Virus record (IMG/VR): IMGVR_UViG_2537562220_000015 | DNA: 12,078 nucleotides | Strand: one strand, 5' to 3' | Source of the DNA: a virus | Lineage: Duplodnaviria > Heunggongvirae > Uroviricota > Caudoviricetes | The notes under the pieces: generated by a model | Database searches by the model: none | The model's input: only the letters and a program-made list of their open reading frames with translations | What the model was told of the DNA's origin: nothing | Made by a program: the position numbers and the translations under genes | Part shown: piece by piece, positions 1-12,078 of the stretch | Position numbering within the stretch: the first letter of the stretch is position 1 | How the letters are laid out: each line of letters starts with the position of its first letter

Positions 1-348
1 TCCATCGACAAGACGCAATCTCTTTCCGCTTGTACAACCCGTAACTGCGGCGCGTACAGCAAGTGTTTGTGCGGCAAGTATGCCAAACCAGTCGGCGGCA
101 TTCCGCAGCCGCTTCAGGAGAGCCACGTCAGATAATGTTGCAACGTCATGGAGCTGAGCCCATGCAGTGACTTCACGTAATGACATCCCCCCGGGGCCGT
201 AAGCCAGCCCCAGACGTAGCAGAGTTGCAGCATCACGAATTTCGCGGCGGCGGGTTAGAGCCCCGGCATTACGTGCCGAAGTATCCAGTTCTTCGGGCTT
301 ACCAATATGGGCCAGAATTGCTGACCAGTTATCGTGAGAGTAATTCAT
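1..348 (-). CDS. insL: IS186 transposase, N-terminal ~116 codons (gene continues beyond window start)
   Basis: Reverse complement of 301-348 translates to MNYSHDNWSAILAHIG. The frame is open to position 1. It was not in the ORF track because it is cut by the window edge. Confidence 0.8.
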   Translation of the reverse strand, partial: MNYSHDNWSAILAHIGKPEELDTSARNAGALTRRREIRDAATLLRLGLAYGPGGMSLREVTAWAQLHDVATLSDVALLKRLRNAADWFGILAAQTLAVRAAVTGCTSGKRLRLVDG

Positions 349-380
349 CGGCACGTTAAATCATATCAGGCGTAATACCA

Positions 381-403
381 CAACCCTTAAGTTAGCGCTT
401 ATG
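381..403. repeat. IS186 terminal inverted repeat (element end)
   Basis: caacccttaagttagcgcttatg lies ~35 bp outside the transposase start, as expected for an IS end. It is followed by G/C-rich ggcattacccccgac, consistent with the known GC-rich target preference of IS186. Confidence 0.7.
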
Positions 404-494
404 GGCATTACCCCCGACAGATCACAAAGCAGACTGGAATGATTACCACCAAAAACACGGCATTAAATGCGCCACAGAAGCGTTCAATAAGTCA

Positions 495-2267
495 ATGTAC
501 CAACCACAGGGTAATGGCGTGAAACAGGAGCCACAGACCATTGAGGGAAGCGATTTTAAGGTTATGGATACCGACCCACTGAAACCAAGAATAGAAAGCC
601 GCGAGGATGGTATTTATTGGGTATCTCCGAGAGCTGACAGCCAGAGTGGAGAAATCATCAATAACGAAAGCTGGTTATGTTCTCCGTTAAGCGTTATCGG
701 TACTGGCAGAGACGATAAAGACCAGTATCTCATTCTTCGCTGGCTGTCGTTTGGTTCTGAAACGCCGACAACCGCTGCCATTCCACTGGCTGATATTGGT
801 GAACGTGAAGGATGGCGCACACTTAAAGCTGGTGGGGTAAATGTCACGACCAAAAGCAGCCTCAGAGCAATACTGGCAGACTGGCTACAACGCAGTGGCT
901 CTCGTGAATTGTGGCGTGTTGCTCATGCCACTGGCTGGCAATGCGGAGCGTACATCATGCCTGATGGGGAAATCATCGGAACACCTGAAAATCCTGTGCT
1001 GTTCAGCGGGAGAAGCTCAGCCGCAGCCGGATATACCGTCTCAGGGAGCGCGAAAAGCTGGCGTGATAACGTGGCGCGTCTGGCCTTTGGTAACTATTCA
1101 ATGATGACCGGGATCGGCGCAGCACTGGCAGCGCCATTGATTGGGCTGGTGGGCGCTGACGGGTTCGGCATTCATTTCTATGAGCAGTCGAGCGCAGGTA
1201 AGACCACCACGGCAAACGTGGCGAGCAGCTTATACGGCAACCCTGATTTACTGCGGCTGACGTGGTACGGAACCGCGCTGGGGCTGGCAAATGAGGCCGC
1301 CGCCCACAATGACGGACTAATGCCGCTTGATGAAGTTGGTCAGGGCGCTGATCCTGTCAGCGTTTCACAGTCTGCCTATGCGTTATTTAACGGTGTAGGG
1401 AAACTGCAAGGCGCTAAAGATGGTGGAAACCGGGATCTAAAACGCTGGCGTACAGTGGCAATCAGCACCGGAGAAATGGATTTAGAAACATTTATCGCTA
1501 CTTCCGGGCGAAAAACCAAAGCCGGGCAACTGGTGCGACTGCTGAATATTCCGTTGAGTAAAGCAGTACGCTTTCACGATTACCAGAACGGAAAACAGCA
1601 CGCAGACGCACTGAAAGACGCTTACCAGCATCACCACGGCGCGTCCGGGCGTGAGTGGATTAAATGGCTGGCACACCACCAGCAACAGGCTATTAAAACC
1701 GTTCGTGATTGCGAAAGCAGATGGAGAAGCCTGATCCCATCCGATTATGGTGAGCAGGTTCACCGTGTAGCCGCGCGATTTGCCATTCTGGAGGCCGCAT
1801 TGTTGTTAGGCGAGGTTGTAACAGGCTGGGATGCTCAGACATGCCGTGATGCGATACAGCACAGCTATAACGCATGGTTGCGCGAGTTCGGCACAGGTAA
1901 CAAAGAGCATCAGCAGATTATTGAACAAACGGAGGCATTTCTTAATGCCTATGGGCTTAGCCGTTTTGCACCATTTCCATACAGCCCGGCAGATTTGCCC
2001 ATCAAAGATTTAGCCGGATACCGTCAGCGTGGAGAACATGACGAAAGCCCAATGATTTTCTACACATTCCCGGCCACATTTGAAAAGGAGATCGCATGTG
2101 GTTTCAACGCAAAACAGTTTGCTGAAGTGTTGAAAAAAGCCGGGATGCTAACCCCACCAAACAGCGGTCGTGGATACCAAAGAAAATCACCACGTATTCA
2201 GGGACGACAAATAAACGTTTATGTACTCAATTACCAGCCAGGAGATTATAACTCATCTGAAGAATGA
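495..2267 (+). CDS. Replicative primase/helicase-like protein (phage P4 alpha-like / satellite Pri-Rep type), probably the 3' portion of an IS186-interrupted gene
   Basis: 590-aa ORF with a Walker A-like P-loop (GIHFYEQSSAGKTT) about 225 residues in, then a long C-terminal region as expected for a DNA-binding/origin-recognition domain. The frame is open with no stop from the IS186 end (404) to the ATG at 495. No convincing SD precedes the ATG. Confidence 0.6.
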   Translation: MYQPQGNGVKQEPQTIEGSDFKVMDTDPLKPRIESREDGIYWVSPRADSQSGEIINNESWLCSPLSVIGTGRDDKDQYLILRWLSFGSETPTTAAIPLADIGEREGWRTLKAGGVNVTTKSSLRAILADWLQRSGSRELWRVAHATGWQCGAYIMPDGEIIGTPENPVLFSGRSSAAAGYTVSGSAKSWRDNVARLAFGNYSMMTGIGAALAAPLIGLVGADGFGIHFYEQSSAGKTTTANVASSLYGNPDLLRLTWYGTALGLANEAAAHNDGLMPLDEVGQGADPVSVSQSAYALFNGVGKLQGAKDGGNRDLKRWRTVAISTGEMDLETFIATSGRKTKAGQLVRLLNIPLSKAVRFHDYQNGKQHADALKDAYQHHHGASGREWIKWLAHHQQQAIKTVRDCESRWRSLIPSDYGEQVHRVAARFAILEAALLLGEVVTGWDAQTCRDAIQHSYNAWLREFGTGNKEHQQIIEQTEAFLNAYGLSRFAPFPYSPADLPIKDLAGYRQRGEHDESPMIFYTFPATFEKEIACGFNAKQFAEVLKKAGMLTPPNSGRGYQRKSPRIQGRQINVYVLNYQPGDYNSSEE

Positions 2268-2285
2268 GCTTCTTCATGTGCGTAG

Positions 2286-2403
2286 AAAAGGTGTTGGTTC
2301 AGTTGGTTCAGTTGGTTCAATTTGTAAAGTGTATTGTTTTATAAGGATTTTATTCTTTTTATTGAACCAACACTGAACCAACAACACGGTATTTTGAACC
2401 AAC
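2286..2403. repeat. Iteron cluster 1: three tandem 9-bp GTTGGTTCA repeats (2293-2319), AT-rich spacer, three inverted TGAACCAAC copies (2363-2371, 2374-2382, 2395-2403); candidate origin/operator
   Basis: Direct reading of the sequence. It sits immediately downstream of the primase/helicase gene, the position where satellite and plasmid replicons commonly place an iteron origin. Confidence 0.7.
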
Positions 2404-2723
2404 ACAATGTGACTGAATTGATGCGCACAACACCTGGCTGGCATCAGAGAGTGTTTTACGAGACTTTCGTAAAATCCTGTGTACAAGGGCGTGACGTTTT
2501 TGAAAGTGAGCACTACGAAATTTTCGTAGTTCAAAAAACAGCCTCTGAGAAGTTGTTATGCCTGTTCAGCAAACCATCCGCATAGCTGATCGCGAATCAA
2601 ATTACCAATGGAGCCAGAAGCAAGGGCAGAACTGAAAAGCGCCTGCCGTGAAGAGTAATGCGACACCATAAATATAGTTTTTAGAGTCCATAAAAAACCT
2701 GTCAAAACCTGACACACAGAACG

Positions 2724-2757
2724 ATGCCACCAGCTACTGAGCGGTGGCATTTTTTTG
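2724..2757 (+). terminator. Rho-independent terminator
   Basis: Perfect 8-bp stem ATGCCACC/GGTGGCAT (2724-2731 and 2743-2750) with an 11-nt loop, followed by TTTTTTT (2751-2757). It is oriented for plus-strand transcripts. Confidence 0.6.
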
Positions 2758-2851
2758 TGCTATTTGTTTCATATTTTGCAATTACTATGATGAATATTGC
2801 GATTTGTGAAACTATAATAACTGTTGTTTTATACAGTTCTAAGGGGGCGTT

Positions 2852-3013
2852 ATGGCTATTTCAGTAAAGCCGGTATTGATAAGTGAGAAGCAAATGGAAG
2901 CGATAAAGAAAATTCAGGAAGAGCAGCGTAAAAAATCAGGAATTGGAGTAGCGCCAACTCTGCATGAAATTGCACGAGGGTTAATAGATAAGGCGCTGGC
3001 AGGCTGTATGTGA
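2852..3013 (+). CDS. Small hypothetical protein (53 aa), possibly a ribbon-helix-helix-like DNA-binding protein; first gene of the downstream operon
   Basis: ATG at 2852 is preceded by a strong SD (AAGGGGG, 2841-2847) at ~5-nt spacing; stop TGA at 3011-3013. It translates to MAISVKPVLISEKQMEAIKKIQEEQRKKSGIGVAPTLHEIARGLIDKALAGCM. It is absent from the ORF track, presumably because it is short. An AT-rich promoter-like region lies upstream (2760-2840). Confidence 0.4.
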   Translation: MAISVKPVLISEKQMEAIKKIQEEQRKKSGIGVAPTLHEIARGLIDKALAGCM

Positions 3014-3029
3014 AAATGGATGGCATCGC

Positions 3030-3491
3030 ATGGAACTAAAATTTATTGATAACCCTGTGCGATTACAGGCCTTTCTTAACGATCCTGGCAATACCGAAAA
3101 TATTGTTGAGCCGGGGCACACGTACTACATCAAGCCTGATGCGGTATATCTCGGCATCTACGAAGGATTGGTGTTGGCTGGCGTTCATGAAGTGCGTAAC
3201 TTCTGGCATAGCATTGTTGAATGCCATGCGGTGTACGACCCCGGATTCCGTGGTGAATATGCACTGCAAGGGCATCGGTTATTCTGCAAATGGCTTCTCG
3301 AAAACTCACCATTCCTTAACAGCATTACCATGGTTCCTGACACCACCAAATACGGACGGGCAATTATCCGTTTGCTTGGCGCTACCCGTGTTGGTCACCT
3401 TGATGATGCTTATATCAGATGTGGTAAACCCGTCGGCGTAACGCTTTATCAGTTAACTCGGCAACAATATAAGGAATTCAGCGAATGTTAA
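3030..3491 (+). CDS. Phage head-assembly/ejection-associated protein, P22 gp14-like (tentative)
   Basis: 153-aa ORF 16 nt after the small ORF. Its stop overlaps the start of the next gene. The assignment rests mainly on its position directly upstream of the gp7/gp20/gp16-like trio, which matches the P22 gene order 14-7-20-16. Confidence 0.5.
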   Translation: MELKFIDNPVRLQAFLNDPGNTENIVEPGHTYYIKPDAVYLGIYEGLVLAGVHEVRNFWHSIVECHAVYDPGFRGEYALQGHRLFCKWLLENSPFLNSITMVPDTTKYGRAIIRLLGATRVGHLDDAYIRCGKPVGVTLYQLTRQQYKEFSEC

Positions 3492-4162
3492 TTACCCACA
3501 TAGCTCATAAACATCTCAATCGTGCCGTATACGAAAAAGGCGGTGATGGTGGTGCCTCTAAAGCTCAGGCGAAGGCCCAGCAGCAGGCAATTGATTTGCA
3601 GCGCGAGCAGTGGAATACGGTGATGAATAATCTCAAGCCGTATGCAGAAGTCGGATTGCCTGCTTTACAACAACTACAAGGACTGATGACTCTGGAAGGG
3701 CAGAATAAAGCCGCGAATGATTTCTTTGGTTCTGGTTTATATAAAACACAGGCAGATCAGGCCCGTTATCAGAACCTTGTCTCAGCAGAAGCTACCGGGG
3801 GGCTTGGCTCAACAGCTACCAGTAACCAGTTATCTTCCATTGCGCCCATGCTTTATAACAATTGGCTTAGTGGGCAAATGCAAAATTATGGAAACCTGCT
3901 AAATGTCGGGATGAATGCGGCATCAGGGCAGGCAACAGCAGGGCAAAACTACGCCAATAATACCGGGCAACTCTTGCAGGGGCTTGGCGCTATTCGAGCA
4001 GGTCAGGCGCAGCAGCCATCCAGTCTTGCGCGTGGTATTGGTGGGGCGGCATCAGGCGCTTTAGCGGGTGCGCAACTTGGTTCCGTTGTTCCGGGTATAG
4101 GTAATGTCGCCGGGGCTATTGGTGGTGGGCTTATTGGTCTTGTTGGGGGGCTTGGATTCTAA
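3485..4162 (+). CDS. Phage ejection (DNA transfer/injection) protein, P22 gp7-like
   Basis: 225 aa, close to the size I recall for P22 gp7 (~229 aa). Gln/Ala-rich N-terminal part and Gly-rich hydrophobic C-terminus (GIGNVAGAIGGGLIGLVGGLGF). The stop overlaps the next start (TAATG). Confidence 0.65.
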   Translation: MLITHIAHKHLNRAVYEKGGDGGASKAQAKAQQQAIDLQREQWNTVMNNLKPYAEVGLPALQQLQGLMTLEGQNKAANDFFGSGLYKTQADQARYQNLVSAEATGGLGSTATSNQLSSIAPMLYNNWLSGQMQNYGNLLNVGMNAASGQATAGQNYANNTGQLLQGLGAIRAGQAQQPSSLARGIGGAASGALAGAQLGSVVPGIGNVAGAIGGGLIGLVGGLGF

Positions 4163-5583
4163 TGGCGACATGGCAACTTGGCGGGCTGCCTAGCATGGCA
4201 CCGCAAAATGATAATGCTCCTCGTTCTTCCGTTCCTCAGCCTGTGCAGTATCAGCAGCAGCCAAACGTAGGTTTAATGGCGCTACAGGGGCTAAGAGGCG
4301 TTGCTGAGATTAATCAGCAGGCACGTCAACAACAGCGTAAAGCAGAGTTTCAGAAAGCATATGCCGGGGCTTTTGAGTCTGGAGACAGAAACAAAATGCG
4401 CAGTCTTATTTCTGAGTATCCAGAAGAATTTGAAAGCGTTCAGAAAGGGATGGGCTTTATTGATGACGACCAGAGAAATTCTATTGGTCATCTTGCGACT
4501 AGTGCTCAAATCGCATCTTCGCTCGGAACTGGGGCATTTGGAAAATTCATAGCAGATAACGAAGATGAAATGCGTCGCTTGGGAATTTCTCCTGAGTCTG
4601 TTGCCGAAATGCATGTTAATGATCCACAGGGATTCCAGCGGCTTGCTGGTAGTATGGCACTGTTTTCTCTCGGTCATGAGAAGTATTTCGATATCAAAGA
4701 TCAAATGGAAGGTCGGGATATTGAGCGTGGCAAGTTGGCAGAAACAATCCGCAGCAATCAGGCTGGCGAAGCACTTCAGGCGAGAGGGCAGGATATTAGC
4801 CGAGCAAATGCGTTAACGTCAGCATATGCACCAACAGCAGCAATGCAGAATTACAATCAGTACGCTCAAATGTTAAAGGAGGATCCAGAGGGGGCGGCGG
4901 CATTTGCGGCAGCGGCTGGAATTAATACAAACGCCAAAAAATTAATGAGTGTTAGAGAAAACGATGATGGCACTGTCACAAAATACTACACAGACGGAAG
5001 TGAAGAGCAGGGAAAACTAACCCAGCCAATATCTGGAGATGGGTTTCGTCCAATAGCTTTGCCAACAGCCCAAAAGATCATGGAAAAGTCGCCAGAAGGG
5101 GCTAAAAAAGCTGCTGGATTTGCATACAGGGTTAGGGATGCTCTTGATTCAATAGATACACTGAAAGACCAGCTTAGCCCACAGCGAGTGGCGATCATTA
5201 ATAATGCTTTGGGTAATGGGACGTTGGCTAACTTAACGCTCAGCCCAACAGAGCAGCAATACGTTGTTAATGCTAATGACGCAATAATGGCAATACTCCG
5301 TCAGGAAACAGGGGCAGCTATCGTACCTGCTGAAATGTCAAAATATTATCAAATGTATTTCCCTCAGCCTGGCGACTCCACAAAAACCATTGATACCAAG
5401 CGCCTGAAGATGGAAAACCAGTTCAATTCGCTGAAAGCTGCTTCTGGTCGAGCTTATGATGCTTTGCGGGTTATTTCAGCAGTTGACAGAGGAACTTCTT
5501 CTTCGTCGCAGACATTGCCGCAATCTGAGCAGGTATCACAGCCAGCAGCCAGCAGTAACTTTTCTTCACTATGGGGTGATTAA
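4162..5583 (+). CDS. Phage ejection (DNA transfer) protein, P22 gp20-like
   Basis: 473 aa, close to the size I recall for P22 gp20 (~471 aa). Translationally coupled at both ends (TAATG overlaps at 4160-4164 and 5581-5585). Codon usage matches its neighbours. Confidence 0.65.
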   Translation: MATWQLGGLPSMAPQNDNAPRSSVPQPVQYQQQPNVGLMALQGLRGVAEINQQARQQQRKAEFQKAYAGAFESGDRNKMRSLISEYPEEFESVQKGMGFIDDDQRNSIGHLATSAQIASSLGTGAFGKFIADNEDEMRRLGISPESVAEMHVNDPQGFQRLAGSMALFSLGHEKYFDIKDQMEGRDIERGKLAETIRSNQAGEALQARGQDISRANALTSAYAPTAAMQNYNQYAQMLKEDPEGAAAFAAAAGINTNAKKLMSVRENDDGTVTKYYTDGSEEQGKLTQPISGDGFRPIALPTAQKIMEKSPEGAKKAAGFAYRVRDALDSIDTLKDQLSPQRVAIINNALGNGTLANLTLSPTEQQYVVNANDAIMAILRQETGAAIVPAEMSKYYQMYFPQPGDSTKTIDTKRLKMENQFNSLKAASGRAYDALRVISAVDRGTSSSSQTLPQSEQVSQPAASSNFSSLWGD

Positions 5584-7688
5584 TGGCTAAAGCATGGAAA
5601 GATGTTATCGCCTCTCCACAGTATCAGGCGTTAGCACCAGAACAAAAAGCGCAGGCTCAGGAGCAATACTTCAATGAAGTCGTTGCCCCGCAAGCCGGAG
5701 AAAGTGTAGAGCAGGCTAAGCAGGCTTTTTATGCTGCCTATCCACTACCATCAACGAATGAAATAGACCGAGCCCAATCAGCAACTCAAAATATTCAACA
5801 TACATCATCTGATAATTCTCTTGCGTCAGGGTATGCAAAGTTAGCTACTCAGCAAAGAGAGGGGCTTGAGCGTTCAGCAGAACAGGGAGCCAGCCTTGGG
5901 GCTGCGATGCGCGATGCTATAACAGGCGAAAGCCGAATGACTCCAGAGATGGAGAGACTGCAAAATGTCGACCTTGCCCCAGAGTTAACCTCACTCAGCA
6001 TGGATGCTCTAAAAGCTCGATGGTCTCAACTTTTCGGCTCTGACGCATCTCAGGAAAAGATTCTTCAGAGCATGGGAGCGAAATTAAGGCAGGATGAGAA
6101 GGGTAACACTATCGTTTCCCTGCCATCCGGTGATTATGCTCTGAACAAGCCGGGTTTATCGCCGCAAGACGTGGCATCGTTTCTGGCTAATGCGCTGGCG
6201 TTTACACCAGCGGGCAGGGCCGGAACGGTGCTGGGGGCCATAGGGAAATCAGCAGCTACAGATTTAGCACTACAGGGAGCCACCAGCCTCGCTGGTGGAG
6301 AAGATATTGATCCGTTACAAACGGTAATTTCTGCTGGCATTGGTGGTATTGGTAAGGGGCTGGAAAATACAGCGAGTGCGGTTTCGAGGGCTGTTCGTGG
6401 TGATATGTCGCCTGAAGCAAAGGCTGCTGTCGACTTTGCATCGGAAAGAAATCTGCCGTTAATGACCAGTGACATGCTGAAAGATAAAACCTTTATGCAG
6501 AGTCAGGCTCAGACATTAGGCGAAAGAGTTCCTTTTTTTGGAACCGGTAAGAATCGGCTGAATCAACAACAAGCACGAGAAAATTTAGTCAGAACATTTA
6601 GCGATGGTCTGGGTGGCATTTCTGATAAACAGCTTTATGAATCTGCGACTAAAGGGCAACAAAAATTCATTGAGGCAGCAGGAAAGCGATATAACCGCAT
6701 AATTGACGCTATGGGGGATACCCCTGTCGATCTCTCAAACACGGTAAAAGCTATCGACAATCAGATTGCTGTGTTAAGCCGCCCGGGTAAATCTCAGGAT
6801 AGAGCCGCGGTAAAAGTCTTGCAGCAATTTAAAGACGATATCACCAGCGGACCAAATGACCTGCGTCTGGCGAGGGAAAACAGAACCGATCTTCGAAAGC
6901 GGTTTATGGCGTCATCTGACACTGTTGATAAAGATACGCTCCAGAAAGCCAGCGATATTATCTACAAGGCATATACGGCGGATATGAAAAAAGCCGTAGC
7001 CAAAAATCTTGGAGCAGACGAAGCCATTAATATGGCAAGGGTTGATCGCTCATGGTCTAAATTCAATGACATGATGGGAAGAACGCGCGTTCAAAAGGCA
7101 ATAGCCAGCGGCAAGGCCACGCCTGAGGATGTAACAAAACTCGTTTTTAGCCAAAGCCCATCAGAACGTTCTCAGCTTTACAGGCTTCTGGATGACAATG
7201 GTAGGCAAAACGCACGAGCAGCCATAGTTCAGAATGCTGTAGATAAGGCGACTGATCCGTCTGGAAATATCAGTGTTGAGAAGTTTATTAATGCGTTACA
7301 CCGGAACAGGAAGCAATCAGCAACTTTCTTTAAAGGCGTACATGGAAAGGAACTGGACGGCGTTATTAAATACCTCAACGATACAAGACACGCGGCAAAA
7401 GCGAACGTTCAAAACTTAAATGGTCAGCAGCTTTATGGATTGTTAGTTGGTGGTGGCATCATAAACGCAGCAGTATTAGCGGGGATGCTAAAAACGGCTG
7501 CGTTTGTTGTTCCTGCTGCTGGTGCCGTAGGCGGAGCAGCGAAGGCATACGAAAGCCCTGTTATACGAAATGCCTTGTTACGTCTGGCAAATACGCCAAA
7601 AGGTAGCACAGCATATGACAGAGCGATCAGTACGGTCACACAATCGCTCACCAGAGTCGCACAGGCATCACAAAAAGAAGCTCAATAA
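5583..7688 (+). CDS. Phage ejection (DNA transfer) protein, P22 gp16-like
   Basis: 701-aa ORF, last of the coupled gene set. It has a Gly/Ala-rich hydrophobic segment near the C-terminus (LLVGGGIINAAVLAGMLKTAAFVVPAAGAVGGAAKA). Its position after the gp7/gp20-like genes matches the P22 order. Confidence 0.65.
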   Translation: MAKAWKDVIASPQYQALAPEQKAQAQEQYFNEVVAPQAGESVEQAKQAFYAAYPLPSTNEIDRAQSATQNIQHTSSDNSLASGYAKLATQQREGLERSAEQGASLGAAMRDAITGESRMTPEMERLQNVDLAPELTSLSMDALKARWSQLFGSDASQEKILQSMGAKLRQDEKGNTIVSLPSGDYALNKPGLSPQDVASFLANALAFTPAGRAGTVLGAIGKSAATDLALQGATSLAGGEDIDPLQTVISAGIGGIGKGLENTASAVSRAVRGDMSPEAKAAVDFASERNLPLMTSDMLKDKTFMQSQAQTLGERVPFFGTGKNRLNQQQARENLVRTFSDGLGGISDKQLYESATKGQQKFIEAAGKRYNRIIDAMGDTPVDLSNTVKAIDNQIAVLSRPGKSQDRAAVKVLQQFKDDITSGPNDLRLARENRTDLRKRFMASSDTVDKDTLQKASDIIYKAYTADMKKAVAKNLGADEAINMARVDRSWSKFNDMMGRTRVQKAIASGKATPEDVTKLVFSQSPSERSQLYRLLDDNGRQNARAAIVQNAVDKATDPSGNISVEKFINALHRNRKQSATFFKGVHGKELDGVIKYLNDTRHAAKANVQNLNGQQLYGLLVGGGIINAAVLAGMLKTAAFVVPAAGAVGGAAKAYESPVIRNALLRLANTPKGSTAYDRAISTVTQSLTRVAQASQKEAQ

Positions 7689-7706
7689 CTGGTAGCCATG
7701 GATGGC

Positions 7707-8321
7707 TTAGATATCTCTGCTGTCTCCATTAGGAAATAAAAGATAATATGGATTTGCCTTTCTTGCTCTCCTTGCTTCACCTGGATACCTGTTAGTCAGT
7801 AGTTTGCATAATGAGCAGAGAACAACACTCAAGAAAATTCCGAATGAGAAGATCAATATCTCACCAAAAATCAATGGCGATATTAAATTTTCAGGATTTA
7901 ATGATAAGTCAATGTTAAAAACATATTGAGCAATACCAGTAAGTATCAATAATATAATCCCTATGGAATACATTGCTGTTTCCCAAACATCAGACAGTCT
8001 ATTTTTGAATTGTTCGCTGGAGTAGTAGTTTGTTATAAAGTCAGAAAAATCACTCTCATATGCATCATCTTTAGGTGATGTTAGAAATCCTCTGTCTCTC
8101 CATACCTTCTCCCAATTAGTCGATTCTTTTTTTAAGGAAAAATAAATATGTATTGCCAAAAGGATAGCCAAAATTGGTGTTAGCTCTAAAAAATAGAATG
8201 TTATGGAATAAATAATACTGCCATGTTCAAACTCATCTGGGACTATCATGTATGCACAAAAATAAATTGAAAAGTACACCATGCAGATAGTTAGCAATTC
8301 TTTAGTATCTTTTCTGCTCAC
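7707..8321 (-). CDS. AT-rich multi-pass inner-membrane protein; candidate superinfection-exclusion or abortive-infection effector
   Basis: 204-aa ORF with a GTG start at 8319-8321 preceded by a strong SD (AAAGGGGG on the coding strand, ~5-nt spacer). It has at least four hydrophobic helices and a ~70-residue charged loop. GC content is clearly lower than the flanking genes (roughly one third by eye versus about half). It is convergent with the ejection operon, 18 bp from its stop. Confidence 0.6.
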   Translation of the reverse strand: MSRKDTKELLTICMVYFSIYFCAYMIVPDEFEHGSIIYSITFYFLELTPILAILLAIHIYFSLKKESTNWEKVWRDRGFLTSPKDDAYESDFSDFITNYYSSEQFKNRLSDVWETAMYSIGIILLILTGIAQYVFNIDLSLNPENLISPLIFGEILIFSFGIFLSVVLCSLCKLLTNRYPGEARRARKANPYYLLFPNGDSRDI

Positions 8322-8538
8322 ACCAACCCCCTTTAGCGTTGTTTAGAATGGCAATCATCATATATCCAAGACATGGCATTTGGTACATAGCTTGGGTCGG
8401 GATTTCAAATCCGATCCCCGTTGATGGGGCCGTTACAGTACGCGCATATCCGCTTTATGTGAAACAGGAAGATTTTTCTGATATCACTGCCACAGCAAAA
8501 CACCAATTTCGTGACCAGTACGCGCGCGAGGGGTATCA

Positions 8539-8557
8539 GTTGCAAAAATTTTGCAAC
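8539..8557. promoter_or_regulatory. Near-perfect palindrome GTTGCAAAA-A-TTTTGCAAC (9-bp arms around one central base); candidate operator
   Basis: Read directly from the sequence. It is flanked on both sides by copies of the GACCAGTACGC(G/A)C(G/A)CG motif (8513-8528 and 8565-8580). Confidence 0.3.
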
Positions 8558-9066
8558 TACGTCCGACCAGTACGCACACGATGGCGGGGGATACCATGAA
8601 ACTGTTCTCTACACGAGACAGAGTGGTGGTGATGTGTTGATTATCGGCGTATATGCGCACAGGACGCGCTATGACGATGTTTTATGCGGGTACACCAATC
8701 ACATGTATCTGATGTGATAAATCGTGTTACATGACATCTCATGTTGTGCTGGTGGTTATCACGACGTTCTGAATCTGGCCTTTGCCTGATATTTTGCGAC
8801 AAGTACGCGCGCGTAGCATCGAAATTATCGGATGGCGTATGCTGCTGGCAATATGAAGACCGATAGTATTAACCGAAAAGCGATTAAGGAGTGCCAACTT
8901 TTCAGTAGAGAAACTAGCCAGCATAGGAAAATGTAGAAATTACCCAATTAATAGGTAAAAGTTATTGACACAGCCTGTAGTGGATAACGATATGAATAAA
9001 AACCACATATAGTGGTTTTTCGTGAGTGATGATAGTATCTATGTTAGTTTCCTAAGTAACTGTGCA

Positions 9067-9095
9067 TTGACATGTGGATAACTTCGGATAGAGTT
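9067..9095 (+). promoter_or_regulatory. Putative sigma70 promoter for the Abi_2 gene (TTGACA-N16/17-TAGAGT) with an embedded DnaA-box-like TGTGGATAA
   Basis: TTGACA at 9067-9072 and TAGAGT-like -10 around 9089-9095. TGTGGATAA (9073-9081) is the exact complement of the DnaA box consensus TTATNCACA. A similar TTGACA...GTGGATAAC module recurs at 8965-8988. Confidence 0.25.
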
Positions 9096-9190
9096 ACAGG
9101 CAACCGAGCCCGATCCTCTGTTTCTCCGCCGCCGATTTTAGGCATGTGAGTTTCACGGTCGGGCCTTTTATTATCTTTTGTTTCGCCACT

Positions 9191-10168
9191 ATGATTGCCG
9201 CAAAGCCTCATAAGGACTATCACGAATTGCTAGGATTGCTACTTGAACGTGGCATGATTATCAATGATCGAAATCGTGCGATACGTAAGCTGTCGCAGGT
9301 TGGATATTATCGATTGTCAGGTTTTTGGTACCCATCAAGAATTATTGCGACAACAGATAAAGGTCTTTCGTACAGAACAGACCGATTTCTTGCTGGTACC
9401 AGTTTCGAGAAGACGTACGATCTATATCTTTTTGACAAAAAACTGCGTCTTTTGATGATTGATGCTATCGAAAGAATAGAGATTCATGTTCGTTCAGTCA
9501 TCGCGCATGAGGTTGGTCGCAATGATCCACTTGCCTACATGTCATCAAAATACATTAATCCAAAATTCTCATCTGCCTTCGAGCATTGGGTGTATAAGCA
9601 AAAAGTAAAATTAGACGAAAGCAGAGATGACTGTATTGAATGGCATCGAAGCCAAGGCAAGGAGATTCCATTTTGGGTGGCGGTGGAGACCTGGGATTTT
9701 GGTCAGATGTCTAAATATTATGCGATGCTTAATGGTCATATGCATGGGAAAATTATACGTCGTTTTGGCATTGATAATAAGCAGACATTTGCAAAATGGT
9801 TGAAGTGCCTTAATCTCATAAGGAATCGTTGCGCTCACCATTCCAGAATATGGAATAGAAAGCATCCCCGAGTTCCAGTACCGGATAATGAATACTTTGA
9901 CGGACTTAATCTCCATCCAGAGAGTTGCGAGAGGATTTTTAGCGCGATCTGTATTATCTGGTACTTAGTTAAACGACTTGGTCCGGGATCAACATGGCTT
10001 CGGCAAATTGCAGACCTTATTGACTCTAAACCAAATGTTCCCGGATGTGGATATGATTCAATGGGTTTACCTGCTAAAGGATTCCCACGAGAGAGATTCT
10101 CTCAGGACTTAGGTTTTGTTATCGCCGACAACGACCCTGTAGCTGAAGGGCGGAAAGGGAGCGATTGA
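9191..10168 (+). CDS. Abi_2 family (AbiD/AbiF-like) abortive-infection protein with a HEPN-type Rx4H motif
   Basis: Contains NLIRNRCAHHSRIWNRK, the conserved Abi_2/HEPN signature as I recall it (R-x4-H within RNRCAH). The N-terminal region KDYHELLGLLLERGMIINDRNRAIRKLSQVGYYRLSGFWYP matches the AbiD-family N-terminal pattern. I prefer the ATG at 9191 (MIAAKPHKDY...) over the longer track ORF starting at 9146, whose 15 extra residues are hydrophobic and not family-like. Neither start has a clear SD. Confidence 0.7.
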   Translation: MIAAKPHKDYHELLGLLLERGMIINDRNRAIRKLSQVGYYRLSGFWYPSRIIATTDKGLSYRTDRFLAGTSFEKTYDLYLFDKKLRLLMIDAIERIEIHVRSVIAHEVGRNDPLAYMSSKYINPKFSSAFEHWVYKQKVKLDESRDDCIEWHRSQGKEIPFWVAVETWDFGQMSKYYAMLNGHMHGKIIRRFGIDNKQTFAKWLKCLNLIRNRCAHHSRIWNRKHPRVPVPDNEYFDGLNLHPESCERIFSAICIIWYLVKRLGPGSTWLRQIADLIDSKPNVPGCGYDSMGLPAKGFPRERFSQDLGFVIADNDPVAEGRKGSD

Positions 10169-10197
10169 GCGATAAATATCATTTATACACTGATCAA

Positions 10198-10638
10198 TTA
10201 CTGAAGCAGCGTATTGATTCTTTTAATATTGTTACCCTGACGCTTCCACGCGCTGTAAATGTCTTTATCCCACGCTTTACCAGCTTTTGTTTGGTAGCCT
10301 GCTTCATTGAGCCGTTCCGCTATCACACGCCCATTATCAAATCCCTGTCGGATGGTATCGGCAATGATCTTTATAACTGCCGTTTCGTTATATGGCTTTG
10401 GTGGGATGTTCGGCTTTCCGGCAATAAGCGACGCAGCGGCTTTTTCCATGCGCTCCACCAGCCCAAGCATTCGTGAATCAATAGACTTTTCCGGCTGTCC
10501 CAGCTTCATGCGAATCGCATCAACAAGCCAGGAGGTTTTATCCCCTCCAGAAGCGAGAACAGACCGATTAAACTCATCCTGCAATTCAGATGGGATGCGG
10601 AACGCGACCAGATTAGATTTGCTCATTGCAAAGACCAT
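10198..10638 (-). CDS. Ribbon-helix-helix (Arc/Mnt-like) transcriptional regulator with a C-terminal extension
   Basis: The N-terminus LVAFRIPSELQDEFNRSVLASGGDKTSWLVDAIRMKL follows the Arc/Mnt RHH pattern (beta-strand, helix, G-containing turn, helix). The ~90-residue C-terminal extension contains a GYQTKAGKAWDKDIY segment reminiscent of recombinase/regulator DNA-binding modules. It is convergent with the Abi_2 gene (29-bp gap). Confidence 0.6.
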   Translation of the reverse strand: MVFAMSKSNLVAFRIPSELQDEFNRSVLASGGDKTSWLVDAIRMKLGQPEKSIDSRMLGLVERMEKAAASLIAGKPNIPPKPYNETAVIKIIADTIRQGFDNGRVIAERLNEAGYQTKAGKAWDKDIYSAWKRQGNNIKRINTLLQ

Positions 10639-10657
10639 ATCAGTGAGTAATATCCAT

Positions 10658-10687
10658 ACAGTATACCACTGTATAACACTGTTATAC
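10658..10687. promoter_or_regulatory. Three tandem ~10-bp repeats (ACAGTATACC / ACTGTATAAC / ACTGTTATAC) in the promoter region of the RHH gene; candidate autoregulatory operator
   Basis: Read directly from the sequence, 20-50 bp upstream of the RHH start. RHH repressors typically bind tandem or inverted short repeats. Confidence 0.35.
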
Positions 10688-10740
10688 GCTCAAATATCAG
10701 CCAGAAAATAACGGACCAATCACAAAGCTATCGCTGTGTT

Positions 10741-10868
10741 GTTGGTTCAGAGCTGGGCTGTGTTGGTTCAAAATGAGTTGATGTTGGTTCAATATTTCAG
10801 AAAAAACACAATAAAAACAACGATCTTTACAAATTGAACCAACTGAACCAACTGAACCAACACCTTTT
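10741..10868. repeat. Iteron cluster 2: three spaced GTTGGTTCA copies (10741-10749, 10762-10770, 10783-10791), AT-rich spacer, three tandem TGAACCAAC copies (10835-10861). Region 10825-10868 is the exact reverse complement of 2286-2329
   Basis: Direct comparison: the reverse complement of 10825-10868 is aaaaggtgttggttcagttggttcagttggttcaatttgtaaag, identical to 2286-2329 (44/44). The whole cluster is organised as the mirror image of cluster 1. Confidence 0.75.
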
Positions 10869-10897
10869 TGCTTATCTATATAATCTGAGAGGCAGAA

Positions 10898-11185
10898 ATG
10901 ATAAGGGACAGGAAAGCTGAAGAACTGGAGTCAAAAGGGCTATACCGGAGAGCTGCCGCACGATGGGCAGAAGTCATGATGCTGGCAGATGGCGATAAAG
11001 AACGTGAACATGCAGCAAACAGACGCTCTGAATGTATCCGTAAGGCGGCACGCCCACCAGCAACTACAGACAGATTCGGAGATTTAAGACAGGCAGTTAA
11101 GCGGACTCATTCGGCTCTTGGTATGGATGAGGAAGCGAGAGGGTATTTCAGGCGTTATCGCGATAAAGATTGCCAGAGACAGTAA
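10898..11185 (+). CDS. PerC-family transcriptional regulator (PerC/Pch-like)
   Basis: 95-aa ORF with an SD (GAGAGG) 5-8 nt upstream. MIRDRKAEELESKGLYRRAAARWAEVM... resembles the N-terminal signature of PerC/Pch activators of EPEC/EHEC (a conserved ...ELE.KGL(Y/W)RRAA.RW.(E/D)VM motif, from memory). Confidence 0.6.
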   Translation: MIRDRKAEELESKGLYRRAAARWAEVMMLADGDKEREHAANRRSECIRKAARPPATTDRFGDLRQAVKRTHSALGMDEEARGYFRRYRDKDCQRQ

Positions 11186-11258
11186 TGCTCTCTCTGTTTT
11201 GGCAAATTACCCCTCACTTTGAAGGGATCGGAGCTATAAAAATGGTGTTATCCGGCTT

Positions 11259-11276
11259 CCTGCATTGCAGGTTTTC
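11259..11276 (+). terminator. Weak candidate intrinsic terminator downstream of the PerC-like gene
   Basis: Short hairpin CCTGC-att-GCAGG followed by TTTT (11272-11275). The stem is short, so this is tentative. Confidence 0.25.
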
Positions 11277-11667
11277 GAAAGAATCAATGGGTTAGGTTAT
11301 CGTGCAAATTTGCACTCTGCCAGCCAACGCAATTTCTCGTTGGCGGAAATATCAGGTATTTACTGAACGAACGGTCTACCCGCCTGTTCAACTACCAGTT
11401 GTACATGGCTGCTTTATGTGCAAATGGTGGTGAGAGAAAATTGTTTGGGGGTACTTTTGGGGGTATCTCCAAAGATGTAACTGGAAAATGTCTTTATATA
11501 TCAATGTATTTTTATTGTTTGTTTTGTTCCTATTATCGCCATTAAAATCAAAGAGTTACCCCATATTTAAATACACCACGTTTCCTCCTGTGCCGTATTT
11601 GTGCCATTGTAACCTTGGCAATTCATCAAAATACTGTTCTGACATCAGGCAGTGCAGGTGCAGACAT

Positions 11668-12078
11668 TTAAGCCAATTGCTGCCGCCATTCTTTGACGTA
11701 GTCAATCAGGGCGCGGAGCTTTGGTGCAATATTGCGACGCTGTGGGAAATACAGATAGAAGCCCGGAAATTGTGGAAGAAAGTCATCAAGCAGCGATACA
11801 AGCTTACCGCTTTCAATATATGGCCTGAAAGTTTCCTGAGTGGCAATTGTTATTCCTCCGCCGGCAAGAGCCAGCCTCAACATCAGACGCAGATCATTAG
11901 TCGTAATCTGCGGTTCAATCGCAAGGTCGAAAGTTCTCCCGTTTTCTTCAAATGGCCAGCGATAAGGCGCAACCTCCGGGGACTGACGCCAGCCGATACA
12001 CTTATGGGTATTTCCCCCGGAGGCGAGAAAGCGCTCTCCACGCCCGGCCGCAAGGATCAGGACGACGGGGGCAGGCAT
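11668..12078 (-). CDS. LysR-family transcriptional regulator, C-terminal substrate-binding portion (gene starts beyond the window end)
   Basis: ...FDLAIEPQITTNDLRLMLRLALAGGGITIATQETFRPYIESGKLVSLLDDFLPQFPGFYLYFPQRRNIAPKLRALIDYVKEW is a typical LysR C-terminal effector-domain pattern. The Met at the window edge is probably internal. It is likely a chromosomal core gene at the island boundary. Confidence 0.6.
   Translation of the reverse strand: MPAPVVLILAAGRGERFLASGGNTHKCIGWRQSPEVAPYRWPFEENGRTFDLAIEPQITTNDLRLMLRLALAGGGITIATQETFRPYIESGKLVSLLDDFLPQFPGFYLYFPQRRNIAPKLRALIDYVKEWRQQLA

Follow-up and report, generated by a model that had tools for sequence, protein, structure and literature searches.

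The DNA analyzed here, a stretch of 12,078 nucleotides from a Caudoviricetes virus record (IMGVR_UViG_2537562220_000015; hereafter the window), opens with one end of an insertion sequence (IS), behind which an open reading frame (ORF) for a helicase-like protein follows. This arrangement raises the question of whether the IS lies beside a complete gene or has split a longer one, and what the answer would mean for the mobile island that carries the gene. A first-pass annotation of the sequence proposed that IS186 probably interrupts a primase/helicase gene, and the uninterrupted 918-aa homologues described below bear this out.

An IS186 end opens the window

Positions 1-403 of the window match the first 403 nt of IS186A from E. 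coli K-12, in reverse complement, with 0 mismatches, and they are also identical to the last 403 nt of a 1339-bp IS186 copy in NZ_CP045277. Assignment to IS186 (IS4 family) draws on the 23-bp terminal repeat and near-identity to the reference, both of which are present, with one end of the element inside the window; the repeat ends at 403, where the first-pass annotation had placed it (Table 1). The start of the window is the start of a draft contig (APXR01000072.1) and lies within the IS. No RNAs came up when the window was scanned against Rfam and for tRNAs.

Table 1. Coordinates of the features at the IS186-pri junction and of the candidate origin, in window positions
Feature	Position	Strand	Remarks
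IS186, transposase-start end	1..403	-	cut off by the start of the window and contig
insL transposase ORF	starts 348, runs leftward	-	gene called at 1-348 in L002
23-bp terminal inverted repeat of IS186	381..403	.	CAACCCTTAAGTTAGCGCTTATG on the + strand; exact at both ends of complete copies
Right-hand copy of the 10-bp target-site duplication, GGCATTACCC	404..413	.	same 10 bp on both sides of the IS in L014
pri 3' remnant	404..2267	+	third base of codon 298 to stop; 0 mismatches to L001
Longest ORF of the remnant, 590 aa (residues 329-918)	495..2267	+	DUF927, Walker A, Walker B, C-terminal region
Candidate origin	2293..2403	.	starts 26 nt after the pri stop; untouched by the IS

The insertion falls within the coding sequence of pri

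Comparison with E. coli chromosomes supports an IS186 insertion within the primase-helicase gene, pri, and not in an intergenic site. Uninterrupted homologues are 100% identical in DNA over window positions 404-2400, and there the sequence belongs to one continuous 918-aa coding sequence (CDS) that reaches 893 nt upstream of the IS junction; in the representative L001, 6001-7864 corresponds to the remnant and lies in a CDS at 5108-7864. Of 5426 complete E. coli genomes, 361 cover at least 80% of the query. The intact protein contains, by Pfam, Zn_Ribbon_Prim (34-69), Toprim_3 (221-318), and DUF927 (365-643), and phrog_1139, annotated as "DNA primase," spans it nearly end to end (17-910 of 918). 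Alignment to these homologues located the missing N-terminal part, Zn_Ribbon_Prim and Toprim_3, upstream of the junction and placed the insertion point at codon 298, inside the Toprim domain.

The first-pass annotation had argued from a frame open from 404 to the ATG at 495. The frame is indeed open, though it begins at 405: in the frame of the 495-2267 ORF, the stop-free stretch covers 396-494, an in-frame TAG at 393-395 sits in the IS repeat, and the non-IS part amounts to 30 codons (405-494). The accompanying caution that a run of this length can arise by chance was sound, the probability being ~0.24 in theory and 0.32 as measured over the six frames of the window. The verdict of a split gene therefore comes from the uninterrupted homologues, which are decisive in a way that the open frame is not.

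Those chance probabilities would also suit a gene that natively starts at ATG 495, with the IS placed between genes and the upstream run of 30 codons open by coincidence, and distant stand-alone Rep helicases do begin near that point. However, the 91 nt between the IS and the ATG are 100% identical to the interior of the 918-aa CDS in hundreds of genomes, and the Toprim_3 match is broken by the IS. Close homologues start upstream, so that the IS lies inside their ORF, and none was seen with a native start at Met329, the residue encoded at 495. A native start at 495 has next to no chance of being correct; the continuous 918-aa CDS in homologues identical at the DNA level rules it out.

The 590-aa ORF is a helicase remnant

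Because the IS cut pri in codon 298, the 590-aa ORF lacks the zinc ribbon and Toprim domain. DUF927 (residues 37-315) is its only Pfam domain, and of the three modules tested for (zinc ribbon, Toprim, and DUF927, with phrog_1139), all of which are found in the intact homologue, it retains DUF927 only. The first-pass annotation was correct that the product has no N-terminal primase domain and that it carries a Walker A motif; the motif, SAGKT (in SSAGKTT), sits at residues 233-237, slightly later than the ~225 preceding residues it had counted, and is followed by a Walker B motif, LMPLDE, at 275-280.

The ORF is colinear with a 580-aa stand-alone PDB chain, 8tch (query 75-485 to chain 85-479, E = 1e-11), with the two Walker A motifs aligned, and also, in a weak match, with Cch (PDB 5dgk). 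The PDB record describes 8tch only as "Pathogenicity island protein"; we read it as a SaPI Rep because Cch, a DUF927 protein, has been described as related to SaPIbov1 Rep (PMC7581432). A "DUF927 domain-containing protein" of 590 aa in annotations of this locus is thus what is left of a gene rather than a native protein.

Sister alleles carry both sides of the insertion

The target in the intact gene, GTGG(CATTAC)CCCC, is one mismatch (GTGG versus GGGG) from the IS186 consensus GGGG(N6)CCCC, reported as GGGG(N6/N7)CCCC by Lee et al. 2016 (PMC5009759). The duplicated GGCATTACCC is the central 10 bp of this target, and K-12 IS186A likewise duplicates the central 10 bp of its motif.

For the far side of the IS, the products predicted for duplications of 8-14 bp were matched exactly against a protein collection. 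The 304-aa N-terminal fragment predicted for a 10-bp duplication was found (P0122), as was a second haplotype of it (P0150); it comprises the zinc ribbon and the Toprim domain minus its last ~17 residues and ends in three IS-encoded residues, HKR. The 303-aa product for a 14-bp duplication also matched, but its end, ...VALPPT, is uninterrupted sequence in partial proteins and provides no evidence of a junction. A homology search with the N-terminal fragment returned many truncated forms, the expected one being absent among the cluster representatives.

In L014, a single 3.88-Mb contig, a complete 1338-bp IS flanked on each side by GGCATTACCC separates the fragment from the 590-aa ORF, and contigs that show the left junction (L015-L020 and L023) run at their ends through GGCATTACCC directly into CATAAGCGC. 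Both the target-site duplication and the N-terminal portion that the first-pass annotation expected beyond the IS were found in this way, in sister alleles from other strains. The IS occupies the pri site in the orientation of the window in L002-L007, L010, L016, and L017 and in the opposite orientation in L011, L014, L015, L018-L020, and L023. Since both orientations are seen, across three haplotypes of the gene and two places in the chromosome, the sequences indicate that IS186 has hit the pri site at least twice. None of the 5426 complete E. coli genomes carries the disrupted allele with a junction in either orientation.

From these other strains we infer a simple insertion in the source strain, which would give a left junction of GGATGGGTGGCATTACCC followed by CATAAGCGCTAACTTAAGGGTTGAACCA. 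This junction was not found among the listed contigs with the 304-aa fragment, which came from other samples and none from the GCA_00035xxxx assemblies; five further N-terminal haplotypes yielded one left junction, again in another sample. The source strain may instead have undergone an IS-mediated adjacent deletion, or recombination with another IS186 copy, through which the 5' third of pri, and perhaps further parts of the island, were lost or moved; beyond the IS one would then find neither the N-terminal fragment nor the second copy of the duplication. As such a rearrangement would allow, the start of the window lies within the IS, and so does that of each of the seven NCBI draft contigs sharing its junction (L002-L007 and L009). 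Deletions do occur in the region, for example one from antA to pri in L008 that leaves the same 590-aa ORF, and in other strains pri is joined to genes for ejection proteins (P0043 and P0071). Against this, the right junction does not differ from that of alleles with a simple insertion, and other samples (L016, likewise at the proA locus, and L017) have left junctions that agree with the window in orientation and carry the corresponding 10 bp; absence among the listed contigs is weak evidence. Moreover, draft assemblies routinely break at IS copies. We regard a rearrangement in the source strain as unlikely, if well worth bearing in mind.

The island resembles a Gram-negative PICI with an intact candidate origin

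The island occupies the proA/thrW-yagP locus of the E. coli chromosome, measures ~19-20 kb, and, judged by its genes, looks like a satellite of the Gram-negative PICI (GN-PICI) type. In one direction it contains int, alpA, Bro-network genes (AntA and Phage_ASH), the primase gene, the candidate origin, and captured phage late genes, an order that matches the described GN-PICI zones (PMC10111431). Co-oriented int, alpA, and pri are seen in L001, L015-L018, and L023; the window itself shows the pri remnant only. A DUF927-containing primase is among those grouped as PICI "Primase" in that study, which also describes pri as indispensable for the induction and transfer of GN-PICIs and places their ori downstream of pri (PMC10111431).

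The candidate origin consists of three direct 9-bp iterons, GTTGGTTCA (2293-2319), an AT-rich spacer (GC 0.23), and three inverted iterons (2363-2403). The 9-mer occurs 12 times in the window, versus 0.12 expected. This layout matches that of the iteron origins described immediately 3' of rep in SaPIs and of pri in GN-PICIs (PMC7581432, PMC10111431).

Expected consequences of the split gene

The reading we favor, with a probability of about 0.85, is that an IS186 identical to K-12 IS186A transposed into the fused pri of a PICI-like island and split the gene, leaving an island expected to excise without replicating or being transferred. The insertion would divide pri into the 304-aa N-terminal piece and the 3' remnant, the first usable start codon of which, Met329, would open the 590-aa ORF with the whole Rep-type helicase and a putative origin-binding region. 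This ORF probably goes unexpressed: no Shine-Dalgarno or GGAG-like motif was found in the 15 nt upstream of ATG 495, and a crude consensus scan of positions 200-600, the IS end included, found no sigma-70-like promoter. In the window the transposase is oriented away from the remnant, so a polar effect of the IS on transcripts arriving from genes to the left in the island is also to be expected. The candidate iteron origin downstream is intact but would lack its cognate initiator, so the island would be expected to excise and yet neither replicate nor be transferred. We infer, then, both a loss of replication and transfer after induction and a lack of 590-aa expression. The first-pass annotation had gone further, suggesting an inactivated replicon and an element fixed in the chromosome; a loss of replication is indeed expected, but "fixed" overstates the case, because int and alpA are untouched in the sister alleles and excision should therefore not be blocked.

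The gene could be split but not dead, if the 590-aa ORF were expressed at some level and supplied a self-loading Rep helicase to the intact iterons, with priming by host DnaG or the 304-aa fragment. The insertion lies close to the boundary of the primase and helicase modules, Met329 falling just past the end of Toprim_3 (318). SaPIs keep the pri and rep functions separate, and the primase is reported not to be essential for replication in vivo (PMC7581432); given this dispensability and the colinearity of the ORF with natural stand-alone Rep helicases (8tch and, weakly, Cch), partial function is conceivable. However, the absence of promoter-like and Shine-Dalgarno sites noted above speaks against expression, and transcription of the transposase, which lies antisense in the window, should not read through into the ORF. 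The fusion is kept in all intact close relatives, phrog_1139 is a full-length fused family, and pri is reportedly required for GN-PICI transfer (PMC10111431). We consider residual function improbable and retain the favored reading of a disabled island.

A more far-reaching proposal, which we think decidedly doubtful, is that the near-consensus target in pri acts as a recurrent "off switch," by which host IS186 copies domesticate this satellite family while selection keeps the cargo. Were this so, replication and transfer would be lost and the cargo (SieA-like, Abi_2, and ejection-protein genes) kept, and the repeated hits, in both orientations, three haplotypes, and two loci, would reflect selection and not just target preference. 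The case is better seen as the ordinary disabling of a mobile element, which leaves current understanding unchallenged; the disrupted allele is rare (0 of 5426 complete genomes, versus 361 with the intact gene). In practical terms, the island of the source strain should be scored as replication-defective, and surveys that count "intact" satellites can be skewed by IS hot spots that lie in PICI replication genes.

Comparison with known systems

No published description of IS186 at the pri site was found in the literature searched, but the element is known to hit identical positions repeatedly in either orientation, at the lon promoter (PMC3045373) and in mutation-accumulation lines (PMC5009759). 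The pri site shares with these hot spots (the lon promoter of E. coli B and K-12; Lee et al. 2016) the element itself, a GC-flanked palindromic target, the central 10-bp duplication, and repeated hits at one position in both orientations. It differs in that the lon hot spot is a host promoter, whereas the pri target is a one-mismatch site in the coding sequence of a mobile island, and in that recurrence is seen in natural isolates rather than laboratory lines. The pri case may therefore serve as a natural example of the IS186 target rule, a one-mismatch coding site hit independently in several strains.

Relative to described GN-PICIs, the island has a second, inverted iteron cluster near perC, and its pri is broken in the window. 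In place of capsid genes, its late zone has P22-type ejection proteins (gp14, gp7, gp20, and gp16), a SieA-like gene, and Abi_2; the ejection genes hint at a P22-like helper, and a literature search on satellites with ejection proteins returned nothing relevant.

The first-pass annotation had called the protein P4 alpha-type. As an analogy of architecture this stands: like P4 alpha, the intact protein combines, in a satellite, an N-terminal Toprim primase with an NTPase/helicase in the middle and a C-terminal part that is expected to be origin-binding, and its motif EGLATA recalls the EGYATA motif of P4. As a statement of family membership it does not. P4 alpha is expected to have a helicase module of the D5_N (D5_N/Primase_Cte) type, but that of the pri protein is DUF927, of the SaPI Rep/Cch type; the Pfam search gave no match to PF08706 or Pox_D5 in the full-length protein or in its truncated form. 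Some homologues of the N-terminal part carry PF08706 in place of DUF927, which indicates that either type of helicase can be paired with this primase module.

Parallels also lie with SaPI Rep and SCCmec Cch, which share the DUF927 helicase half with its Walker A and B motifs (the sequence match is significant for 8tch and weak for 5dgk), and SaPI Rep systems likewise have iterons around an AT-rich spacer immediately 3' of the gene (PMC7581432). The similarity of the E. coli helicase half to 8tch is nevertheless low, and the intact E. coli protein fuses the helicase to a DnaG-type zinc-ribbon and Toprim primase, whereas the primases of SaPIbov1 and SaPI5 are of the AEP type (PMC7581432).

IS186 interrupts a fused primase-helicase gene

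Reverse-complemented, window positions 1-403 align with 0 mismatches to the opening 403 nt of K-12 IS186A, and the same positions are identical to the final 403 nt of a 1339-bp IS186 copy in NZ_CP045277. This perfect identity, together with a 23-bp terminal inverted repeat, confirms the IS186 end placed at position 403 by the first-pass annotation. The window starts where draft contig APXR01000072.1 (GCA_000357725.1) starts, and contigs of six sister NCBI draft assemblies start at differing depths within the same IS copy; the window begins inside IS186 because the element broke these assemblies.

The frame of the 590-aa open reading frame (ORF) downstream of the IS (495-2267, plus strand) is stop-free back to position 396, preceded by a TAG (393-395) within the IS repeat. 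Thirty consecutive codons free of stops arise by chance with a probability of 0.24-0.32, and we agree with the earlier caution that this alone is weak evidence. When window 404-2400 was used as a query against 5426 complete E. coli genomes, 513 matched, 361 of them with at least 80% query coverage. The best matches were 100% identical and lay inside one CDS, annotated as "TOPRIM and DUF927 domain-containing protein" and here called pri. In NZ_CP031293 (locus L001) the intact gene occupies 5108-7864, encodes 918 aa and runs uninterrupted across the junction. Window position 404 corresponds to L001 position 6001, which leaves 893 nt of coding sequence upstream of the junction and therefore places IS186 in pri codon 298. 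PHROG family 1139 ("DNA primase") spans residues 17-910 of the intact protein. The 590-aa ORF equals residues 329-918 exactly and keeps DUF927 as its sole domain, with Walker A at 233-237 and Walker B at 275-280; the zinc ribbon and Toprim_3 of the intact homologues are missing from it, bearing out the proposal that the ORF product lacks an N-terminal primase domain. A native start at 495 beside an intergenic IS is refuted by the intact CDS spanning the junction, and no close homologue was found to start at the equivalent position. The finding is thus real, and these complete genomes support the original interpretation that IS186 interrupts the primase/helicase gene.

Features of the window and of the intact pri product
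Feature	Position	Strand or direction	Remarks
IS186 terminal inverted repeat	381-403		23 bp
insL transposase gene	start 348	leftward	exits window
Three direct GTTGGTTCA repeats	2293-2319		
AT-rich spacer	between direct and inverted copies		GC 0.23
Three inverted GTTGGTTCA copies	2363-2403		
GC-rich hairpin	2715-2759	(+)	GATGCCACC...GGTGGCATC-like arms, then TTTTTTT
P22-type block downstream of pri	3030-8321		DUF2824, P22_gp7, Inj_translocase (gp20-like), Phage_P22_gp16
Abi_2 (abortive infection) family ORF	9146-10168		near island right end
PerC-family regulator ORF	10898-11185		near island right end
LysR-substrate-domain ORF	11668-12078	(-)	136 aa
Zn_Ribbon_Prim	residues 34-69 of intact 918-aa protein		Pfam
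Toprim_3	residues 221-318 of intact 918-aa protein		Pfam
DUF927	residues 365-643 of intact 918-aa protein		Pfam

The N-terminal fragment and the target-site duplication

Candidate N-terminal products were derived by placing the IS end after L001 5108-6000 plus a target duplication of 8 to 14 nt, and the translations were looked up by exact sequence. The product of a 10-bp duplication was found, a 304-aa protein with the C-terminus ...GWVALPHKR* (P0122). The 303-aa product for a 14-bp duplication (P0121) matched too; its C-terminus, ...VALPPT, is uninterrupted sequence, and the matches are deposited partial proteins that are uninformative on any IS junction. The contigs that code for the 304-aa protein terminate in ...GGATGGGTGGCATTACCC joined to CATAAGCGCTAACTTAAGGGTTG..., and a single 3.88-Mb contig (L014, GCA_974498875.1) carries every part: the N-terminal fragment of 304 aa, an IS186 copy complete at 1338 bp with GGCATTACCC at both ends, and the 590-aa ORF. 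The duplication and N-terminal portion predicted beyond the IS are therefore present in other strains, and for the window's strain we infer a simple insertion. None of the contigs listed with the 304-aa fragment comes from an assembly bearing the window's own junction, and deletions are known in the region (locus L008; fusion proteins P0043 and P0071), both in keeping with a later deletion or rearrangement, mediated by the IS, of the left side in that strain; we consider this unlikely, and pri is interrupted under either history.

Other lesions of pri were also encountered. In L008 (9770-9800; Logan ERR10766647), from a different strain, a deletion fuses mid-antA to a point in pri that precedes the IS186 target by about 100 nt, giving the same 590-aa ORF with the IS absent. 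Many other independently damaged versions occur in E. coli (P0003, P0038, P0043, P0054 and P0071), among them proteins cut short near residues 188 and 261 that end in foreign tails, a frameshift near residue 166, and proteins in which the pri N-terminus is fused in frame to unrelated sequence, which in P0071 has a Phage_P22_gp16 match. Decay of pri is thus frequent and proceeds by several routes.

Recurrent insertion at one site

IS186 targets 5'-GGGG(N6/N7)CCCC-3' (Lee et al. 2016, PMC5009759), a motif that is rare in the genome and at some sites struck many times independently (PMC5009759); at the lon promoter, insertions occur at one position in either orientation (PMC3045373). The K-12 IS186A site is GGGG(ATCACT)CCCC, with the central 10 bp, GGATCACTCC, duplicated. 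The pri site, GTGG(CATTAC)CCCC, shows identical duplication geometry (GGCATTACCC duplicated) but carries one mismatch to the consensus. A second one-mismatch target, (C)GGGATGCTAACCCC, lies within pri at 2141-2155; no insertion was found there among the loci examined.

Both orientations occur because the target is palindromic, and the IS186 ends can be told apart by the bases adjoining the 23-bp repeat on its inner side (...GGGTTGTGGTA where the transposase starts, ...GGGTTGAACCA where it stops). The window's orientation, with the transposase antisense to pri, is seen at the IS-to-ORF (right) junctions of the window, L002-L007 and L010 and at the fragment-to-IS (left) junctions of L016 and L017. 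The opposite, co-directional orientation is seen at the right junctions of L011 and L014 and the left junctions of L014, L015, L018, L019, L020 and L023, where the calls for L018, L019 and L023 depend on one base. Islands adjoining proA show both orientations (L015, L016), as does a related island adjoining yicC whose integrase differs (L014, L017, L018). The same junction is found in a second protein haplotype (I245M, P0150/L023), and of 1997 positions downstream of the IS, 12 distinguish L014 from the window. Two orientations and differing backgrounds indicate that the same phosphodiester position was hit on at least two occasions and probably on more. The insertion is absent in either orientation from the 5426 complete RefSeq E. 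coli genomes, so the events are sporadic and recent.

Near-identical pri genes occur in closely related islands at two chromosomal sites, those adjoining proA (L015, L016, L023) having a 404-aa integrase and those adjoining yicC (L014, L017, L018) one of 419-422 aa; their replication module has been swapped between integration modules.

Consequences for replication of the island

The insertion splits the fused protein into two pieces. The 304-aa piece lacks the last ~17 residues of Toprim_3, and the first start codon of the 3' remnant is Met329. A crude consensus scan found no promoter-like site in window 200-600, no Shine-Dalgarno-like motif occurs in the 15 nt preceding the ATG at 495, and IS186 separates the remnant from the island's upstream genes, with its transposase antisense to the remnant; we therefore infer that expression of the remnant is poor or nil.

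Over query positions 75-485 the 590-aa ORF aligns colinearly with chain positions 85-479 of PDB 8tch (E = 1e-11), a 580-aa protein that stands alone and is named "Pathogenicity island protein"; it also weakly matches the SCCmec helicase Cch (PDB 5dgk). Cch, of the DUF927 type, has been described as a relative of the self-loading initiator helicase SaPIbov1 Rep, and the C-terminal domain of SaPI Rep binds iterons directly downstream of the rep gene (PMC7581432). The remnant might accordingly still work as a stand-alone Rep: the cut falls near the primase/helicase module boundary, the remnant's extent equals that of a natural stand-alone Rep, and the SaPI primase is reported to be dispensable in vivo (PMC7581432). 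No expression signal supports this, however, and we regard a split but functional gene as very improbable.

The window has a SaPI-like layout, in which an iteron structure starting 26 nt past the pri stop codon is a candidate origin; the GTTGGTTCA 9-mer occurs 12 times in the window against 0.12 expected. With pri inactivated, this candidate origin would be left without its cognate initiator, so that no amplification or transfer of the island would be expected after induction. The earlier suggestion that the element is fixed in the chromosome goes too far: L016, a sister allele sharing the window's orientation and locus, retains intact integrase and alpA genes, and excision is therefore not prevented.

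A second GTTGGTTCA cluster lies at 10741-10861 (also L021 7515-7635), just upstream of the PerC-like ORF, with three direct copies at 21-nt and three inverted copies at 9-nt spacing. It is the first cluster (2293-2403) turned around, the two sharing a 44-nt identical core between unrelated flanks, and is found too in an island with intact pri. The cargo of ejection-protein, sieA and Abi genes is thus enclosed by two ori-like clusters in inverted orientation; the second cluster may be another origin, a decoy or a recombination site.

Cargo and presumed right boundary

The hairpin downstream of the candidate origin resembles an intrinsic terminator; it lies within a 760-nt non-coding stretch between ori and the next ORF and had no family match in Rfam. 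The P22-type block, whose DUF2824 protein we take to be gp14-like, includes a weak minus-strand match to SieA, and capsid, terminase and tail genes are absent from this zone. The Abi_2 and PerC-family ORFs may be defence or regulatory cargo. In a longer contig an XdhC-family gene follows the LysR-substrate-domain ORF, and the pair looks like yagQ/paoD and the yagP pseudogene of K-12; the island region on the thrW side would then meet the chromosome here.

Comparison with known islands

The event itself is unexceptional: a well-characterised IS has inactivated a mobile-element gene by inserting at a near-consensus target. Mildly new are the pri site as a natural recurrent IS186 hot spot and the identity of the affected gene, which is the pri-rep gene of a PICI-like island and lies next to an iteron candidate origin. 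A satellite-like island with ejection proteins alone is unusual relative to described PICI late zones, and our literature search returned no description of satellites bearing only ejection proteins. Induction and transfer of Gram-negative PICIs are reported to require int, alpA and pri, and the ori of these elements is located 3' of pri (PMC10111431). Intact and sister islands are unidirectional, in the order int, alpA, AntA, DUF4222, Phage_ASH, small ORFs, pri, ori and phage late genes, which fits the Integration, Bro, Replication and Late zones of Gram-negative PICIs (PMC10111431).

Follow-up and report, generated by a model that had tools for sequence, protein, structure and literature searches.

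The window analysed here, a stretch of 12,078 nucleotides, carries at positions 2852-7688 an operon of five intact, translationally coupled plus-strand genes, and a check of its open reading frames, none of which contains an internal stop, confirmed both the coordinates and the stop/start overlaps (3485-3491, 4160-4164 and 5581-5585) given in a sequence-only reading of this DNA. The first gene (2852-3013) encodes an island-specific leader protein of 53 residues and opens a variable "late" module. It is followed by homologues of the P22 proteins gp14 (3030-3491, 153 aa; Pfam DUF2824, 7e-62), gp7 (3485-4162, 225 aa; Pfam P22_gp7, PF25688, 2e-72), gp20 (4162-5583, 473 aa; Pfam Inj_translocase, 5e-58, residues 34-213) and gp16, the counterpart of Sf6 gp13 (5583-7688, 701 aa; phrog_770 "DNA transfer protein", 2e-161, residues 19-700), so that all four families were matched by Pfam, PHROG or BLASTP in the proposed P22 order 14-7-20-16. 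The flanks are likewise as had been described, with a DUF927 primase upstream and SieA-like, AbiD and PerC genes downstream, and capsid, portal, tail and terminase genes are absent from the annotation of the window. Homologues of the leader protein are confined to Enterobacterales islands, its dN/dS is 0.03 and its AlphaFold model consists of two helices (pLDDT 78); a possible function is that of a small regulator binding DNA.

The similarity of the operon proteins to P22-type ejection proteins is far above chance. By BLASTP, gp14 shows 83% identity to its Kapi1 and 23% to its P22 counterpart, and gp16 is 30% identical to P22 gp16 over 482 aa (7e-52) and 33% identical to Sf6 gp13 over its full length (9e-96); its hydropathy profile shows a hydrophobic stretch at residues 617-649. 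The gp7 homologue, with 57% identity to Kapi1 gp7 and 56% to P22 gp7, retains the EKGG processing-site motif, while gp20 combines a conserved N-terminal portion of about 210 residues with a mosaic C-terminal one. The operon encodes a complete and intact P22-type ejection set, in accordance with the P22-like identities proposed in the earlier reading. The blocks of P22-like phages (14-7-20-16-sieA in P22, gp10-13 in Sf6, Kapi1_055-058 in Kapi1) comprise the same four families in the same order, with overlapping stop/start junctions and with gene 16 immediately followed by sieA in the reverse orientation. Unlike them, the operon described here lies outside a late morphogenetic operon, is not preceded by the gp10/gp26 tail genes, and has its own terminator, predicted promoter with LexA box, and leader. 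Nor do phages share its alleles: identity to phage copies reaches at most 68% for gp7, 58% for island gp20 alleles in general (53% being the best match of the gp20 in the window) and 67% for gp16, and among 50,697 phage genomes no relative of the gp20 and gp16 alleles of the islands exceeds 53-67%.

The element that hosts the operon is a PICI of the EcCIMP1 family, a satellite of P22-like podoviruses. Positions 404-12078 were matched in 50 complete E. coli genomes at 99.3-99.8% identity, and the one locus inspected in full (L001) is a bounded island of 18.5 kb devoid of morphogenesis genes, which carries integrase, AlpA, antirepressor, Ash, primase, an iteron origin, the operon, SieA, AbiD and PerC; its annotation includes neither capsid nor terminase genes, nor any gene resembling Sid or Psu. 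The attR core TCCTATTATC marks the right end of the island at 11528-11537 (plus strand), the only match in the window, where 0.02 are expected by chance; the same 10-mer is found on both island flanks in the inspected locus, and the sequence beyond it is chromosomal. At the other end, positions 1-403 are the end of an IS421 element (IS4 family), 100% identical to copies on hundreds of plasmids, inserted within the island primase gene, and relatives align from 404 only. This island copy is probably immobile, given the IS421 in its primase gene. With such ends, an ordinary prophage with an intact P22 morphogenetic module next to the window, considered earlier as an alternative, can be discarded.

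EcCIMP1 itself is a PICI of E. coli MP1 (Pick, Stadel & Raivio, ISME J 2025; PMC11773190; GenBank OR778291), for which experiments have established excision, dependence on AlpA, and the ability of the P22-like phage Kapi1 to induce and transduce it (PMC11773190). It has the same att core (PMC11773190) and shares the gene order int, alpA, PM1773-family gene, antA, DUF4222, ash, primase, origin and leader, and then gp14, gp7, gp20, gp16, exclusion gene and PerC, and its backbone is 99-100% identical (primase 99.7%, leader 100%, gp14 99.3%, gp7 99.6%). In contrast, its gp20 is 48% identical to that of the window over the N-terminal 188 aa only, its gp16 is an unrelated protein of 906 aa that includes a lytic transglycosylase domain, and a lipoprotein takes the place of the SieA homologue; of the two islands, that of the window alone has the AbiD cargo and the IS421 in the primase gene. 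Among the three interpretations left unranked in the sequence-only reading, the satellite-like element is thus supported as to identity, the near-identical EcCIMP1 being transduced by Kapi1, and the evidence discussed below does not support a remnant of a P22-like late region.

Upstream of the operon, positions 404-2267 (plus strand) encode the C-terminal two thirds of a primase/replicase, with a DUF927 primase at 495-2267 (Pfam, 1.5e-47; phrog_1139 "DNA primase", 3e-144) corresponding to residues 329-918 of the EcCIMP1 protein; the uninterrupted primase of relatives has 918 aa and a TOPRIM domain. A repeat search revealed at 2286-2406 an AT-rich spacer preceded by three copies of GTTGGTTCA and followed by three inverted copies of TGAACCAAC, a probable replication origin, since its layout matches that of Gram-negative PICIs, in which an AT-rich region lies between two sets of iterons just past pri-rep (PMC6092414). 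A second, inverted copy of this block (10755-10868, minus strand), 82% identical and with three copies of GTTGGTTCA, is also present in other E. coli islands and in Serratia. A terminator-like hairpin followed by a T-run (2715-2759, plus strand) divides the replication operon from the ejection operon, and beyond it lies a predicted promoter core (2813-2836, plus strand), made up of a perfect -10 hexamer TATAAT (2813-2818) and, starting 2 nt past it, a predicted LexA box CTGTTGTTTTATACAG (2821-2836). The latter is the sole match to CTGT-N8-ACAG in the window, with 0.12 expected by chance, although a match occurs somewhere in 11% of shuffled windows, which counts against the SOS reading. Terminator, -10 hexamer and predicted LexA box are conserved in three genera, the arrangement recurring in each of the E. 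coli variants compared as well as in Leclercia and Serratia, despite saturated synonymous sites in the adjoining genes.

Such an arrangement parallels that of SaPI operon I, which is LexA-controlled (Ubeda et al. 2007, as cited in PMC6092414), lies downstream of the replication module, and has a predicted LexA box over its promoter; its genes act on helper virion assembly, according to the account given in PMC6092414. The content differs entirely, as SaPI operon I holds terS, cpmAB and pti genes and the operon described here ejection proteins, for which control by LexA is a prediction. These conserved signals and the SaPI parallel would support SOS-dependent timing of the operon. Some satellites do not depend on the helper for the entire virion but provide or modify a portion of it, among them the cf-PICIs, which encode capsid and packaging proteins, and P4, which encodes Sid and Psu; neither is known to encode internal ejection proteins.

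Directly after gp16, a minus-strand gene (7707-8321) is predicted to encode a SieA-type superinfection-exclusion membrane protein (phrog_7745, 4e-4). An hhalign comparison with P22 SieA gave 94.8% probability (E 5e-8), the RYPGEA motif is present, four transmembrane segments are predicted, one of them an extra N-terminal one, and the place and orientation are those of sieA in P22. Its SieA identity had been missed in the earlier reading. Positions 4323-8393, which span the greater part of gp20, the whole of gp16 and the exclusion gene, are replaced wholesale relative to EcCIMP1, whose DNA homology covers 404-4322 at 99% and restarts at 8394, and these three genes are exchanged as a single cassette; in UMNK88, a gp16-SieA block (5811-8822) is 98% identical and gp20 differs. 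The position of the SieA homologue and this joint exchange would link the operon to superinfection exclusion. Ejection proteins, with or without SieA, might act inside the island-bearing cell by jamming the incoming conduit of P22-like phages, and in fact EcCIMP1 increases the superinfection immunity of Kapi1 lysogens (PMC11773190) and an envelope-protein gene directly follows gp16 in every variant examined. We regard this as quite improbable: ejection proteins without signal peptides would stay in the cytoplasm, whereas the conduit forms from outside, a promoter predicted to be LexA-repressed is ill-suited to a constitutive barrier, and P22 SieA alone suffices for exclusion (PMC10883804). The immunity phenotype is more plausibly attributed to the envelope proteins encoded downstream, and at this locus the SieA homologue is the gene that fits interference with superinfecting DNA delivery.

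About 470 of the 5,426 complete genomes of E. coli contain an ejection module linked to the leader, either with all four genes or with gp20 and gp16 only; the leader-gp14 junction occurs in 258 and the leader-gp20 junction in 214 of the 5,426. The minimal island form retains exactly gp20 and gp16, and this cognate pair is never split. Diverged islands of Leclercia, with a primase only 68% identical, and of Serratia also carry the module, which in all three genera has a fixed position behind primase, origin and leader. Along the whole proteins dN/dS is 0.03-0.08, with a dS of 1-2.5 that is saturated between genera, and the C-terminal quarters of gp20 and gp16 show equally low values (0.04-0.08). 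Island copies of gp7 are monophyletic, at least 84% identical among themselves and at most 68% identical to copies in phage context. The module is therefore a conserved component of the island, maintained by selection, rather than debris of a prophage. That the ejection genes might be functionless for the island, a P22-like late piece captured along with a useful sieA and now decaying, is suggested by the order 14-7-20-16-sieA, exactly as in P22, by Kapi1 DNA homology that begins exactly at the gp14 start codon, by copies broken in gp20 or gp16 (3 of 17 complete island loci, all ejection genes being intact in the other 14) and by the IS in the primase gene of the window. We consider such a passive remnant very improbable indeed, because of the spread of the module, the gp7 monophyly, the low dN/dS, the cassette exchanges and the conserved predicted LexA box; moreover, the module has outlasted the replacement of the exclusion gene by unrelated genes, and its junctions are conserved. 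The genome-wide spread, the Leclercia and Serratia carriers, the island clade of gp7, the lack of phage alleles of gp20 and gp16 above 67% identity, the dN/dS values, the cassette exchange and the predicted LexA box are new.

In the EcCIMP1 study the operon genes were described as hypothetical "DNA transfer/DUF2824-like" genes and candidate packaging factors, their role being left open (PMC11773190). A function in packaging or morphogenesis, with the proteins steering island DNA into helper capsids instead of delivering it, would agree with the location of the module at the usual site of PICI packaging genes, with a Klebsiella relative that has small-terminase-like genes in the module behind the same leader, and with an island in which neither a terminase small subunit could be identified nor DNA similarity to the Kapi1 terS region, a possible location of a pac site. 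However, the chances of this function are slim, as the proteins are full-length homologues of conduit proteins that act after ejection (PMC10883804) and P22 makes DNA-filled particles without gp7, gp20 or gp16 (PMC8402733).

The best overall explanation, to which we assign a probability of roughly one half, is a PICI "late" module of the island's own ejection proteins used by way of helper procapsids. We infer that LexA would keep the operon silent until the SOS response, which also induces a resident P22-like helper, turns it on, and that its products would then be incorporated into helper procapsids by means of the conserved assembly regions at their N-termini, which depend on scaffold. Headful packaging would put island DNA into such particles, with the island's own trans-envelope conduit aboard. 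P22 virions do assemble foreign sets of ejection proteins, which function, and gp20 and gp16 need cognate partners while gp7 is interchangeable (PMC10883804). The C-terminal regions of gp20 and gp16 are dispensable for procapsid binding (PMC8402733) but essential after ejection, and SieA-escape mutations map there (PMC10883804); the constraint on these regions and the minimal gp20-gp16 pair argue for selection as working conduit proteins. The likely payoff would be independence from the helper's gp20 and gp16 alleles, and island DNA could enter lysogens whose P22-like prophage blocks helper ejection proteins, for instance via SieA, although evasion of SieA by these particular alleles is purely conjectural. 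P22-like lysogens would be the best new hosts for such a satellite, and once integrated, the island's own SieA would protect the host against P22-like superinfection.

Several observations count against loading into helper procapsids. Ejection proteins are loaded before DNA packaging, and hence could not be targeted to island-filled heads only, and they would mix with helper proteins, gp20 and gp16 being only 24-26% identical in the EcCIMP1/Kapi1 pair and mismatched gp16/gp20 pairs having failed to function in P22/Sf6 swaps (PMC10883804). Transduction of EcCIMP1 by Kapi1 is rare, about 5e3 per ml (PMC11773190), and the broken copies and the IS421 insertion point in the same direction. The low identity to Kapi1, the only known helper, would instead suit mismatched ejection proteins that flood P22-like procapsids, so that the conduit of the progeny fails and its spread is curtailed, as satellite interference or population defence. 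Mismatched gp16/gp20 pairs in P22/Sf6 swaps are indeed non-functional, the particles being non-infectious yet incorporating the foreign protein (PMC10883804), the module sits where other PICIs and SaPIs hold interference genes and appears SOS-controlled, and AbiD and SieA lend the island a flavour of defence. Such poisoning of virions is nonetheless rather unlikely: the titre of induced Kapi1 is the same with and without EcCIMP1 (PMC11773190), which counts against the preferred reading as well, and poisoning would need the N-terminal assembly regions only, yet the C-terminal regions are equally constrained and the cognate pair is always retained. Transducing particles of the island itself would be disabled by it as well.

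The remaining cargo comprises, on the plus strand, an AbiD/Abi_2 abortive-infection protein (9146-10168; Pfam Abi_2, 8e-52; PADLOC AbiD, 3e-57) and a PerC-family regulator (10898-11185; Pfam PerC, 3e-33), whose homologue in EcCIMP1 represses LEE (PMC11773190).

The five plus-strand ORFs described in the sequence-only reading are present exactly as claimed, as are the three stop/start overlaps that join them. An intact 53-aa leader ORF (2852-3013, ATG at 2852) is followed by a 153-aa gp14 homologue (3030-3491; DUF2824, the P22 gp14 family, Pfam 7e-62), a 225-aa gp7 homologue (3485-4162; Pfam P22_gp7, 2e-72), a 473-aa gp20 homologue (4162-5583), residues 34-213 of which match Pfam Inj_translocase, the P22 gp20 family (5e-58), and a 701-aa gp16 homologue (5583-7688) that matches PHROG 770 'DNA transfer protein' over its whole length (2e-161). 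A BLASTP comparison with P22 and Sf6, the check proposed earlier, did reveal similarity to podovirus ejection proteins, the 701-aa protein sharing 33% identity with Sf6 gp13 over the full length (9e-96) and 30% identity with P22 gp16 over 482 aa (7e-52). By homology to four P22/Sf6 proteins, the products of the module are thus P22-type ejection proteins (E-proteins). No Pfam family was matched by gp16 at E<=0.01, PDB sequence searches gave no match for gp14, gp7, gp20 or gp16, NCBIfam gave none for any protein of the module, and no Rfam family reached its gathering score within the window. The proposed 14-7-20-16 order likewise stands, the annotated P22 genome displaying the same order, coupled junctions included, and in both cases the genes are followed by sieA on the opposite strand. 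The module is not placed in a late morphogenetic operon after the gp10/gp26 tail genes; upstream of it are a PICI primase, an origin and the leader. Accordingly, gp10, gp26, portal or coat genes were found upstream in 84/84 phage-context loci versus 0/14 island loci.

From position 404 on, the window is 99.3-99.8% identical to 50 complete E. coli chromosomes. In the E. coli locus inspected in full (L001), the left half comprises a tyrosine integrase, an AlpA-type regulator, a PM1773-family protein, an AntA/B antirepressor, DUF4222, Ash and six small ORFs, and the right half a 918-aa TOPRIM+DUF927 primase, the 53-aa gene, gp14, gp7, gp20, gp16, SieA (minus strand), AbiD, a 146-aa ORF (minus strand) and PerC, beyond which lie a truncated chromosomal LysR gene and then paoDCBA. 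One copy of the 10-mer TCCTATTATC precedes the integrase gene by 172 nt and another lies immediately past PerC. Together they delimit an 18.5-kb island; the window contains only the attR copy (11528-11537). Of the features by which a PICI is recognized, those of gene content were observed, namely an integrase with flanking att direct repeats about 10-20 kb apart (L001, 18.5 kb), alpA near int (in L001), and a pri-rep gene with an origin of two iteron sets (primase and iterons in the window), together with the absence of capsid, tail, terminase large subunit and lysis genes from both the window and L001. In fact, neither profile searches of the window nor the L001 annotation revealed any capsid, portal, tail, terminase or lysis gene, and the earlier remark that no capsid or tail genes surround the operon is borne out for the window and for the whole L001 island. 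EcCIMP1, a published PICI of 19,963 bp located in the tRNA-Thr of E. coli MP1 (Pick, Stadel & Raivio, ISME J 2025, PMC11773190), shares with this island the gene order and the att core. Identity to the window reaches 99.3-100% for the proteins encoded by its primase, leader, gp14 and gp7 genes, and the window therefore holds a member of this satellite family. The element is an EcCIMP1-type PICI, a kind already published and in which the presence of ejection-type genes had been noted before. EcCIMP1 is excised and circularized only when the P22-like prophage Kapi1 is present and induced, requires its own integrase and AlpA, is transduced by Kapi1 at low frequency, leaves the Kapi1 titre unchanged and increases the superinfection immunity of Kapi1 lysogens (PMC11773190).

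Two other assignments were considered and set aside. P4 has ash, alpA and a primase in common with the island, whose annotation, however, lists neither sid nor psu nor delta; the published relative, moreover, has been classed as a PICI. The operon could also have belonged to the prophage remnant left of the L001 island (stfP, tfa, SIR2), which was discarded because the att repeats delimit the island on its own. That remnant, the end of another element (L001 1-7600, left of attL), carries stfP along with genes for tail fibre assembly, an acyltransferase, a GIY-YIG protein and a SIR2-family protein of 936 aa, and stands in tandem with the island, with defence-like cargo. PADLOC matched only AbiD in the window; between AbiD and PerC, the 146-aa ORF (10198-10638, minus strand) is kept in several island variants and has a weak PHROG hit as its sole match. 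The stretch 11528-12078 starts exactly at the att core and is here chromosomal DNA, with the truncated LysR gene adjoining paoD. In the 'Escherichia phage phi458' record, the final 554 bases share 99.5% identity with it and carry the annotation of a tail assembly protein; this record probably runs out into host DNA flanking that same attachment site.

Directly past the primase stop codon, an origin-like block (2286-2406) consists of GTTGGTTCA in three direct copies and, beyond an AT-rich spacer, TGAACCAAC in three inverted ones, the same layout reported for Gram-negative PICI origins, in which a pri-rep gene is followed by two iteron sets around an AT-rich spacer (PMC6092414). A second block (10755-10868), inverted with respect to the first and composed of three GTTGGTTCA, a spacer and TGAACCAAC repeats, lies just upstream of perC, so that two inverted Rep-site clusters enclose the variable cargo segment. 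This arrangement is also found in other E. coli islands and in Serratia (L028, 9598-9631 and 19097-19130), and is absent from the Leclercia island (L007). The end of an IS421 element (IS4 family, 1-403) is inserted in the primase gene, removing the TOPRIM/N-terminal 328 residues and leaving the ejection operon intact; since this gene is interrupted, the window copy of the island is probably replication-defective.

The sequence-only reading had suggested that the operon could be a remnant of a P22-like late region. Several independent results say that the module is no relic, and its frequency, breadth, selection, intactness and separate lineage make a passive relic the least likely of the explanations considered. 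The promoter-leader-gp14 junction was detected, at a coverage of at least 80%, in 258 of the 5,426 complete E. coli genomes, and a two-gene form passing straight from the leader to gp20 and gp16 (as in UMNK88, ETEC6 and E1620) in 214 of the same 5,426, the module being present in about 9% of them. An island of Leclercia adecarboxylata, whose primase is only 68% identical, retains leader-gp14-gp7-gp20-gp16 at 82-88% identity; Serratia islands carry leader-gp20-gp16, and further diverged islands were found in IMG/VR. Between E. coli and Leclercia, with dS between 1 and 2.5 for the module genes, dN/dS amounts to 0.03 for the leader, 0.06 for gp14, 0.07 for both gp7 and gp20 and 0.08 for gp16, and is equally low in each quarter of gp20 and of gp16. 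All E-protein ORFs are intact in 14/17 complete island loci, gp20 or gp16 being broken in the other three (3/17). Among 105 gp7-containing loci from two collections, island-context copies of gp7 are 82-100% identical to that of the window and phage-context copies at most about 70%, and the island copies form a monophyletic group when 62 unique gp7 sequences are placed in a neighbour-joining tree. Likewise, the closest relatives of the window gp20 and gp16 reach no more than 53% and 67% identity, respectively, in 50,697 phage genomes, and no more than 58% and 67% in 84 P22-like prophage loci.

Beginning 19 nt past the gp16 stop codon, a 204-aa protein is encoded on the minus strand (7707-8321), which we regard as a SieA homologue because the PHROG profile (SieA-like family, 4e-4), the alignment with P22 SieA (hhalign, 94.8% probability, E 5e-8), motif, topology and synteny all point to it. 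According to the motif and topology described for SieA (PMC10883804), the C-terminal FxRYPxEAxxFNK reads NRYPGEARRARK here, a partial match that keeps RYPGEA, located after the last of four predicted TM segments, among them an extra N-terminal one as in SieA types B and C. The product is thus predicted to be a polytopic inner-membrane protein with this motif, encoded after gene 16; as no tblastn match was obtained at E<=1e-3 in 50,697 phage genomes, it is a distant member. SieA blocks injection via gp16 and gp20, escape mutations mapping to their C-terminal regions (Leavitt et al., PMC10883804), and P22 SieA is partly escaped by the HK620 set (PMC10883804). The module is linked to a SieA-type injection block whose known targets are exactly gp16 and gp20, and the same two genes are exactly those kept in its minimal form. 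The DNA of the window and of EcCIMP1 is 99% identical up to 4322 (160 nt into gp20), shows no match thereafter and resumes at 8394, the replaced segment comprising gp16 in full, the larger part of gp20 and the envelope-protein gene downstream. This last gene varies: the window and UMNK88 have SieA, EcCIMP1 a lipoprotein with an LAGC lipobox, ETEC6 and E1620 a small polytopic membrane protein, and Serratia a single-pass membrane protein. From residue 69 of gp16 on, gp16 and SieA of the window are 98-100% identical to those of UMNK88, and the gp20 genes differ. Past the exclusion gene, islands whose gp20, gp16 and exclusion genes are unrelated to one another share an AT-rich non-coding stretch (8317-8858 in the window) at 95-96% identity. 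It resembles a right-hand homology arm serving cassette exchange, and the promoter of the exclusion gene is probably located within it.

The interval from primase to operon contains a hairpin followed by a T-run (2715-2759), then a perfect TATAAT -10 hexamer (2813-2818) and, 2 nt past it, a predicted LexA box, CTGTTGTTTTATACAG (2821-2836); a Shine-Dalgarno sequence and the leader ATG at 2852 come next. The core of the LexA box is CTGT-N8-ACAG, which has a single match in the window versus 0.12 expected by chance, and this box overlaps the promoter, as in members of the LexA regulon. All E. coli variants examined keep the promoter stretch, box included, as do the Leclercia and Serratia islands, a conservation that is meaningful because synonymous sites of the adjacent genes are saturated between these genera; in the Klebsiella relatives the second half-site is absent. 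On the basis of this motif, we predict that the operon is repressed by LexA and SOS-induced, a control similar to that of SaPI operon I, described as LexA-repressed and SOS-induced (Ubeda et al. 2007, as presented in PMC6092414). Exclusion exerted by E-proteins residing in the cell is consequently unlikely, as their genes lie behind a predicted SOS promoter and the proteins have no signal peptides, and the envelope proteins encoded downstream are better candidates for the immunity phenotype of EcCIMP1. The leader promoter has no good -35 hexamer. Its -35 region is covered by an imperfect palindrome, TTGCAAT-N13-ATTGC (2781-2806), which is retained in every genus and may serve AlpA or the leader protein as an operator.

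The structural model of the leader (pLDDT 78) displays an extended N-terminus and helices at 12-29 and 37-52, and its best Foldseek matches among small proteins include the RHH protein ParD (TM 0.58, all matches at E>3). As no Pfam match was found and both these and the PDB profile matches (E about 1) are non-significant, an RHH regulator stays a guess. Related islands in UMNK88, ETEC6, E1620 and HeN100 occupy a second site, adjoining dinD. The primase is of the DUF5906 type in E1620 and of the P4 family in HeN100, and the leader is nevertheless common to both; in HeN100, which carries no ejection genes, it precedes a 223-aa ORF, and the leader therefore heads an exchangeable slot. In two Klebsiella michiganensis loci, leader homologues precede quite different modules: one encodes an unknown 605-aa protein, and the other has small-terminase-like genes (Terminase_2 and DUF2280) among its members. 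This supports the view that the slot holds the virion or packaging module of the satellite. In the Leclercia locus (L007 6719-9106), about 2.8 kb with three extra ORFs (152, 157 and 331 aa) separate the origin from the leader.

Satellites hijack or supply capsids, packaging specificity and tails, and to our knowledge none brings its own DNA-injection proteins. Building on the identity, context, conservation, cassette structure and promoter motif observed here, we hypothesize, tentatively and with a probability of about 0.35, that a family of phage satellites has domesticated the internal ejection proteins of its helper podoviruses: gp20 and gp16 of the island, perhaps accompanied by gp7 and gp14, would be SOS-induced and loaded into helper procapsids as an own conduit for the island's own DNA, their alleles being cassette-swapped with an injection-blocking exclusion gene. 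In the mechanism that we consider most likely, the operon would be the satellite's SOS-timed virion module, its products entering helper procapsids via conserved N-terminal regions, and heads then filled with island concatemer would deliver their DNA through the island's own gp20/gp16 conduit. We infer induction, incorporation into particles and benefit alike. The most attractive benefit would be freedom from helper alleles, in particular the ability to enter P22-like lysogens by which the E-proteins of the helper are excluded. E-proteins reach procapsids through the scaffolding protein; for gp7 and gp20 the N-terminal portion mediates this entry, residues 1-314 in the case of gp20 (Leavitt et al. 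2021, PMC8402733). Complete foreign sets were assembled into P22 virions and functional there, gp16 and gp20 having to share their source to work and gp7 being interchangeable (Leavitt et al., PMC10883804). Because C-terminal regions are dispensable for assembly and essential after ejection, the selection acting on them supports working conduit proteins rather than decoys.

The rare transfer of EcCIMP1 and a helper titre unaffected by the island weigh against the proposed mechanism, and mixing with non-cognate helper proteins is unavoidable, since E-proteins are loaded before the DNA. Non-cognate alleles and the position of the module would also fit poisoning of helper virions by the island proteins, with which the unchanged Kapi1 titre and selection along the whole proteins fit poorly. 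The island gp7, gp20 and gp16 share 24-57% identity with their Kapi1 counterparts. A packaging role would suit the module position as well, and neither a terS nor a pac mimic was found in the island: blastn of two island variants against the whole Kapi1 genome gave nothing near terS, only the gp14/gp7 region and a 60-nt stretch in an antirepressor gene being matched. This role is, however, at odds with the known functions of these proteins.

A satellite-owned conduit, if confirmed, would imply an arms race at the DNA-entry step, with the satellite entering lysogens that exclude its helper, and would represent the first satellite supplying DNA-delivery machinery rather than capsid, packaging or tail functions. 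Should the proteins ride in helper particles, it may be asked whether satellites can bypass injection-level superinfection exclusion, and the islands would offer gp20/gp16 pairs that have diverged in nature, with which the assembly and blocking of the trans-envelope channel of P22 could be studied. The main value of the present analysis is this sharply testable hypothesis on satellites and injection-level exclusion. With respect to the searchable literature, the recognition in an island of a complete P22-type ejection set with a SieA homologue is new, as are the two-gene and four-gene forms, the cassette exchange together with the exclusion gene, the island-specific lineages, the strong selection, the conserved predicted LexA box and the prevalence of about 9%. 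Such loci are routinely mis-scored as defective prophages, and intact gp16 genes in them carry pseudogene annotations. At L001 20180-21995, RefSeq (PGAP) calls the 701-aa gp16 homologue a pseudogene 'missing C-terminus', apparently because its C-terminal part falls outside the P22-gp16 family model; the ORF is uninterrupted.

Follow-up and report, generated by a model that had tools for sequence, protein, structure and literature searches.

The stretch of DNA analysed here (the window; 12,078 nucleotides of IMG/VR virus record IMGVR_UViG_2537562220_000015, Caudoviricetes) contains a set of podophage ejection-protein genes and, directly after them on the opposite strand, an AT-rich gene for a membrane protein of 204 amino acids which is annotated as a 'hypothetical protein'. 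In phage P22 the superinfection-exclusion gene sieA occupies this place, and the locus therefore raises the question of whether its product is a SieA, and if so of what kind, or a protein of another function that has come to lie in the same position. The features of the window on which the answer depends are the following.

3030-3491, plus strand: gp14-like gene (DUF2824) of the ejection module
3485-4162, plus strand: gp7 gene (P22_gp7, E=2e-72)
4162-5583, plus strand: gp20 gene (Inj_translocase, E=5e-58)
5583-7688, plus strand: gene for a gene-16-type ejection protein of 701 aa (phrog_770, E=2e-161; 30% identical to P22 gp16 over 482 aa)
7694-7707, no strand: palindrome AGCCATCCATGGCT, flanked by the stop codons of two converging genes, gene 16 and the sieA-like gene; 3' boundary of the cassette described below
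7707-8321, minus strand: sieA-like coding sequence, 204 aa (WP_000087355.1, 'hypothetical protein'), predicted four-helix inner-membrane protein
8319-8321, minus strand: GTG start codon, with its Shine-Dalgarno sequence AAAGGGGG at 8327-8334; 5' boundary of the exchangeable cassette
8322-8883, minus strand: upstream region, presumed to be a shared 5'UTR/promoter, 95-99% conserved across about 600 genomes of E. coli, irrespective of the cassette behind it

In P22, genes 14, 7, 20 and 16 lie on the plus strand and are followed by sieA on the minus strand, and the window repeats this arrangement in both order and orientation. A gap of 18 nt separates gene 16 from the sieA-like gene that converges on it, the corresponding gap in P22 being 22 nt. 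P22 SieA (type A, 164 aa; PHROG 7745, Pfam PF26849 'SIEA') is likewise encoded on the strand opposite to gene 16, and both genes begin with GTG and are AT-rich (0.34 GC in P22 and 0.33 here). An earlier note on this DNA had proposed a SieA-like role on the strength of position after gene 16, and this part of its argument is borne out both by the matching gene order and by the homology that was found.

The open reading frame itself is as had been described, with exact coordinates, a TAA stop at 7707-7709, a GTG start on the minus strand and a good Shine-Dalgarno sequence, AAAGGGGG, at a spacing of 5 nt from the start codon. That the GTG is the true start is supported by a comparison of three variants of the island in which the gene resides, since these are the same through the 5'UTR, the Shine-Dalgarno sequence and 'GTGA' and then split at once; at locus L024, PGAP takes the same GTG as the start of another cassette. 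The window copy has a 2-nt deletion in the Shine-Dalgarno region relative to the AAAGGGAGGG of other islands, which puts an upstream ATG (8356-8358) out of frame, and in those islands where this ATG is in frame PGAP calls a product of 218 aa. Copies at least 99% identical are kept in 103 complete E. coli genomes, so that the reading frame and its features are well beyond chance; it is intact in 102 of the 103. Carriage amounts to 1.9% of E. coli genomes, always within a mobile island, and the protein is 'hypothetical' in every one of the carriers, O26 and O111 strains among them.

It had been stated that no similarity to SieA or to any known family could be recognised. This does not hold, as BLASTP, hhalign, PHROG 7745 and a SieA profile all match the protein to SieA. 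BLASTP gives 29% identity over 108 aa with P22 SieA (E=8e-8) and 34% over 118 aa with SieA of the E. coli prophage HS1 (E=2e-9); PHROG 7745 'SieA-like' matches residues 91-186 (E=4.4e-4), and hhalign of the clade to which the protein belongs against SieA type A returns a probability of 96.1% (E=3.3e-9). Because membrane proteins can give similarity from composition alone, a shuffle control was run with an HMM built exclusively from SieA types A and B. The protein scores 50.6 bits on this model, against 10.3 bits for the best of 1000 global shuffles, 12.4 bits for the best of 1000 shuffles in which each transmembrane or loop segment was kept, and -4.9 bits for the reversed sequence. In the opposite direction, searching exhaustively by HMMER with the profile of the clade yielded 41 representatives and brought back PF26849 (SIEA) proteins. 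A word-indexed search returned almost nothing outside E. coli, together with one 50%-identical Citrobacter protein, and two scans of species-representative genomes found no relatives. A tblastn search of 50,697 phage genomes gave no match to the protein, so that its clade is known only from prophages and islands.

The similarity is confined to one part of the molecule. Significant alignment with types A and B is limited to the C-terminal ~110 aa, which hold a shared module made up of the end of a loop (YSSE..NR.SD), a transmembrane hairpin and the post-hairpin sequence NRYPGEAR..K. The N-terminal ~80 aa, with two transmembrane helices, have no detectable similarity to type A or B; their arrangement matches the extra transmembrane helix and cytoplasmic N-terminus published for types B and C. 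On these comparisons we conclude that the AT-rich membrane-protein gene is a divergent homologue of the SieA family, and the earlier suggestion of an undescribed kind of effector can be set aside. Automated annotation does not make this connection. Pfam and NCBIfam scans gave nothing above threshold, the Pfam library used having no SIEA model and leaving P22 SieA unmatched too, and a PADLOC scan gave no match. In precomputed Pfam tables PF26849 is assigned to types A and B and to a fusion protein of Aeromonas; it is missing for the protein studied here, for its Citrobacter relative and for most clusters of the Providencia type, and is present in two of the latter.

What these scans did return below threshold might be taken to indicate a housekeeping transporter or a subunit of one, namely MnhB at 15.7 bits (cutoff 22.5), TIGR00943 at 13.9 bits (cutoff 139.75) and DUF1634. 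Such matches arise from membrane composition only, however, and we give this reading next to no weight: no curated family is reached at threshold, there is no fold or sequence match in the PDB, and a gene with so sparse a distribution in E. coli, always on a mobile island, does not fit a housekeeping role. Transporter homology had been named in advance as one outcome that would speak against an exclusion function, and neither the family scans at threshold nor the PDB searches brought any to light.

The composition of the gene had been read as a sign of recent acquisition. Its GC content (0.328, with a GC3 of 0.302) is indeed markedly below that of gene 16 (0.477), the upstream spacer (0.444) and the window as a whole (0.462). 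A comparable difference between the gene in the sieA slot and its gene 16 is seen, however, in P22 (0.337 vs 0.499), HS1 (0.363 vs 0.471), Citrobacter (0.380 vs 0.500) and Providencia (0.355 vs 0.428), and as AT-richness is thus common to every sieA-slot gene compared, we do not accept low GC as evidence that the gene was acquired recently. It is an old trait of the SieA family and no signature of recent arrival. The idea of exchange nevertheless survives on different grounds, the homology boundaries described below, which mark the gene as a cassette.

Predicted transmembrane (TM) helices and conserved motifs are located as follows.

7800-8297, minus strand: four predicted TM helices, topology N-in/C-in, with a cytoplasmic 54-aa loop at aa 62-115
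8241-8297, minus strand: TM1, aa 9-27 (predicted, approximate)
8139-8213, minus strand: TM2, aa 37-61 (predicted, approximate)
7914-7976, minus strand: TM3, aa 116-136 (predicted, approximate)
7800-7880, minus strand: TM4, aa 148-174 (predicted, approximate)
7989-8027, minus strand: family motif YYSSEQFKNRLSD, aa 99-111, where TM3 is predicted to end on the cytoplasmic side
7758-7793, minus strand: C-terminal family motif NRYPGEARRARK, aa 177-188, counterpart of the published FxRYPxEAxxFNK, predicted cytoplasmic

At least four hydrophobic helices had been claimed, and four are given in agreement by hydropathy, the positive-inside rule and an AlphaFold model (mean pLDDT 89.1, pTM 0.75, from a 37-sequence alignment), in which helices extend over aa 3-30, 36-66, 105-141 and 150-176. 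The numbers of K/R in successive segments (3, 0, 8, 0 and 6) point to an N-in/C-in arrangement. The charged loop reported earlier is confirmed as charged, with 8 K/R and 11 D/E, but at ~54 aa (62-115) it is shorter than the ~70 aa first given. The predicted periplasmic loops are of 9 and 11 residues only, and the N-terminus, the 54-aa loop and the C-terminal tail are all predicted to be cytoplasmic. A Foldseek search with the AlphaFold model against BFVD and PDB gave no match at E<=1e-3, and thus no independent structural support, and a PDB sequence profile search gave none below E=0.1; of the remote-homology and structure searches that had been proposed, it is the former that led to SieA.

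Conservation across the family is concentrated on the same side of the membrane. In an alignment of 37-38 sequences there is no variation at N107, R108, R178 and P180, and conservation is 90% or more at D111 and A183; all of these residues are placed where the TM3/TM4 hairpin is predicted to end on the cytoplasmic side. The conserved cytoplasmic C-terminal motif published for SieA, FxRYPxEAxxFNK (PMC10883804), is partly kept as TNRYPGEARRARK, in which F is replaced by T and FN by AR and the core is retained, while the pre-hairpin motif ..S.E...NR..D is present as YYSSEQFKNRLSD. These family motifs are conserved down to 34% identity, and the invariant and near-invariant residues constitute a mutagenesis map for how SieA blocks the conduit formed by gp16 and gp20.

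Leavitt et al. 2024 (PMC10883804) assign the SieA proteins of E. coli and Salmonella to two types only, A and B. The clade of the protein studied here comprises E. coli, Citrobacter freundii (50% identical) and Serratia fonticola (40%) and, in addition, proteins of 195-201 aa with 32-35% identity from Providencia rettgeri, P. alcalifaciens, P. huaxiensis, Proteus mirabilis and Morganella morganii; every member is annotated 'hypothetical'. In a neighbour-joining tree of the family (200 bootstraps), the E. coli, Citrobacter and Serratia proteins form a group with 100% support, and a further node, again at 100%, unites it with the Providencia/Morganella proteins to the exclusion of types A and B. 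The sister clade from Providencia, Morganella and Proteus is probably the published SieA 'type C', to judge from its range of genera and the length of its proteins. Type C includes Morganella KT MU9_2893 and Providencia alcalifaciens HMPREF1563_1315 and is described as having an N-terminal extension of ~40 aa and a C-terminal one of ~10 aa (PMC10883804); our alignment of the sieA-like protein with P22 SieA gives ~28 extra N-terminal and 9 extra C-terminal residues. As only types A and B have been described from E. coli and Salmonella, the E. coli/Citrobacter/Serratia branch appears to be previously undescribed, and a literature search for work on SieA after 2024 found none. The SieA family thereby gains a deep branch, found in Escherichia, Citrobacter and Serratia.

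Comparison with the individual types shows which parts of the protein are held in common. With P22 SieA it shares the C-terminal module, that is, a cytoplasmic loop ending in ..S.E.F.NR..D, the hairpin and RYPGEA. It differs in the number of its N-terminal TM helices, two against a single one in P22 SieA, as a result of which its N-terminus is predicted to be cytoplasmic, in the end of the C-terminal motif (RRARK, as against NGFNK in P22) and in its carrier, an island rather than a P22-like phage. HS1 SieA (type B, 212 aa) comes from the same species and from the same slot after gene 16, and has the four-TM architecture, cytoplasmic N-terminus and C-terminal NRYPGEAR..K of our protein. Types A and B nevertheless resemble each other far more closely (E=9e-23 over the full length) than our protein resembles either. 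The probable type C proteins of Providencia, Morganella and Proteus are 32-35% identical to it over their full length, with the same architecture, and are found in the sieA slot of P22-like prophages. A more distant comparison may be drawn with other exclusion proteins. T4 Imm is a small phage-encoded envelope protein that blocks DNA entry after adsorption. The same action is ascribed to HK97 gp15, Tuc2009 Sie2009 and TP-J34 Ltp, which are also small envelope proteins of prophage or phage origin (cited in PMC10883804). The likeness of all four to the protein studied here is functional only, with no sequence relationship detected, and they act on long-tailed or T-even phages via tape-measure or other targets.

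In P22-like prophages the canonical place of sieA is the interval from gene 16 to the tailspike gene 9, with sieA on the strand opposite to gene 16, and several relatives of the gene occupy it. In Citrobacter the homologue has gene 16 on one side and mnt/arc/ant/tailspike on the other, within a complete P22-like prophage; the Providencia homologue (34%) is in the sieA slot of another, and at two IMG/VR loci (L019 and L021) homologues again occupy the sieA slot of complete P22-like prophages. In relatives the gene comes after mnt or cI, with both on one strand, and for two clade members (L018 and L020) the gene immediately upstream, on the same strand, encodes a CI-type repressor; this is another position expressed in lysogens. 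In Aeromonas, proteins of the SieA family are fused to a domain resembling the N-terminus of gp16 and are found in small islands. Outside complete P22-like prophages SieA is thus seen in three settings, namely on an island devoid of capsid genes, following cI repressors, and on the small islands of Aeromonas. A strict co-occurrence of the gp16 N-terminal motif with the SieA clade was also considered and rejected, the gp16 proteins of Citrobacter and Providencia having other N-termini.

In complete genomes the element that carries the gene is an island of ~19 kb, for which there are two insertion sites, one at tRNA-Thr beside proA and the other near yicG/ligB. In order, it carries an integrase, an AlpA-like HTH regulator, an antirepressor, Ash, a TOPRIM-DUF927 primase, gp14 and gp7 (in some variants only), gp20, gp16, the slot gene, variable cargo (here an Abi_2/AbiD gene) and PerC. 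No coat, portal, terminase or tail genes were found in it, gene 9 being absent too, and in the spacer of the window (8322-9145) nothing is left of mnt, arc, ant or gene 9. The island family is present in ~605 of 5426 complete E. coli genomes. In many carriers the flanks are 97-98% identical to the window and the slot gene has been replaced, the cassettes in the slot being these.

sieA-like gene: 103 genomes, all copies at least 99% identical
gene for a 129-aa multi-TM protein: 229 genomes
gene for a 145-aa secreted protein: 126 genomes

Neither the 129-aa nor the 145-aa protein is a SieA homologue by the HMM of types A and B. In DNA alignments of the island variants identity runs through the 5'UTR, the Shine-Dalgarno sequence and 'GTGA', gives way at once to divergence, and returns right behind the stop at AGCCATCCATGGCT. 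Such sharp homology boundaries at the GTG and at the stop codon show that the sieA-like gene is an exchangeable cassette in a fixed expression slot. In this exchange, and in its place on a primase-bearing island that lacks capsid genes but has P22-type ejection genes, the gene departs from the published cases.

The nearest cargo gene offers another reading of the protein. Small membrane proteins are frequent among the effectors of abortive-infection systems, and an AbiD-family gene (Abi_2/AbiD, 9146-10168) lies ~0.8 kb from the sieA-like gene, so that the two might be thought to work together, as the earlier note's mention of an abortive-infection effector would allow. Yet the two genes diverge and can occur apart, an identical copy of the cassette being found without Abi at three loci (L025, H36 and H37) and Abi without the cassette at another (H50); PADLOC gives no match, and the homologue to which the protein is related blocks DNA entry without killing the cell. 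We regard an abortive-infection function as very improbable, and nothing was found that speaks for it beyond proximity and the general character of such effectors.

Whether the gene is active at all must also be weighed, as it could be an unexpressed or inactive relic in a decaying mosaic element. Scans for promoters and terminators and of Rfam around the gene gave nothing above chance, and the sole consensus-like sigma-70 site upstream (TTGCCA-16-GATAAT, 8851-8824) is not above shuffled expectation. The Shine-Dalgarno region carries the 2-nt deletion already mentioned, the island primase gene is cut in the window copy by an IS421 insertion at window position ~424, and with all E. coli copies at least 99% identical, selection within the species is not measurable. 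Against this stand the intact reading frame in all but one of the carrier genomes, the preservation of the family motifs in relatives of low identity, the conservation of the upstream region across so many islands, and purifying selection on the neighbouring ejection genes, for which dN/dS is 0.15 (gp16) and 0.31 (gp20). A relic is in our estimation distinctly improbable.

Taken with the homology, the topology and the position, the evidence points to an action like that of SieA types A and B, and we consider it probable that this divergent member of the SieA family has a putative role as an inner-membrane protein that keeps P22-like phages from injecting DNA. SieA of types A and B is located exclusively in the inner membrane, is sufficient on its own for exclusion, and prevents infection-triggered K+ release and lysogenisation while adsorption is unaffected (PMC10883804). 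For HS1 SieA, exclusion of P22-like phages has been demonstrated (Leavitt et al. 2024, PMC10883804). Furthermore, types A and B are only 24-28% identical and yet have indistinguishable exclusion phenotypes with the same broad specificity (PMC10883804), which indicates that the exclusion function tolerates divergence of this order. By analogy, the resident element would express the protein constitutively and weakly, and the product would become inserted in the inner membrane. Upon adsorption of a P22-like podophage it may then interfere with the building or the working of the DNA-delivery conduit made up of gp20 (the periplasmic tube) and gp16 (in the membrane), so that the phage DNA would never reach the cytoplasm; adsorption, and phages of other types, would be unaffected. 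What would be protected in this case is the cell, and hence the island carrying the gene, rather than a complete prophage. A protein missed by Pfam, NCBIfam and PADLOC alike thereby gains a name and a testable function.

It is conceivable that the fold of SieA has been kept and its target or role shifted, either to another group of phages or to the gp16/gp20 of the island itself or of a helper phage, for instance so as to distinguish ejection proteins of the island type from those of the helper type. The N-terminal half of the protein is unrelated to types A and B, the capsid-less island keeps its gp20 and gp16 pair under purifying selection, other islands have envelope proteins of unrelated kinds in the slot, and the gp16-N-like fusion in Aeromonas implies that the SieA family can evolve new ways of engaging ejection proteins. 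Even so, types A and B are equally broad in specificity despite their own low identity, and close relatives within the clade sit in the ordinary sieA slot of ordinary P22-like prophages. We therefore think a shifted role unlikely and retain exclusion of P22-like phages as the preferred function.

A wider proposal concerns the island. Rather than a dead prophage, it might be an unrecognised satellite of P22-like podophages that provides its own matched gp20 and gp16 pair, with the slot serving as a hot-spot for interchangeable entry-blocking proteins; we offer this tentatively, as a doubtful possibility, and a literature search for an island or satellite carrying ejection-protein genes found none. 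Were it true, the SieA-like cassette would let the island control which sets of ejection proteins deliver DNA into its host, and particles with gp16 and gp20 of the island type would possibly be spared. Whatever the nature of the island, carriage of the sieA-like gene could limit P22-like phages used in the typing of E. coli or in therapy.

The sieA-like gene in the window is carried by an integrative element of about 19 kb, of which further copies were compared:

window 1-11300; also L001, L005 and L022-L025: host island

Genes for an integrase, an AlpA-like HTH protein, an antirepressor, Ash and a TOPRIM-DUF927 primase precede a module of P22-type ejection genes in this island, which lacks genes for coat, portal, terminase and tail. 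The island family is present in approximately 605 of 5426 complete E. coli genomes and has at least two integration sites. Some variants have retained only gp20 and gp16 from the ejection module, the pair that needs to match according to Leavitt et al. (PMC10883804), and dN/dS values in the island are 0.31 for gp20 and 0.15 for gp16. P22-like phages may have a satellite in this island; literature searches for an island or satellite with ejection-protein genes found no description of it. In the window, the end of IS421 (IS4-family; 1-424) cuts short the primase gene, of which only the C-terminal 590 codons remain in frame (495-2267), and therefore this copy of the island is probably incapable of autonomous replication.

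Within the island the sieA-like gene is one of several occupants of an exchangeable position, next to which lies a stretch with no supported gene:

window 7694-8334; L022:9805-10194; L023:9851-10288; L024:12828-13226: cassette slot after gene 16
8322-8883: stretch upstream of the cassette, about 560 bp

The edges of the slot are precise to the base, with a common 5'UTR, SD and GTG at one end and a palindrome past the stop codon at the other. In place of the sieA-like gene, 229 genomes have a cassette for a multi-TM protein of 129 aa and 126 genomes one for a secreted protein of 132 or 145 aa (phrog_2651). These alternative products are envelope proteins with no assigned function, and they may be further entry blockers. 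The upstream stretch is kept at 95-99% in about 600 genomes independently of the cassette present. It gave no Rfam match, no remnant of an immI gene and no promoter above chance; a 123-aa plus-strand ORF annotated there in one genome (L023:10278-10649) has no family matches. The stretch may be regulatory or may hold a small gene.

The following genes lie in the right part of the island, except for the last, which marks its chromosomal junction:

9146-10168, plus: Abi_2/AbiD-family abortive-infection gene (Pfam E=8e-52; PADLOC AbiD E=3e-57)
10198-10638, minus: 146-aa protein of unknown function, beside the PerC-family gene
10898-11185, plus: PerC-family transcriptional activator (E=3e-33)
11668-12078, minus: truncated LysR-family gene adjoining paoABCD

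The abortive-infection gene sits in a variable cargo region that resembles a second hot-spot for defence genes; other variants have ImmA/IrrE and unknown genes there, or an HTH gene. The PerC-family gene at the right end is conserved in all variants; PerC/Pch homologues are regulators of virulence genes in EPEC and EHEC. The truncated LysR-family gene beside paoABCD marks the right-hand junction with the chromosome, in the CP4-6/thrW region.

SieA-family genes were also found in other settings:

L018:574-1173; L020:9995-10594: members of the target clade, 199 aa, about 35% identical
L012:10001-11293: P0048, SieA-family fusion of Aeromonas salmonicida, 430 aa
P0041: second Aeromonas SieA-family fusion, 277 aa

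The two clade members lie directly downstream of a CI-type repressor gene in lambdoid prophages, a location different from the classical sieA slot. Both fusions have an N-terminal signal-like segment, a gp16-like domain and then a type-A-like (P22 kind) 3-TM SieA module. The gp16-like domain matches the N-terminal 54 aa of the window gp16 (5583-5744) with 63% identity in P0048 (E=1e-19) and 52% in P0041. It may act as a periplasmic decoy, which, if true, would tie SieA action to ejection-protein contacts. Neither fusion is part of a prophage; both lie in small islands of the int/AlpA/YfjJ kind.

Follow-up and report, generated by a model that had tools for sequence, protein, structure and literature searches.

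The stretch of 12,078 nucleotides analysed here (IMG/VR virus record IMGVR_UViG_2537562220_000015, Caudoviricetes), hereafter termed the window, carries an abortive-infection gene, abi, facing a convergent gene for a 146-aa protein, and raises the question of which part of the locus keeps the abi product under control. An initial sequence-only reading regarded the control of Abi_2 proteins as poorly understood, which is out of date, since work from 2025 established AbiF as a type III toxin-antitoxin (TA) system with an RNA antitoxin (PMC12373285); the same result is attributed to Zilberzwige-Tal et al. (Cell 2025), as cited in PMC12373285, PMC12737573 and PMC13064643. A toxin-binding non-coding RNA (ncRNA) encoded upstream neutralises the AbiF proteins of Clostridioides difficile and a Prevotellaceae bacterium (PMC12373285, PMC12737573), and the C. 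difficile locus has a terminator separating RNA and toxin (PMC12373285). The cassette at 8884-10227 is quite probably an AbiF/AbiD-type abortive-infection module of the same kind, namely a type III-like TA pair consisting of one protein gene and one cis-encoded RNA. The kind of system is thus already known, and its RNA is a variant, of a shape absent from Rfam.

The abi gene and its product

9191-10168, plus strand: abi gene for a 325-aa Abi_2/AbiD/AbiF HEPN protein, a predicted RNase toxin (profile, fold and homologs)
9821-9856, plus strand: HEPN motif RNRCAHHSRIWN (translation; R211 and H216 are the counterparts of R210 and H215 in PbAbiF)

The reading frame is intact over 9146-10168, and the start codon was placed at the ATG at 9191, in agreement with the RefSeq annotation and the homolog consensus MIAAKPHK. 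The product is full length in comparison with 560 homologs and keeps every invariant residue. It matches the Pfam Abi_2 profile PF07751 over positions 2-184 of 184 (E=8e-52, 176.6 bits, cut-off 25.6), PADLOC AbiD (E=2.6e-57) and PHROG 2158 (E=4.5e-56). The AF2 model (pLDDT 90) has a sole significant PDB match, 8VZ6_A, entitled 'PbAbiF dimer bound to ncRNA' (E=3e-15, TM 0.75/0.81, 318 columns), and phmmer aligned residues 4-301 with the same entry, 'PbAbiF' (E=6e-36). The two proteins, the latter belonging to the PbAbiF-AbiFr pair of the Prevotellaceae bacterium, are members of a common family with a common fold at 29% identity.

In the phmmer alignment R211 and H216 fall on R210 and H215 of PbAbiF, the combined substitution of which (R210A+H215A) abolishes activity (PMC12373285). 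The segment R211-N-R-C-A-H216 is encoded at 9821-9838, and R211, N212, A215, H216, H217, R219, W221 and N222 are invariant across 31 homologs. Judged by profile and model, abi is a genuine AbiF/AbiD-family defence toxin with a predicted RNA-cutting role; the sequence-only reading, which had assigned it to the Abi_2/HEPN proteins of the AbiD/AbiF group and named profile searches and structure prediction as the check, was borne out by both the Abi_2 profile and the AbiF fold.

The RNA upstream of abi

9067-9094, plus strand: sigma-70-like promoter, TTGACA at 9067-9072, 16 nt, TAGAGT at 9089-9094 (10/12 consensus matches)
9100-9176, plus strand: conserved structured ncRNA, candidate AbiF antitoxin and attenuator (covariance model R1, consensus fold, covariation)
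9108-9115 paired with 9157-9164, plus strand: ncRNA helix P1 (consensus fold)
9116-9118, plus strand: ncRNA internal loop C-U-C
Within 9119-9155, plus strand: ncRNA inner helices
9165-9181, plus strand: U-rich tract CUUUUAUUAUCUUUUGU, putative intrinsic terminator/attenuator between the RNA and abi (read from the sequence, adjoining P1)

A conserved block of ~95 nt was detected by nhmmer in 74 of 82 upstream regions, immediately before abi, although the encoded proteins share merely 40-52% identity. Its RNAalifold consensus structure contains 16 pairs, 12 of them with compensatory changes; 94.0% of cells are paired in the consensus versus 27-45% with the partners slid, and the covariation score of 0.544, compared with at most 0.16 in the controls, was reached by 0/500 shuffles. 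The unpaired nucleotides C-Y-C are invariant, and a UA pair, a GU pair and the leader positions A3, A4 and G7 are also kept. The covariance model built from this alignment (CM R1) has one match in the window, 9100-9176 (52.8 bits, E=5e-15), and across the homologous loci a single match per locus, on the abi strand and immediately before abi, in 74 of 80. It further matches upstream of every Abi gene in nine additional enteric loci and in none of three Abi-less sister elements, while among 14 viral contigs picked by the RNA pattern alone, 12 carry an Abi gene 24-40 nt downstream. The segment 9100-9176 is conserved as RNA, with covariation and at a fixed position and strand. The structured upstream non-coding region earlier proposed as a control element is accordingly real and pinned to these coordinates, and is likely the control partner of abi. 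Folded alone, the window sequence is of unremarkable stability (z = -1.42; 14/200 shuffles equally stable), and no second copy or tandem repeat was found in the window by CM R1 with filters off. A pairing of the 5' leader with the U-rich tail, inspected by eye, was dropped because covariation was absent.

The promoter is conserved as well, TTGAC being located at a constant 40-42 nt before P1 in 66 of 73 distinct homolog upstream regions and within 60 nt in 67, of which 61 also possess a -10 hexamer with A2 and T6. On the other side of the RNA, the tail CCUUCUUGUUU is kept across homologous loci and lies 26 nt before the abi ATG in the window (21-77 nt across loci, median 33). Its position directly after P1 suggests that transcription may be terminated there, ahead of abi; the tract is interrupted and was not called by the terminator scan. 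No obvious Shine-Dalgarno sequence for abi was seen at the window locus, and the core of such a sequence is present in just 12/74 loci.

These last features would also suit a cis-acting leader, that is, an attenuator or translation-control hairpin as in lactococcal abiD1, with no trans-acting, protein-binding antitoxin involved. RCd22, the RNA of the C. difficile system, likewise acts in cis via premature termination (PMC12373285), abiD1 is weakly transcribed according to PMC13064643, and a paper cited in that source, Bidnenko et al. 2009, states in its title that a phage protein activates abiD1 mRNA translation. Against a leader function on its own, the invariant unpaired C-Y-C, the UA and GU pairs and the leader nucleotides A3, A4 and G7 exceed what a terminator needs, and both characterised relatives bind their own RNA tightly (PMC12373285, PMC12737573). 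An exclusively cis-acting element is hence considered unlikely, and the cis and trans roles are mutually compatible.

The class to which the RNA belongs was examined with the Rfam abiF family, RF03085. This model gave no match on the whole window at E<=1, on 8300-9300 or on a typical homologous locus (L030) at E<=10, or on 16 homolog loci at its gathering score of 37 bits, and Rfam scans of the window and homolog loci returned no relevant family, abiF or other. The positive controls matched, with 37.6 and 19.5 bits in phiC2 and 58.5 bits at the PbAbiF locus, neither of which is matched by CM R1. Because RF03085 finds both studied systems and not 9100-9176, and R1 does the reverse, the RNA is, by these models, of a divergent class with the overall layout of the studied AbiF systems; with no RF03085 match, its probable homology to the characterised antitoxins therefore rests on layout and short shared motifs. 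A weak match to 'lactis-plasmid RNA' at 8974-9063 (18 bits versus a threshold of 70, E=5.6) was rejected, the helices being lost in the enteric alignment.

The PbAbiF locus presents the same layout of a promoter, a short GC-closed hairpin with CCUCU, a U-tract and an ATG no more than 40 nt further on. Its RNA is the 37-nt Rfam motif, whereas the window RNA measures 57 nt from stem to stem and has an additional inner helix. The window RNA contains a 3-nt/1-nt internal loop, in contrast with a 6-7-nt 3' bulge in the PbAbiF RNA that has no obvious equivalent in the window; our own positional mapping at the PbAbiF locus placed C32 and U38, named as inhibitory residues in PMC12737573, in this bulge.

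It may tentatively be proposed that 9100-9176 represents a second structural class of AbiF-associated RNA, which replaces the Rfam abiF motif and is widespread in Gamma- and Betaproteobacteria, Desulfobacterota, cyanobacteria and some gut phage contigs. The protein-binding hairpin would here itself be the terminator stem, so that the toxin, by binding the RNA during its synthesis, could directly adjust read-through into its own gene. Such an autoregulatory antitoxin-attenuator has not been seen in the two characterised systems, whose RNAs are both members of a single Rfam class. With its strong covariation, phylogenetic breadth and ~29%-identical partner proteins, a second class would reveal the extent to which the RNA can change while the protein fold stays constant. 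Cas13 has been proposed to descend from AbiF, and crRNA from the AbiF RNA.

Proposed mechanism and relation to known systems

RNA-protein binding, neutralisation, termination, toxicity and phage triggering are carried over to this locus by analogy with the two characterised homologs. Transcription would start at about 9101 from the constitutive sigma-70 promoter, and the first 65-80 nt would fold into a long hairpin closed by the GC-rich helix P1 and containing an asymmetric internal loop, in which C-Y-C/Y is invariant, and a variable inner helix. At the U-rich tract directly after P1 most transcripts would probably stop and accumulate as a small RNA, rare read-through giving rise to the abi mRNA. 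The 325-aa HEPN protein is expected to dimerise and to bind one RNA copy per monomer, the bound RNA covering the R211/H216 RNase site and keeping the toxin silent. Upon phage infection the RNA:protein ratio may drop or the RNA may be displaced, whereupon the freed RNase would cut cellular and phage RNA, growth would be arrested and the infection aborted, which would protect the host population and the satellite-like element carrying the cassette.

A parallel in layout is AbiFCd-RCd22 of the C. difficile prophage phi027/phiC2 (PMC12373285), which likewise combines an Abi_2 HEPN toxin bearing the RNxxxH motif, a location on a mobile element and an upstream sRNA with its own promoter. In that system transcription terminates ahead of the toxin gene, with later read-through yielding a co-transcript (PMC12373285); at the window locus termination is presumed by analogy. 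RCd22 contains two RF03085 motifs and a separate terminator hairpin, unlike the window RNA, which has one motif of the other class and in which the closing helix doubles as the putative terminator stem, and the two proteins share 29% identity. The lactococcal AbiD, AbiD1 and AbiF belong to the same Pfam and PADLOC family, and sequence upstream of their genes is required for function or clonability (PMC13064643). They differ in being distant proteins, plasmid-borne in Gram-positive hosts, whereas for the E. coli gene phage resistance is a prediction. Classical type III TA systems (ToxIN, AbiQ, CptIN and TenpIN) appear analogous in their RNase toxin, neutralised by a cis-encoded upstream RNA, and in the terminator, putative in the window, that sets the RNA:toxin ratio; their toxin fold is unrelated, and their antitoxins consist of tandem repeats that the toxin processes, in contrast with the single copy in the window. 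As an E. coli-native system, the window locus would lend itself to genetic work on the trigger, on the RNA-toxin interface and on the coupling to the terminator.

The cargo slot and the convergent gene

8884-10227, plus strand: variable cargo cassette (Abi module) in the hotspot of the element (comparison with E. coli M160133)
8947-9021, plus strand: two blocks, ATTAATAGGTAAAA at 8947-8961 and AAAACCACATATAGTGGTTTTT at 9000-9021, travelling with abi in the enteric subclade
10198-10638, minus strand: 146-aa putative DNA-binding protein whose N-terminus is possibly Arc/Mnt-like and whose C-terminus is a recombinase-like HTH, an element backbone gene

The cassette is carried by a satellite-like integrative element. 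E. coli M160133 is 99% identical to the window over 7346-8883 and again over 10228-11250, and has an ImmA/IrrE gene and a 125-aa gene in place of 8884-10227. In related elements other cargo stands convergent to the RHH-like gene; Klebsiella, for example, has genes for a 218-aa protein and a DprA-like one at this place, and Salmonella has small ORFs. The segment 8322-8883 is element backbone, and tblastn with neighbours from sister elements disclosed no credible decayed gene in the 8322-9190 spacer. The sequence-only reading had placed abi and the convergent 146-aa gene inside iteron repeats, and both are indeed flanked by inverted clusters of these, one at 2286-2406 and the other at 10736-10868, with 93% complementarity over 55 nt. 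A SieA-like exclusion gene adjoins the cargo slot. The P2/P4 defence hotspots (Rousset et al. 2022, PMC9122126) are similar in that unrelated cassettes interchange in a slot of a phage-related integrative element. P4 differs, the window element carrying P22-type ejection-protein genes and late genes that are not P4-like, with no psu, delta or sid seen; our literature search found nothing specific on satellites with ejection-protein genes.

TA modules commonly stabilise mobile genetic elements, and the cassette, being itself on such an element, might serve mainly as an addiction module that maintains it by post-segregational killing rather than acting against phages. This possibility has been raised for AbiFCd (PMC12373285). 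An exchangeable cargo slot beside a SieA-like exclusion gene is, however, typical of defence genes, and AbiD, AbiD1 and AbiF were all found through phage resistance (PMC13064643), so that a primarily stabilising function appears improbable; the biochemical mechanism would be identical under either reading.

Very little credit can be given to the idea that Abi and the convergent protein constitute a two-protein defence module in which the latter, as an RHH regulator, represses or neutralises Abi. In five genera, E. coli, Raoultella (L002), Klebsiella (L091), Edwardsiella (L097) and Proteus (L098), an Abi ortholog of 65-74% identity is followed by a convergent gene of 141-146 aa, which is homologous to that of the window in L002, L091 and L098; the 141-aa gene of Edwardsiella gave no tblastn match to the window. 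As to a possible RHH identity, hhalign placed the N-terminus in register with Arc of P22 (E=0.0098) and Mnt (E=0.006), weakly and at a probability of 4-6%, but the Pfam RHH models matched neither the protein nor 24 homologs, even at E<=5, and in the AF2 monomer, only half of which is confident, the N-terminus is modelled at pLDDT 46-62 with no strand. The C-terminal part, previously described as an extension of ~90 aa, does exist, but as a separate, confidently modelled domain (pLDDT ~90) with sub-threshold similarity to a recombinase-like HTH (HTH_62) in 21 of 25 members. For the protein, neither Foldseek nor a profile search of the PDB yielded a significant match. Homolog alignment suggests that its true start is Met 10626 (MSKSN...), and one source record names it 'Arc-like DNA binding domain protein'.

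It is the distribution of the gene that largely refutes its role as a partner or regulator of Abi. Among 80 loci with Abi relatives it is whole in one (L002), a C-terminal remnant in another (L004) and absent from 78, whereas in 5426 E. coli genomes the RHH gene and iterons occur in 334 and the Abi region in just 58, about six times more rarely. Abi-less elements retain it beside the second iteron set, with other cargo in the slot. Three loci (L094-L096) have Abi and the RNA without it, and an E. coli Abi at 67% identity has the same RNA and no RHH neighbour. Convergent orientation precludes an operon, and a recombination breakpoint falls inside the last 10 codons of the 146-aa gene, so that the gene flanks the cargo slot. 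Conserved co-occurrence or co-orientation was not found: the genes are convergent, shared in one element family, and each is found alone. The 146-aa gene is element backbone, outside the Abi system. The unit to be cloned from such loci would be promoter, RNA and abi (~8884-10190) instead of abi with the neighbouring protein gene. Genome annotation and defence finders at present list the protein alone.

The two upstream blocks ATTAATAGGTAAAA and AAAACCACATATAGTGGTTTTT likewise go with abi and not with the 146-aa gene, being kept in all seven enteric-subclade loci aligned (the window and six others), including L094 with no RHH neighbour. In the enteric alignment no conserved ORF or helix was seen in these blocks, and the reading frames of small ORFs in 8947-9066 are not conserved.

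That the ~95-nt block acts as a DNA-level signal, such as a promoter or operator, is scarcely credible: it includes a strongly conserved promoter, but the compensatory double changes affect 12 helical positions, helix lengths differ through insertions with pairing retained, and the frequent G-U pairs (e.g. GU:46 at columns 22/57) are compatible with the abi strand only.

The Abi protein

The reading frame at 9146-10168, which a sequence-only reading had taken for an abortive-infection gene, is present, and its true start was placed at the ATG at 9191, giving a product of 325 aa in which the claimed RNRCAHHSRIWN motif is encoded at 9821-9856. The family assignment is borne out by Pfam Abi_2 (E=8e-52), by the PADLOC AbiD profile (E=2.6e-57) and by a matching PHROG family, 'abortive infection resistance', while a sequence search against the PDB returned one entry, 8VZ6 (E=6e-36). 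Residues R211/H216 of Abi align with R210/H215 of PbAbiF, an enzyme that is inactivated by R210A+H215A (PMC12373285). The AF2 model (pLDDT 90) displays the AbiF fold, its sole match being 8VZ6_A, 'PbAbiF dimer bound to ncRNA' (TM 0.75/0.81). Among 560 homologs at E<=1e-10, the nearest are enterobacterial and 65-74% identical, and a large group at 40-53% comes next. Every invariant position is kept in Abi. On the strength of these profile, PDB, AF2 and invariant-residue matches, Abi is an intact and genuine member of the AbiD/AbiF HEPN family; as a protein it is ordinary and already annotated, its RefSeq label being 'Abi family protein'.

A conserved RNA upstream of abi

Upstream regions were compared across 80 loci encoding relatives of Abi; 74 of 82 such regions contain a conserved block of ~95 nt that immediately precedes the gene in every case. 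A TTGACA box lies 40-42 nt 5' of the first helix in 66 of the 73 distinct regions and within 60 nt in 67, and 61 of these 67 have a -10 hexamer with A2 and T6. The promoter box is followed by a short leader, CAAYnGnG, and then by a hairpin, and the block ends in a pyrimidine- and U-rich tail, CCUUCUUGUUU.

Elements of the conserved upstream block in the window
9067-9094, promoter of the conserved block (TTGACA box and -10 hexamer)
9108-9115 paired with 9157-9164, closing helix P1 of the consensus structure
9116-9118, internal loop C-U-C of the consensus structure

The consensus structure, drawn from a 65-sequence alignment, comprises 16 pairs in two helices. P1 pairs GCCCGRY with RYCGGGC; it is succeeded by an internal loop, C-Y-C/Y, flanked by C-G and U-A pairs that do not vary and by a conserved G-U pair (G-C in some sequences), beyond which lies the variable inner helix P2. 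In the enteric subclade the inner region is enlarged and includes a small additional hairpin, whose stem is GCC/GGC in the window and, for example, CCA/UGG or ACC/GGU in relatives. Compensatory double changes were found in 12 of the 16 pairs, paired cells reached 94.0% against 27-45% with the partners slid, and the covariation score was 0.544 against at most 0.16 in controls; that the conserved block is instead a DNA-level signal is barely credible. None of 500 shuffles attained the observed values for four of five measures, and one attained the observed number of pairs changed on both sides. G-U pairs are abundant, and the RNA strand is therefore that of abi. The thermodynamic signal of the window RNA as a single sequence is weak (z = -1.42), and the case for this predicted RNA rests on comparative evidence.

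R1, the covariance model built here, gave a single match in the window (9100-9176, 52.8 bits, E=5e-15), and with filters off nothing further rose above noise over the window. One match per locus, on the abi strand, was obtained in 74 of the 80 loci, directly upstream of abi at every one except a Candidatus Electronema locus (L044), in which ~3 kb separate the RNA (984-1046) from the matched abi segment downstream, a gap that might reflect an insertion or a second gene. Nine further enterobacterial loci have one match before each Abi gene, and R1 did not match three sister elements without Abi. When IMG/VR was searched by the RNA pattern alone, an Abi gene stood 24-40 nt downstream in 12 of 14 matches. 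Both genes of a Proteus tandem pair are included among the enterobacterial loci: at L098 (also L099), Abi_2 genes of 310 and 323 aa are each preceded by an R1-type RNA (5144-5219 and 6900-6973; 22.1 and 54.3 bits), suggesting that the entire RNA-toxin unit was duplicated.

Two sequence blocks situated ~45-120 nt 5' of the RNA promoter, ATTAATAGGTAAAA at 8947-8961 and AAAACCACATATAGTGGTTTTT at 9000-9021, are kept in all seven aligned enteric-subclade Abi loci, whatever the neighbours; in that alignment they form neither a conserved ORF nor a helix.

Relation to the abiF RNA and proposed mechanism

Two studies from 2025 established AbiF as a type III toxin-antitoxin system (PMC12373285; reviews PMC12737573, PMC13064643), in which each monomer of the HEPN dimer is bound, and its RNase site blocked, by a small RNA whose gene lies just upstream (PMC12373285, PMC12737573, PMC13064643). 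In C. difficile, a terminator between RNA and toxin gene also restricts toxin transcription (PMC12373285). The Rfam abiF motif RF03085 is present in both characterised RNAs, that of phiC2 (37.6 and 19.5 bits) and that of the exact PbAbiF locus recovered from a metagenome (58.5 bits). The latter locus (L103, 291-365) holds a single motif at 309-345, with a TAnnTTTG-type box 5' of it and CGUUUUAUUUUUAUACA and then ATG directly 3'.

Neither the window nor a typical homolog nor any of 16 homolog loci was matched by RF03085, and R1 did not match phiC2 or 17 PbAbiF-type loci. Two human-gut phage contigs carry R1 matches at 25 bits upstream of Abi genes of 30-35% identity, and RF03085 found nothing on them. 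Because each model misses the loci of the other, there are two RNA classes that R1 and RF03085 do not cross-detect. Both have the same layout: a promoter, a leader of a few nucleotides and then a GC-rich closing helix of 6-8 bp, with CCUCU 5' and a YCAA- or UYAYG-like string 3'; the U-tract comes immediately afterwards, and the ATG within ~40 nt. We infer that the class found here is homologous to the abiF RNA and was remodelled by insertion of an inner helix and shortening of the 3' bulge. The inhibitory residues reported in the PbAbiF RNA AbiFr are C32 and U38 (PMC12737573), which map to the ends of a CAAAUGU 3' bulge if transcription starts at ~302 of L103, as inferred; this bulge is without clear counterpart in the window class.

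An AbiF-type toxin with a cis-encoded RNA serving as both attenuator and antitoxin is the best explanation, and a probable one. The RNA would attenuate in cis and act as antitoxin to Abi, the steps from RNA binding onward being proposed by analogy with homologs. A purely cis-acting leader, which is compatible with an antitoxin role as well, appears rather unlikely as the whole account, and there is a similarly small chance that the cassette serves addiction rather than defence, for which the biochemistry would be the same. The principle of RNA control over AbiF is already published; the novelty lies in the RNA class, which is well supported, missing from Rfam 15 and unlike both characterised antitoxins, although the Cell 2025 AbiF paper may list it already. 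This variant class sits in a genetically tractable host.

The 146-aa neighbour and the host element

The window covers the right half of an ~18.5-kb integrative element that lies in the E. coli chromosome beside paoD and a LysR pseudogene. Among 5426 complete E. coli genomes, 58 carry at least 80% of window 7600-11300 at ~99.9% identity, and no deposited phage genome covers at least 80% of it.

Gene content and cargo
Element: integrase, HTH protein, AntA/B, Ash, TOPRIM-DUF927 primase, P22-type gp14/gp7/gp20/gp16, 204-aa membrane protein, Abi, 146-aa protein, PerC
2852-3013, 53-aa ORF (WP_001018524.1), between the first iteron cluster and gp14
11668-12078, minus strand, LysR-family pseudogene without N-terminus (RefSeq annotation in L001, the E. 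coli element)
E. coli M160133 (L100 7702-9000), ImmA/IrrE metallopeptidase gene and 125-aa gene
Klebsiella alternative cargo (L087 9434-10980), 218-aa and DprA-like (DNA_processg_A) 297-aa proteins

The convergent 146-aa frame (10198-10638) is as the sequence-only reading described. Pfam RHH matched neither the protein nor 24 of its homologs; the N-terminus gives an in-register alignment to P22 Arc and Mnt (E ~0.006-0.01), and the C-terminal domain yields a confident model with a weak likeness to recombinase-like HTH. The protein probably binds DNA, and an RHH identity is plausible. Gene distribution speaks against its proposed partnership with Abi, and control of Abi by this RHH-like protein is very unlikely. 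The gene is backbone beside the second iteron cluster in DUF927-primase/PerC elements of E. coli, Salmonella and Klebsiella; in Proteus and Edwardsiella that position is taken by a convergent 141-aa gene, which is homologous in Proteus and, in Edwardsiella, gave no tblastn match to the window. Among E. coli genomes, 334 have this gene and 58 the Abi region, and an E. coli Abi of 67% identity, together with its RNA, adjoins an antiterminator-Q gene instead. E. coli M160133 is 99% identical to the window as far as 8883 and from 10228 onward, with the 1344 bp between replaced, and at one chromosomal site in Klebsiella the same slot has either Abi or the 218-aa and DprA-like pair. Since the distributions differ and the slot contents swap, the adjacency is a cargo hotspot effect. 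By sequence comparison the hotspot spans 8884-10227, its right end falling within the final codons of the 146-aa gene; it is bounded by this gene and the 204-aa membrane gene, and its cargo in the window is Abi and the RNA. The alternative cargos carry no defence-system annotation and could be candidate systems.

The two inverted iteron clusters of GTTGGTTCA type noted earlier, at 2286-2406 just 3' of the primase gene and at 10736-10868 beside the 146-aa gene, are likewise present, being 93% complementary over 55 nt. The same duplication is seen in a Salmonella element (L083, 8668-8811 and 15384-15505), an arrangement reminiscent of P4 ori/crr.

Capsid, terminase and tail genes are absent from the element (window 3030-8321; L001 1590-19700), which has a primase/integrase backbone and a full P22-type DNA-delivery cassette of gp14 (DUF2824), gp7, gp20 and gp16. 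After the cassette, on the minus strand, comes the 204-aa membrane gene, low in GC (33%) and weakly SieA-like (phrog_7745, E=4e-4), so that gp16 and this gene are ordered as in P22 16-sieA. P22 evades SieA through gp16 and gp20 changes (PMC10883804). Sister elements carry tape-measure genes instead: TMP_3 in Klebsiella, TAC and a lambda-type TMP in Proteus, and in Salmonella a 989-aa protein listed among such replacements. A literature search found no description of satellites bringing their own ejection or tape-measure proteins. The 53-aa hypothetical ORF had no match in Pfam or PHROG, and the element meets the chromosome at the LysR pseudogene. Three GACCAGTACGCGCGCG-like direct repeats (8513-8532, 8565-8584 and 8798-8817) lie in the non-coding spacer at 8322-8883, which is element backbone and 99% identical in an Abi-less element.

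Follow-up and report, generated by a model that had tools for sequence, protein, structure and literature searches.

The perC-family gene at positions 10898–11185 (plus strand) of the window, by which we mean the whole stretch of 12,078 nucleotides that was analysed, abuts a repeat cluster (C2) on a phage-inducible chromosomal island (PICI). As judged from its repeats, C2 reproduces, in full and in inverted orientation, the origin module (C1) that follows the replication gene of the island, and the pair brackets the variable cargo. The explanation that we prefer comprises a PerC protein encoded in an EcCIMP1-like PICI, C2 as a second origin, and a perC promoter linked to the replication initiator. 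Taken as a whole, we give it about an even chance of being correct.

The window covers the right-hand portion of an EcCIMP1-like PICI that has thrW as its integration site. The original prediction, made from the DNA letters alone, had spoken of a satellite-like island, and gene order, att core and insertion site bear this out. The whole window is present at 99.8% identity in complete Escherichia coli genomes, in which the element has inserted at thrW, between proA and yagU. In full-length copies, the order is attL, integrase, an HTH gene (alpA), antA/B, ash, small ORFs and the TOPRIM-DUF927 primase. This is followed by a 53-aa ORF, DUF2824 and homologues of P22 gp7, gp20 and gp16 and then by a membrane protein, Abi_2, a 146-aa gene, perC and attR. 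The full-length copy L002 contains the integrase and carries the att core TCCTATTATC, as given for EcCIMP1 (Pick et al. 2025, PMC11773190), at both element ends. The attR core in the window (11528–11537, plus strand), which was identified by its match to the published core, marks the right island boundary.

EcCIMP1 resides in E. coli MP1 and has the P22-like phage Kapi1 as its mobilising helper (Pick, Stadel and Raivio, ISME J 2025, PMC11773190); helper-phage-dependent excision, replication and transfer have been shown only for EcCIMP1 with Kapi1 (PMC11773190). It has in common with the window element the insertion site, the att core and the order integrase-alpA-antA/B-ash-primase-53-aa ORF-DUF2824-gp7. 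WP_000035054.1 (HTH, alpA-type) follows int in L002 and MP1 alike, and the primase part contained in the window is 99.7% identical to the EcCIMP1 primase at the protein level. Both repeat clusters are shared and the junction between C2 and perC is identical. The cargo, however, differs from the gp20 homologue onward: the window has a SieA-like gene, Abi_2 and the divergent 146-aa gene, whereas alpA_1 is found in EcCIMP1 at the place of the latter. Homology between the two covers 404–4322, is broken in the cargo and resumes at 10761–10978, a segment that takes in C2 together with the initial 80 bp of perC.

Of pri-rep, the window contains the part for the C-terminal 590 aa at 495–2267 (plus strand). 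This part of the TOPRIM + DUF927 primase/helicase was assigned by Pfam (DUF927, E=1.5e-47), PHROG (DNA primase, E=2.9e-144) and the RefSeq annotation of L002; complete copies of pri-rep encode 918 aa. A hairpin with a T-run at 2733–2755 (plus strand) resembles an intrinsic terminator and would end the primase operon. The first gene of the cargo operon is the conserved 53-aa ORF (2852–3013, plus strand), which has homologues in the retrieved loci L003–L005, L010, L013–L016 and L025 and is preceded by the motif TATACAGT at 2830–2837. By eye, its product appears to have a ribbon-helix-helix-like sequence pattern. Further cargo comprises the P22-type DNA ejection/head homologues (3030–7688, plus strand), identified by domain and PHROG matches as DUF2824, gp7, a gp20-like translocase and a gp16-like protein. 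A membrane protein at 7707–8321 (minus strand) is weakly SieA-like (superinfection exclusion; PHROG 7745, E=4.4e-4), and the gene at 9146–10168 (plus strand) encodes an Abi_2 abortive-infection-family protein (Pfam PF07751, E=8.1e-52). A marginal terminator-like hairpin, CCTGC-ATT-GCAGG followed by TTTT, at 11259–11275 (plus strand) is located about 75 nt after the perC stop codon and scores below the scanner threshold. A smaller circular relative of 12,152 bp (NZ_CP148430) carries another integrase and none of the ejection, SieA-like and Abi genes.

The gene at 10898–11185 encodes 95 aa and is a genuine member of the PerC family, as had been predicted, and an allelic variant of EcCIMP1_025. 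The protein matches Pfam PerC (PF06069) with 114.6 bits (cutoff 22.6; E=2.6e-33), and the alignment of residues 1–89 to positions 1–89 of 90 covers the full length of the model. RefSeq lists the identical protein as WP_000617439.1 with the label ‘PerC family transcriptional regulator’; the best PHROG match is phrog_994, with weaker matches to families labelled transcriptional activator. Alignment with 21 homologues, from which PerC of the per operon was left out, revealed invariant columns at D4, K6–E8, L10–E11, G14–A20, R22–W23 and C46. The per-operon PerC used for comparison comes from an EAF-type plasmid, where its gene neighbours perB; it shares 44% identity with the window protein over residues 2–89 and departs from it at a few of the invariant columns. 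EcCIMP1_025 is 54% identical; the first 23 residues are shared and the remainder has diverged. PerC of the EPEC EAF plasmid and Pch of EHEC prophages resemble the window protein in family, length and the N-terminal KAExLExKGxYRRAA motif. Their context is the per operon or a lambdoid prophage, whereas that of the window gene is the origin region of a satellite.

The AlphaFold2 model of the window PerC contains three confident N-terminal helices (pLDDT about 90). Foldseek revealed no significant match to this model, only weak TPR-like matches and no HTH, and a sequence search against solved structures with PerC found nothing. As far as the model goes, PerC probably acts via protein or nucleoid contacts and not through a classical DNA-binding fold. 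Its EHEC homologue Pch is reported to relieve H-NS silencing by displacing H-NS.

The repeat TGAACCAAC occurs in 12 exact copies in the window, six at 10741–10861, six at 2293–2403 and none elsewhere. With up to one mismatch there are 18 matches compared with 2.8 expected, a number reached by none of 200 shuffled sequences. C1 (2293–2403) begins 26 bp past the primase stop codon and consists of three tandem copies of GTTGGTTCA (2293–2319), an AT-rich spacer and three spaced copies of TGAACCAAC in the opposite orientation (2363, 2374 and 2395). C2 (10741–10861) consists of three minus-strand copies, written GTTGGTTCA, at 21 bp spacing (10741, 10762 and 10783), an AT-rich spacer and three tandem copies of TGAACCAAC on the plus strand (10835–10861). 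The inverted-repeat arm formed by the two clusters is 55 nt long with 93% identity. An iteron cluster upstream of perC had been pointed out in the original prediction; with its six exact repeats it is clearly present, but its nature as one of two inverted copies of the origin module had been missed.

In the part of the paper by Fillol-Salom et al. (2018, PMC6092414) that was available, the PICI origin is described as an AT-rich region with a set of iterons on either side, located 3′ of pri-rep, and the origin of EcCICFT073, with the iteron layout of C1, was shown to support replication. C1 fits the canonical PICI/SaPI origin given there exactly, and C2 has the same internal layout. The origin in that part of the paper is, however, the region directly 3′ of the replication gene, whereas the family of the window has two inverted modules. 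The EcCIMP1 paper (PMC11773190) mentions neither origin nor repeats. When the literature was searched for the repeat sequence, nothing but unrelated primers and oligonucleotides came up, and an Rfam scan of the whole window gave only spurious matches to miRNA models, on both palindromic clusters. We found no published description of a second inverted origin copy in the literature searched. This is the modestly new part of our results, as the gene and the type of island were already known.

To compare the arrangement in other Enterobacterales, loci were fetched with an alignment of PerC homologues and with homologues of the 146-aa protein. A scan of genome contigs with a single protein revealed no relatives; it was the alignment-based scan that retrieved the loci. 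The C1/C2 pair recurs, adjacent or split, in elements of eight enterobacterial genera, and clusters with the same repeat are found in E. coli MP1, Salmonella, Serratia, Klebsiella, Pantoea, Lonsdalea and Yersinia. The distance between the two varies from about 90 bp in Yersinia to 6–9 kb of cargo in some elements. In Enterobacter islands, C1 is directly followed by a second repeat array which ends in a tandem triplet. In E. coli and Salmonella, C2 retains each of its six 9-mers without a mismatch. In the Enterobacter locus L009, every repeat in both parts, including the triplet before the conserved box described below, reads TGAGACAAC instead of TGAACCAAC, a coordinated change as expected if a single protein reads all repeats. 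In the 12-kb relative NZ_CP148430, a distance of just 1.9 kb separates C1 from C2; it accommodates the 53-aa ORF and the 146-aa gene, and perC comes after C2. This compact arrangement indicates that the two-cluster design is a core feature, and that 3000–9977 of the window is cargo between the clusters.

A conserved box, ACAC-N7–9-TATATA, comes after the tandem triplet of C2 in 10 aligned loci and also in Yersinia, where it was read from the sequence itself outside the 10-locus alignment. In the window, MP1, NZ_CP148430 and Enterobacter L013, perC follows directly after this box, and in the loci L009 and L010 an ssb-like gene follows the box before perC. The arrangement is not uniform. In Lonsdalea, Pantoea and Erwinia, perC is located directly after the spaced side of C1, without the box; in Salmonella and E. 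ruysiae a proQ-like gene, and in E. albertii an ssb-like and a proQ-like gene, lie between the origin and perC. In every case perC reads away from the repeats, and in about half of the relatives examined it is the immediate neighbour of an origin cluster. At 14 species-level loci from the PerC alignment, it is located on the same strand within about 1.3 kb downstream of the replication gene in all but two, both of them from Citrobacter braakii.

The perC gene is probably not transcribed together with the primase gene and would depend on a promoter of its own within 10639–10897, as the terminator-like hairpin at 2733–2755 and the convergent 146-aa gene intervene. A consensus promoter scan with a threshold of 9 of 12 matches identified no site in 10100–11700 or in 2260–3040. 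A relaxed scan yielded a sole perfect –10 element, TATAAT at 10879–10884, which lies 17 bp after the last repeat within the region of the conserved box (10862–10897, plus strand); a Shine-Dalgarno sequence, GAGAGG, is found at 10887–10892. The corresponding –35 element, CCAACA, is poor and is located inside the last tandem repeat. The predicted leader of a transcript from this candidate would be about 6–8 nt long, with part of the Shine-Dalgarno sequence lost.

Since an initiator bound to the tandem triplet would cover the –35 region, control of perC by the initiator is plausible. In the mechanism that we propose, the primase/helicase of the island would act as the initiator and bind both C1 and C2, by analogy with P4 alpha on ori and crr. 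perC would be transcribed from its own promoter, for which TATAAT at 10879–10884 is the best candidate. Upon induction by the helper phage, the initiator would occupy C2 and perC transcription would be changed. Judging from plasmid promoters embedded in iterons, the most likely effect of C2 occupancy would be repression of perC by occlusion. Such promoters are repressed by the initiator, as exemplified by P1 repA within incC. The candidate perC promoter is similar to the P1 repA/incC type in that the –10 element directly follows tandem initiator repeats and the –35 element overlaps a repeat; however, the gene controlled is that of the initiator in the plasmid case and the accessory regulator perC in the window. 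From these considerations we put the coupling of perC expression to the replication initiator at roughly even odds.

The adjacency of C2 and perC may also have no regulatory meaning. C2 would then serve replication only, as a second origin or as a crr-like enhancer, and perC would be expressed constitutively at a low level from a weak promoter of its own. The position of perC could simply reflect gene order, considering that it follows C1 without the box in Pantoea, Erwinia and Lonsdalea and ssb or proQ elsewhere. Further, the box after the tandem triplet is present without a rightward gene in Salmonella, Pantoea, Klebsiella, Serratia and Lonsdalea, and so may belong to the origin and not act as a promoter; the failure of the consensus scan points in the same direction. 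On the other hand, perC is separated from the primase operon, the only perfect –10 element is found 17 bp behind the last repeat, and the junction between triplet and perC is intact in three E. coli elements of different composition. Weighing these points, we consider an adjacency without regulatory meaning possible but on the whole doubtful.

The preferred reading of C2 as a second, initiator-bound origin has a working analogy in phage P4. As seen in the P4 record, crr immediately follows the 3′ end of the alpha gene, at a distance of about 4.5 kb from ori, and both carry type-1 repeats; ori occupies a divergent intergenic region, flanked by a small regulator gene that reads leftward and by sid, which reads rightward. 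P4 thus resembles the window: a single short repeat, present in both orientations, forms two clusters at a distance from each other, the first immediately 3′ of the gene for the primase/helicase and the second kilobases away between a leftward small regulator and a rightward gene. The repeats themselves differ in sequence from those of C1 and C2. Moreover, each cluster in the family of the window is a full copy of a PICI-type origin, and the pair can adjoin, as in Yersinia and Enterobacter, which distinguishes it from P4. The P4 alpha protein and the island primase align in the N-terminal primase domain only (34% identity over 359 aa), with the helicase and C-terminal parts unaligned. As homology is confined to this domain, the likeness of P4 ori/crr is to be taken as an analogy and not as membership in a common system.

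C1 and C2 might instead serve mainly as flanks for homologous exchange of cargo cassettes (a hotspot for defence and accessory genes), or C2 might be a decaying relic. Both versions are unlikely in our view. The homology to MP1 and to the 12-kb relative does break in the cargo and resume at C2, and the cargo varies among relatives in which the clusters persist. A relic, however, is hard to reconcile with six exact 9-mers of C2 in both E. coli and Salmonella and with an architecture kept across eight genera, and no inversion isomer was found in 5,426 complete E. coli genomes. A role in exchange would in any case be compatible with the preferred explanation and does not replace it. That C1 and C2 form an invertible switch was rejected: a chimeric query built to mimic the inverted isomer (primase end, cluster and divergent gene) had no contiguous match in the same 5,426 genomes.

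The P4 analogy can be extended to a more comprehensive reading, which we regard as improbable when taken jointly. C1 and C2 would form a split inverted origin, at which the bound initiator would loop or pair the cargo, and C2 would in addition be a divergent promoter region controlled by the initiator. PerC, as a probable modulator of the nucleoid or of H-NS, would be switched between the quiescent and the replicating state of the satellite. Once the island has circularised, transcription that leaves C2 might also extend across attP towards int.

The divergent gene upstream of C2 (10198–10638, minus strand) encodes a DNA-binding-type protein of 142–146 aa with homologues widespread in Enterobacterales. 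Its true start is probably the ATG at 10626, since the homologues begin with MSKS. The original prediction had called it a gene for a ribbon-helix-helix (RHH) protein. The gene is real and conserved, but the RHH label is weakly backed: the protein has no Pfam domain, one of 22 homologues matched Pfam RHH_1 (E=0.2), and hhalign placed the N-terminus in register with Arc and Mnt at a probability of 6–7%. One database source names a homologue ‘Arc-like’. In the AlphaFold2 monomer model, residues 1–70 have low confidence and no strand, while the C-terminal half is confident and bears a weak resemblance to HTH domains of the recombinase type. With this model, Foldseek found a weak match to the DNA-binding region of a serine integrase but no significant one, and a sequence search against solved structures found nothing. 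An RHH protein is therefore plausible.

In the same prediction, an operator-like repeat of this gene had been described as tandem copies of ACTGTATA. A repeat is indeed present, in the form of two overlapping perfect palindromes at 10656–10687: ATACAGT-N5-ACTGTAT (10656–10674) and GTATAACA-N1-TGTTATAC (10671–10687). The best minus-strand promoter, with the extended –10 element TGgTATACT at about 10657–10668, lies inside them. This location suggests autoregulation, and the palindromes are probably the autoregulatory operator of the divergent gene. The palindrome pattern is found directly upstream of the 146-aa gene in Salmonella, Serratia and Klebsiella; in the last of these, alpA-like genes occupy the roughly 550 bp that separate the palindromes from C2. 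As the palindromes stay with the 146-aa gene even away from C2, they would belong to that gene and not to a conserved part of perC control. This speaks against the predicted tie between perC and the operator of an RHH repressor, as does EcCIMP1, where the palindromes are absent and alpA_1 replaces the 146-aa gene, yet the junction between cluster and perC is unchanged.

The original prediction had also referred to PerC/Pch-type proteins as known activators of the LEE. EcCIMP1_025, the nearest homologue that has been assayed, silenced LEE1-lux in Citrobacter rodentium upon overexpression, whereas EPEC perC activated LEE1-lux (Pick et al. 2025, PMC11773190). According to the part of that paper available to us, which cites Porter 2005, the PerC-like genes of EcCICFT073 and EcCIEDL933 are inert on the LEE (PMC11773190). 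As EcCIMP1_025 repressed LEE1, ‘LEE activator’ is an unsafe label. A LEE-specific role is also unlikely because perC homologues occupy the same position in islands of Pantoea, Erwinia and Lonsdalea, which are plant-associated genera. Together with the inert alleles and the predicted fold, these data argue against the label for perC of the window, and we favour a role tied to the island or its helper phage rather than to the LEE. A LEE activator set jointly by the divergent RHH repressor and the replication repeats is thus very unlikely: PerC family membership is solid, the palindromes are only about 55 bp from C2, and some matched hosts with genomes of 5.7–5.9 Mb may belong to LEE-positive pathotypes, but the operator stays with the divergent gene, the identity to EPEC PerC is only 44%, and neither the reporter data nor the host range fit.

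PerC-family genes are commonly labelled virulence activators. The position of perC on a satellite points to a role in the life cycle of the satellite itself, and its location next to a second origin copy that is conserved across genera makes control by the initiator a testable hypothesis. If functional, the duplicated inverted origin would extend the ori/crr principle of P4 to PICIs, and it could help to explain how these islands keep and exchange their accessory and defence cargo.

The PerC-family gene (perC, 10898-11185, plus strand) is a mosaic when compared with that of EcCIMP1, the island of E. coli MP1 (L003). Positions 10761-10978 of the window, which cover the origin-type repeat cluster C2 before the gene and the first 80 bp of perC, match EcCIMP1 at 90% identity. 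Beyond these 80 bp the two alleles diverge, leaving 54% protein identity, and the junction lies within perC. This pattern suggests that the perC allele was replaced through recombination at the conserved 5' end.

An identical perC is found in NZ_CP148430.1 (L004), deposited as a circular plasmid of 12,152 bp, the entire record being a small EcCIMP1-like island. It also carries the primase gene, both repeat clusters and the divergent 146-aa gene, but has a different integrase and lacks the ejection, SieA-like and Abi cargo. In the circle, perC shares its strand with int, and about 0.7 kb separates the two genes. L004 may represent an excised or episomal satellite picked up in the assembly. A different arrangement is seen in strain 99-3165 (L001, NZ_CP029981.1), where an island piece comprising Abi, the 146-aa gene, C2, perC and attR is inverted between two IS1 copies (12925-17876); the island there has a truncated primase gene. 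The rearrangement was mediated by IS1 and did not arise by recombination of the repeat clusters with each other. Several related islands carry, at their right end, a conserved gene whose product of about 120-130 aa begins MRMT.RKKEILSY...; it is located at 9223-9612 in L022, with homologues in the island loci L007, L008 and L011 and possibly in EcCIMP1 (L003, 1420-1779). It is oriented toward C2 or perC, and its protein had no match in Pfam.

In the divergent 146-aa protein (10198-10638, minus strand), residues ~80-145 are near-invariant among Enterobacterales (DNGRIIAERLNEAGYQTKAGKAWDKDIYSAWKRQ). This C-terminal half gives a confident structure model; it has no Pfam family, and its only matches, all weak, are to recombinase-type HTH domains. 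The operator region of the gene contains a 10-bp unit, CCACTGTATA (10663-10672), which is missing from L004 (8360-8390), so that half-site number and spacing differ between the two forms. The operator also shares the 8-mer TATACAGT with the region (2815-2840) upstream of the conserved 53-aa ORF (2852-3013, plus strand), where an inverted repeat, AACTGT-N8-ACAGTT, overlaps a TATAAT box. The window holds two copies of TATACAGT against 0.23 expected, a number reached in 5 of 200 shuffles. The cargo operon might be controlled by the same protein as the 146-aa gene operator.

Between the repeat cluster C1 (2293-2403) and a strong terminator-like hairpin (2733-2755) lies a stretch of about 330 bp (2404-2755) with no convincing ORF and no Rfam match. 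It is part of a region (404-3000) with 98.7% identity to L004, and could be a non-coding transcript or merely the end of the primase operon.

The satellite cargo (3030-10168) encodes P22-type ejection homologues (DUF2824, gp7, gp20 and gp16) together with an Abi_2 protein and a membrane protein resembling SieA. In one genome, RefSeq annotates the gp16 homologue as a pseudogene. This set of cargo genes is consistent with a P22-like helper and with the superinfection-immunity phenotype reported for EcCIMP1.
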